Source: Mytilus edulis
Taxonomy: Eukaryota
Length of the DNA: 64,000 nucleotides
Reading direction: 5' to 3'
Assembly (NCBI RefSeq): GCF_963676685.1
Contig: NC_092352.1
Location: 83,514,001 to 83,578,000 of the forward strand
Within the stretch, counting starts at the first letter, position 1; each line of letters opens with the position of its first letter. Shown in pieces: positions 1 to 64,000 of this stretch. A program made the position numbers and the translations under genes. The notes under the pieces were generated by a model. The model was not told where the DNA came from and ran no database searches. It worked only from the letters and a program-made list of their open reading frames with translations.

Positions 1-3000
1 ATTATGTTTAAAAAAAATGCACCAGTCAGCTTTTAAAAAATATAAATAATATTTAAAAACACTGAAATTCAGTATCTTTTACCTGGCTGGAAAACCATGG
101 TAACAGTTTAGTCTATATAACTTATGTTTTTTTTTTAATAACATATACACACTCTGACTAATATTTACCTATGTAATTAATCAACTAACATGGAAAACAA
201 ATTTGGAGGTCATCATAGGTCAACAAAAGACAAAGGTCTATACAATAAGGGAAGCTGAATTAATCAGAAAAGTCTGAAGTTCTTGACATGCTTCAATATC
301 ATTTTTGTATATTTATGATATTTTTTATATTACTTTCTGACTGTAAAATGTTTGCATAGTTGCACAGTGCTGTATGATATGGCAAAATCTTTATAATGCA
401 TTTAAATGTCACTATGAATTCGAAATGACCTTAATGCATATATTTTGAATGAAAGTGTCAACATCAGCCCAATTCATAGTACTTTAAAGTAAAGTGTATA
501 AATTAAGTACTATCTATCAATATTTATATGGTATACTTATTCACACATATAAACTCTATTTATATGCATGAAATAAAATCCAACTATGTGCATCTGCTAT
601 TACAAATGTTCAATATACCAGAAAACTATAACCGATATCTACATGTGTTGCAGGAAAGACAACTCCAGAGTAATGAGAATATTAATATTAATAATCATTG
701 CCATCAGATATATGTGCATCATTTACTTCTGAATTATTCTTGCTCTATACACAATAACTCTGAAAACAAAGTTATATAAATTGAGCTGATCTTTTAATCT
801 TTTAAACAGTGTACTCCTCATGTCCTTATATGGTTCCATGAAGCTGCCTGAATCAGAATATATTTTATAAAAGTATGTTTTATAAATGTGGTGCTATAAT
901 TTAAGGGGGGGGGGGGGGAATTGCTGTTTGAAAGTGCTGAGTAGAACACTAAATCCACACTTGGATAAAAGATGATTCATTTTACTAAGTTAGCTTCAGG
1001 AGCCAAGTTCTTTTTTAGTTTAATAGCAATTTCCAGAAAACAATTGATTAAATATTACTAATTTATTATCAGAGATATCAATCTGAGGTATATGGTTAGT
1101 TTACAGATATTTTCCATACAAATGTATAGTCTTCAAAACACTGAAGATGTTGATTTGAAAAGGGGCTTCAGTCAATGCAATAAAATTTCAGGTGAAGATT
1201 AGATAAGTCAAAGTGAAATGCCAAAAAATTGAATCTCAAACCTAGAAAAATAGATTTAAAGGGTCACACAGTGACTTTGTGATTTTAAATGTCAGAGCGA
1301 AATTGATAAATGAAATAGTGTACTGTTAAATTCCACAAAATGCTTGAGAGGAAGGCTGGTGGAAAGAATATGATTGGGTAGAAATACTCTGTGCTGAAAA
1401 TTATCAGTTTCTAATTCTAGACCTGATAAATTGAAAAATAATCTACCAATCATTCTAGAAGGTAGAACTAGTTAAGGGAGATAACTCATAAATAGAACTA
1501 TCACTTTTTTGTGAAGAATATTCTAAGTAGGTACATAACATAGAGAATTCTAACTCTATGTTACATGAATGCTTATATAGCTTCAATAAAACTGCTGATT
1601 ACAAACATTTCACTGATTTATACAGTAATCGCCCTAAAGGTGGTACCAAACATTTTGACTAAAACCAATTTTGGCTCATTTAATTTTCATAAAATTATGA
1701 CAAAATATTTACTTTGACCCTTTAACAAAAATTTTGAAAAACTTGTAGCACATGCTTTGTAAAAATAAATCTTACTGGATATAAAGCAGTTTGACAAACA
1801 CTAATTTTGATCATTGAGAAGCTTAACATTTCCATAACAATTCTAATGTGATTAAAACGTTCAGCTGATTTGTAAAGAGTTATCTCCCTGTAGTGTTATG
1901 TACCCTCTTATAAAACTAGCTCTACTTTTTGATAAAATTAATTTTATTACCACTATATTTAAGACATATATTTAGAATACTATTAATACATTAACTAAAA
2001 TATATAGATAATTCCACACAAATTTCTGTATAATATTGCAAAGACCACCAATTTATAGGTAAACTTTATTTCAAATAATAAATTCTTTATTTTTGGAGCT
2101 ATTTGTAAAATTAAACTTTTTCTGTATTAAAAATTACTCAAGCAGACTTTCACTTACCTATATTTTTAAATTTGAGATCTGCTAAGTAATTTTTATTTTT
2201 ACTTTCAACTATCTCTAGTAAAATCAGGTAAATAGAATAACAAGAACATTTATGACAGTCTTTGCATTAACAAAAGAAAAAATCCTAAATAAGAAAATAA
2301 ATTCAGGAGTAATTCATGAAGGTTAAAGTGTGTGGGGTTCTCTCACCTTGTTAGCAGCTGACATCTGTACAAAATTCATTTTTTATTTAAAAATGTATAG
2401 ATATTCAAAACTAATTCAAAAGTACAGAGGGAAATGTTTTATCCTTTTTTTGTATCATCCCTCAAACGTAAATATAAGACAATTGCAATGGTGGTTTCGT
2501 ACAAATTGAATTAGGATAGTGAACAGTATATATGGTAGCCTATTTCTATTTAAAATTATAAAAATCTTAATCATATGTAAAAAAAACATGACAAGCAAAC
2601 ATCCTTAATGTGTATAAACAAATCAATGTGTCTTCAAACAGACAGCAACTGCCTGGCAGATCTTAAAATGGCTTACATGGTACACATCAAAATAAGAAGT
2701 TCCAGAACCAATATAAAATTATTTTGTTTTATACCAGGCAAGTGCATTGTACCACCAATCCAGTGAGTGAGGATAGAATTAAATGCATGCTTAATTTGAC
2801 TTATATTTTGACAATGTAAACGGGATTTACTTCTCATATTTAAAATAACAATTCTGTAGGATTACTTCACATGTTAAACATAACAATATGGAAAACTGAA
2901 CAGAACTATTTCACATGTTAAACATTTTAATTTGGGAAATTGGACAGAGCTGGTTCACATGTGTATACCAACTGTTTTTGAAACAAACAGAGATAATTCA

Positions 3001-3230
3001 GATGTTATAAACACTTATATTTTTCAGAAATAAAAACACTGATATTTTACATGTTGAACAAATCAATTAGGAAAATTTAAATGGAGTTACTTCACATGTA
3101 AAATTGATTAAATAGGCAGAGTTCACAAATATTCTTCACATCTTATATACAACAATTAAGCACAATTACAGGAATATAAAACACCAAAAATAACAAAGTA
3201 AGCTATTAACATACTAGTAAATTTCAATAC

Positions 3231-3312
3231 CTTTCCAATATCTGCTACTTTTTCTTTGTCCATTACTTTCTCTTCGTCCCTTTCATGATGCTGTTTTGTA
3301 ACCAACAACATT
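3231..3312 (-). CDS. PCYT2: PCYT2 exon 8 (start of interdomain linker); gene continues beyond window start
   Basis: (R)MLLVTKQHHERDEEKVMDKEKVADIGK, GTATTG donor. GRMLLVTK follows the STT motif in PCYT2. No second CT domain is found in the window. Confidence 0.9.
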
Positions 3313-3807
3313 CTAAATAGAATTTGAAATTGTTAAAAATAACCTAGAGGAAGTGTGTAGTATACATTAATTAGACAGAAAGCATACACAAACCCACCTA
3401 TGTCAAATTATGTAGATGTCAATTCATGGTTCGACTTATTTTACTATTTTTAAGCTCCAAAAAATCAAGAGTCTAAAACAATTGTCAATAATTATCTATA
3501 AAATAACTAGATAGTTAAATTTTCAAAGAAGATATTTCTTCAAGAATGTGCATAGCACATAAATTAATAGTCAGTCAAACATTCTTGTTTCAATATATTT
3601 CAAAAATTAAGAGAAAGCTTTAATTGCAGACAATTTTTTTGAAGTTTTTAAAAATTATTTTGTAAAACGACACGTTTTACCTTTACCCTATTCAATTTTT
3701 TTTTCATTTTTTCTTTTTTTTTTTCATTTCAATTTTTTGCCTTTCCCATTTTTATATGTTCTAACAAATAGCATTGTAAGAAAACTTAAGAAATACAATT
3801 TGTATAC

Positions 3808-3855
3808 CTTCCTACTAAATCAGTTGTTGATACTCCAGCTGTTCTTTTACATTCT
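3808..3855 (-). CDS. PCYT2: PCYT2 exon 7 (RTxGVSTT motif)
   Basis: ECKRTAGVSTTDLVG(R), the cytidylyltransferase signature, with AG/GT boundaries. Confidence 0.94.
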
Positions 3856-4616
3856 CTGAAGAAGAAAAAAGATACACAATAAGTTTATATCTTTTCTTAA
3901 TAAAAAGTAAATTTTACGGGTGTATACTATTTGTAAAATAATAAAGCTTTTATATGCTAAATGCAACAATGGTAATTGCAATATAGAGTTGTTCCCCTTT
4001 TGTTCTGTTTTCATAATTATCTACAACAATTGATTTTTAAAAGGAATTTGACGAAGCCAATTCATTGATGTATACCTAAAATATATAAAATCTACGGTGA
4101 AGATAGCTTACTTTAGAATGTGAAACAAGTTACAGACAGAAATTACAAATTGTTGACCTTCATATGCTGTGGCTAAATAATCCTTCTTTGAATCTGAAAA
4201 TAATCTATCGACACAAATATCTGTCTTGCTTATAGCATAATGCAAATGCTGAAATGATAATGGATTTGATTTGAGTTTTTTTTTCGGCGATTTAACAAAC
4301 ACCACTTTTAAGCACCATTTTTGGGCTATTTCGTGACAACCAGTTTTATTATTTTTATTTTCATGAAAACTATGCAAGACATTCAGGGTTATTTAGATGT
4401 AGTGAGAGATATTACTTTCTTATTTTACCAAATATATAAAGAAAACTTACGTGCTGAGCAAAATGTGACAAAGATTTCAAAGATGAAAGTTTTTGGGAAA
4501 GAGAAGGCGGATCATCACAAGAAAGTGTTTGGTGCATCAATCAAGAAACTATGTCATGTAGTTACTGACTGAGTTAAATGTGGCTGGAGAGGGAGTAAGG
4601 AAAATAAGTATCTTAC

Positions 4617-4683
4617 TTGTATTTTCCATTAGCTTTGACAAGGTAGTATGTATCTGTACCATCAGCAGTTGTTGTGATATCAT
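4617..4683 (-). CDS. PCYT2: PCYT2 exon 6
   Basis: (D)DITTTADGTDTYYLVKANGKY(K), TTTTTTCAG acceptor, GTAAGA donor. Confidence 0.92.
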
Positions 4684-5199
4684 CTGAAAAAATGAAAGAA
4701 ACATTCAAATATGAATATTGAATTATAAGTTAGGACTTTTGTATTATTTAAGGAATGACTGTAATATTTTTTCTGTCTATGAAGAAATAACATAAAAAAT
4801 GTGGTGCACACTGAATAACCTGTGTAGCATTTATTGTAAAAATAGATAATTTGTAGTAATATAAAAATACAGAAATCAGTAACATCATCCTCAGCATGTT
4901 GAAGTCAGTAAAGAAAAAATAACCTTTTTCTTAACAACAGGTCCAATAGTTGTTGTCCCTTTATTTATTTGTATTTTTTTAGTATATTTCTATTTGCTCT
5001 TATATTTGTTTTTTTATATAGATTTCCTATCAATTTATTATAATATATTACGATGTGTGTTCCTAGCTTACATATTTATTAATTTTATATCTTGAGTGTG
5101 GGCAGATCTACTTATAAATAGCATCTGTTCATTAATCAATTTTGAAACAATTAAATGATCATTGATTCATTATTCTGCAAGATTATTTTTTTTACAAAA

Positions 5200-7580
5200 A
5201 ATGATTGATTTAAACTTATAATTTTCAGTTGTTGATATAAAAATAAGGAAATTTGCCAGCAGTGACCATTGGGTTGTGGATGTAAACGTACATCCTTGAA
5301 AATAAGAACCAGATGCTCCGCTGGGCGTAGCTTTATACGACCGCAGAGGTTGAACCCTGACACTTGGGGCAAGTATGGACACAACATTCAAGCTGGATTC
5401 AGCTCTAAATTTGGATTGTGATTAAATAGTTGACACAGCATAGGTTTCTGACACAGAATGAATGTGTTCTAATGAACTTAAAATTTTTGTTTTCTCTTAG
5501 AGCAATTCACTATGCTGTTGAATATTAATCCTCTCAAAACAAGAATGTGTCCTCAGTACACGAACGCCCCACTCACACTATCATTTTCCATGTTCAGTGG
5601 ACCGTGAAATTGGGGTAAAAACTCTAATTTGGCATTAAAATTAGAAAGATCATATCATAGGGGACATGTGTACTAAGTTTGAAGTAGATTGGACTTAAAC
5701 TTCATCAAAAACTACCTTGACCAAAAAATTTAACCTGAAGCGGGACAGACGGACGGACGAACGGACAGAGGGACGGACAGACGCACAGACCAGAAAACAT
5801 AATGCCTCTCTACTATCGTAGGTGGGGCATAAAAATGTTTGAAGAAATTTTCTTTTTTATTTATGAAATTTCAAATGAGAAAAATTGAACCCAATTTTTT
5901 TAATCACATCCCCCTTTCCCTTATTCCAAAACTAATCTCAATTAAAATTTCTAATGGAGTTTGCAACAATAACTACTCATTTAAATACATCTTAAAATAT
6001 TAAGATGTAAAAAAAACTGCTTGTTATCACTGAATGTTATTTATTATAATTTATCAGTTGGTAGTAAAAAGTGAATATACATTGTATATTGTATATAACA
6101 AAGATTTAAGTTGATTCTGGACAAAGAAAGATAACTCCAATTAAAAAAAAATTGCTATTGCACAATATTTTGCAATTAGATATTTCTTGCTTACTATTCT
6201 GGACAAAGAAAGATAACTCTAATTAAAAAAAAATTTGCTATTTCACAATATTGTGCAATTAGATATTTCTTGCCATTGCGCAATACTGTGCAATTGAAAA
6301 GACTTGCTATTGCACAATACTTAATATAATAATTTTAGATCCTGATTTGGACCAACTTGAAAACTGGGCCCATAATAAAAAAATCTAAGTACATTTTTGG
6401 ATTCAGCATATCAAAGAACCCCAAGATTTCAATTTTTGTTGAAATCAGACTAAGTTTAATTTTGGACCCTTTGGACTTTAGTGTAGACCAATTTGAAAAC
6501 AGGACCAAAAATGAAGAATCTACATACACAGTTAGATTTGGTATATCAAAGAACCCCATTTATTCAATTTTTGATGAAACAAACAAAGTTTAATTTTGGA
6601 CCCCGATTTGGACCAACTTGAAAACTGGGCCAATAATCAAGAATCTAAGTACATTTTTAGATTCAGCATATCAAAGAACCTAACTGATTCATTTTTTGTC
6701 AAAATCAAACTAAGTTTAATTTTGGACCCTTTGGACCTTAATGTAGACCAATTTGAAAACGGGACCAAAAGTTAAGAATCTACATACACAGTCATGACAG
6801 TTAGATTCGGCATATCAAAGAACCCCAATTATTCAATTTTGATGAAATCAAACAAAGTTTAATTTTGGACCCTTTGGGCCCCTTATTCTGTTGGGACCAA
6901 AACTCCCAAAATCAATACCAACCTTCCTTTTATGGTCATAAACCTTGTGTTTAAATTTCATAGATTTCTATTTACTTATACTAACGTTATGGTGCGAAAA
7001 CCAAGAAAAATGCTTATTTGGGTCCTTTTTTGGCCCCTAATTCCTAAACTGTTGGGACCTAAACTCCCAAAATCAATACCAACCTTCCTTTTGTAGTCAT
7101 TAACATTGTGTTTAAATTTCATTGATTTCTATTTACTTAAACTAAAGTTATTGTGCGAAAACCAAGAATAATGCTTATTTGGGCCCTTTTTTGGCCCCTA
7201 ATTCCTAAACTGTTGAAACCTAAACTCCCAAAATCAATCCCAACCGTTCTTTTGTGGTCATAAACCTTGTGTCAAAATTTCATAGATTTCTATTAACTTA
7301 AACTAAAGTTATAGTGCGAAAACCAAGAAAATGCTTATTTGGGCCCTTTTTGGCCCCTAATTCCTAAAATGTTGGGACCAAAACTCCCAAAATCAATACC
7401 AACCTTCCTTTTGTGGTCATAAACCTTGTGTTAAAATTTCATAGATTTCCATTCACTTTTACTAAAGTTAGAGTGCGAAAACTAAAAGTATTCGGACGCC
7501 CGACGACGACGACGACGCTGACGCCAACGTGATAGCAATATACGACGAAAAATTTTTCAAATTTTGCGGTCGTATAAAAA
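5200..7580. mobile_element. Non-autonomous Helentron/HINE (pearl-like) repeat with internal tandem arrays, in PCYT2 intron 5
   Basis: TATACGACCGCA at ~5334 and its inverse TGCGGTCGTATA at ~7565; (GAC)n microsatellite at ~7502; two 261-bp units (6344, 6605); four ~160-bp units (6891, 7052, 7213, 7372). The left boundary is approximate. Confidence 0.6.
5537..5833 (+). repeat. Short HINE/pearl-like repeat, nested copy; second copy at ~7688-7970
   Basis: Two similar copies, each starting AAACAAGAATGTGTCC, with (GGAC/GAAC)n microsatellite and a GGG(GC/AT)ATAAAAA end. Confidence 0.65.
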
Positions 7581-7982
7581 CTGAATAATTAGCTATAAAA
7601 AGGGGAATATGCTTCATTATACATAAACAAATTATATAAATGTTGGTACAGTATATGATATAGAAAATTTAATATAAAAAGTAAATGAAACAAGAATGTG
7701 TCCATAGTACATGGATGCCCCACTCGCATTATCATTTTCTATGTTCAGTGGACCGTGAAATTTGGGTCAAAACTCTAATTTGGCATTAAAATTAGAAAGA
7801 TCAAATCAAGGTGAACATGTGTACTAAATTTCAAGTTGATTGGACTTCAACTTCATCAAAAACTACCTTGACCAAAAACTTTAAGATGAAGCGGGACAGA
7901 CGAACAAACAGAACAACGAACAAACAGACGCTCAGACCAGAAAACATAATGCCCATAAATGGGATATAAAAAAAATCTTTCA

Positions 7983-8237
<255 letters not shown>

Positions 8238-8685
8238 TCAGAGTAGTGTATTATATATAAAAGGAACGTGTGTTGCTGTGTAACATATTGTATTTCATTC
8301 ATTAATTTGTACATAAATTAGGCCGTTAGTTTTCTGGGATAAATTGTTTTACATTGTCATTTCAGAGCCTTTTATAGCTGACTATGCGGTATGGGCTTTG
8401 ATAATTATTGAAGGTCGTACAGTGACCTTGATTGTTAATTTTTGTGCTGTTTGGTCTCTTGTGGACAGTTGTTTCATTGGCAATTATCATACGGATTATT
8501 TAGGTGGGGTTTGCATTGTTCAGTATTCAGTTTTTTAGACTGGTATTTACCTATATCAGAGATCTGGATAAAGCATAAGCTAATTAGGTCAAATTAGGTA
8601 AATTCGGTATATCTGATTTTCATTGATCGTCTAACATATTTTGTCTAAATATTTAATAAACCTAGTACAATAATGTAAGGGATTA

Positions 8686-8778
<93 letters not shown>

Positions 8779-9016
8779 TTAAATAAATAATAAATATATA
8801 TTGCAATTAAAATCATTTTTTACCAGGTAACACAAACTTTAACCAGTATTTCTTGAAAGAGGTCAATTGTACTATAAATTTAGAAATTTTCAGATGTTTT
8901 TATCATCAACGGTATTTCATTTAAGATTGAAAATATACAAAATTACAATGAATTGATGTCCACAATAGCCAGTCTATTGAGATACTCTCTAAGCATATGA
9001 GTTTACATGTACATAC

Positions 9017-9062
9017 CATCAGAATGTACTCCAACAATCAAATAATCACCCATTTCTTTGGC
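9017..9062 (-). CDS. PCYT2: PCYT2 exon 3
   Basis: AKEMGDYLIVGVHSD, AG/GT boundaries, phase consistent. Confidence 0.93.
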
Positions 9063-9431
9063 CTGTTATGACAGAAACAAAAAATCATTTATTGCATGAT
9101 AAAAAAATTGTCATAATAAAGCAAATTATGCCATCTCTTTCAAAAATTTTCATGTTTTCATATTTAACATGGAATATTCTATTTTAAATTTATGAGTTTG
9201 ACTGTCCCTCTGGTATTTTTCGTCCCTCTTTTAAAACTCATTTGTATTTTTTTCTGTTTAACATTGTTAAAATCTAGTCATAAAACAAAATACAAAATAG
9301 TATTATGACAGTCTAAAACATCCCGACTTAACATGTTCAATGTATCAATAGTCTAAAATCCGCATAGCAATGACTGCAAGCACTAAAAATTAATATCAGT
9401 TGGATTTATAGTCAAGACACTTATATTCTTA

Positions 9432-9494
9432 GGCCTAAAAAAAAAAATGTTGTGTTTCCGATCACCCCCTTGAAATTTTGAAGGGACGGTAGGT

Positions 9495-9534
<40 letters not shown>

Positions 9535-10599
9535 ATTATGCTTCATTGCTGTCTCGGTTTTTTTTAAAGGCATGGACACTAGTTTGGGATTTAATAGAAA
9601 GAGATTGATTACCCACTTTAAAAATCTCCCCCGAGATAACTTTTAGTTTACCCCTTTTAAAATCCCCCTGAAATAACTTTTAGTTTACCCCCTTTTAAAA
9701 TACCCCTGAAAAAAAACTAAGTCCAAACCTAAAAAAAATTCCATATTAGTTGAAGGTTTTGAAGCTGTCAATCATTTTATTTATACATGTATTACAAATT
9801 TTATATACCGTGTGTTTTACTCATTAACATATTTAAACAAACTCATCCTTTTGGATTCGTTTGTTTAAATATGTTAACTCGTAAAAACCATGGTATATAT
9901 AGTACATATACACTGTACCTAGCTGGCAGGACACTTTCTTTTGGCAAAGCATCTGTGGCTTTTCATCAGAATATCTAAAGCGTTGATTGGCTGACCAGTT
10001 TCAGATGGATTAATATCATGATCATTTTGAAGAAGGGTCTGGCATGAAAATTTGATAAATTTAATTCCAAAAGATTGCATTGTTCCAACAGTTGTGTTAT
10101 TGTCATCAATCCCCAGTCATTTTTGCCGGTGGCCGAGCACAAAATTTGTGTTGTGTATTTTTTTCATCGATGTTAGACATTGGATGAATGTCATTGCTAA
10201 TGTCAAAAAAGGTGTTACTTCCTGTAAAATTTAGAAATATTTTTTTCTCCGCGAAATGGCCACACTTTCCGCGTTGAACATTGAATAGGACGCGTTGTGT
10301 TGCCATGTTCAAACACTGACAAACGAAAATAACTACTGCGCATGCTCCCGCATATATAATTAGCCAAGAAGATTCCACTTTCCAGTACATTCTAAAAATA
10401 AGCCTCAAGTTTAAAATTAGCGTTTCTTTTGGGGCGATAAAAAGATCGAGGGACTTAGAATTTTTTATTTTATTTCAGAAAAAACGGTCGGTAGGTATAC
10501 AAATTATTTTTTTCCCACATCAGCTTTAAAAACTTTTGAGTCGGGGGTCTGAAGGACGGTCGGTCGGGTGACCGGAAACACAACATTTTTTTTTAGGCC
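9432..10599. mobile_element. PIF/Harbinger-type MITE
   Basis: TIR GGCCTAAAA..ATGTTGTGTTTCCG / CGGAAACACAACAT..TTTTAGGCC, flanked by a TTA TSD on both sides. Confidence 0.8.
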
Positions 10600-11671
10600 T
10601 TAGGGGCCTTATTCAATACATTGTACATGTATATTTCAAGAGTTCAAGATGTAATGTTACAAATAATTATGAAAGGACAATGCTCCATAGTTTAACTATC
10701 TAGTATTTGCTCAACTTGTCACAACTGATAATTTTGTTTGAATTAAAACAAATCTAAACAAGGAATTGTCATAATCTGAATGATAAAATAAATTTTACTG
10801 CATGATAAGATAATGTTAAAGTACATACATGCAAGTCCAGAAAAAAAAATGTGGTTGTTTAGTGTTACTGAATACTCCAGTTACAAATATAAATGTATCT
10901 TTTAACCCCGTCACATTTTTTGCACCTGTCCCAAGTCAGGAGCCTCTGGCCTTTGTTAGTCTTGTATGATTTTTAATTTTAGTTTCTTGTGTATAATTTG
11001 AAGTTTAGTTTGACACTTGTCACTGAACAAGTATATATATTTGTTTAGGGGCCAGCTGAAGGAGGTCTCCAGGTGCGAGAGTTTCTCCCTGCATTGAAGA
11101 CCTATTGGTGACCTTCTGCTGTTGTCTGTTCTATGGTGGGGTTGTTGTCTCTTTGACACATTCCCCATTTCCATTTTCAATTTGATTATTCATAGAAACG
11201 TAATACATTGTAATACATTGTATTATACATGTTATATGTATACATGTTTAAATATTTACATGCCTACATATCTGGATTTTTCGTAAAATAACTAATATCA
11301 GCTGTAAGCCAGAGTGTGTGGATGGAATGAGCTAAAAATTAAATATTGTTTATCTATACATTGAAAGTAAGATAATCTGTAATTTTTGCTCCAAAAAAAG
11401 TAAATTGGATGAAATTTCCTCACACACTGTGACCATGGTGACCTTGCTCATGACTTCTCTGGATCTGTAACATTGTCACAATAAGTTGTGTTCACAATTC
11501 TACACCATCATACATGATCAGGATGATATAGGCCAAGTGAATGACAACAATATATTTTGTTAAAACCTTGACTTCAATGCTATTAAATCTTTACTATCTT
11601 TTCCATTTCAACTCAATTAAAAGATCTGAGGCACTTAAATCACAGACATTTTTAAATTAACACTACAATAC

Positions 11672-11714
11672 CTGTCGAATTGCATTTGCATGTCCAAAAT
11701 GTGCCATGTCAAAA
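11672..11714 (-). CDS. PCYT2: PCYT2 exon 2 (HxGH motif)
   Basis: Poly-T/CAG acceptor, (C)FDMAHFGHANAIRQ, GTATTG donor. Phase matches exon 1. Confidence 0.93.
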
Positions 11715-11958
11715 CTGAAAAAAAAGAAGACAAATTTGATAATTTGTCAATTAATGAATGATCAGATCAGCCTCAGGTAGGAAATATCATTAAATATTTT
11801 TTGGTCATTTTTTTACAAAAAGTATAAAATAAGAAAATGCAGTTGAATTTGTCTATTTTCTAAGAGTTTAAGTATTGTCTGTCATTGCTTTGGTCTGTTG
11901 TACTGAACATTGTTAGGTACATGTAATTCCTGTTATCAATGGTATTATTTTCTATTTA

Positions 11959-13415
11959 GGCCACACCAATTTGATTCCTTGTTCGACGGACCCGCCTTGG
12001 CCCTATTTTTTTTCAAAACAGAATTTTTTTATTTTTTTTTATATTCCCCGCTTCCCGCATCCGGAAATGTAATCATGTCCATTTCCCGCACCGTTTGTTT
12101 TGTAAATATTATAAAAAGATATCAACATTTGTTTTTAAAATCACAGTCTAACCTGTATATAACGATTTTAAACATAAAAGCACCCCACCACACTTTGTAA
12201 ATATCTGTGAGAATATTTGTTTCAGCATGAAACCTATTTATCCAAAGTGGGAGAGCTCCAATATAAATTTATAACAGCGGAAATACCTGTAAAGAACAAA
12301 AAATTGGTTACTTTCCCCCTTACTTATATTCCCTATCAAAAAATGTTCGTTGTTAGAATAAAGTACAAAGAACTTCTGAAGGATTTGCCTTCAACTGCAA
12401 TTATATTGTATGCTGGCGAAACAAAACTATCCATAGCCGCTGCATGTTTATGCACCTGTCCTGATTGATTGAGGGGCCTGTCGTTCAGCAGTTATCGTTT
12501 GTTGATGTTGTTCATTGGTATTTTCCCGTTTGGATATACATGATATATAAATTAGATCGTTGGTTTTCATGTTCGAATTGTGTACGCTAATAATTTTGGG
12601 ATCCTTTATAGCCTGCTGTTTGGTCTGTATCAAAGCCATGTGTAAAGGGCCGTACTTTGACCTATGTTTGTTATTATCAGGTTGAGAACAACCCTCCCTC
12701 AGACAAGGGGTCATTTTACTGATGTAGAAAAGAAAATAGAAATACCAAGGATTTGTATAGTTCTTCTATACAAAACCTTTGAAAACTTAGAATTTTGTAC
12801 TCAAAAAGAGAAGAGTTACATCATATTTTAAACAACTTTTTCTAAAAGAGGGATCCACTTATTTTGAATAATATTAAACTGTTAAAGTAAATGTGTTAAC
12901 ATGGTTAAAGTCCAGGAATATTACAAAATTCTTGGACATGTTTTGACCATTTAATACCAGATAGATATATAGTTCTTTGAGAAAATATGAGCCCTTTTGT
13001 ACAAACAAATATATTATAACTTATATTGATCCCTCATAAAACATGTAAAAGGGATATTTATAACATTAAGGGGTTGTCCCCAAACTGATTATGACTTGGA
13101 TGGAGAATTGTCTAATTGTCAGTCACACATACATAGACCAGATTTAATTATTTCTTGGTGAACAGGGAAAAAATACTTCAGAAATTAAAGAAATGTCCAA
13201 GTACAAGTGATAAATCAAGCTTTAATAATATTGTCAAAACCTACTATTTTATGTTTACAAAAAAAAATTACAATCGCTCGCCTTTACTTTTCAAGCTTCG
13301 CCTAAAAAAATTTCAAATTTATAAATATTTTTTTATCAAAATTTTCAAATCGCTCGCTCGCTCCAAATTTTGGAGTCCAAAAATCCGTAGAACAAGAAAT
13401 TAAATTGGTGTGGCC
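11959..13415. mobile_element. PIF/Harbinger-type MITE (contains a SINE fragment at ~12450-12670)
   Basis: TIR GGCCACACCAATTT..CTTGTTC / GAACAAG..AAATTGGTGTGGCC, TTA TSD. Confidence 0.8.
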
Positions 13416-13960
13416 TTAATGTTAATGTACATGTACACTAGAACAATGTATTTAAATCTCTTTGTTTTTTGAAGATCCCACCAGAGCTGCAAAGGTACAG
13501 GGAAATCAATTTAAATACACTAATAACTTATAAACACCATGTAAGTGTGAAGACACAGGACAGTCTCAGTCTGTTATTAGTCCACAGAGGTATTGTAAAC
13601 GTATCTGCATTCTACAGATTGGTTTACAAATAGACATCTAGGCCCTTAAGTACATATTCTGTTAAAACGCCAATCAAGGAACCAAGGATTTGTATAGTAA
13701 GACTTACTATACAAATCCTTGAAGGAACCAAAGATGTGTTTGGCCTTTGAGGAGGATGAAGATCACTGAAATTTCCAGTGAACAAACAAAGAACCTTCAG
13801 CACTGAAGCCATCAGTCTCTAATTGGTAACATTTTGTAGCATTAGTAAGATTGTATGGTAATGACAAAGTAGCGTTTGAAAAATTATAAAAAGTACATGC
13901 AAGCAAAAAACAAACAGTAGTCAGTACTCCCAAACGTAACTTATCGTGAAATTAATTTAC

Positions 13961-14043
13961 CATCCATCAACCCAAACTCGAACTTGTTTTTTCTTTTTTC
14001 TACCTGCATCTCCCGCTTCACTTTGAGTTCGTTTTGATGACAT
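13961..14043 (-). CDS. PCYT2: Ethanolamine-phosphate cytidylyltransferase, coding exon 1
   Basis: Reads MSSKRTQSEAGDAGRKKKKQVRVWVDG + TG, then a GTAAAT donor. VRVWxDGC is the start of the first cytidylyltransferase domain. Confidence 0.92.
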
Positions 14044-14209
14044 TTCAAACTGAATATGATTATGAACGTGGAATTTGGTTGCGAAGTCTAAACAAGCATG
14101 GACTGGAAAGTGTATGTCCGAGAGCAAAGGAAAAACATTGACTGGAAACCAGTATATTTTTAATCTGTAAATCGGTTAAGGAGATGATAGGTTCCGGTTT
14201 TGAAGCATG

Positions 14210-14240
14210 CAAATCAAATCAAATCAAATCAAATCAAATA
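14210..14240. repeat. (CAAAT)6 microsatellite about 170 bp upstream of the PCYT2 ATG, possibly the 3' tail of a minus-strand LINE fragment
   Basis: Direct observation. An adjacent minus-strand AATAAA followed by (ATTTG)n resembles a CR1/L2 3' end. Confidence 0.7.
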
Positions 14241-17200
14241 ATTTTATTGGTGTAAATTCCTATACAGAAATGATACCAGCCGACATTTACAAAACACAAA
14301 TACAAATACATGTTCTTCTTCACAATGGGATTAACGTTCATATGATAAAATAATTTACTAACTTATGGAATGCTTATGATTTTATTAAAAGGGATAAGTT
14401 ATACATTGATGGATTTGTCGGCCGTTTTATCATATAGTTTAGTTGTATAAACCTGAAACTACTTTTTTTAGAACGAATTTACGGTCCTACTAAAAGCACC
14501 CGAGAGTGCCCGGGTGAAGAAAATAATATAATTCTATTACAGAAATGTTTTCCTGATTAAAAAAAATCATTGCTTGTTTTGTTTAAAGTGTGTAGATAGT
14601 GTTATTGAACTTTTACATTTTTAAAAAAGATTTCAAAATCGTATGTATATAAGTAACGGTAAGCCGTAAATATAAACAAGTGGAAATAGAAGAATCATGA
14701 ACGATATTGTCCTCGATCAAAACCGTATATTTCGTTATTAAAAAAAAAATCTGTGCCCGAGGTCTAATATTCGCAACTGCATGGTCACGGTAGGTATAGT
14801 GTCCGGCTAGGATCGTGGATTTTCGAGTGATTTGATCGGGCTTTTTCGAGTGTGATCACTTTTTTTCAAGTGAATATGATCAAAAATGTAAACTAACAGA
14901 CTTCTTTTCTAACAAGACGTGATATAGAAGCTTGAGTTTGATATACAAGGTTATACATGATATGTTAGTATTTGAGATATAAAGATAGTATCATTCTGAC
15001 ATTGATTTTCGTTAAAAAAAAACAACCTTAAATTTAGCCTCAAAATGCTTTTATTCCAAAATACGGAAAAGATCCATTTTCTTACACATACCAATGCAAA
15101 TTTCGACGGAAATGCATACATATCATCTATATATCCTTAGATATACCAGAGACATATAATAGTATTATATGTCTCTGGATATACAGACACTTTACAAAAA
15201 CTATTGTTATTGCACTGAAAACGAAATTTTGAGACTTCATGTCCGGGCTTTTTCGAGTGTGTCCTTTTTTTATCGAGTGATTATACACATTTCTTATAGC
15301 TAAAAATATTATGTGTTTACGTTTAAAAACTTTAAAAATAAAGGCTCAAATTAAGTACTTTCAAGGCACATGGTGTATCAACACTTGCATTTTATAAAAA
15401 AAAAAAAGTATCGTTCATTTGTATATATATTCATTTTCTCACATCTTATAAATTGCATGTACAGTATATATCCGGGATGTCAAGAATCTAACGTGAGTGT
15501 TCCGGACCATATAAGTATTTGGACCTCATGGGATAACTATTACGTAACAGCAAAATGTCGACTTGGAAGATAACTTCCAAAAATGTCTTAATGAACTGTT
15601 AAACCAGAGTTCAACTGTTTTACTAACTGTCAGATCCTGAAATGGGATAAATTGTTTAAATGGTCAAAATTTATCGGCCCGGGAATTATAAAAGATGAAT
15701 CGAACAAACTATTGTTGGGTTGCTGCCAACAAATTTGCAGTTCAAGTTTAACAAAATTTTGCAGTTTTTTGTTATAATCTTGAATATTATTATAGATAGA
15801 TATAAACTACAAGCAGCAATAATGTTCAGCAAAGTAATATCTACAAAAAAAGTTATATGACCATACTTGTCAATTGACCTCTTAAGGAGTTATTGCCCTT
15901 TAAAGACATTTTACATAATTTGTTCATTATGTTTGCTAACAATTAAAAATCTCCTCTGAAAAACAGGTGAGCGCTCCGGCTCTTGAGAGCCTCTTGTATT
16001 TAGATTAGAACGTTAGTTTTCCGTTTGTATGGTTTTGAACTAGTTATTTTGGGGGCCCTTTATAGCTTGTTGTTCGGTGTGAGCCAATGCCCCGTGTTGA
16101 AGGCCGTACCTTAACCTATAATAATTTACTTTTATTAATTGTTATTTGGATGGAGAGTTGTCTCATTGGCAGTCATACCACATCTTCATATATCTATCAT
16201 ATGGTCCGACCATACGCGTACAGTTTGACCATATGAGTATACGCATATGCTCGTGACCATACGCGTATGGTCCTAATACTCATATGGTCCGGAACATAAG
16301 CATAGACAATTCGAATTGAGACGTACATATGAGATGAGATATATGTTTGTTTTTAAAAGTACACATCTTAGATATTTCATTAACTATTTTTCTTGTATCT
16401 TGTATTATTTATTTTATTGTTAAAGAAATGGAAACTGAAAATGACTAAATGCTACAACTGTGAGGAGGAGTCTGATTACATGTATGCGTGAAATGTAATA
16501 ATTGGTGATACAACAACTAAACACCATGAGAACTTCCTTTCAATAAAAGAAACGTGTCTAAAAAGTGGAAAATATGAATATTAATCAAGACATTACAATG
16601 TTGTTCCTGGACTGGACAATCTAGCTGGTGATAGCATATAATCCATATAATATACACATTTTGTATTTGTCTATCATTGCTAAAGGATCATTTTTAGGCT
16701 AATGAACTATTCATTTCATTGTTAATTTTATCTGAAATTTTATTAAATTTTGTGTTCAATGGCATTAAAAATGGGGTGGATTAATTGTGTGTGGTTTTTT
16801 TTTAGGTTTTTTTATTAATAGGTTTCTTTTATTAATCTCCCGGGAGTCCACCACAAGAAATATTATTAACTGTAAAATCAAAAGTAGCATGAAATGATGT
16901 TAAAATGAATATGAGTTCCCTGTACTATGTTCTATACACCGTTTTGTTAAGGATCAAGTAATTTCTAAATGAAATGGAAAGTAGTTGTATAACGCTCTCC
17001 AAACAGAAAATTTGTATTAAATTGAAAAAAAGATCCATTTTGATATGCTTTCGATGACTTATTAGGAATATATGATATTGTCCTTCACTTAATTACGGTT
17101 AAAAACTAGAAAAAAAGTAATTTTTTAAAGTCTAGAATACCTTTTTCTTATTCAAATTTTCTGTAAAAAAAAACCCGGACCATGTGTCTTAAAACCCGGA

Positions 17201-17530
17201 CGATTTCACAGTTGCTCTCGAAAAAAACCAAGACAATAACAAACACTGATTGTTTTTATTAAATACAAGGAAATTGTGCTTCTTTGTTGATCAAAACATT
17301 TAAAGTGTTCAATATAAGGCCGTGTTCACACCAAACGCCGTGTAGAGAAAACATGTTTACAATTAGTTTAGTGTAGTGTACACTGGTTTCACATTACATT
17401 TGTTCACATCTATACACCTTGTTTAGCTACCTGTACATAAGATTTGTTCCCACTTGTAAACTATATGTCATTTAAATGTTCATTACGTAGAACTGAATTC
17501 AAAATTTTTGGAAAATTTTTCTAGCGGTAA

Positions 17531-17850
17531 GGGAACAACCATTTGACTTCAAAAGGGGAGTGGGGGATGGGAATGGAAATATTCCGATCCCCAAATTGAT
17601 AAAAAAAAAATGGTCATACAGATGATAAAAAAAATATTCTGAATCAAGAGTTTCCACATACATTATATGCGCATCTGGTGCAAGAACATTGGTACCGTTA
17701 ATTTTATTATAGTGTTAAATATTGAAGAAAAAGTATTTGATCACCAGCATCGGAAAAAAAAGGAATAAAAACGTACGCGCGAAAAAAAATCTGACTCAGA
17801 TAAAAAAAAAATAACCATTCCCCTTTTTTTAAGTTAAGTGGTTGTTACTT
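17531..17850. mobile_element. Small MITE (third-level nesting)
   Basis: Imperfect TIR GGGAACAACCATTTGACTT..AAAAGGGG / CCCTTTT..AAGTTAAGTGGTTGTTAC after a TAA. Confidence 0.55.
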
Positions 17851-18235
17851 TATGAAAGCCATTTTTATATAATTTGCAGTAGTTTGAATATACTAGAGAT
17901 GTCTGGATAACGCATTAGAAAACGTTAGCTGCAACAGCGTGCTTACAGCCGGGAAAAAGGATTGAGATATTAGGGATCACTACATTTTTATTTTTTATGT
18001 TCGTTTCAAATGGTATTTCTTCTCCGAGGAGTATTTGGTAAAGGAATAGGGTAACGTTTTTTTAATTTATTTTACGTGTTATTTAACAGAACTGAGATAC
18101 TAGACAAACATAGCATTTACCTCACACTTTTTTTAAGTCATGCATTTATGCGTGAATCGTTTTTTGAGTAAAGACCAGTGGCGAATATTTCTGTGTACGT
18201 CAAGTCGATTCGGGAAGACCTTTTCAAATGAATTA

Positions 18236-18517
18236 GGCAGCAACTATTTACTTCATTTTTTGTGGAGGGGGAGGGGGCGTGAGCTATTGAATTTTTTCAG
18301 GACAAATGTTGGTGACAAGTCGAAATCAATTTTATCATTATATATAGTGGCAGCTCAGTAGGGTGAAACAAACAAATTTTTTTTCAGGGCCAAAAACTGG
18401 AAACATTTTTTGTTTCCAAAACAAAATCCATAGCTCACCACCCCACCCCCTAGCCTTTAGGACTATAATAGCCCCCCCCCCCCACACACACACCCCGAAA
18501 ATCAAATGGTTGCTGCC
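18236..18517. mobile_element. Small PIF/Harbinger-type MITE (third-level nesting)
   Basis: TIR GGCAGCAAC / GTTGCTGCC, TTA TSD. Confidence 0.7.
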
Positions 18518-19606
18518 TTATGGGTTCGGCAATTATGCTGCTTTGAGTCTTGATTAGGGGTTAATAAAGTACGTTATTTTTTTCTAACAAAAAAAATCTG
18601 TAAAATTTGGACAACTAATAATTATCAAAAATATCAATTTTACTCAAAAATAGTTTCAACTAATAATTATCAAAAATATCTATTTTACTCAAAAATAGTT
18701 TCCTCCTTAAATATATACACGATAAAACTAATGTCCTTAATGCATAGTTTTGTGTACACTTAACCTACACAAGGCCTACATTGACTATCGACTGTGTGTA
18801 GGTAAAACATGATTTACACTACATGTAAACATTGAGTTTTATCAATGGGAACGCAATTGTGTTTAGTTTACGTGTGAGTTACACTAACACAACACCGGAT
18901 TTAGGTCAATGTGAACACGGCCTAAGATGGATAGTAATGTTAAAAACTGTTATAATTACGAAATATCCGTTAATTGAACTTATCGCATGTTTTATCACTC
19001 GAAAAAGCCCGATTTACACTCGAAAAAAATGAACCAAATCACTCGAAAAACCACGATATTGCCGGACACTATACCTACCGTGATGGTGAACATTCTTGAA
19101 AGTTTTGTATTTTATGAAACACACTTGAATTGACATTGGAAGATTGTGGAAGGGTTTCAACATGCCTGTCACTAAGAAATAAACTCATCATAGATACCAT
19201 GACTAAATTTTGTATATACACCAGACGAGAAAAGTTAACCCCACTGCTATTTTATGAATTTATGCTTTAAATCAAAAGATAGGAGGGGTTGATAATGATC
19301 ATGTGAATATGTTTTTATTTAGTATCTATTCTTATATAAAGAAATACATAAGACTATAGGTGATTACAAGCTCTAACGTATTTATAAATGACACTTTAAA
19401 GAAAACCTGTAGTGATATTTTAAATTCTTCGTAAGGTGAAAAAGAAAATTCGACATTTAATTTAAATTATCTTCACAAAGGTATTTCAAAAGAACTGCAC
19501 AATATTCCAATCTAAAATTCCAATCAGTGTATGGTTATTTAATGTTACAAAACATGAAATGTTACGCTGAGTAACCACAGTCAAGGAAGTAGAATACCTG
19601 TACAAA

Positions 19607-21307
19607 ATGGCACTCTCGAAGTCTATCATTAGAGCTCAGGATATCATTTCATGCAACCTCTGTGAATTAGAAACAAAATTAGAATGGAGATGTGTTGAAT
19701 GTGACTTGATAATGTGCAACAAATGCCGTAATAAAATTCATCCAAAGTTTAAAAACGCTAAATACCATACAATTGTAGATATAAAACAAGCAAGAGTGAG
19801 TGGTGACAAAGGCAATTTAGACTTGGAAGACATCAGATGTAAAGTTCACACAACACAGGTATGCTGCCTATTCTGTAGTTATTGTGACTCTCTTGTTTGT
19901 CCAATATGTATCACAAAAACTCATGCCGGTCATACTTTCATAGAAATTAAGGAGGCACTAGAAACGAAGCTTGAAAAACTGAAGTCTATAAAAACGGAAG
20001 TGGAAACTGCGACAAAAGAACTATCTAATGATGTAAGAAAGCTTGATCAAATGAAATTATCAGAGCAATCTAAAGGCAAAAAAGTTTTACAAGACATTCA
20101 TTGTCAGAAAGAGGCCTTTAACACTTATGCAGATCAACTTTCTGATATAGTTCAACAAAAAATAAAGGCCAGTGAAGGAGCTATTTCAAGAGAACAGAAA
20201 AGAGCCGTTGATATGAGACAAAGAATGCAGGAGGAATGCCATACAGTAGATGATCTTATTTGTTGTAAAGATCCTTTAAATGTTTTTGAAAATATTGATA
20301 AGGTAGTGATTTCTTTAAAAACTACCATGCAACACATTAACCCACCCAATTCATATATACCACAATTCATGCCAGGGAATATTACTCAATCAACTTTCGG
20401 ATCACTGACCGAGGTCTTTAGCAGCAATACAACCAATAAGATTGAAATGAAAGTCAACAAGCAGTTCTTCACAGAATTAACACGTTGCCACTATTTGTCT
20501 GTATGTTCGGATGACACATTCTGGCTAGGTGATAGTATCAGCAAAGTTTTACATAAAATAAAGCATAATGGAGATAGCCTAGTAACAATTACCACAATAA
20601 AGACAAAAATAAGAGGAATAGTAGTTACCACTGACGGTGATATCTTGCTGGCTGATGCAACATCAAGACTTAAACTTATCAATGGAACTAGCGGAAAAGT
20701 GCAGGATTCAAAATATAGCGTGTTCCCGTTATCAATAATGTCCGTCCATTTAACTAGAGACAATAAAGTTATTGTAGGGGCAAAAAGTCCTGGTAAAATA
20801 ATACCCGTCACAGGAAGAAGGGTAGTAATTGTAATGGATAAAGACGGGATCCATGAAACTGTGTATGAACATACTAAGAACAAAAAAGGATTACTGACAT
20901 ACCCACAGAGTATTACTAGTACTGCTAATGGGTCTGTCGTTGTTGCAGACTTTACTCATGATTTTGCAAATAGCAGCAGAATTTTGGCATTGGATAAAGA
21001 TGGAAACATCTTAAATACGTACAAAGGTCATCCGGAAATAAATACTTTGAACAAACCATTTCAACCAGAGGATATCACAAGTACGCCATTAGATAATATT
21101 ATCATTCCTGATTTAGATTTCCATATCATTCACATTCTTGACAATTCTTGTAACCTGATAGCATACTATAACATGAGAGACATAGGAATAGCGTATCCAT
21201 ACTGCACTGCATTTACAAGCACAACATCGTTCTATCTCGGATGTGCTCCACCCACAGATAATTCTACGAATGCAAAACTTTATGAAATTGAGTATTCTGG
21301 TTTTTAA
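19607..21307 (+). CDS. RING-less TRIM-like protein copy 1 (B-box1, B-box2, coiled coil, NHL-like beta-propeller), intronless, 566 aa
   Basis: B-box1 CNLC..CVEC..CNKC..H..H, B-box2 CKVH..CSYC..CPIC..H..H, coiled coil, then a beta-strand-rich C terminus. AATAAA at ~21409. Two paralogs in the window. Confidence 0.9.
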   Translation: MALSKSIIRAQDIISCNLCELETKLEWRCVECDLIMCNKCRNKIHPKFKNAKYHTIVDIKQARVSGDKGNLDLEDIRCKVHTTQVCCLFCSYCDSLVCPICITKTHAGHTFIEIKEALETKLEKLKSIKTEVETATKELSNDVRKLDQMKLSEQSKGKKVLQDIHCQKEAFNTYADQLSDIVQQKIKASEGAISREQKRAVDMRQRMQEECHTVDDLICCKDPLNVFENIDKVVISLKTTMQHINPPNSYIPQFMPGNITQSTFGSLTEVFSSNTTNKIEMKVNKQFFTELTRCHYLSVCSDDTFWLGDSISKVLHKIKHNGDSLVTITTIKTKIRGIVVTTDGDILLADATSRLKLINGTSGKVQDSKYSVFPLSIMSVHLTRDNKVIVGAKSPGKIIPVTGRRVVIVMDKDGIHETVYEHTKNKKGLLTYPQSITSTANGSVVVADFTHDFANSSRILALDKDGNILNTYKGHPEINTLNKPFQPEDITSTPLDNIIIPDLDFHIIHILDNSCNLIAYYNMRDIGIAYPYCTAFTSTTSFYLGCAPPTDNSTNAKLYEIEYSGF

Positions 21308-24300
21308 ATATCATCGATTAGAAACATTGCGAGAATGCATATCAATTTATAAAAATGTGATTTGTTGCCGCTGGGATATAAAAAAGAAACACACACTTGT
21401 TTTTTATAAATAAACGTGGTTAATTTTTTCAATCAAGAAAGTCGTAGTCTTATACCAATTATCAAAAATACAGGAATGTTTGTTCTCTAAAGGAAACCAG
21501 CAAACGTTGACAGGAATGTTTGTCTTTATTTTCATTGTTTAGAAGAAAATAAGTTAAACTGAAGAAAAAAGAAATAGGTCTCGTTGGTGTTGCTTTCCAT
21601 AGGAAAAAATGCCTAAGAGGTTTGAAAACATGAAACTTTCATTTTCTACATAAGGAAATGCTTGTTAGAGACTACTCAATTAATCGCTATAGATGGTTTT
21701 ATTCAAGAATTTCATTGAACATCAAATTGTATTCAACAGTCAATTATATACCAGCTATTTACATTAAATATTACATATAATCATCAAAAATTTAAATGTG
21801 CAAAATAATGCTTTTCATAGGAATTTCCAAAGTGAATTCAATTTATCTAATCTTAAAAGTTAGCATTGATTTGATATTGCTTATTTTTTTGTAATTTGAA
21901 AGTTCTAAATATTTACATAATAGCACGAACGTATGTTTTTCATATGTCGATCTCTGCCGTATACTTACTTGTCAACTACATCCAAAGTTCAATCTATGTT
22001 TGTCATAAAGAACACAGAAATGCAATACAATCGAGAGAGCAACTGCAGAAGGAGTTCAGTAAAATAAACTTCACAGATAATCATATAGTAAACAGAAAAA
22101 TCCAAAACGAAAAGTCCATATTAAATCAAATAGCAACATCAAAACATCAAACTCATCAAACGAATGGACAATAACTGTCACATTTCTGACTTGGTACAGG
22201 CATTTTCTTATGTAGAAAATGGTTGATTAAAGCTGGTTTTATATATAGCTAACAAAAACTCTCATTTGTATGACAGTGGCATACATTTCCATCATATTGA
22301 CAACGATGTGTGAACAAAAAAAACACATAATGGATACAGATGTCAAAAATAGGGGCACAGTAGTCAAAATGGTGTTTTATTCTGAATCACTATAAGACAG
22401 ACACATATGTAAACAAACAAGCACCAAACTACATATAGACAGAGCACATTTGTAAAATTGAAACACAAGAATACAAAAATTAACCATGATAGCACACAAA
22501 CACAATGACGGGATGAAAGACAAAAGAAATCGTTGACCTATATAACGGTTTACTTTTATGAATTGTGACTTGGATGGATAGTTGTCTCATTTGCACTCAT
22601 ACCTCATCTTCTTATATCTATATAACACGCTATTCAGATGATAATATGCTATAGAAAGAACAATAACACAATGACGGGGTATATAAGTACAGAGTAAAAT
22701 ATCGTTTCATCTCGGCCTCTAGTAAGTGCTATACAATTAATATTTCAGTGCTTTAAACTAGTGCCTTAGCAGTTATAATTAAATTTTGTAATAAAATAAA
22801 TGAAAATGGTAGAATGAAAGTCATAAGAAACCTCAAATTAAAAAAAATAATTCGTATGTGTTTTTATAACTCAATGGATAGTTTAATTATAAAACTTATG
22901 TACATATACTTTTTTCTGAAGAAAATTCTTTAATATGTTCATATTTACAGGAAGCAATTCCCCGACATATTTTCCGTATGCAAAGAGACCTCAGTGTGAC
23001 CCATCTCGTAAAAATCCGGTGATCGCAATACGCATGGATGTCCTTAAAATAAACTATTATCTGATTGTACATGTTAAACACGTGCTCAATATCCATACCT
23101 TTTTTGTTTATTGTTGACAAACAGGTGACAATCGTTAAACGTCGGCTTCAAAACACGAACTTTAATTACCTGCCATATTTTCACAACGACAGTGACCGAT
23201 TGAAAAAAATATTTGACGATTATACGAAATTTAGGCCAAAAAAAGGATAAAAACGTGCACAGAAGACTGAAGTTTATGATTTTTGTATGCATTGGTTCAA
23301 GAATAAGAATATTATTTTTCACCGGTCACTCGTTTATTATAACTTTAACTATATTTTTAGTTTAAAAAAATCTTTGGATGTTGTAGATAAATTACGTTAA
23401 TTTGATGTTCCTTTTGATTCTGTTGACAGTTTTGACTTTTCAACTCTTTACACTACTCTTCCTCGTAATCTTAATTAAATGGTCGTTTTCATGGTTAATC
23501 TGAATGCAAACGTAAATTGTAGAAAGATCAAACGTCATATAATAATACAATTGTTGACTTTCAATTTCAGTTGATACACGATTTTTTAACCCAGAGATAT
23601 GACATTCATCTTGTTTCAAGTTAAAAAAAAAATGACTCAAAATATTATTGTCTTGAAATCAAAAAATTCCACCTCGTTTTGGTCCATATATATACATGCA
23701 ACCTTGATCAAATTTGACTATATAAATACATATATATTCTTTTATATGTTATCTCATCCGAAGTTTTGAATTTTATGCATTTTTAATGCATTTTTTATTT
23801 TTATGTATATATTTTTTTTAACTTCTCTGTAACCTTTGTACTTGCATGGTTTTACGAGAATAAACTATCTAAAGGCAGGTGTTTTATTTTGGTGTGTGTA
23901 ATTTTGGTGCTTCGTCCAACTGATATGTTTAAAATTTGGAATACAAGTAGTGAGCAAGCTCATTTATATTTGCTTTTATTTACCTGTTCATAAAAAGATA
24001 TTAATGACAATAGATATAAGGAGATGTGGAATGAGTTCCAATATACAACTCTCAACCCAAGTCACAATTTACGAAAAACGAAAAACGAGAAACACTCATG
24101 AACACACGACAACTGCTGAACAACAGATTTCTGACTTTGGACAGGTGCAAACAACTTCAGCGGATTTAAATGTTTAAACAGGCTCCAATCTTCACCCTTA
24201 CCTGAATTAGGGTGTAACATTACAATATAGAAATAGTAAACAAAGGTATCAGGCTTATTCGAATTGGTTGATCCATACGATGTATCTTTGTCCAAACTAA

Positions 24301-24575
24301 CTATGGACATTTTTACCACGTGTTAGATTGTGGTTTGTCATTACGTCGTCTGATCTTTTTATTACCGAACGATAATTATTACGAATGTGACTGTTTTGCT
24401 GAGTGTGAATTTGTATTGCTTTAAGACGTGGAACGGTACTTATCCATCCCAAATTAATTTGTTGGGTTTTGATGTTGTGTTTGTTGATGTCATCGGATTT
24501 TTTTAAATGTTTTAACGTTTGTAGTTGTAAATCGTATTTTTTTCTGTTGTATTATTGTGTTGTATTGGGGGATAA

Positions 24576-24877
24576 GGGAGCTACCATTTGATTTTTATGG
24601 AGGGGCTAGGATGAAAAATTTTGTCCTGCATTTTTTTTAGCTGTAATCTCTGTCCTGCCTTTTTATTTTTCACTCTGTTCGGTCCTGCCTTTTTTTTTTT
24701 TTTTAGTTTATCCTGACTTTTTTTTTTACCTAAATTGTCGTCCTGAATTTTTTTTTTGCAAGTGTCTCATCCTGCCTTTTTTTTTTACTCTAAACTCCTG
24801 TCCTGCCTATTTTTTTCAAATTTCATCCTAGCCCCCCCCCCCCCCCCCCCCCCCCATAAAATCAAATGGTGGCTCCC
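24576..24877. mobile_element. PIF/Harbinger-type MITE with internal TCCTGCCTTTTT repeats
   Basis: TIR GGGAGCTACCATTTGATTTT / AAAATCAAATGGTGGCTCCC, TAA TSD. It interrupts a larger repeat. Confidence 0.8.
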
Positions 24878-26724
24878 TAACTACACATCCAGTTCATTTG
24901 GATTTACACTATATATTTGGCTTGCAGTTTGATCAGAAGAAATAACCACAAAGCTAGATAATACACTTAGTTATCTAATTACTACTTCAATTAAATATTA
25001 ATTAGTATTATAATTTTCACTGTTATTATTATAAGTTACATATGAGTCATACAAATCTAATCTTGAATATCATCCAAATTCTCTTAATTTTCAGAACACG
25101 TTTAAGAAATTTATATGTGACGTCACTTTGGGCGTTGCATTGACTATGGGTTAGAGGGCTGTGATTTTGTAATGTATTCGTTTTTTTATTCTATAGCTAG
25201 TCACCTCTCCAGTTTAATCATGTATATCTATTATATAGTCATTTTATAAAATTTACTGTTTGCAAAACTATGTATTATTCTTTATAATAATAATGATTTT
25301 GTCCCAGGCGAATAACCCTGGTCTCACAACTTTTTGGAACTTTTGGTCCTCGGCGATCTTCAACTTGGTAGTTGTTATGGCTTTCAAACTTTTTTACATC
25401 TGAGCATCGTTTTGTGTGGACGTAGCGCGCGTCTGGTGTATAAAAATATTTTTTAACCTGTTACCTTTGGATGGCTATTATTCGTTTGTTTCTCTGTCCT
25501 ATATTTTCTCCCATTAATCTGTTTATTGATTGTAACCTTGTCGTGTAATGTTGTCATTTTAATGTTATAATTAACACTGCCATTAAAGCGGGAGGTTTGG
25601 CATGCCTCAAAACCAGGTTCAACCCACCATTTTTTCATAAAATGCCCTGTACCAAGTCAGTAAAATGGCCATTGTTACATTATAGTTCGTTTCGGTGTTG
25701 TGTTTCTGTTGTGTCGTAGTTCTCTTATATTTGATACGTTTCCCTCAGTTTTAGTTTGTAACCCGGATTTGTTTTTACTCTATCGATTTATGAACTTTTA
25801 ACAGCGGTATACTACTGTTGCCTTTATTTATAACTTGATACGCCATAGGCCGTTTCGTCTACATAAGACTCACCTGTGACTCACAGAATAAAATAGTTCG
25901 AAAGCCAAACAAGTATAAAGTTGAGGAACATAGATTTATTATAATGACCATATACTTAACAATCATGTCAACATTAAAGTGATGACTACTTTCGGGGAAA
26001 TACACACTATAAAATATGAAATATCATTTAAATATCAAGATGTCAAAATGAGTCTATCAAGGCAGGTTTGTTTTGTTTATAAATATGTAATGCGAGAGGT
26101 TTGGCTAGCCACAACACCAGTTTCAAACCAACATTTTTCTTCAAATGTACTGTACCATGCCAGGAATATGGCAGTTGTTATCTAATAGTTCGTTTCTATG
26201 TATGTTGCATTGTCGGGTTTTTTGTTGTTGCACTTGAGTGTTCTGTTGTTTCGTTGTTTTCCTCCTACAGTTTGTAACCCGGATATGTTTTCTCTCAATC
26301 GATTTATGACTTTTAAAGAACCATGCATATACTACTGTTGCCTATATGTGAAGCCAGAAAGAAAATATGTAAATTCAAAATGCCAATACTGGGTATTACT
26401 GATATATTCCAAATTATTTTGAATTTTATAATTATGGGGTCAAAAAGTTACATAATATCATATAGTCTTCTTTGATTTTTCGATAAATTGAAATGAGCTC
26501 ATGTTCTTATCAAAAGGTGAATAAGTAAGTCTGACATTTTAGGAATTTCCATGTTTTAATATAGCAATGTATATATTCCTGGTATCTATGATGAGGTTAT
26601 TTAATTATATTATACAATATCGATCCGCATATGGCCATTTGAAATATCTTATTCAAATGTTTATCAAGCATAAATATTACGCAGAAGCATAACAGGCAAA
26701 AAAAGTAAAACACTTATTTATGAT

Positions 26725-28431
26725 ATGGCGTTATCAAAAGCCCAGGATATTATTTCTTGTAACTTGTGTGAATTAAAAACTAAATTACAATGGAAGTGTG
26801 TAGACTGTAACTTGCTTATGTGTACTAAGTGTCGTGATAGAATTCATCCAAAGTTTAGAAATGCTAAGGACCACACAATGGTTGATATAAAAGAAGTTGG
26901 GTTGAGTAGAGGTAAGACGAACCCAGATTTTACAGCCGCCAAATGTAAAGTACACTCAATACAATCATGCTGCCTCTTCTGTAGTACCTGTGATGTACTT
27001 GTTTGCCCTGTCTGTATTGCCAAACCTCATGCCGGACACATATTCGTAGAAATAAAGGAGGCATATGACTTTAAGGTTGAAAAACTAAAAACTAGAAAAA
27101 TGAAATTACAAAATGAAGAAAAAGGACTGAATGGTGATGAAAGAAAGCTTGATGTTTTGAAAAGAACAGAAATTTCCAAGGGTATGAAAGTTTTACAAGA
27201 TATTCAATCTCAGAAAGAGGCATTCAACAAATACGCAGACAAGCTTTCTGAAAGAGTACAAGAAAAACTAAAGGTCAGTCAAGATTTCATATCCATAGAA
27301 CAGAAAAAAGCAATGAAATCTAAAACAAAAGTGCAAGAGGAATCCAATAAAGTTCAGGATCTCCTTAATTCAATCGACATAATACAGGTTTTTGAATATA
27401 TTGAAAACGCAGAGAAATCGTTAGAAACTCTCAAACAACCCATTAGCCTTAGTTGTGCCATTATTCCAAGGTTTATACCGCGAATTATTAGCGAATCAGT
27501 TGTTGGTTCACTGATTGAAGAGACCAGCATAGATGAAGTTGAAATGAAAGTGAATAAGCAATTTACCACTAAATTAGAGCATTGTCACTTTTTATCTTGT
27601 TGTTCTGATGGTTCACTCTGGTTGGGTGATAGTAATACGGACATATTCCAGAAAATTAAGCCTGCTGGAGAAAATCTTACAACAATATTTACCACGAAGA
27701 CAATAATAAGAGGTATAGGAATGACTCCCGATGGTGTAATGCTGTTAGCTGATTCAACATCAACGCTGAAAATTATAAATGGAACCACTGGAAGAATCCA
27801 TGATTCAAAATATAGCGTGGATCCATTATTGATAATGTCACTTCATGTAACCAAAGATCACAAAGTTATTGTAGGTGCAATGAGCCCTGGCGAAGTAATA
27901 CCTGTTAAGGGAAGAAGAGTTGTGATTGTAATCGATCAAGATGGGAAGCATAGAACTGTGCATGAGTATGAAAAGAACAAACAGAGATTACTAACGTACC
28001 CACAAAGTGTTACAAGCACTAATAATGGGACTATCTTTGTTGCAGATTATGCTGTTGAAGATAAAATTAACAGCAGAATACTGGCTATTGATGAAAAGGA
28101 AAGTGTAATAGGAACGTACAATGGGCTACCAGATATCAATACAGTAAAAGATCCGTTTCAACCTGTTTGCTTAACAAGATCGCCATCCGACAAAGTTATA
28201 ATATCGGATTTTAATCTTGGTATAATTCACATCCTTGACAACTCATGTAACTTGTTGTCATACTTTAAAACAACAGAAATAGGAATAGACTATCCACATT
28301 CCACAACTTTTAAAAACACAAAAATCTTCTATATCGGATGCGGTCGATGTACAAGTAGCACTACTAACTTTATGAGATTGAATATTCTGGTTTATAGGTA
28401 TCTTTTTTACAAACATTGCCAGTATGTTTAA
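26725..28431 (+). CDS. RING-less TRIM-like protein copy 2, with a frameshifted C terminus
   Basis: Colinear with copy 1. The conserved LYEIEYSG(L)* tail is present in another frame at 28368-28397. Confidence 0.85.
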   Translation: MALSKAQDIISCNLCELKTKLQWKCVDCNLLMCTKCRDRIHPKFRNAKDHTMVDIKEVGLSRGKTNPDFTAAKCKVHSIQSCCLFCSTCDVLVCPVCIAKPHAGHIFVEIKEAYDFKVEKLKTRKMKLQNEEKGLNGDERKLDVLKRTEISKGMKVLQDIQSQKEAFNKYADKLSERVQEKLKVSQDFISIEQKKAMKSKTKVQEESNKVQDLLNSIDIIQVFEYIENAEKSLETLKQPISLSCAIIPRFIPRIISESVVGSLIEETSIDEVEMKVNKQFTTKLEHCHFLSCCSDGSLWLGDSNTDIFQKIKPAGENLTTIFTTKTIIRGIGMTPDGVMLLADSTSTLKIINGTTGRIHDSKYSVDPLLIMSLHVTKDHKVIVGAMSPGEVIPVKGRRVVIVIDQDGKHRTVHEYEKNKQRLLTYPQSVTSTNNGTIFVADYAVEDKINSRILAIDEKESVIGTYNGLPDINTVKDPFQPVCLTRSPSDKVIISDFNLGIIHILDNSCNLLSYFKTTEIGIDYPHSTTFKNTKIFYIGCGRCTSSTTNFMRLNILVYRYLFYKHCQYV

Positions 28432-28942
28432 TTTAAAAATTTCATAATAATCCTTTTTTTATATAGATGATGTCATTGGTTTCGGCTTACTATAGAGATT
28501 TTTACTTTAATTACACTTTATGTAAGAACCCTGGATTTTTATTGGTCGATAGCCAGTGTATTTTCACCAATTTACTGTATCAAAAGAATATGCCTTTTTT
28601 ACCCTCTCTGCCGTGGTATTTGCCAAAAAGTACACTATCCGACTGGTCGCTTGTAACGTCACAATCATCAATGCGTTTTTGAACATTAACATTCGGTGTA
28701 ATTAAACAGATATAGCATGTTCTTGAGGGATATTTGCGAAAAATACCCCTCCTTAACATGCTATATCTGTTTAAGATGCTATGATGAAAGGATAAAATAT
28801 CCAGCTATAATAATATTGGTTATATTCCCCCAATTATGTCTGTTGTGATGAAAACTGCATGAATCAAAATTAAATGTTATTGTCTTTTGGGATTCTATTT
28901 CAGATTAACATAATCAGAATAATGGAAAATAATTAAGCAATT

Positions 28943-29335
28943 TGGTGTGTAAAATTATAAACCTGGTACCTTTCATAATTATTTACACCACTGGGTCGAT
29001 GCCACTGCTAGTGGACGTTTCGTCCCCGACGATTTCACCAGCCCAGTAGTCAGCATTTTGGTGTTGAGATGAATATGAATTGGATGGTAGTTTTTATGAG
29101 TTTTCTGTCCGTAAAAGTATGAATTATTCGAAATACTCAGGATTTTCTTAACCCAGGCATAGATTACCTTAGCCGTGTTTGGCACAACCTTTTGGAATTT
29201 TGGGTTCTGCATGCTGAATTTTGTACTTTTTTGGCTTTATAACTATTTTGATCTGAGCGTCACTGATGAGTCATATGAAGACGAAACACGCGACTGGCGT
29301 ATGAAATTATAAGCCTGGTACCTTCGATAACTATT
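28943..29335 (+). mobile_element. Retrozyme (hammerhead-containing non-autonomous retroelement): 352-bp monomer plus terminal redundancy
   Basis: Direct repeat AAATTATAARCCTGGTACCTT at 28952 and 29304. Type I hammerhead at 29257-29300 with the cleavage triplet mutated GTC>GAC. Confidence 0.78.
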
Positions 29336-32300
29336 AATTTCTGAGATATATTTGAAATAATTCAACCAAAACTTATCACTATAAGATACATATTGCAGTA
29401 CCTTTCAGCAACTCTTTGATATTAATCCTGCAAATGAAAAAAATATTGGAAACATGCGCATCCTTCTATGCAATCAATGATTTTCAACTCATGAGTGGAA
29501 AATAAACTGACAACGCCATGGCTAAAAAAAAAAGACAAACAAACAAACACAAGTGCATGAAAAGCCTCAGCAACACAAACCCCTTGTGAATTTAGCTCTT
29601 CCTGGAGTGTAAGCAGATCCTTCTCTACATGTGGCACCCGTAGTGTTGCTCATGTTATTGTAAACCTGGTTAAAAACAAGTCTGCGTGCTTAAGACTCGA
29701 GCCCTTTCAAACTGATTTATAACTTGTTCTTATGTGTGCTGGTGAGTGAAAGATTGAGCACTCTAACACAATATCTTCTATTTGTCTGTTCCATGCCAGA
29801 ATTGTTTAATTCAGTGAGTTCCATTAGATGGTGTCTGCTTTGTTTGTTTTTCATTTACTTCTTTTAAGCAAAATACCTGGTTGTTTCTCTTTAAATCCTT
29901 TTACATTTTGTCGTGTCGTCATGTAAGAGACGTTTATACTGACTATCTTTGAACGCATAACGTTTTTTTAATTTTTTTTATAATTATATAGTTTTCATCA
30001 TTCGACATGAAATGGGATTTTTTTTTATTAATGACACTCATACTAAATCTCCTTATCCTCTTACTTTTCGTACAAACAGTTCTATCCCCACCAATTTTGT
30101 TAAGTACAAGCAGTTAAAGTGACAGGTTCATATGAATTGTTAAACACAAAGGTATGAATAAAAGAGCATCCGATACCAATATCAATGAAACAGACGAGAG
30201 TAGAACTGGATGAAGGCAAAAAAGTTACAAAATATATGAATTTGACTAGTCAAACCTCAGAAAAATAAATGAGTCATGAAATGTATATCCCATATGCCGA
30301 TGAAGTTGACACTTAGGTGGGGGAAATTGATAATTTCAAAATTAAAACGTCTCGTATGTCATAGATTCTAGATCTGAGATGACCGCTTGTGTCAAATTCG
30401 AGGTTTAAGTTTTAAAACTAGGCAAAGGAAGCCGTGCCTGTTGTTTCTTTAATTTCTATGTCTGGAGAATATATTAATGTAAATCAGAAAGAGAGACAGA
30501 GAGAAGGCGAAGAGGAAGAGCATTATCTACATTATCACCAAATAGTTTTCCTTACAATGTATACGATAAACATCAACTTGAAAATCGATGAAAAAGTCTT
30601 TGACAGTTTTTTTTAATATGACGACAAAGTTCATGATGAGTAATGATATATAGACACGTATGAATATTTCAATATCAAAACATATGTTGATTTAAGTACA
30701 AGTGGTTAACGTTTTACTAACAACACTAACATTTCATCTACGTATACGTCTTATCAGTACATAAGTAGCTTTGAAATGAAATAAGTTGACAAAGTTCAAT
30801 ATATCATTATCACGAATTAAAGACAAAACAAAAATGAAAATTCATTGAATGCGACTTGTTGGTGCGTAATAGGTAGGAATGACAGCATTGCCAGGGACTC
30901 ATACTGGAGTAATCAGATCAAAATGTCGCGAGTACAACCAATCCTCGGATAAAACCAGAAATTATAGTCGAAATTGTAAAAGTGTTTTATGTGGTAACCT
31001 TTATACTATCTCGATGATTATTTTTAGAGCAATACAAATACTTTTAAAAGTAGATAAACTGTAGTTAAATGCATTATTTATCTTACACAACTATTAAATG
31101 TCAATCACTGCGTACATATCGTGCTAGATTAAAGAAAGTCAAACAATTAGGCAAGTGATACTTATAACAAGGGCTGTTGATGCCGGAATAATGTTATGCA
31201 TACTCAAAATGGTAATACGATGTTCTCCATTATATGAGAATCGAAAACGAAGTAAGGTAATTGAAGTAGCAGCTCAGAAATTTGTTTCTGTGTTAGGGAT
31301 CGAATTGGTACTACCAAATAATTAGAAAAGACCCCATACATTATCATTGCTTCTCTTAATTAAATGTTCTGATGACTATTTGAAGCATGTCAACTTAATG
31401 AAAATAACTTTGTGAAGCTAAGATTAACCCTACACCTTATCATACCCATGCCATATAGTTAAACTAGGTATTTATCATTTGAAACTCTCGTTTGGCGTAT
31501 TAAATTATAAGCCTGGTACCTTTAATTATAATGTTCCTCACTGTTAATATCTATCAATGGAGTAAAAAAATAAAAACAGAACATAGTAATGTTAAAGCAA
31601 TTAATTATACAATACCAGTATATAAGACATCAAAACAAAGAGTTCGATAGGAAAAGATTACTATCAATTCGCATCTTAAATGTCATATAGAAACACATAT
31701 GATAAATGTTTTAGAAAATACGCAAAAACAACACACACTGTCCTCGTTTCAAAATCATATTAGGTCTTCTATGGTGGTTTAGATCCATCTGGCTTTTTCT
31801 ATAGATTTTTAAACTGCTAATAACATTTGATGGACTTTTTTCTATGTAAATGATTTCAAAATAACCAAATATTTGAAAAAGAATTTCATGCTTGTTCGCA
31901 CCTTTCTCCATAATAGAAAACAGGAGTAAATCTTTAAGAATGTGAGAAACTGGCAACAGCACAGAAGCTAAAGGAATAAATGTAGAAGGGACAAGACGCT
32001 GTGAGAAAGGTATGCGCATCATCAGCATTATAAGTAATAGTAGTTCTTACAGTGTCGACAAGAAGATTAAAGATTCTATAAATTATAATATAAAGAAGGA
32101 TGACAGATGCAAGGTATACACAAAATGATGATTTTTGCTTTTGGAAGAAACTCAGGAATAGTAATTAAAAAAACCCAAACTATTGAAAATCATTTGAATA
32201 ATTTGCAGAATGGCAAATATGACAACGGTCCTGATAATTATAATATATTGACAAATATTTATTCCAAAAGATATATTGATTTTTGTACTATTGTTAACCT

Positions 32301-33885
32301 ATCAACAGTAAAATTTTATATACGTTTATGTCTTATCAGAAAATTAGTGACTGTAAAAGGAAATACCGCAATTGTGTACAAATTATGTGACAAATTTAAA
32401 TAATAATATGTAGAGAAAGCATATGTTTAAAGCAATTAACTTCAGGACTATTTTATCATATTTAAAGCCCTAAATTTGACGATCAAAGACTCACAATTTT
32501 GAAAATGCGAGTTACTTTTCCATCCCAAATTCATTTATTTAGTTTTGATGTTATATTTGATATTGTCATCGGATTTTGTCAAATGTCTTAACGTTTGTAG
32601 TTATACAGCTTATTTTTTTTCAGTTGTATTCGTGTGTTATGGTAAAGATAATTGATCATCCAGCTCATTTATTAGATTTTAGTTTGGATCAATGAAATTT
32701 ACACTATTTATTTGATTTATAGTTTGATTCAAAAGCCCACCGACATAGCTAAATAATACAATTAGTTAACTTACTATTACTACAATTTGATACTTATTAG
32801 TATTGTAATTTTAACTGTTAATAATCAACGTTAGATAAGTCATACAAATCTAATCTTGAACTTCATCTAAATTCTTGCTAAATTTTGGGAACTCGTTTAA
32901 AAAATTCAAACGTGACGTCACTTTGATCGTAACACTAATTATAGCTAACAAGGCTGTGAGTTATTGATCTGTTTTTGTTCTGCAGCTAGTCACCACTTCA
33001 GTTTAATCATGTATATCTATTATATAGTTATTTTATAAAATTTACTGTTTGCTAAAGTATGTATTATACTAAATTTTAAATAATATTAAAGGATGTTCTT
33101 GTCCCAGGTGTATAACCCTAGCCGTATTGGTCACAACTTTTTGGAACTTTTGATCCTCATTGCTTTTTCCGACGTAGTCGGTATAGTTTCGGTTTGTGCC
33201 CTTTGAACTTAAGGACGTTTAACTATGGCAACAGAATACGCATGCTCGAAAAACCTTTCTGTGATTGGAAAAAATGCTGTCATGGTGGGTGATTTGGTTG
33301 TGTTTGAAAAAACGTCTCGTTAATTATATCGTGATGGAAAGCAAGTGAAAAACTATAAATATTTGACTAGATCTTACAAAGATTTATATTTTTCTTAAAA
33401 TATATAATTGTTTCTCCAATAGCTCTTTGCATCCGTGACAGCTGTTTATTCCAGACAATTATATAATTTTTAATGTAAACTTTGTTGTACGAACGTACAT
33501 GACTTTTAGAACGCACCTACGCATGTGAGATTTCCGCGGGGTTTTGGTGAATGTAAACAGAAAGATACGAGGACCGACAATACTGAACACAAACAGAGAA
33601 AACGTTATTTAAATGGTATCTTTGTGCTTCTGAAGGTTATCGAAATGATAGTTTTAAACATATACTCAAATTCAAATACGTCGGATATCTTTTTTAAAGA
33701 TAGTTCTTGTTAGCTTTGTACTTGTTTTGGCTTTTAGACTTTTTTCGTCTGGGCGTCGCTGGTTGGTCTTGTGTGGACGTGGCGCGCGTATTTATAACCA
33801 GGTACCTTTTTTTTTGCTATTAATCGTTTGTTTCACTGTCCTATATTTTCTCCCATTTATTTGTATTGTTGTCCTGTCATGTAAT

Positions 33886-34475
33886 ATAAAAATGAAGATG
33901 TGGTATGATTGCCAATGAGACAACTATCCACAAAAGACCAAAATGACACAGACATTAACAACTAAAGGTCACCGTACGGCCTTCAACAATGAGCAAAGCC
34001 AATACCGCATAGTCAGCTATAATAGGCCCCGATAAGACAATGTAAAACAATTCAAACGAGAAAACTAACTATTTATGTAAAAAAAATTAACGAAAAACAA
34101 ATATGTAACATATAAACAAACGACAACCACTGAATTACAGGCTCCTGACTTGGGACAGGCACTTACATAAATTATGTGACGGGATTAAACATGTTAGCGG
34201 GATCCCAACCCTCCCCCTAACCTGGGACAGTGGTATAACAGTACAACTTAAGAACGAAATATAAAAATCAGTTGAAAAAGGCTAAACTCATCAAATGGAC
34301 AAAAATACAAGTAGATGTGGCCGGGTACTTATACATCCCGACACATAAAGACACAATGAACAGATCTGAGAGTAGTTCAAAGCCACCAACAACTAATAAA
34401 AAAAATCATGCATCTAAGACTAAACTATCAATCCGTACTCATCCAACATCCAATGGATTTATAGTAAAGACGTCA
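33886..34475 (-). mobile_element. Bivalve SINE-like element; related copies at ~8310-8490, 10900-11185, 15990-16195, 24008-24230, 35810-36262, 46790-47100, 50040-50355, 55140-56151
   Basis: Shared core GTGCCTGTCCCAAGTCAGGAGCC and 3' part TTGAAGGCCGTAC..GGATGGAGAGTTGTCTCATTGGCA..CATACCACATCTTC. Confidence 0.7.
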
Positions 34476-35134
34476 TTGTCATTTTAATGTTATAATTAAC
34501 ATTGACATTTAAGCGGGAGGTTTGACATGCCACAAAACCAGGTACAACTACTCAACATTTGTATCTTAAAATGCCCTGTACCAAGTTAGGAAAATGGCCA
34601 TTGTTATATGATAGTTCGTTTCTGTGTGTGTTACATTTTAATGTTGTGTTTCCGTTTCGGGATATTATTTCTAGTTATGTTTTTGTTTAAGAGAAAAACA
34701 TAAGTTAAAATACATAGAGTGTGAATGAATTGTTTGTTAGTGTCTACTGTAAAATAATGTTGATATTTTGTAAATCAATACTTGAGAAACTGTTCAAAGT
34801 ACACACATAGTCTGATAATATCGGATATGTAGTTTCTAGTGAGATTTTTTTTTATTAAACCCTCATTGCATATTCATATTTAATTGTATAAGTGAGGCGA
34901 AAGATACAAGAGGGACAATTAAACTCAAAAATAAAAATAAAACTGACAAAGCAATGGCTAAAACGTAAAAGACAAACAGACAAATAAAAGTACACAAGTA
35001 ACAACAAAGAAAACTAAAGACTAAGCAACACGAACCCAACCAAAAACTAGGGGTGATCTCTAGTGCTCCAGAAGAGTGAACAGATCCTGCTACACATGTG
35101 GAATCCGTCGTAAGGAATACAAATAATGAATTAA

Positions 35135-35754
35135 GGGCATACGATACAGTTTTGATCCTGTATTTATAAGTTCGTGAAAATTTGCACATAGGCTATTTTT
35201 TACCTGATTAATTCAAATATGTAATAAAAAATATACCTTCATGTGCTACTTTTTGAGTAAAATGAGGTCGAAATTTTGTATATTTGCTCAAAATTCAGAT
35301 TTGTGGTCGTAATTTCTTTTTCGAAAGAAAGACATAACTTTTTTGTTATATAAGATAAACACAAATTGTTTTTTGTTAAATAATCGGTAATTTCTGTATT
35401 TTATAACTATCCTAAAAAATTATGCATTTTTAATTCAGAAATAACTCATATTTATCAAATGTTCATGAATTGAGGAAAATACGTCATTTTTTGCTGCATG
35501 TTTATCAAAATTAAAAAAAAAACCTCTATTTACAGTTTTATAAAATTTGGGTCACATAATCTCCCTGCAAAATTAAACAAATTGCTGTTTTGAAAAATAG
35601 GGGTCCATGAACTCGTTTTCAAATTAAATCAGTTTAAATGATAAAAATCAGTCGAAAAATTCATCTTTTCCCGATATGTCACAGTTTGACGTCGCGAAAA
35701 TAACATTTTACGTTAGCAACGTCATTACCTCCCCTGTAACTGTATCGTATGCCC
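35135..35754. mobile_element. Kolobok-type MITE (TTAA TSD, purine-purine ends)
   Basis: 17-bp TIR GGGCATACGATACAGTT / AACTGTATCGTATGCCC flanked by TTAA. Confidence 0.78.
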
Positions 35755-36329
35755 TTAAGAAAAGACGAGATGGTCAACTTTACAAAAGGTATAATACAAA
35801 CAATAGAGATTAGACAGTTTGTTTTCCCGTTTGAATAGTTTTAAATTACTAATTTTTGGAGCCCTTTATATAAGAGGAACGAAAGATACCAGAGGGACAG
35901 TCAAACTCATAAATCGAAAATAAACTGACAACACCATGGCTAAAAATTAAAAGGACAAACAGACAAACATGCAATAGTAAACATGACACAACATAGAAAA
36001 CTAAAAAATAAACAACACGAACCCCAGGGGTGATCTGAGGTGCTCCAGAAGGGTAAGCAGATCCTGCTCCACATGTGGCACCCGTCGTGTTGCTTATGAG
36101 AAAAAAATCCGGTAAATAGTCTAATTCGGTAGGTTATAGCTTGCTGTGAGCCAAGGCTCCGTGTTGAAGGCCGTACCTTGACCTATAATAGTTTACTTTT
36201 ATAAATTGTTATTTGGATGGAGAGTTGTTTCATTGGCACTCATACCACATCTTCCTATATATAATAATTAAATAACTCACCTTTATATGAATGGTTTTCT
36301 TTGGTTGTCAATGCAAAATAGAGGGGGAA

Positions 36330-39300
36330 GATACCAAATGGATATTCAGTACAAAGTATCATGAATAAAAGGAGTTATGGGTCAAATAGATAGCAACGAC
36401 ACCATAATCCAAAGCGAATTCGGACGGTCAACATGCAGTTATCATGGACACAGTGTCGTCTGATACGACAGGTGTCCCCCCATCACCAGACATGAAAAAA
36501 ATCCCAAATATAATCATAATTGTAGTGAAAATATCAATACATTATACACAGCCATTTTCAGTTCTCCTTAAAGACACTTTTGATTTTGATGACTCTGAAC
36601 AACACTGTCTCATCTAGAAATGTGAAGCCAATAGATGCAATACTTGTGGAATTCCAATAACAGATGCTCAGTTCACAAGCAATTCAACTAAAAGGTCTTC
36701 TTTTACCAGACGTAACGATTATCCGAATTGTAAATCTATAAATGTCGTCTTCGGATCAGAGTGTGACCTTTGCGGATTGTTGTTCGTCGGTGAAACGAAA
36801 GTAAGACTAACCAAACGTATATGCGGCCATAGACATCAACCACAATGCAAGCGACATTCTTTACCAGTATTTTAAATAATGTAGCTTTATTATTCTATCG
36901 TTTCTATGAAAGTTTGCATTACCAAAAAAAATATATCACAGGACTAACAATCCTCACCTTGCAATGCCTCTCCGTAGACCAATACATAGGACTACTTAAT
37001 TTGACAATTGGGTACTACGACACCATATGAGTGCATAGACAAAATTTATGGTATAGATATTCTATATCGTCCTTCCTGTAGCTCGGGGAATTTGGTGAAT
37101 ATTTTCAACTCTACTCTTCAACGTAGACTCAGTAATGATCATAGTCATTATACATTACCAACTCTGCAAAATGTTTCTCATGAATTACTTGCTGCCATTT
37201 ATACAATGGCCGTTAGCTATAGATATTCATAACAATCGCACGAATCTTTATTCATTACCCCTTTCAAAACTCCATGTTCTGTTTTATTTATGTATGAAAC
37301 CCACTGTTCAACCCCTCTTTCAAATAAATACAAACTTACATCTATCATTTCGAATATTGCAAGTCACAGACTTTTCAAACAAGTTCACATTAGAAAAGAT
37401 GAAACATAGAAAATATATTTTCTTAAACTTTCCTTTGCCAACAAAGGTCTCGATGGTGTCAAATTGGGCAATATCCTCCATTATAAATTATTTCTATCGA
37501 AAATACCTCCCTATTTTAAAGATCAGTCTGAACCAATCATTTCTTATACCTTTATCAAACCAATTGCAACTGAAACTTTCAATAATAAACAGGATCTCAA
37601 TATTGACGACTTCTTGACAAAAGTTCCCTGATTTCACCTGTGCTAGTTTCAAATTCAAATATAATCTGGTTGGTCACGTTATTACCGGGACCTTAATATT
37701 GTAAATAACACTGCCCTACGAACTGTGCTATCCGAAGGTCCGAAATATCGTCAGCATAAATCCGTCAATTGGAAACACAAGTTAAAAATACTGAAAAAAG
37801 TAAAATCATAAAACTACTGAACTCCGAGGAAAATTCAAAACGGAAAGTCCTGAATGCAATGGGAAAATCAAATGATAAAACACAGCAAACGAATGGACAA
37901 CAACTGTCATATTCCTGACTTGGTATAGGCATTTGAAAATGTAGAAAATGATGGATTGAACCTGGGTTTTTATAGCTCTAAACATCTCACTTGTATGGCA
38001 GGCGCATCAAATACCATTATATTTACAACGATGCGTGAACAAAACAGACATACTAGTTAAAATGGTCAAAATAGGGATAAAGCTGGATTCAGTCGAGGAT
38101 TATGCCAGGAAATGGGCTATTAAAACGCGAGAAAGAAGACGTATATATTCTTTCCACATGGATTAAGGCTGTGAGGTCGTTGATACAAATCAGAGTTAAG
38201 AAACTGAATGAATATATCAATATCCATGCTACGTCATGCAATTTTTAAATACTCTCATGTTGCAAAACACTTGTCCTACCTCCATGACAAATAGGTTGTT
38301 GTCCCCGCAGACAACATTGTTTTTGTGTTTAAATCTCATTACATAAACTGCTCGATGAATGAATTAGGTATTGCCAATTCACTTGGAAACTCAACATATA
38401 CCCCACGACACTTACAAAAGAGGAAATCCAGGATAATCATAGGACTGTTCTGTGTTCCTTTGGAATTTTAACCAAAGATGAAGAACTGGATCTTCCATCT
38501 CTGTATTGGTTACCTAAACTACATAAGTAACAATACAACAGTATACTAGTACTGATGGGTCTTCCAAGTGCTCAACGAAACTTCTTTCTAAATTATTAAG
38601 ATATATTTTATCAGCAATGAAAGCCGGTCTTCAAAGTTATTGTTATTGTGAAACATCCTTTCTATACTACAAATTCCGAAGAACTTTTATAGTACTAGTT
38701 AATACAATCTGAGACTTTCAGTATTAAAACATTTGTCTTTTCTACACTTTACACAAGTATTTCCCATTCAAAACTAACAGACAAATTGAAATAGTTGGCA
38801 TTGCGTTGTTTATTAAAAAGAATGACAACTTAGATGCACGTATCTTGTCTTAGGGAGGGATAAGTACTAGTTTGTAAAAATATCACACTGATTCAAACAA
38901 AACAAATTTCTGAAACTGATATTATCAAGATGCTAGATTTCTTGATTGACAACATATTTGTTACGTTTGAAGGACGTCTTTTCAACAAACGATCGGCATT
39001 CCCATGGGAACCAATTGTGTCCCTTTTCTTTCCGACTTGTTCCTTTATTCTTATGAGGCTGAATTTCTAAGAAAGAAAGAAAAGAAGTTAGCAATATCAT
39101 TTAACTTAACTATCCGCTATATAGATGATGTTTTTCTCTCATTAAATAATTCAAATGTTGTGACTATGTTGAACGCATCTATCCAATCGAATTAGAACAG
39201 ATACAGTTAATCCTGCCTTATATCTTAACTCACATCTAGAAATTCACAATGATAGTCGGTTGATAACAAAACTGTACGACATAAGAGATGATGGTAGCTT

Positions 39301-39875
39301 CCCAATTGTGAACTTTCCATTTCTATGTATCACCATTCTGTCAGCGTCTGCATACGGAGTAATATATCTCACAATTGATACGATATTCCAGAGCTTGTAT
39401 TTCCCATCATGATTTCCTTGATAGAGGGTTGCTGCTCACAAGAAAGCTTTTTAACCATTGATTTCAAATGGTGAAGTTGAAATCATTCCTTCATAAATTT
39501 TTCGGACGCCATCACGATCGGTTGAACATTATAGAATATCCGTTTCACAGATGATATCGCATATCGGATATGTTCCTTATGTCTTATCTACAATCCTGTT
39601 CCCTATTTACGAATGTGACCAACCGAATTAGACTACATGCGGATTTGTAAAAGCATGAGCAACACGACGGTTGCCACATGTGGAGCAGGATCTGTTTACC
39701 CCTCCGGAGCTGTCCTAGTTTTTGGTTGGGTTCGAGTTGCTTAGTCTTTAGTCTTCTATCTTGTGTTTTGTGTACTCTTACTTGTCTGTTTATCTTTTTT
39801 TTTAGCCATTGTGTCGTCAGTTTATTTTCGACTTTTGAGTTTAACTGTCCCTCTGGTAATTATCCTCTCTTTTAC
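36330..39875 (+). mobile_element. Decayed Penelope-like retroelement with N-terminal GIY-YIG endonuclease followed by RT (Naiad/Chlamys-type order)
   Basis: CEANRCNTC knuckle (~36620); CKSINVVF..CDLCGLLFVGETKVRLTKRICGHR (36729-36836); RT motifs GIPMGTNCVPFLSDLFLYSYE (38995) and RYIDDV (39115-39132); LYDIRDDGSFPIVNFPFL (~39270). Many stops and frameshifts. Interrupted by a repeat at ~37792-38082. The 5' boundary is approximate. Confidence 0.8.
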
Positions 39876-40170
39876 AACAATAGACAAATGCCTAAAAATA
39901 TGTCAAGAAATAAATCGCCAAATTGTTAAGTATTCAAATATCCTAGCAAAACGACGACATGTACCAGTACAAATACTGTTTATTAAAATGTATTATTACA
40001 TTACATAAAAATATCTCTTGCTAGTATTAAGACCAAGTAAAGCTACATTCCTTTCAGCACGTTGATATTTTCAGATTTGTAGTTATGATTTAAAACTAGA
40101 TGGTTGATTTATGCGTGTTACTATAGTATGTCTATATCGCAACTATGCATCATAATCTACCATTATCATA

Positions 40171-40597
40171 CACAGCTACTTTTGCATAGGTACTATTTCT
40201 GTACTAAAAATACGTAGTACTGGAGATTTACTTTAATTTAATATTTAGTACTCTTTCTTTACTTTAAAATTTATTGTAATATTTAGGTACTTGTATTTTA
40301 CAGTACTTGATTTATACTAAATATTTTGGTACAGAAATAATACAATATTCCATGTTTGAAAATCATAATTTTAAGAGATTTGAAATAGAAAAACTTTCAA
40401 AATGCTGAAAATGTAACGGTAGTAACCAAAAATCTGTAGTACCTAGATATCAAGTTCAAATAAATTACTGTAAAATACAGGTACCTAAATATTACAATAA
40501 TTTTAGAGTAACAAAATAGTACTGAATTTTAAAAGTAGATTTCCAGTACTACAAATTTTGAGTACAGAAATAGTATACCTATACAAAATTAGCTGTG
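40171..40597. mobile_element. Foldback MITE with long imperfect TIRs and TA TSD
   Basis: CACAGCTACTTTTGCATAGGT..ATTTCTGTACT / AGTACAGAAATAG..ACCTATACAAAATTAGCTGTG, TA on both flanks. Confidence 0.72.
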
Positions 40598-41994
40598 TAT
40601 AATCGATAACAATGAACGAAAGAAGAAAGAAAAGATCATTAGATCAGTCACCTGCATGTATAATCTGGCATATTTCATAGAGACAAATACAAATATAATT
40701 ATTACTACTAAATTCGTTTTAATGTACTTAAATGCTTCAAAAACTTTAGATTTACAATTTCAATCAATATCATATAATTCACATTTAATACGAAAATTAT
40801 TAAAAAGACATATCTGAACTGTTCGCTGACAATTACCAGTAATAACATGCAAGGAAGTATTACACTTGTTTAACATGTTTTATTACAACATTACATCAAA
40901 GCTCCGGATAGTGGCTTTGCTATCGGAAATTAGAATGAAAGTGTATTAAATTTATTGATGTGAAATTGAAATACAATCCGTCAGAAAATCCCCACAATAT
41001 TTTAAAACGCTAAAAAGCACACGAAAAGCAGATATAAACGAAATTGGTTTGGTAGCTACCCCTTGTAAGCAACAACATAGTTCAAGGAAATTATGATAGG
41101 AAAGACAAGCGTTGTGATAATGACTCAACTGAGAGATATATCCATAATGTACTTCAGACACAGGCTCATTTGGAAAGTTGCTACATAGAAAAGAAGAGTA
41201 AACAATTGAAAAGTTGAAATCATAAATTTTGTCATTTACTAGTAGTTTTGTTCTGAATCAACCCTCATTTTCAATTATTCCATTGATTTTAAAGTAACAG
41301 ACAGACGTAATTGCATTTTTGGTATTATATAAATGATCAGATGTTCGATGAGATAGACAACAAACTTTGAATCATTTAGTGAGAGGATATCATCTATATA
41401 GCGAGATAACACTAGCTTCTTTTTATTCTCTCCGAGTAGCTTCTGTATTAATTATACTTCATATGAATAAAATAACATGTCGGCGGACAGAAGGAGAGGA
41501 GTATATATTTAATTGTATTCCTATAAAAGAGTGACAATTATTTTAGAGAAGAAAAAAACAAGTCGTCCAAATGTTACAAATATGTCTAACAAAAAATACC
41601 AGTTCTTAAACATATATGTTCAGATTGACTGCAACTCTTCAGTTTGTTAACTTCTAAAAATAATGACCAGATCCTTCGACCATATATTTGTTATATAAAG
41701 ATTATGTGGGCCAGATGCATATCCCTTATACAATAATATGATGGTCCATTTCCTCGTTCGAGTGCATTATCCTACACTTTAAACTTAAAGCTTATAACAA
41801 TCAAAACATGATGTGATATTCCATTATTTGTCGCCGTCAATTCTTCCTTATTCTGTTTGTTGATGAAACGGAAAAAACATATCGATGCATTTAAATTCGC
41901 ATTGATTCAAGTGTTTCCTTAAAAAATTCAAACCTATTAAAAACTAATCAGTAATTAAGAGAATGAAAATTAGCAGACATCTTTCTAAAACAAA

Positions 41995-42883
41995 ATGGCG
42001 TTATCAAAATCCATCATTAAAGCTCAGGATATAATGTCATGTAACGTTTGTGAATCCGAGACAAAATTGAAATGGAAGTGTATCGATTGTGACTTGCTAA
42101 TGTGTAATAAATGCCGCGAGAAAATTCATCCAAAGTTTAAAAATGCAGATGACCACACCATTTTAGACATAAAGGAAGTTGGACGTAGTTTGGGTAATAT
42201 CAATCTTAACTTTACAGCCATCAAATGCAAAGTACACAAAGTCCAAACATGCTGCCTTTTCTGTAGTACTTGTGACCATCTTGTTTGTCCAATATGCATC
42301 GCAAAAATTCACACTGGTCATAGTTTCTCTGAAATAAAGGAAGTATATAACATGGAACTAGACAAACTAAAGAATAGAAAACTGAAAATAGAAATAGAAG
42401 AAAGGGGACTTGCTAACGACGAAAGAAAGCTTAATCAGTTAAAAATATCAGAGTTTTGTAAAGATGAGAGAGTTTTAAAAGACATTCAAGCTCAGAAAGA
42501 AGAATTAATAGGACATGCAAATGAATTTTCGAAAAAAGTACATCAACAAATGAAGTCCAATGAAGATTCAATATCTGTGGAACAGAATAAGACCGTGAAT
42601 TCTAGAGAAAAATTGCGGGAACAGTTTTTGAAAGTTGATGAGCTTATTGGGTCCATAGATCCTGTAGAGTTTTTTGAAAATATTGATAAAGTAAAGATAT
42701 CGTTAGACACTGCCGTACAACCAATCGACTTAAGCCAAATTTGTACACTACAATTCATGCCAAAAAAGTTATCGCCATCAATTTTCGGTTCCTTGACTGA
42801 TGTCGTTTGCGGCGATATTATAGGAATGAAAGTAAATAAGCAGTTCGTCACTGGGTTAACGTCTTGCCACTATTTATCTGTTT
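41995..42883 (+). pseudogene. RING-less TRIM-like copy 3, 5' part (B-boxes and coiled coil), interrupted by the 8-kb transposon
   Basis: Colinear with copies 1 and 2 up to CHYLSV. The ORF then runs into the TIR and stops at 42939. Confidence 0.9.
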
Positions 42884-42958
42884 CACGGGTAGTAAGGTCG
42901 TCATATCGAGGAGTGTTTAGTACAGTGATTTTGTCATAGTTTGGATAAGTTTGACATG
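42884..42958 (+). repeat. Left TIR (75 bp)
   Basis: CACGGGTAGTAAGGTCGTCATATCGAGG..TTTGACATG is the reverse complement of 50863-50937 except at position 3. Confidence 0.96.
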
Positions 42959-44256
42959 GTTAATTTATGTCGCTTCCTTTAACTATTGCCTCAGTTCTAT
43001 TCACACGAGCAGATAAAAAGCAAATAAGATGTTTGAATCTGTATTGGAGGTCAAACGATCTATATTGGAATCTTTGTTTCACGAAATTAATGCAGAATAA
43101 GCGAGATATCGGAATTGCTATGGTTTGGTTAAGCGATTGACATGGTTCGGTTAAGAGTCTAGAAATTTGTCATGGTTTTGGTCAAGATTGTCATGGTTTA
43201 GATCGAAATAAATATATATGTGTTTCACTTTAATACTGAAAATTTGATTGGTAGCGCCTGTTATTGAACAAAGTTACACTATATATTAACTGCCTGAGAG
43301 AAAAAAAAGCCTGTTTAACAAGATTTAGTGGGTGTAATCGTCAAAGAGTAAATTAAACATGTCATGTTACTTTTCCTTAGTTTTCTACTATATAAATTAA
43401 AATTCACTGCTCTTTTAAACTAGCTTTCGATATAATTTTACAAAAAAGAGACAAAGCGTTGCTTCTGTTTCACATATAATCTTTTCTCTATATGTCCATG
43501 CTTGACTCTGCCGGGGATATCATGAGCGGCATCTCTTGTTAGATAACATAAGACTTCTACTCAAAAGTGGCAGCCAGTCAAAATGTAATTCTTGTTTTTC
43601 ATTTTCTATTCTAGAAAACTCTACATTTTGTTGGTTTTTCTTTATTTTATATTTCGAACCAATTAATGATGAATAAAAGGAGATGTGGGGTTATATGTCC
43701 ATGATACAGTAACCCAACTACAAAACTAACCAAAAGATATTAAGAGTACACCATAAGTCCTCAACCATATAAGAAACCGAATAGTTACGCGTGACATGGA
43801 CAACAGTTTTAAAACTTATTGGTTGAAGAACTATAATAGGTGAAATTACAATAAAAAGTACTTTCAAAGTTCGAATTCAAAATATGAAAGATCACAACTC
43901 CAATTTTGGATTTAAGCCGATATAATGTTCAAGTTTATCAATTATTATTACGAATCAATAAAAATCTTTGTTTGTAATATCATATTTATAAATGCATTGT
44001 GTATAGAATCATTAAATTATTTCAAATATTTTACTTTAAAAGTAATATAGTTTCTATACTATCTGAAAAAAAACTCCTGCTTTCTAGTTTTAAGTATGAG
44101 GTGGTTAATTATAAAATGTGATTGAAAAAGGATTGAAATTCAAAGAAACACGTGTTACATTGTCTGCTACATGTACATTTAAACCGTGTACGACCTTAAT
44201 TTTGACCTGTCTAGACCAAAAATTATCGTTTGTAATAGGACAGAACGTATTAGAAG

Positions 44257-45597
44257 ATGGACGGAGATGAAACAGATGGTAAGTTTGTTGATATATATCA
44301 CAAGTACACTTCATTTGAACTTCTTAGAACATTCAATGATATTTTTATGCTATCTATATTTGCCGTATATCATTTTTCCTTATTTGATTTCCAATTTACT
44401 AGGTAATATCAAATGTAAGATGACGTGGGAAATACATAAATGAGACAGCAAACTAACAACACAAACATGAATTCTTCAACAATAGGATGAATTGAATAGG
44501 CCAAACTCTATATCTGCCCGTTTCTATAAAACGGGTGAATAGATTGAACAGAGACACCCAGAGATCTGAAACCATCAAACTATTTTCAGTATAGCGTAAC
44601 AATAAGGTATGACATAGGACAACTTGTCGCGTCACTTCGGAGTTCACTAGATAAGTTTTTAAAATTAAATGTGTAAAACCGTTCTTTAGCGCTAATGAAT
44701 GCCTGTTCAGTGTCTGTGTTGAAAACGTATATTTCCATTGTGTAACCAAATATGTTAAGCAAAAATACAACGCAGCCAAATTCATAATTGTTTTTTTTTT
44801 GTTATTTATTAACACGATACGGCTCCAAATTTTACACAAATGCATTGAATTGGACTCATACATATTTTTCAGAGGCAATTGCATCTATTGCTCCTTTAGA
44901 CGGGTCATTTGAAGCTATTGGTGATACTGATCTAATTGAAGAAACAGTGGGTTCACTTAATAAAAATGATGGTAAATTAGATGAAAACAATAATGAAGCT
45001 CAACAGGGTTTACCAAAAATAACTAAAGTCCAGTGCGACATCTGTTCTAAAATTGTTCAAAGAAGATGTCTAACACGCCACATGAGAACACACGGGGATC
45101 AACTGATTTGTTCCCATTGTCCAGCGAAATTCTCAGATAGATGGGCTTTGAACGAACATGAAGCACGACATTCAAACCCTTTAATGTGTGATGTTTGCGG
45201 CAAAAAATATACTTCAAGAATCGGCCTAAGTCGCCATTTAAGGGACCATGCCAGTACACGCCCAATAGAGTGTGGTATTTGCCATCAACGGTTTAACGAT
45301 AACGCTCACTTTGAAGGTCATCGCAACAGTAAACATTTAAACTACAAACCGTTTAAATGTACCGTATGCAGCAAGGCTTTCGCTTATAGACAATCAATGG
45401 CAAGACATGTCAAAGAATGTCAAGGGAATAAGTCATACAACTGTATGGAATGTAATGCTGTGTTTAACAGCAAGCGTTCACTAGACCAGCACCATAGTGG
45501 GAAACACGGGCAGAAAGTGCATACATGTATGTGTGGAAAGTCCTTCCGTTGGGTTCGATCATTCACCAGACATAGTAAAATATGTAAAACAAAATAA
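44257..45597 (+). CDS. Transposon-borne C2H2 zinc-finger protein (7 fingers); exons 44257-44278 and 44873-45597
   Basis: ATG GAC GGA GAT GAA ACA GAT G|GTAAGT splices in frame to TTTTTCAG|AG GCA ATT. Acidic N terminus, then fingers CDIC..H..H, CSHC, CDVC, CGIC, CTVC(H..C), CMEC, CMC(H..C). AATAAA at ~45607 and ~45619. Confidence 0.88.
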
Positions 45598-45678
45598 TTT
45601 ATCAAATAATAAAAATTTAATAAATTCAAAAGTTGTTTTTTGATTCATGTCTAGCATTCATATACATGATATACATTT

Positions 45679-48600
45679 CTAAATATCATAACATGCTCTT
45701 TTATGAGGAAGGATTTTTTCTTCATCTTTCCTATGGTACTGACGAATTCCTTGAGCACCATGTGCAAATCCATCATATGTGCTCACGATTGCACTTTTCC
45801 GTTTAGCAGTGGATCTTCGGGGTTGGTCAAACATTGCATGGCTTCTGAAATAAATAAACGTAATCATATTTTATTAGCTCTTTTAAATTCAAGTTTATAG
45901 TACGACTGCGGCACTAAAAGATTAAAAAATTTAGAAACAAATATTGAAAAATAGGATCCTCCCACTGATGTTTTATATAATTCTATTCAATATAATTACA
46001 GTGTTAAGTATCTATCGTTATTTATTGCTAGACATAATTCAAAGATGCACGTACAATATATGTAGATAAAGACACCATGTTCCGCCTGATGCATATCACA
46101 AGATGTGAATTATCACTTTATTTTACTCACAATGACCGACATAATGGCTGCCCCCTATGGTACAGGATCCCCTCGCCCTTCAGGAGTGAGCGAGCCCAAT
46201 TCATGACGGAGTTTGTGATGCTACTGACTATTTCATGAGTTATGCTTTCTTGGTATCATTAACATCTTAAAGATTGTTAATATTATGAATATAAGAACAG
46301 GATTTTCTTATTCATTTTTTTTCATTAAGAGAAGGGATGTTACTTAAACTCATATTCATGTTGAATGACTGCTGGACATAACACATTTTGTTTGTAATTT
46401 AAATTTTTCAGTCAGAATGACACACCATAATAGTTATTGATATAAAGTTTCATTAAACTTAGTACCTAAAACCACCGACTGATTTCTTGGCCACATCTTC
46501 TTCTTGTACAGTTGCTGCTTGTGTTTTACAACTGGAAGTAGTATCATACTTTTCTGTCTGTTGATTGTAGACTGGACGTTTAGTAGTTGTGTTCAGATAG
46601 AAACCCCTATTTAATAAAAGTAACACTAATAAGTATATAAGAAGTCAAAGGTTTTTAGCATGCTACTGGTTATGATAAGAACCATGGTATGTTGTAGTTT
46701 CGGGTCCTGTTAGACGACTGTTCCCTATTGTTGCTGGCGGATATTTTTATGTTTTGAGCTGTTACATCATTGTTATAGGTAAACGGGAAGGGTTAAACGC
46801 TAATGGATGTTTAACCCCGTCGTATTTTTTATGTGCCAGTCCAATGTCATTGGTTGTGTTGGTTCGCGCCCGACATATACATTATTTTCGTAATTGCTTT
46901 GCTATAAATTAGACTTAATTTTCTCAACTAAAGTTTTTCATATTCATCATGTCAGGGCCGTCTATAGCTGACTATATGGTATGTGTGTTTTCATTGTTGA
47001 AGGCTGCACAGTTGTCTATATTAGTTAACATCTATTTCAATTAAACTTTTGTGGATAGACAGTATTCTCATTTGAAACAATACCTCATCTTTTTATTTAT
47101 ATTTCAATTGTGTTTATTTTTAAGTGTCACTTCCGCCAGTTCTAAAATTTCAATTGCTTCTAAATTTCACATGTTTCGTAATTTCTTTATAAACAAAAAA
47201 TTAAAACATTTACCTGTGTGGATTCATCCTTGTTGTTAATATTTCACATGCTACACTCATGGCTTTAGGGATTTCAGATGTTTTTAGCACACCAGCACCT
47301 CTTGGGTCCAAGTCTCTAAACGAGGAGAAGAATGTTTCATTGTCCAAACTTCCAATAGATCTGACATTGTATGTTCCAGTTTTTGAAAGGCGATAAAGCT
47401 GAATAAGCCTTTCACAGCTAGTGATTAGTCCAGTAAACAAAATAACAGGTATGTCACTAACATGACTTCCAGGTGGCGGAAACTGTCTAAGACATGTTTG
47501 GCATGAGTCAAGAAGAAATTCTCTCAAATTTAAAAGCTTTTGTACACGTCCATTCGCTGATAAACCTTTTTCATCCATCAAATGCCTCTACCTGAACATG
47601 AATATTGTATGTCTTTAGTTGTTCGCGTAAGAATTCAAGCATCTGTCTTACAGTGTCCGCTTTCAAGTGCTTCGGACTCAACCCATATGCAACCGGAAAA
47701 ACATAAGGCTTGTCGATCGCATAGGTCCTATCCAAGTCACTCAACATGAATACCATAACATCACTTGGTCTATCAAAGCAAAGGGTGAAATGCTGATTGA
47801 TCAAACACTTTACATCATCTATGCAGCTCTTTATTTCAGAAAGGTCTATCGCGTTAAACGTTCGTCTTTGTTCTGTACTTGGAGAGTGTGAACCATAAAC
47901 TCCATCAGTCTGAGCAGAATCGTGTCTACATTGAATGGCTTTCAAAGATTTGAACTCTCCTAAATATTTCACGTTTTGTGTCAGAAAAGTATCTATAAGT
48001 GCTTTTAGTTCTTTGGTTTTCGGCTTTTTTTTGGTAGGTCTTCTGTTGTGCGTTCCATACAGAAATTCTGCCTCTGTAACTATTGCAGTATACAAATCTT
48101 CATCAAATTTCACAAGAAAAGCAGTCGTTGATTCTTCAGACCACGAAACAAAAATGGATTCCGGAATATGATACCCGTAGCTTTCTTTTGAAGCCCCCAT
48201 TTGAGTTATCAGTTGTAATACATAGTAATTTGGAATTGAGTAAGACACATTAGTTTTCCAGTCGGATTTGTATGGACACTTTATTTCGAAGAGAAATCTT
48301 TTCATCTGACCTTCATCTCCTTCACCATCTGGACTGGCAACAAGAAAAGGTTTGTCTTCTCTCCATTTAACGTAGCAGCCGACTTCTTTAAACTTTATTT
48401 TCGGGAAGAGTGATGGTAATATCTTCCCACAAATAGTTGCAACTCCGTGCTTTTCATTTTCAATACCATGTAACATCTGAGGTGTTGGAGACTGTACTCC
48501 GTCCTTGTCTTTGTTAAGAATCACAGAGTCATAATGTGCTTGCTGCTCCTTCAGTGTGCGTAAACCAAGTGCTGTATGCATTGTACTTGCAGTTACTTTA

Positions 48601-49860
48601 GCTTGCTTCCGTAGTTCAAACCATTCGTCAGACCGTTGTTGAAGAAACTTGGTACATTGACTGTTGGTTTCTTTGTAAAATTCTGATCGCAGACAAAAAT
48701 AATTTGGTTGGTTATTCATGTCAGCCTCTTTACCAATCACAAAAGATGTTTCTGAACCATTCATATACGAAAAGTATTTGCAAATTCTATCGTTAACCCT
48801 AAGCAAGCTATCAATACAATCTTTTGTCATTCCTATATTTGTTTTCATGGCACTTATAGCGTATGCGTATTTAGATTTTTTCCAATCGCCTGGGCTCTGT
48901 TTTTCCGACTTTTCCATTATTTTTTTCAGATTTGCTTCTTTTCCAACGAGATACTGCCGCAAAACTTTTAATCTTTGACAAAGAATTTCAAAAGTTTCAA
49001 AAAGTCCTTTCTTTATGTGAGTTACCTGTTCATTGTTTCAGGTCAACACAAATTTTCCAGCTTTTTGTCGTGACGTCGTCTGTTGTGGAAATAAAAGATA
49101 TCAATTCCTTTATAATTCCAGGTTGAATTGTTTTTGGCAGAACTGTTAGCATGCAAGACAAGCTTGCTTTGCTAGGAACAGCAAAATTGATTTTTGAATT
49201 TTCAGGATCAAATTTTTCTCGTATTCCAATATTTTCCATTACCAAGTTTTGATTTCCAAGTCCCCTCATGAAATTTAAAAATTTTGTATGGAATAATCGA
49301 AAACCGATTTGCCAAAAACTTTTACTTCTATCGCTATAACGCATAGCTGAGATTTTAGATTCCGAAAACCAACGGACAACATCTAAAAATAACAAAAAGG
49401 CTATACTCTGCATGGGAAATCTGTCTTGTAGTGTAAGATGTATGAAAAGCCAAAAGTTATCTCTTTGACTGTCATTGTTAGGGATTTTATTCAAGACTGT
49501 GGCTAGGTTTATCTCGTGTGGCTGTTTGCATTTTCCCTGAAATTCATTATCTTTATTCGAATCATCCTCCATTCTTAAATCGTCATTTTCGGATTTAGAA
49601 AACTTTTCAATGGTCTTTTCCGAGCAAACTTCAGTAATTTGGATATTTTCATCTCCTGGGCTTATCCATATTTTCTTGTTTTCACTTTTCAAAATTTCTG
49701 GAATGATATGATAATGTTTGGATACATATCCAGTCACACCATCTTTAGTTGTTTTTCGTTTTACTGAAAGAAATCGATCTCCATGATTTAGTATGGTGTG
49801 TCCTAGAATTGACAATATGTCTAAAGTGTAAAGCTCACAATATTGGCAGCAGAATTCCAT
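45679..49860 (-). pseudogene. P-element/THAP9-like DDE transposase with embedded YqaJ (lambda-exonuclease-like) domain; exons ~49860-47214 (two frame breaks), 46606-46466, 45844-45679
   Basis: N-terminal CQYC..H..H finger. P-like motifs MRYS..KSFW, FAVPS..L..IQPGII, KICVD (D 49042-44), VMVFML..PVAYG, VEAFDG (D 47577-79), DNETFFSSFR (E 47336-38). YqaJ motifs QRSDEW..R..VTAS, HGIENE, ASPDG, FEIKCP, YVLQLITQM. Phase-consistent GT-AG introns give NPHR|GFYLNTT and GGFR|SHAMFD. Frameshifts at ~49040 and ~47575. Confidence 0.8.
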
Positions 49861-50862
49861 CCTGAAATTTAAAAGAAGCTATCTTAGAATCATGATTTTG
49901 TATCATTTGTTATTTGTTTGAAACTAGGTCCCACTTAATATCAGTACTTTATTTGTGTCTTTAGTGTTTCTGTTACTTGATTTTCTTGTCTAAACCCGAT
50001 CTGTTGAGTTTACATGTGTGGCATGGTTAAGTCGAAGAAGAGGTTGGGGAGCCTACAAACATGTTGAACTCCGCATTTTGTATATACTGTCTCAAGTTCA
50101 GTGTTTGTAATGCCGTGAATATCGTATGTAACTGTGTATCATATTTTGCTATTTATTTTGGACAGAAATTAGGCTGATAGTTTTCTTATTGGAATTCCTA
50201 TACATTGAATTTTGCCGCAGTCTTTTATATCTAAGAAATAAGGTTTTGCTCATTGTTGAATGTTGAAGGCCTCTTGATGACAAATAGCTGCTAACATCTA
50301 CGTCATTTGATCTCAGGTGGATAGTTATCTCATTGTCAATCTTATTGCATCTACTTATAACATATTATTACATTGTATGTGCGTTTTTATATCCTTTTGT
50401 GTTTCAAATGGAACGATTTTTGTTAATTTTGATAGTAACTCTTCATTATACACGACAAGAATTACATAACTGAACCATGTCTAACATGAACTTAACCATG
50501 ACACGAGTGAACCAAACCATGACACAGATATTTCAGTAATTTTGAATTTATTGTAAAAGTAGGTATTTTTCAGAATATTTGACCGCAGTGTTATATAACG
50601 AAGATGTATGTGATGTAACAGACTGTAAGAAAATAACTTTTTTTATGCACAATAAACCAATTAGCAAGTTTTAAATTTTGACATACGCAAGCTTTGTTCT
50701 GTGTTAAATCATTAACCATATGATACAATTTGTGATGTACTAACATATTTACTTGATACAAAGGTACTTACCAGCTTGAATTAATGGTCAGAAGTTCCGT
50801 TTACAAAATATCCCATTGTTTACATTTTTGCATTGATTGTCATCAAAAAGACTTAACACCGT

Positions 50863-50937
50863 CATGTCAAACTTATCCAAACTATGACAAAATCACTGTA
50901 CTAAACACTCCTCGATATGACGACCTTACTACCCTTG
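50863..50937 (-). repeat. Right TIR (75 bp)
   Basis: Reverse complement CAAGGGTAGTAAGGTCG..TTTGACATG. Confidence 0.96.
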
Positions 50938-50942
50938 TGTTT

Positions 50943-51745
50943 GTTTTGATGGATCCTGTTGGATAGGTGATGGAACTACCAAAGTTTTACAAAAAATAAA
51001 TATTGATGGAAATAACCCTTCTACATTATATACCATAAAGACGGGAATCAGAGGAATATCAATTACTCCTGATGGCGATATTCTTCTCGCTAATGCAACA
51101 CCGAGGGTTAAACGTATCAAAAGAACCAGTGGAAAAGTCAAGGAGTCAAAGTACAGCGTGGACGCGTTGTCGATAATATCAGTCCATGTTACAAGAGACC
51201 ATAAAATTATTGTAGGAGCAAAGAGTCCTGGTGAAGTTATACCGGTCACAGGAAGAAGAGTGATGATTGTAATGGATAAAGACGGGGTCCATGAAGCTGT
51301 GTATGAGTATGATAAAAACAAACAGAGATTACTGACATTTCCAAACAGCATAACCAGCACTAACGACGGAAGTATCTTTATCGCAGATTTTACTCAGTCT
51401 GATAAAAGTAACAGCAGAATATTGGCACTGAATAAAGATGGAAGTACAATAGATACATACACTGGGCATCCAGATTTAAACGATAAAAATCAGCCATTTG
51501 AACCGGTTATTATAGCAAGTACACTTTTAGATAACATTATCATAGCAGATGTAAATTGCCATGCATTTCATATTCTTGACAATTCTTGTAACCTGATAAC
51601 CTACTATAAAACTAGAGACATAGGTATAGAGTATCCATACTGTGTTGCTTTTACTAGTGCCACAACATTTTACCTTGGATGTTCACAACCAGTGAACAGT
51701 GTCACAAATGCTAAACTTTATGAGATTGAATATTCAGGTTTCTGA
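50943..51745 (+). pseudogene. RING-less TRIM-like copy 3, 3' part (beta-propeller)
   Basis: Open frame (C)FDGSCWIGDGTTKVLQK...NAKLYEIEYSGF*. Joined to 41995-42883 it gives a 563-aa protein colinear with the paralogs. Confidence 0.9.
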
Positions 51746-52165
51746 AACCTATTATCGCAAACGTTTTCAGCATGCATCAACAGCTGTAGATTCAAGCTAC
51801 ATGTATTATAATTATGTATACAGACTGTAGAAATCAATAAACTTCTCCAAGAAGCTGTGTTGTTTAATCGCACTCCTTAACTATCAGATAGGATGTCCAT
51901 GAATATTGTATCAAATCAAGTGAAAGCAATGAAGAAGTTACATGTACGTAAAAATAAGTAATTTTCACCTTATTGATAAATTGAAATAAACTTTCACAAA
52001 CATACAATAACAATGAAATAGATTAGTCACCTATTTATTTTCCATTCAAAATGCAACTTTTATGAAGACTTCATAGGGTGTTTTTTTTTTTTTTTTTGTT
52101 AAAAAAAAACACCTATGCATAATAATGAGTACAAGGAACCGATAACTAAATAACATATAACACAA

Positions 52166-52209
52166 GCGTCACTGATGAGTCTTATGAAGACGAAACGCGC
52201 GTCTGGCGT
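52166..52209 (+). ncRNA. Type I hammerhead ribozyme with intact core, in a short retrozyme fragment (to ~52244)
   Basis: GCGTCA-CTGATGA-GTCTT atg AAGAC-GAAA-C GCGC G-TC^-TGGCGT. All core nucleotides are present and stems I, II and III pair. Confidence 0.85.
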
Positions 52210-52899
52210 ACTAAATTATAATCCTGGTACCTTTGATAACTATTAACAAACATTCCTGCAGGCAGCATATTTGAAGTGTGCATTTCCATGTATACAAAAA
52301 ATTGATTCAGAAGGATTATCATTTATGTCAGATTTATCTTATAATTGACAACAAATAGATGCAGTTTCGTGATAGAAAATATCTCTCGAAAACTGCAAAT
52401 CCAATGCAAAAAGAAATAAAAAGCAAAATGCAAAACAACACGTTATAAAGTGCATGCGTCAAAAGGACTCTTCTCGATTTAGTTTCAACTGCCATATTTC
52501 TGACTTGGTAAATATAGAAAATGGTGGACTAAATCTAGTTGAATAGCTAGCTACTAAGTAAACCCATCACTTGTAGGACAGTCGCATAGAATTCCATTAT
52601 AGTTAAAACAATGTGCGAGCAAATCAAACCGACATATAAGTAGAATTGCTAAACATTTGGGTACAACAGTCAACATTGTTTTATATATTAACCACTATAA
52701 ACATAAATAATTATTCCAACAAAGGAAAAAAATAGTATATAGACAAAGTATATAAGAAAAAAATACCATAGAACAATAATAAAATGGCAGGGACTATGTA
52801 TAGAGCCGCCACGCCAAACGTATATTTCCAAAAATGGACTAAACAGTATAGTTTAGAAACATACAAATACAAGTAAACAGAACAAAAAAAGAAACAACG

Positions 52900-54030
52900 T
52901 CAGTACTTAGAATCTATGACACATGTTCATCAACATTCTGCCTAACTGGTGACGTTTTATAAAGTCTGAGTTGCAACTTTAAGCACTTGAAAACCGAATT
53001 ATCTGGAAAAATGTATATCCCATATGCAATTTACGTTGCTGCTATAGTGGTCGAAAATTTAAATTTCAAAATTAAAATTGTCTCGTCTGTCATAGATTCT
53101 GGTACTAAGATGACCGATTATTTCAAATTCAAGGTATAAATCTAAAAATGAGGCGGTGGCCGTGTATGTTGTTCCTTTAATTTCAAGTTCTGAGGGATTT
53201 ATACATCAAAAAGCATTGTAGATTGTTGATTATTTTTTTTTTTGACAATTTTTCGTATTCATATGGGGAATGGTGGGTTACAGTGTTCAATAATCAAAAG
53301 TTCTAATAGAATTAATTTCAGAGAATGATCGAAATTCAAAATTATCCAGAAGTTTGTTAAGATTTTTTAGAATCCTTATATGGTTTATAACACTATGCTT
53401 GTGAATAGTTTGACAGTATTTCTGAAGACCCCCTTTCAAAACTGAATTGGAAAGAATTTCCTCTTTTCACTATGTAATGGTTCCGATATAGCTGGTTTAA
53501 AAAGACGGAAAATAGCTACATCACAAATTTTACTGATTAGTCTGTATATTGGGGAAAATGTATTTATGCATTTCCTTGTCGAGTACATAATATCTCAAAC
53601 ATTTTAGAAAATAGAGGATAGCAAAAAATAATTAGCTTTATCAAATCTCTCAGATTGTGATCTAAATTTGTAAGACTCTTTTTTTAAATTGACACGATGG
53701 AAAAATGTTTTTGCCAAAGACTAAACTGTGGTCCTGAGGTAGTATTCAGTATGCTCATTACATTAACATCACTGAAGTCTGGACTTTACAAAAATTCTAC
53801 ACCTTTGATGTTATCATTGCTACCATAGGGCATTGCAGTATCTAGAACCTTTATCCAAATAAATTTTTCATAACTGTTTATAAAAATGTGCAAACAGCAG
53901 GCTTAAAGATCATGCTTCTACCAGTGATTTTTTTGGACTTCGTTTCGTCAATATAGCAACCCCAGTTTCGTGTGTTTCTGAAATATAAACATTATTTGGT
54001 TGTTATTAATAATTTCAAATAATCCAATAA
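52900..54030 (-). mobile_element. Second decayed, internally deleted Penelope-like element; further fragment at ~30270-30470
   Basis: The minus strand reads ASFLDLYLEF..HLSTRIYDRRDNFNFEI (~53155-53065), an RT thumb region similar to the 39200-39320 segment. A degenerate GIY-YIG-like stretch lies near 53950. Confidence 0.55.
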
Positions 54031-54636
54031 TACCGAACCTAGAAGCATAAGTCTTTTTTCACATTAAACGTTAGGTTTGTATCTATCAATTTATGATTGT
54101 AGAGTTGAAATAGCGTATATAACATGCGAATATCATATCAACTGGCAACTATAACCCTATGGCTATAATAGCTACCTTTTAACCTCAAAATTTAATTTTG
54201 TGTATCTGAATTTTTTTAAGCCATATCATGTTTTAGACAAACAAATTCAAATGCATTTCATGTTTTAGAAAATGAAAAGGTTTGATACTGTTTTTGTCCC
54301 TTCAGATCATTTATCCCATTTCTCTGGAAAATAGAAACACACATATAGATAAATAACAACAAATAATGAATGGTCCATATCACCTGATTGTCTCAAAATC
54401 TGGTTGAGTTCAACCAATTTTCATGCAAACCTTTCATCCCAGTTGGTTTTGCTGATCCATATTTTGTAAAAAGGCAAAACACATAATACATTTTTTGTTG
54501 ACAAAGAGACACTTTATTGTAATTTGAAAGTATAAAGTAAATAGTAAAATCAAAATGGAAATACATGTAAACTATTCCAAGCATTCAAGCAAGATAAATG
54601 AACCATTACCAAAGATGCAGGGCTAAACAATCTCTA

Positions 54637-54960
54637 TTTCCGCCGAGGGTATCACCAGCCCAGTAGTCAGCTTTTTTGAGCTGACATGATTTATCATTGA
54701 CATAGTTATATTTATAAATTTACTGTTCACAAAATTTTTAATTTTTTAAATACTAAGGCTTTTCTACCTCAGGCATAGATTACCTTAGCTGAATTTGGCA
54801 AAAGATTTAGAAATTTTGGTGCTCAATGGTCTTCAAATTCGTACTTTATTTGGTCTTTTTAACTTTTTGGATTGGAGCGTCAGTGATGAGTCTTTTGTAG
54901 ACGAAAAGCGCTTCTGGCGTATATACAAAATTTAGTCCCGGTATCTATGATGAGTTTATT
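54637..54960 (+). mobile_element. Retrozyme copy, 5'-truncated, with a mutated hammerhead at 54877-54920
   Basis: Homologous to 29015-29300. Core reads GTGATGA..GAAA-A GCGC T-TC. Confidence 0.72.
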
Positions 54961-56569
54961 TGGGAATGATTAATGTCAATGCTAATGAAACAGCATATCA
55001 TTTACCCTAAACTTACCACAAATCATTCCTTAGAAAAAATAAGTAAAATCACAAAAATACTGAACCTGAGGAAAATTTAATCGGAAAATCCTAATAACTT
55101 GTCAAAATCAAATGACGAAACATCAAACAAATAGACAACTTGTATCTCTATAGAAGTCGCTCCTCACTATCCTACTACCTGTCGATACATTTATTTTTGG
55201 CATTGCACAAGTCATGTCCTCTCTGTCTGTTCATGACGTTAAAATACTAAATCCCTGGGATGTGTTTTACTAGATCTTAGTCTCTGATGCATGATTTTTT
55301 TTATTATTAATTGTTTTTGGCCTTTAACTAGCTGTCAGTAACTGTGAGTACTCTCAAATCGTATTTTCTTGTTAATTCGATCTGTTGATACTGTTTATAA
55401 TGCTTTTTTGTTATTTTATATTAATATGGATCTTGTCTATATACCAGCTTTTATTACTTGGAATATATTCTAAGTTTCACTTCTTCTTACTACATTTATA
55501 TAAACTTCAAGATTTACCTGTATTTTTTTAAAACCGTTTTTTTTTTCTAAAGTGAATATTTTTGAAGGGTTAAATATTTCGTAATGGTGACTTGCCATGG
55601 CTTTGTTTGGACTTGTTTGTTTGCTTTTTGGCCTTGAATGTTTGTCCCTAATATTTTATTAACTGTGCATTTGCATTCAGATACCGCAGATCAAATTTAT
55701 TCCTTTATAGTGTATTAATGTACGTTTTTTGATTGAGTTAAGCCTGCCAATTGATATTTTACCCTGTGTGTTTCTATGTTGTGATGTTATGCTATTGTTT
55801 CAGAAAAGGGGAGAAGGTTTGGATCCATTAAAACGTTTAATCCTGCTGCAAATGTTTGCACCTGTCCTAAGTCAGGAATTTGATGTACAGTAGTTGTCGT
55901 TTGTTTATATAATTTATACGTGTTTCTCGTTTCTCAGTTTTTTATTTTATATAGATTAGACCGTTGGTTTTCCCGTTTGAATGGTTTTACACTAGTAATT
56001 GTGGGGCCCTTTATAGCTTGTTGTTCAGTGTGAGCCAATGCTCCGTGTTGAAGGCCGTACTTTGACCTATAATGGTTTACTTTTTTTTAAATTGTTTTTT
56101 TTTGGATGGAGAGTTGTCTCATTGGCACTCACACCACATCTTCCTATATCTAACAACTGTCATATTTCTGACTTGGTACATGCATTTTCAAATGTAGAAA
56201 ATAGTGGATTGAACATGGTTTTATAGCACTAAACCTCTCACTTGTACAAGTCTCATCAAAGTACAATGATGCATGAACAAAATGTCACAAATAGGGGTAC
56301 AAAAACAACACAGACCCCTACAAAAACTGGGGATGACTTCAGGTGCTATATAAGGGAAGAAGACCTGACCCAAGTACAAAGTTTATTAAAGTTTCAAAGT
56401 CAATGAGTCATGATGAGGGGCAGGGTCATATAATCTCCATGAAAATGACACTAGCAAATTGTTATACAACTGTAAACCAATAAAGGTAACACTGTAACAG
56501 TAGTATACTGCTGTTCAAAAGTTATTAATCGATTGACAGAAAACAAACAATATCACTGACTTGCAATTA

Positions 56570-59500
56570 GTTGATAAATCACATTCTGTCTGCCTGTCTC
56601 AAGTCAGAAACCAGTAAATCAGGGGTTGTCATTAGTTGATAAACCACATTCTGTCTGTGCCTGTCTCAAGTCAGAAACCAGTAAATCAGGGGTTGTCATT
56701 AGTTGATAAACCACATTCTGTCTGTGCCTGTCTCAAGTCAGAAACCAGTAAATCAGGGGTTGTCATTAGTTGATAAACCACATTCTGTCTGTGCCTGTCT
56801 CAAGTCAGAAACCAGTAAATCAGGGGTTGTCATTAGTTGATAAACCACATTCTGTCTGTGCCTGTCTCAAGTCAGAAACCAGTAAATCAGGGGTTGTCAT
56901 TAGTTGATAAACCACATTCTGTCTGTGCCTGTCTCAAGTCAGAAACAAGTAAATCAGGGGTTGTCATTAGTTGATAAACCACATTCTGTCTGTGCCTGTC
57001 TCAAGTCAGAAACCAGTAAATCAGGGGTTGTCATTAGTTGATAAACCACATTCTGTCTGTGCCTGTCTCAAGTCAGAAACCAGTAAATCAGGGGTTGTCA
57101 TTAGTTGATAAACCACATTCTGTCTGTGCCTGTCTCAAGTCAGAAACCAGTTAATCAGGGGTTGTCATTAGTTGATAAACCACATTCTGTCTGTGCCTGT
57201 CTCAAGTCAGAAACCAGTTAATCAGGGGTTGTCATTAGTTGATAAACCACATTCTGTCTGTGCCTGTCTCAAGTCAGAAACCAGTAAATCAGGGGTTGTC
57301 ATTAGTTGATAAACCACATTCTGTCTGTGCCTGTCTCAAGTCAGAAACCAGTAAATCAGGGGTTGTCATTAGTTGATAAACCACATTCTGTCTGTGCCTG
57401 TCTCAAGTCAGAAACCAGTAAATCAGGGGTTGTCATTAGTTGATAAACCACATTCTGTCTGTGCCTGTCTCAAGTCAGAAACCAGTAAATCAGGGGTTGT
57501 CATTAGTTGATAAACCACATTCTGTCTGTGCCTGTCTCAAGTCAGAAACCAGTAAATCAGGGGTTGTCATTAGTTGATAAACCACATTCTGTCTGTGCCT
57601 GTCTCAAGTCAGAAACCAGTAAATCAGGGGTTGTCATTAGTTGATAAACCACATTCTGTCTGTGCCTGTCTCAAGTCAGAAACCAGTAAATCAGGGGTTG
57701 TCATTAGTTGATAAACCACATTCTGTCCGTGCCTGTCTCAAGTCAGAAACCAGTAAATCAGGGGTTGTCATTAGTTGATAAACCACATTCTGTCCGTGCC
57801 TGTCTCAAGTCAGAAACCAGTAAATCAGGGGTTGTCATTAGTTGATAAACCACATTCTGTCCGTGCCTGTCTCAAGTCAGAAACCAGTAAATCAGGGGTT
57901 GTCATTAGTTGATAAACCACATTCTGTCTGTGCCTGTCTCAAGTCAGAAACCAGTAAATCAGGGGTTGTCATTAGTTGATAAACCACATTCTGTCCGTGC
58001 CTGTCTCAAGTCAGAAACCAGTAAATCAGGGGTTGTCATTAGTTGATAAACCACATTCTGTCTGTGCCTGTCTCAAGTCAGAAACCAGTAAATCAGGGGT
58101 TGTCATTAGTTGATAAACCACATTCTGTCTGTGCCTGTCTCAAGTCAGAAACCAGTAAATCAGGGGTTGTCATTAGTTGATAAACCACATTCTGTCTGTG
58201 CCTGTCTCAAGTCAGAAACCAGTAAATCAGGGGTTGTCATTAGTTGATAAACCACATTCTGTCTGTGCCTGTCTCAAGTCAGAAACCAGTAAATCAGGGG
58301 TTGTCATTAGTTGATAAACCACATTCTGTCTGTGCCTGTCTCAAGTCAGAAACCAGTTAATCAGTGGTTGTCATTAGTTGATAAACCACATTCTGTCTGT
58401 GCCTGTCTCAAGTCAGAAACCAGTTAATCAGGGGTTGTCATTAGTTGATAAACACCACATTCTGTCTGTGCCTGTCTCAAGTCAGAAACCAGTTAATCAG
58501 GGGTTGTCATTAGTTGATAAACACCACATTCTGTCTGTGCCTGTCTCAAGTCAGAAACCAGTTAATCAGGGGTTGTCATTAGTTGATAAACCACATTCTG
58601 TCTGTGCCTGTCTCAAGTCAGAAACCAGTAAATCAGGGGTTGTCATTAGTTGATAAACCACATTCTGTCTGTGCCTGTCTCAAGTCAGAAACCAGTAAAT
58701 CAGGGGTTGTCATTAGTTGATAAACCACATTCTGTCTGTGCCTGTCTCAAGTCAGAAACCAGTAAATCAGGGGTTGTCATTAGTTGATAAACCACATTCT
58801 GTCTGTGCCTGTCTCAAGTCAGAAACCAGTAAATCAGGGGTTGTCATTAGTTGATAAACCACATTCTGTCTGTGCCTGTCTCAAGTCAGAAACCAGTAAA
58901 TCAGGGGTTGTCATTAGTTGATAAACCACATTCTGTCTGTGCCTGTCTCAAGTCAGAAACCAGTAAATCAGGGGTTGTCATTAGTTGATAAACCACATTC
59001 TGTCTGTGCCTGTCTCAAGTCAGAAACCAGTAAATCAGGGGTTGTCATTAGTTGATAAACCACATTCTGTCTGTGCCTGTCTCAAGTCAGAAACCAGTAA
59101 ATCAGGGGTTGTCATTAGTTGATAAACCACATTCTGTCTGTGCCTGTCTCAAGTCAGAAACCAGTAAATCAGGGGTTGTCATTAGTTGATAAACCACATT
59201 CTGTCTGTGCCTGTCTCAAGTCAGAAACCAGTAAATCAGGGGTTGTCATTAGTTGATAAACCACATTCTGTCTGTGCCTGTCTCAAGTCAGAAACCAGTA
59301 AATCAGGGGTTGTCATTAGTTGATAAACCACATTCTGTCTGTGCCTGTCTCAAGTCAGAAACCAGTAAATCAGGGGTTGTCATTAGTTGATAAACCACAT
59401 TCTGTCTGTGCCTGTCTCAAGTCAGAAACCAGTTAATCAGGAGTTGTCATTAGTTGATAAACCACATTCTGTCTGTGCCTGTCTCAAGTCAGAAACCAGT

Positions 59501-62500
59501 TAATCAGGGGTTGTCATTAGTTGATAAACACCACATTCTGTCTGTGCCTGTCTCAAGTCAGAAACCAGTTAATCAGGGGTTGTCATTAGTTGATAAACCA
59601 CATTCTGTCTGTGCCTGTCTCAAGTCAGAAACCAGTAAATCAGGGGTTGTCATTAGTTGATAAACCACATTCTGTCTGTGCCTGTCTCAAGTCAGAAACC
59701 AGTAAATCAGGGGTTGTCATTAGTTGATAAACCACATTCTGTCTGTGCCTGTCTCAAGTCAGAAACCAGTAAATCAGGGGTTGTCATTAGTTGATAAACC
59801 ACATTCTGTCTGTGCCTGTCTCAAGTCAGAAACCAGTAAATCAGGGGTTGTCATTAGTTGATAAACCACATTCTGTCTGTGCCTGTCTCAAGTCAGAAAC
59901 CAGTAATTCAGGGGTTGTCATTAGTTGATAAACCACATTCTCTCTGTGCCTGTCTCAAGTCAGAAACCAGTAAATCAGGGGTTGTCATTAGTTGATAAAC
60001 CACATTCTCTCTGTGCCTGTCTCAAGTCAGAAACCAGTAAATCAGGGGTTGTCATTAGTTGATAAACCACATTCTGTCTGTGCCTGTCTCAAGTCAGAAA
60101 CCAGTAAATCAGGGGTTGTCATTAGTTGATAAACCACATTCTGTCTGTGCCTGTCTCAAGTCAGAAACCAGTAAATCAGGGGTTGTCATTAGTTGATAAA
60201 CCACATTCTGTCTGTGCCTGTCTCAAGTCAGAAACCAGTAAATCAGGGGTTGTCATTAGTTGATAAACCACATTCTGTCCGTGCCTGTCTCAAGTCAGAA
60301 ACCAGTAAATCAGGGGTTGTCATTAGTTGATAAACCACATTCTGTCCGTGCCTGTCTCAAGTCAGAAACCAGTAAATCAGGGGTTGTCATTAGTTGATAA
60401 ACCACATTCTGTCTGTGCCTGTCTCAAGTCAGAAACCAGTAAATCAGGGGTTGTCATTAGTTGATAAACCACATTCTGTCTGTGCCTGTCTCAAGTCAGA
60501 AACCAGTAAATCAGGGGTTGTCATTAGTTGATAAACCACATTCTGTCTGTGCCTGTCTCAAGTCAGAAACCAGTAAATCAGGGGTTGTCATTAGTTGATA
60601 AACCACATTCTGTCTGTGCCTGTCTCAAGTCAGAAACCAGTAAATCAGGGGTTGTCATTAGTTGATAAACCACATTCTGTCTGTGCCTGTCTCAAGTCAG
60701 AAACCAGTTAATCAGGGGTTGTCATTAGTTGATAAACCACATTCTGTCTGTGCCTGTCTCAAGTCAGAAACCAGTTAATCAGGGGTTGTCATTAGTTGAT
60801 AAACCACATTCTGTCTGTGCCTGTCTCAAGTCAGAAACCAGTTAATCAGGGGTTGTCATTAGTTGATAAACCACATTCTGTCTGTGCCTGTCTCAAGTCA
60901 GAAACCAGTTAATCAGGGGTTGTCATTAGTTGATAAACACCACATTCTGTCTGTGCCTGTCTCAAGTCAGAAACCAGTAAATCAGGGGTTGTCATTAGTT
61001 GATAAACCACATTCTGTCTGTGCCTGTCTCAAGTCAGAAACCAGTAAATCAGGGTTGTCATTAGTTGATAAACCACATTCTGTCTGTGCCTGTCTCAAGT
61101 CAGAAACCAGTAAATCAGGGGTTGTCATTAGTTGATAAACCACATTCTGTCTGTGCCTGTCTCAAGTCAGAAACCAGTAATTCAGGGGTTGTCATTAGTT
61201 GATAAACCACATTCTCTCTGTGCCTGTCTCAAGTCAGAAACCAGTAAATCAGGGGTTGTCATTAGTTGATAAACCACATTCTCTCTGTGCCTGTCTCAAG
61301 TCAGAAACCAGTAAATCAGGGGTTGTCATTAGTTGATAAACCACATTCTGTCTGTGCCTGTCTCAAGTCAGAAACCAGTAAATCAGGGGTTGTCATTAGT
61401 TGATAAACCACATTCTGTCTGTGCCTGTCTCAAGTCAGAAACCAGTAAATCAGGGGTTGTCATTAGTTGATAAACCACATTCTGTCTGTGCCTGTCTCAA
61501 GTCAGAAACCAGTAAATCAGGGGTTGTCATTAGTTGATAAACCACATTCTGTCTGTGCCTGTCTCAAGTCAGAAACCAGTAAATCAGGGGTTGTCATTAG
61601 CTGATAAACCACATTCTGTCTGTGCCTGTCTCAAGTCAGAAACCAGTTAATCAGGGGTTGTCATTAGTTGATAAACCACATTCTGTCTGTGCCTGTCTCA
61701 AGTCAGAAACCAGTTAATCAGGGGTTGTCATTAGTTGATAAACCACATTCTGTCTGTGCCTGTCTCAAGACAGAAACCAGTTAATCAGGGGTTGTCATTA
61801 GTTGATAAACCACATTCTGTCTGTGCCTGTCTCAAGTCAGAAACCAGTTAATCAGGGGTTGTCATTAGTTGATAAACCACATTCTGTCTGTGCCTGTCTC
61901 AAGTCAGAAACCAGTAAATCAGGGGTTGTCATTAGTTGATAAACCACATTCTGTCTGTGCCTGTCTCAAGTCAGAAACCAGTAAATCAGAGGTTGTCAAT
62001 AGTTGATAAACCACATTCTGTCTGTGCCTGTCTCAAGTCAGAAACCAGTAAATCAGGGGTTGTCATTAGTTGATAAACCACATTCTGTCTGTGCCTGTCT
62101 CAAGTCAGAAACCAGTAAATCAGGGGTTGTCATTAGTTGATAAACCACATTCTGTCTGTGCCTGTCTCAAGTCAGAAACCAGTAAATCAGGGGTTGTCAT
62201 TAGTTGATAAACCACATTCTGTCTGTGCCTGTCTCAAGTCAGAAACCAGTAAATCAGGGGTTGTCATTAGTTGATAAACCACATTCTGTCTGTGCCTGTC
62301 TCAAGTCAGAAACCAGTAAATCAGGGGTTGTCATTAGTTGATAAACCACATTCTGTCTGTGCCTGTCTCAAGTCAGAAACCAGTAAATCAGGGGTTGTCA
62401 TTAGTTGATAAACCACATTCTGTCTGTGCCTGTCTCAAGTCAGAAACCAGTAAATCAGGGTTGTCACTAGTTGATAAACCACATTCTGTCTGTGCCTGTC

Positions 62501-63885
62501 TCAAGTCAGAAACCAGTAAATCAGGGGTTGTCACTAGTTGATAAACCACATTCTGTCTGTGCCTGTCTCAAGTCAGAAACCAGTAAATCAGGGGTTGTCA
62601 TTAGTTGATAAACCACATTCTGTCTGTGCCTGTCTCAAGTCAGAAACCAGTAAATCAGGGGTTGTCACTAGTTGATAAACCACATTCTGTCTGTGCCTGT
62701 CTCAAGTCAGAAACCAGTAAATCAGGGGTTGTCATTAGTTGATAAACCACATTCTGTCTGTGCCTGTCTCAAGTCAGAAACCAGTAAATCAGGGGTTGTC
62801 ATTAGTTGATAAACCACATTCTGTCTGTGCCTGTCTCAAGTCAGAAACCAGTAAATCAGGGGTTGTCATTAGTTGATAAACCACATTCTGTCTGTGCCTG
62901 TCTCAAGTCAGAAACCAGTAAATCAGGGGTTGTCATTAGTTCATAAACCACATTCTGTCTGTGCCTGTCTCAAGTCAGAAACCAGTAAATCAGGGGTTGT
63001 CATTAGTTGATAAACCACATTCTGTCTGTGCCTGTCTCAAGTCAGAAACCAGTAAATCAGGGGTTGTCATTAGTTGATAAACCACATTCTGTCTGTGCCT
63101 GTCTCAAGTCAGAAACCAGTAAATCAGGGGTTGTCATTAGTTGATAAACCACATTCTGTCTGTGCCTGTCTCAAGTCAGAAACCAGTAAATCAGGGGTTG
63201 TCATTAGTTGATAAACCACATTCTGTCTGTGCCTGTCTCAAGTCAGAAACCAGTAAATCAGGGGTTGTCATTAGTTGATAAACCACATTCTGTCTGTGCC
63301 TGTCTCAAGTCAGAAACCAGTAAATCAGGGGTTGTCATTAGTTGATAAACCACATTCTGTCTGTGCCTGTCTCAAGTCAGAAACCAGTAAATCAGGGGTT
63401 GTCATTAGTTGATAAACCACATTCTCTCTGTGCCTGTCTCAAGTCAGAAACCAGTAAATCAGGGGTTGTCATTAGTTGATAAACCACATTCTGTCTGTGC
63501 CTGTCTCAAGTCAGAAACCAGTAAATCAGGGATTGTCATTAGTTGATAAACCACATTCTGTCTGTGCCTGTCTCAAGTCAGAAACCAGTAAATCAGGGGT
63601 TGTCATTAGTTGATAAACCACATTCTGTCTGTGCCTGTCTCAAGTCAGAAACCAGTAAATCAGGGGTTGTCATTAGTTGATAAACCACATTCTGTCTGTG
63701 CCTGTCTCAAGTCAGAAACCAGTAAATCAGGGGTTGTCATTAGTTGATAAACCACATTCTGTCTGTGCCTGTCTCAAGTCAGAAACCAGTAAATCAGGGG
63801 TTGTCATTAGTTGATAAACCACATTCTGTCTGTGCCTGTCTCAAGTCAGAAACCAGTAAATCAGGGGTTGTCATTAGTTGATAAA
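56570..63885 (+). repeat. Tandem satellite, 67-bp monomer, about 109 copies
   Basis: Monomer CCACATTCTGTCTGTGCCTGTCTCAAGTCAGAAACCAGTAAATCAGGGGTTGTCATTAGTTGATAAA (e.g. starts at 56711 and 56778). Very homogeneous. Confidence 0.98.
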
Positions 63886-64000
63886 AAGTAAAATCACAAA
63901 AATACTGAACTTAGAGGAAGATCAATTGGGAAAGTCCATAATCACATGGCAAAATCAAATAACAAAACGCATCAAAAACGAATGGACAAGAACTGTCATA
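63886..64000. repeat. Start of an interspersed repeat, same family as ~37792-38082 and ~55015-55140/56152-56300
   Basis: Shared AAAGTAAAATCACAAAAATACTGAAC..AATGGACAA..ACTGTCATA. Confidence 0.65.

What the first reader, a model, noticed from the sequence alone, without database searches (positions are those of the whole stretch)
47336..49044. Complete YqaJ/lambda-exonuclease domain inserted inside the RNase H-like catalytic fold of the transposase
Seen in sequence: putative D1 (KICVD, 49042-44) and D2 (VEAFDG, 47577-79) are about 490 codons apart. Between them are a helical segment and a PD-(D/E)xK nuclease with intact motifs (QRSDEW..R..VTAS, HGIENE, ASPDG, FEIKCP, Q..Q; ~48640-48060). This runs in the same ORF straight into the P-like VMVFML..PVAYG..V..FDG strands. 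Established knowledge: in Drosophila P transposase D230 and D303 are only ~73 residues apart, and the insertion domain lies after the second Asp; YqaJ/lambda exonucleases are 5'-3' resection nucleases of phage and large-virus recombination systems. Inference: one polypeptide couples cut-and-paste catalysis to end resection, perhaps trimming excised ends (which could explain the atypical TSD) or steering donor-site repair toward homologous copy-back.
Basis: partly seen in the sequence, partly recalled or inferred. Interest (0 to 1): 0.88.

Follow-up and report, generated by a model that had tools for sequence, protein, structure and literature searches.

The report
Transposase with built-in lambda-exonuclease domain
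A mussel jumping gene encodes a P-element-like cutting enzyme with a second, phage-type DNA nuclease spliced into the middle of its catalytic fold. The window holds a dead, internally deleted copy of it, and the same design is conserved across molluscs, annelids and amphioxus.

Summary

**What the window holds**
- The window copy (element 42884-50937, 75-bp TIRs, 5-bp TSD TGTTT) is a frame-broken deletion derivative.
- A 99%-identical copy elsewhere on the same chromosome carries an intact 1360-aa ORF.

**Architecture of the intact protein**
- D273 (KICVD) lies on strand beta1.
- About 465 aa then follow: a three-helix arm plus a YqaJ/lambda-exonuclease domain with D572, E586 and K588.
- Only after that come beta2-beta4 with D822 (FDG), a DxxH motif (1147-1150) and E1319 (ETFF).

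**Evidence**
- An AlphaFold2 model (pLDDT 85.9) aligns to Drosophila P element transposase at Z 27.9 across the insert, and to lambda exonuclease at Z 15.7.
- A separate split-chain prediction docks residues 225-300 between beta2 and beta4 (score 0.67, best control 0.01).
- Both active sites are nearly invariant in about 160 homologues, and no YqaJ-less relative was found.

**How new it is**
- Lambda-exo-like nucleases are already known in eukaryotic DNA transposons: a separate ORF in ISL2EU, and a domain downstream of the transposase domain in KolobokE.
- I did not find this family described: nuclease placed inside the fold, P-like core, 5-bp TSD, CAC termini.

**Not shown**
- What the nuclease does is inferred only.

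The scan noted this element before (s1-838800).

The parts
42884..50937 (-). Whole transposon copy (8054 bp), an internally deleted non-autonomous derivative of a 9483-bp element
   Evidence: 75-nt inverted repeat, 99% complementary. Colinear at 99.2-99.9% with the intact copy L021 307-9789, apart from two deletions.
42884..42958 (.). Left terminal inverted repeat, terminus CACGGGTAG
50863..50937 (.). Right terminal inverted repeat
42879..42883 (.). 5-bp target site duplication TGTTT, left copy; the right copy is at 50938-50942
   Evidence: The intact copy has ATTAA. Two other subfamilies have ACCTC and AAATA.
49030..49860 (-). N-terminal fragment of the transposase ORF (276 aa). It ends with strand beta1, KICVD; the catalytic D1 codon is 49044-49042 (D273 of the intact protein).
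   Evidence: D273 is invariant in 41 of 41 aligned sequences and in 85 of 86 homologues. The strand is model residues 69-77. It contacts 761-767 and 816-818.
49033..49036 (-). Junction of a 178-bp internal deletion with 4-bp microhomology. It removes intact residues of about 277-336: the conserved GD.DLWG.E motif and the start of the helical arm.
   Evidence: residue arithmetic
47571..48962 (-). Middle ORF fragment (463 aa): rest of the helical arm, the YqaJ nuclease domain, a linker, then RNase H strands beta2-beta4
48192..48626 (-). YqaJ/lambda-exonuclease PD-(D/E)xK domain. The SPDG Asp codon is 48329-48327. In EIK, the Glu codon is 48287-48285 and the Lys codon is 48281-48279.
   Evidence: Pfam E 5.9e-12. 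Profile alignment to lambda exonuclease and LHK-Exo. VIA Z 15.7, 187 residues aligned, rmsd 3.1. D/E/K conserved in 155-157 of 159 homologues.
47577..47762 (-). RNase H strands beta2 (VMVFML), beta3 (FPVAYG), helix alpha1 and beta4 (VQVEAF), ending in the catalytic D2 codon 47579-47577 (D822)
   Evidence: secondary structure. Weak colinear hhalign match to canonical P-like transposases, E 1.5e-4 to 1.8e-3. PF21787 profile positions 64-132 matched in homologue P0029. D822 conserved in 107 of 110 homologues.
47575..47577 (-). Junction of a 1247-bp internal deletion with 3-bp microhomology. It removes intact residues of about 824-1239, including the DxxH motif.
47210..47581 (-). C-terminal ORF fragment (123 aa) with the catalytic Glu in LDNETFF (GAA 47338-47336, E1319) and the P-like E.FF..R..G motif
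   Evidence: E1319 conserved in 63 of 64 homologues. Colinear hhalign to the P-like C-terminus, E 0.023. Residues 1318-1320 lie in the interface with the beta1 fragment.

Best explanation
The locus is a dead, internally deleted copy of a recently active cut-and-paste DNA transposon in a Mytilus-like mussel genome.

The intact transposase (1360 aa) has a P-element-type RNase H-like DDE core with catalytic residues D273, D822 and E1319 and a DxxH motif at 1147-1150. The loop between strand beta1 (carrying D1) and strand beta2 has been expanded by about 465 residues. The insert is a long three-helix arm that carries a complete YqaJ/lambda-exonuclease-type PD-(D/E)xK nuclease. Its catalytic residues are D572, E586 and K588, and R478 aligns with the Arg of lambda exonuclease that binds the 5'-phosphate.

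Both active sites are under strong conservation across phyla, so the protein is a two-nuclease transposase. That much is shown, and the confidence given here is for this architectural part.

The following is inferred. The DDE site makes the 3'-OH ends and performs strand transfer with a 5-bp stagger. The tethered nuclease acts on 5'-phosphorylated DNA ends created during excision. My odds are:
- about 45%: it processes the non-transferred 5' strand at the transposon ends or flanks. This would resemble Tn7, where TnsA cuts the 5' strand alongside TnsB, or it would leave 3' overhangs like those at cleaved P element ends.
- about 25%: it resects the donor gap so that repair proceeds by homologous copying.
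- the remainder: other roles.
For: **Intact copy and element ends**
- The intact copy has a 1360-aa ORF.
- The window copy equals it minus two out-of-frame deletions.
- TIRs and 5-bp TSDs were found in four copies from three subfamilies.

**Nuclease domain**
- Pfam YqaJ match at E 5.9e-12 (window ORF) and 4.1e-11 (intact protein).
- Profile alignment to lambda exonuclease pairs R478, D572, E586 and K588 with the W-H-K-L-R, SPDG and E-L-K motifs.

**Conservation**
- D273 and K275 are invariant and D822, D1147, H1150 and E1319 nearly so. The alternative Asp, D732, is unconserved.

**Predicted structure**
- AlphaFold2 model of residues 200-1360: pLDDT 85.9, pTM 0.77. Strand order is beta1 (model 69-77), helical arm, YqaJ, then beta2, beta3, alpha1, beta4.
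- Foldseek hits are lambda exonuclease and P element transposase.
- VIA-align: 6p5a_A Z 27.9, rmsd 4.0, 349 residues aligned, model 20-1159 against chain 177-569. Lambda exonuclease Z 15.7. HzTransib 11.7, RAG1 10.6, Hermes 9.1.

**Split-chain test**
- Residues 225-300 dock onto 745-1360 with score 0.67 against a best control of 0.01.
- The mark was reached by 51 of 78 solved complexes and 2 of 108 mismatched pairs.
- The three runs share at least 71% of contacts, and the partner pLDDT is at least 53.
- Strand 268-275 pairs antiparallel with 761-767 and lies beside 816-818. Residues 822, 1147 and 1318-1320 are in the interface.

**Distribution**
- The family has 961 hits at E up to 1e-3.
- It occurs in Mytilus, Mercenaria, Batillaria, Owenia and Branchiostoma.
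- All relatives found with the C-terminal region alone still carry the SPDG and E.KC motifs.
Against: - Sequence-level similarity to P/THAP9 is weak. Pfam PF21787 passes its cut-off in only 1 of 6 full-length members, and only over its second half.
- hhalign of the beta1 region alone is not significant (E 0.19), although it picks the D1 motif.
- The structures are predictions. I could not read coordinates, so the distance between the two active sites is unknown.
- There is no THAP domain, and the TSD is 5 bp rather than the 7-8 bp of P.
- No Kolobok or MuDR structure exists for comparison.
- No biochemical data exist for the nuclease.
- Expression is not shown: 8 RNA-seq reads at 95-99% identity in one run and none in another.
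Confidence: 0.85

Rival explanations
1. The YqaJ domain is simply N-terminal to a contiguous RNase H core. The true D1 would be the Asp in NAIDLSEI (D732), about 30 residues before VMVFML, and KICVD would be irrelevant.
For: The spacing of D732 to VMVFML resembles the beta1-beta2 spacing in canonical P-like transposases. This was my own first guess on reading the sequence.
Against: D732 and its surroundings are unconserved, while D273 and K275 are invariant. In the AlphaFold2 model that region is a helix, not a sheet strand. The P transposase alignment starts at model residue 20, upstream of the insert. The 225-300 fragment docks as the central strand between beta2 and beta4.
Confidence: 0.03
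2. The YqaJ segment is a secondary nested insertion, a gene-model chimera or an assembly artefact peculiar to this copy.
For: The genome holds at least 150 other YqaJ-domain loci, most of them in small ORFs, so the domain is mobile in this genome.
Against: The same colinear architecture occurs in single uninterrupted ORFs of 1100-1500 aa at many loci of this genome. It also occurs in homologues from bivalves, a gastropod, an annelid and amphioxus. No relative lacking it was found.
Confidence: 0.02
3. The core is not P-like. It belongs with Transib/RAG1-like transposases or another superfamily of the C/DxxH group (Kolobok, MuDR, Dada, hAT). On this view the P match only reflects which structures have been solved.
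For: 5-bp TSDs and CAC termini, including CACAGTG in one subfamily, are the hallmarks of Transib/RAG. HzTransib and RAG1 do match, at Z 10-12. No Kolobok, MuDR or Dada structure is available for comparison.
Against: The P transposase match is far stronger: Z 27.9 against 11.7, with 349 of about 393 residues aligned. PF21787 hits a family member above its cut-off. The E.FF..R..G and D..HLL..R motifs are colinear with canonical P-like proteins of the same genome. The KolobokE core motifs printed in PMC9587614 supplement 3 differ (ADGxW, ADGDSS, CxNHLLRN, E.FNS). Kolobok makes TTAA TSDs.
Confidence: 0.1
4. A rival on function. The nuclease does not act within the transpososome. It acts after excision, resecting the double-strand gap left at the donor site. 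Repair then copies the element back from the sister chromatid or homologue, giving net replicative gain.
For: The lambda-exo-type residues, including the aligned 5'-phosphate-binding Arg, are conserved. The window copy is an internal-deletion derivative with 3-4 bp microhomologies at both junctions. That is the pattern expected from interrupted gap repair. From established knowledge, P element donor gaps are repaired by homology-directed synthesis.
Against: Host cells already resect double-strand breaks. A nuclease held on a rigid helical arm inside the catalytic fold suggests action close to the DDE site. Nothing here distinguishes the two roles.
Confidence: 0.25

Closest known systems
Drosophila P element transposase / THAP9 family (PDB 6P5A, 6PE2)
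   Same: RNase H-like DDE core with a large region between D2 and E. VIA Z 27.9 with 349 residues aligned. Motif correspondence: FD230EMKV to VD273LKKI; YVQLAIVRG..KQPVFF to VMVFML..FPVAYG; IVSD303 to EAFD822; D..HLIK..RN to D..HLLTN.R; VE531HFFG..R.RGG to NE1319TFFS.FR...RGAG.
   Different: About 465 residues (helical arm plus YqaJ nuclease) lie between beta1 and beta2, where P has about 20. A further roughly 290 residues lie between D2 and DxxH. No THAP domain was detected. The TSD is 5 bp, not 7-8 bp. The TIRs are 75-480 bp and start with CAC or CAA. Only marginal Pfam recognition.
KolobokE DNA transposons (Kojima and Bao 2022, PMC9587614)
   Same: A eukaryotic DDE transposase of the C/DxxH group combined with a PD-(D/E)xK lambda-exonuclease-like nuclease. 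Several Kolobok lineages also carry an insertion (a CCHC zinc finger) just after D1, which is the same loop.
   Different: [quoted passage not shown] The TSD is TTAA and the termini are RR/YY. There are zinc fingers after D1 and between C/DxxH and E, and the core motifs differ. None of these features is seen here.
ISL2EU (PHIS superfamily) transposons
   Same: Eukaryotic cut-and-paste elements that carry a YqaJ exonuclease-domain protein of unknown role (PMC4482050, PMC4122938).
   Different: There the YqaJ domain is in a separate second ORF beside a PIF/Harbinger-type, THAP-bearing transposase, and the target site is A|AT|T. Here it is inside the transposase fold.
Tn7 TnsA/TnsB
   Same: A PD-(D/E)xK nuclease cooperates with a DDE transposase. 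From established knowledge TnsA cuts the 5' strands. TnsA is listed as a PD-(D/E)XK transposase in PMC3424549.
   Different: Tn7 is bacterial and uses two separate proteins. TnsA is a restriction-endonuclease-like member, not a YqaJ/lambda-exo member. The resemblance is functional only and is not tested here.
Lambda exonuclease / LHK-Exo / mimivirus R354
   Same: Fold and catalytic motifs match: Z 15.7, 15.5 and 13.3; profile E 1e-4 to 3e-4.
   Different: Those are free-standing proteins. Lambda exonuclease is a toroidal trimer that resects processively. Here the domain is an internal module of a transposase, and its oligomeric state is unknown.

Membership tests
YqaJ / lambda exonuclease (PF09588, PD-(D/E)xK) | Pfam model matched above the gathering score over nearly its full length | tested here: met
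   46.5 bits against a cut-off of 22, profile positions 1-146 of 150. Also matched in 5 of 5 full-length homologues tested.
YqaJ / lambda exonuclease (PF09588, PD-(D/E)xK) | Catalytic Asp, Glu and Lys (lambda D119, E129, K131) present | tested here: met
   D572, E586 and K588 align to SPDG and E.K of lambda exonuclease and LHK-Exo. Conserved in 155, 157 and 156 of 159 homologues.
YqaJ / lambda exonuclease (PF09588, PD-(D/E)xK) | N-terminal W..R motif, including the Arg that binds the 5'-phosphate in lambda exonuclease (the role of R28 is from my own knowledge) | tested here: met
   W474 and R478 align to W-H-K-L-R of lambda exonuclease. R478 is conserved in 141 of 143 homologues.
YqaJ / lambda exonuclease (PF09588, PD-(D/E)xK) | Fold | tested here: met
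   3sm4_B Z 15.7, rmsd 3.1, 187 of 228 residues aligned. 3sz4 Z 15.5.
YqaJ / lambda exonuclease (PF09588, PD-(D/E)xK) | 5' to 3' exonuclease activity and oligomeric ring | not testable with these tools
   Needs purified protein.
P element / THAP9 transposase superfamily | RNase H-like DDE core superposable on P transposase | tested here: met
   6p5a_A Z 27.9, 349 residues aligned, model 20-1159 against chain 177-569. The next superfamily scores Z 11.7.
P element / THAP9 transposase superfamily | Pfam TNP-like RNase H models (PF21787 and partners) matched | tested here: inconclusive
   Only P0029 passes, at 25.8 bits against 24.6, and only over profile positions 64-132. P0008 is sub-threshold. 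No hit to the other P models.
P element / THAP9 transposase superfamily | C/DxxH signature between D2 and E | tested here: met
   D1147 and H1150 are conserved in 68 of 68 homologues. The signature is defined in PMC9587614.
P element / THAP9 transposase superfamily | N-terminal THAP DNA-binding domain | tested here: not met
   No THAP hit at E up to 1 in 6 full-length members. The N-terminus has a CxxC..HxxxxH pattern instead.
P element / THAP9 transposase superfamily | 7-8 bp target site duplication | tested here: not met
   5-bp TSDs: TGTTT, ATTAA, ACCTC, AAATA.
P element / THAP9 transposase superfamily | GTP-binding insertion domain between D2 and E | tested here: inconclusive
   The structural alignment covers most of chain 177-569, so that region is probably matched. 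No Pfam hit was found and GTP-contact residues were not examined.
KolobokE | TTAA TSD and 5'-RR..YY-3' termini | tested here: not met
   5-bp non-TTAA TSDs and CAC/CAA termini against the definition.
KolobokE | [quoted passage not shown] | tested here: not met
   The nuclease lies between D1 and D2. No conserved Cys/His cluster appears in the consensus or in the invariant columns.
Transib / RAG1-like | 5-bp TSD and CAC termini | tested here: met
Transib / RAG1-like | Core most similar to Transib/RAG1 | tested here: not met
   HzTransib Z 11.7 and RAG1 Z 10.6 against P transposase Z 27.9.
ISL2EU | YqaJ protein as a separate ORF beside a PIF/Harbinger-type transposase | tested here: not met
   Single 1360-aa ORF with a P-like core.

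The most novel reading that the evidence does not exclude
This family would be a previously unrecognised, superfamily-level lineage of eukaryotic cut-and-paste transposons. It is P-related in fold but has Transib/RAG-like CAC termini and 5-bp TSDs. Its transposase would be a single-chain two-nuclease machine. The lambda-exo-type domain, held on a helical arm that grows out of the beta1-beta2 loop of the RNase H fold, would carry out the 5'-strand step of excision that other DDE transposases solve by hairpinning or staggered hydrolysis.
Probability: 0.3. Interest if true: 0.8.

Novelty: new variant of a known kind. Interest (0 to 1): 0.62.

Why it matters
How DDE transposases deal with the second (5') DNA strand is the main mechanistic variable among cut-and-paste superfamilies. 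The known solutions are hairpins in hAT, Transib and RAG, staggered hydrolysis in P, and a separate TnsA subunit in Tn7.

A widespread animal family has a conserved, apparently active 5'-end nuclease built into the catalytic fold of a P-like transposase. This offers a testable fourth solution. Alternatively it is a built-in way to bias donor-gap repair.

The finding also has a practical use. Hundreds of proteins now labelled only 'YqaJ viral recombinase domain-containing' or 'hypothetical' in mollusc, annelid and amphioxus genomes are transposases. This matters for gene and repeat annotation.

The beta1-beta2 loop also emerges as a site in this fold that tolerates very large insertions.

Tried and rejected
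1. **My own alternative D1.** I proposed D1 at NAIDLSEI (D732), with YqaJ merely N-terminal to the core. Conservation, the AlphaFold2 topology, the VIA range and the split-chain contacts all reject it.

2. **Profile comparison of the beta1 region.** hhalign of the beta1 segment alone against canonical P-like transposases of the same genome was not significant (E 0.19 to 0.44), although the local alignment picked the D1 motif. The beta2-beta4 part scored E 1.5e-4 to 1.8e-3 and the C-terminal part E 0.023. These are weak but colinear.

3. **PDB sequence search.** A profile search with the family found only lambda-exo-type chains, not P transposase. The link to P needed structure.

4. **Protein atlas.** It gave only 'hypothetical protein, YqaJ'.

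5. **YqaJ-less relatives.** A search with the C-terminal 606 residues found none. Three hits without a Pfam tag still carry SPDG and E.KC.

6. **Expression.**
   - Two runs of guessed RNA type hold contigs, but these may be DNA.
   - Of two true RNA-seq runs, one gave 8 reads at 95-99% identity and the other none.
   - This is no evidence either way.

7. **Literature.** Searches for YqaJ with transposase, DDE, 'P element' or transposon found ISL2EU and KolobokE only, and nothing on this architecture. Repbase Reports and subscription journals are not in the library, so prior description cannot be excluded.

8. **One ambiguous TSD.** A fifth copy on C10, with terminus CACAGTG, lies in an AT-rich flank and its TSD is ambiguous (AATAAT). 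It is left unresolved.


Full report
**Observation**

On the minus strand the window has three consecutive ORF fragments: 49860..49030 (276 aa), 48962..47571 (463 aa) and 47581..47210 (123 aa).
- KICVD, with GAC at 49044-49042.
- VEAFDG, with GAT at 47579-47577.
- LDNETFF, with GAA at 47338-47336.

The middle fragment matches Pfam YqaJ (PF09588) at E 5.9e-12 over profile positions 1-146 of 150. It continues without a stop into VMVFML..FPVAYG..VEAFDG.

**The window copy is a deletion derivative**

The element is bounded by 75-nt inverted repeats at 42884-42958 and 50863-50937 and by a 5-bp duplication, TGTTT.

A six-frame search of the same genome found a 99%-identical copy within a much longer open frame. 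After fetching it I found an uninterrupted 1360-aa ORF inside a 9483-bp element with the same TIRs and the TSD ATTAA.

A DNA comparison shows the window copy is colinear at 99.2-99.9% apart from two internal deletions:
- 178 bp, with its junction at about 49033-49036 and 4-bp microhomology.
- 1247 bp, with its junction at about 47575-47577 and 3-bp microhomology.

Neither length is a multiple of three, which explains the two frame breaks. The deletions remove intact residues of about 277-336 and about 824-1239. The window copy is therefore dead. All further analysis used the intact protein, in which D1 is D273, D2 is D822 and E is E1319.

**The architecture is a family trait**

The genome has many diverged paralogues (30-35% identity). 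Their single open frames of 1100-1500 aa cover the query colinearly.

An exhaustive profile-free search found 961 homologues at E up to 1e-3. Full-length ones are 1200-1700 aa, with the query region at about residues 300-800. Named members come from Mytilus edulis, Mercenaria, Batillaria (gastropod), Owenia (annelid) and Branchiostoma. All are annotated only as 'YqaJ viral recombinase domain-containing' or 'hypothetical'.

In a 41-sequence alignment D273, K275, S570, D572, E586 and K588 are invariant, and D822, D1147 and H1150 nearly so. Conservation over about 160 representatives:

| Residue | Conserved |
|---|---|
| D273 | 85/86 |
| K275 | 87/87 |
| R478 | 141/143 |
| D572 | 155/159 |
| E586 | 157/159 |
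| K588 | 156/159 |
| D822 | 107/110 |
| D1147, H1150 | 68/68 |
| E1319 | 63/64 |

A search with only the C-terminal 606 residues found no relative without the nuclease motifs. A nested or chimeric origin for this copy is therefore excluded.

**Where D1 is**

I first suspected that the real D1 was the Asp in NAIDLSEI (D732), about 30 residues before VMVFML. That would put YqaJ simply upstream of a contiguous core. That Asp and its surroundings are not conserved.

Canonical P/THAP9-like transposases of the same genome and the P element transposase sequence in 6P5A give the reference pattern:
- FD230EMKV on beta1.
- About 20 residues of loop.
- YVQLAIVRG and KQPVFF (beta2, beta3).
- IVSD303.
- D..HLIK..RN.
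- VE531HFFG..R.RGG.

The family consensus reads:
- L..DGKKI..G.....GD.DLWG.E
- then about 465 residues
- then A.EVLVF.LSD...PVAY....FDGQW...D..HLLTN.R....SL..E.FFS.

**Predicted structure**

An AlphaFold2 model of residues 200-1360, built with a 62-sequence alignment, has mean pLDDT 85.9 and pTM 0.77. Model numbering is intact numbering minus 199. The elements in order are:
- A strand at 69-77 carrying D74 (D273).
- Three long helices at 100-228.
- An alpha/beta domain at 240-463.
- Strands 562-570 and 582-590, helix 596-611, and strand 617-622, followed directly by D623 (D822).

This is the beta1 / beta2-beta3-alpha1-beta4 order of an RNase H fold, with the insert in the beta1-beta2 loop.

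Foldseek against the PDB gave lambda exonuclease, LHK-Exo and Drosophila P element transposase as the top hits. VIA-align gave:

| Chain | Z | Detail |
|---|---|---|
| 6p5a_A (P transposase) | 27.9 | rmsd 4.0, 349 aligned, model 20-1159 against chain 177-569 |
| Lambda exonuclease | 15.7 | model 261-469 |
| LHK-Exo | 15.5 | |
| HzTransib | 11.7 | |
| RAG1 | 10.6 | |
| Hermes | 9.1 | |

The P transposase match starts upstream of beta1 and runs across the insert to the C-terminus.

**Independent split test**

I gave residues 745-1360 and residues 225-300 to the complex predictor as separate chains. It uses a different model and no alignment.
- The score was 0.67, against a best control of 0.01.
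- The mark was reached by 51 of 78 solved complexes and 2 of 108 mismatched pairs.
- The three runs share at least 71% of their contacts, and the partner pLDDT is at least 53.

The lowest-error contacts pair 275, 273, 272 and 270 with 762, 764, 765 and 767 (antiparallel), and 268-270 with 816-818. So the KICVD strand sits between beta2 and beta4, as beta1 must. Residues 822, 1147 and 1318-1320 are in the same interface.

**The nuclease**

The profile alignment to lambda exonuclease pairs W474..R478 with W-H-K-L-R, SPD572G with CSPDG, and E586-I-K588 with E-L-K. From established knowledge these lambda residues are R28 (5'-phosphate binding) and D119, E129 and K131 (catalysis). Their near-invariance argues for a working enzyme that recognises 5'-phosphorylated ends.

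**Relation to what is known**

- PD-(D/E)xK nucleases in transposition have a precedent in TnsA.
- ISL2EU elements carry a YqaJ protein as a separate ORF of unknown role.
[quoted passage not shown] They also state that several Kolobok lineages have a CCHC finger just after D1.

This family is not KolobokE:
- Its TSDs are 5 bp and not TTAA (TGTTT, ATTAA, ACCTC, AAATA).
- Its termini are CAC or CAA rather than RR.
- It has no conserved zinc fingers.
- Its core motifs differ from the KolobokE sequences printed in that paper's supplement.
- The nuclease lies between D1 and D2.

Nor is it a typical P element. There is no THAP hit, the TSD is 5 bp, and there is a second expansion of about 290 residues between D2 and DxxH.

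The 5-bp TSD and CAC termini recall Transib/RAG, but the fold match to P is much stronger. I found no description of this architecture in the searchable literature. That library lacks Repbase Reports.

**Mechanism**

Shown:
- Two conserved active sites in one chain.
- The nuclease carried on a helical arm out of the beta1-beta2 loop.
- 5-bp staggered integration.
- Recent mobility: copies at 99% identity with different TSDs.

Inferred:
- The DDE site generates the 3'-OH ends and performs strand transfer.
- The nuclease acts on the 5'-phosphate ends produced during excision.
- I favour processing of the non-transferred strand at or near the transposon ends (about 45%) over post-excision resection of the donor gap (about 25%).

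The microhomology-flanked internal deletions of the window copy fit interrupted gap repair, as with deleted P elements. They do not discriminate between these roles.

**Expression**

This was not settled. Of two true RNA-seq runs, one yielded 8 reads at 95-99% identity and the other none.

**Verdict**

This is a real and well-supported architecture. The window holds a dead copy, and a 99%-identical copy with an uninterrupted 1360-aa ORF lies on the same chromosome. It is a new variant within known kinds: a P-like DDE transposase combined with a transposon-borne lambda-exo-type nuclease. It is of good interest to transposon biologists, mainly because it makes the question of second-strand processing testable in a new system.

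Noticed in passing
window 44788-45597 (+), inside the element; also L021 2269-3021: An intact multi-finger C2H2 zinc-finger ORF lies tail-to-tail with the transposase gene.
   Followed up: partly
window 43168-43204 and 50488-50524: Subterminal inverted repeat (37 nt, 78% complementary) built on a repeated TGTCATGGTTT motif, about 285-410 bp inside each end. These are candidate transposase-binding sites.
   Followed up: no
L048 with L049 (G000:C10:55.58-55.60 Mb): A diverged subfamily copy with a 1511-aa open frame has 55-bp perfect TIRs starting CACAGTG. That is identical to the V(D)J RSS heptamer consensus and close to Transib termini. Its TSD is ambiguous in an AT-rich flank.
   Followed up: partly
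L052 with L053 (G000:C6:51.26-51.28 Mb): Another subfamily copy with a 1443-aa open frame has very long TIRs (483 bp, 99.4% identical) and the TSD ACCTC. It looks recently inserted.
   Followed up: partly
whole genome G000: At least 150 loci match Pfam YqaJ, most of them in small ORFs of 200-600 aa, plus one group of 974-aa ORFs. The domain is strongly associated with repeats in this genome, and other carrier element types remain to be sorted.
   Followed up: no
window 51158-51745 (+): Just outside the right TIR there is a 195-aa ORF whose repeats look NHL/beta-propeller-like (FIADF..., IIIADV...). It may be an exon of a host gene.
   Followed up: no
window 56001-64000: GC content rises from about 0.31 to 0.40-0.42 over the last 8 kb of the window.
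   Followed up: no
intact protein residues 824-1146 (deleted in the window copy): A second family-specific expansion lies between D2 and the DxxH motif. It has a conserved FDGQW..L..RD..G.PLT.LQLQKD.W segment, an 80-residue disordered stretch (model 683-762) and an all-helical domain. No function is assigned.
   Followed up: no
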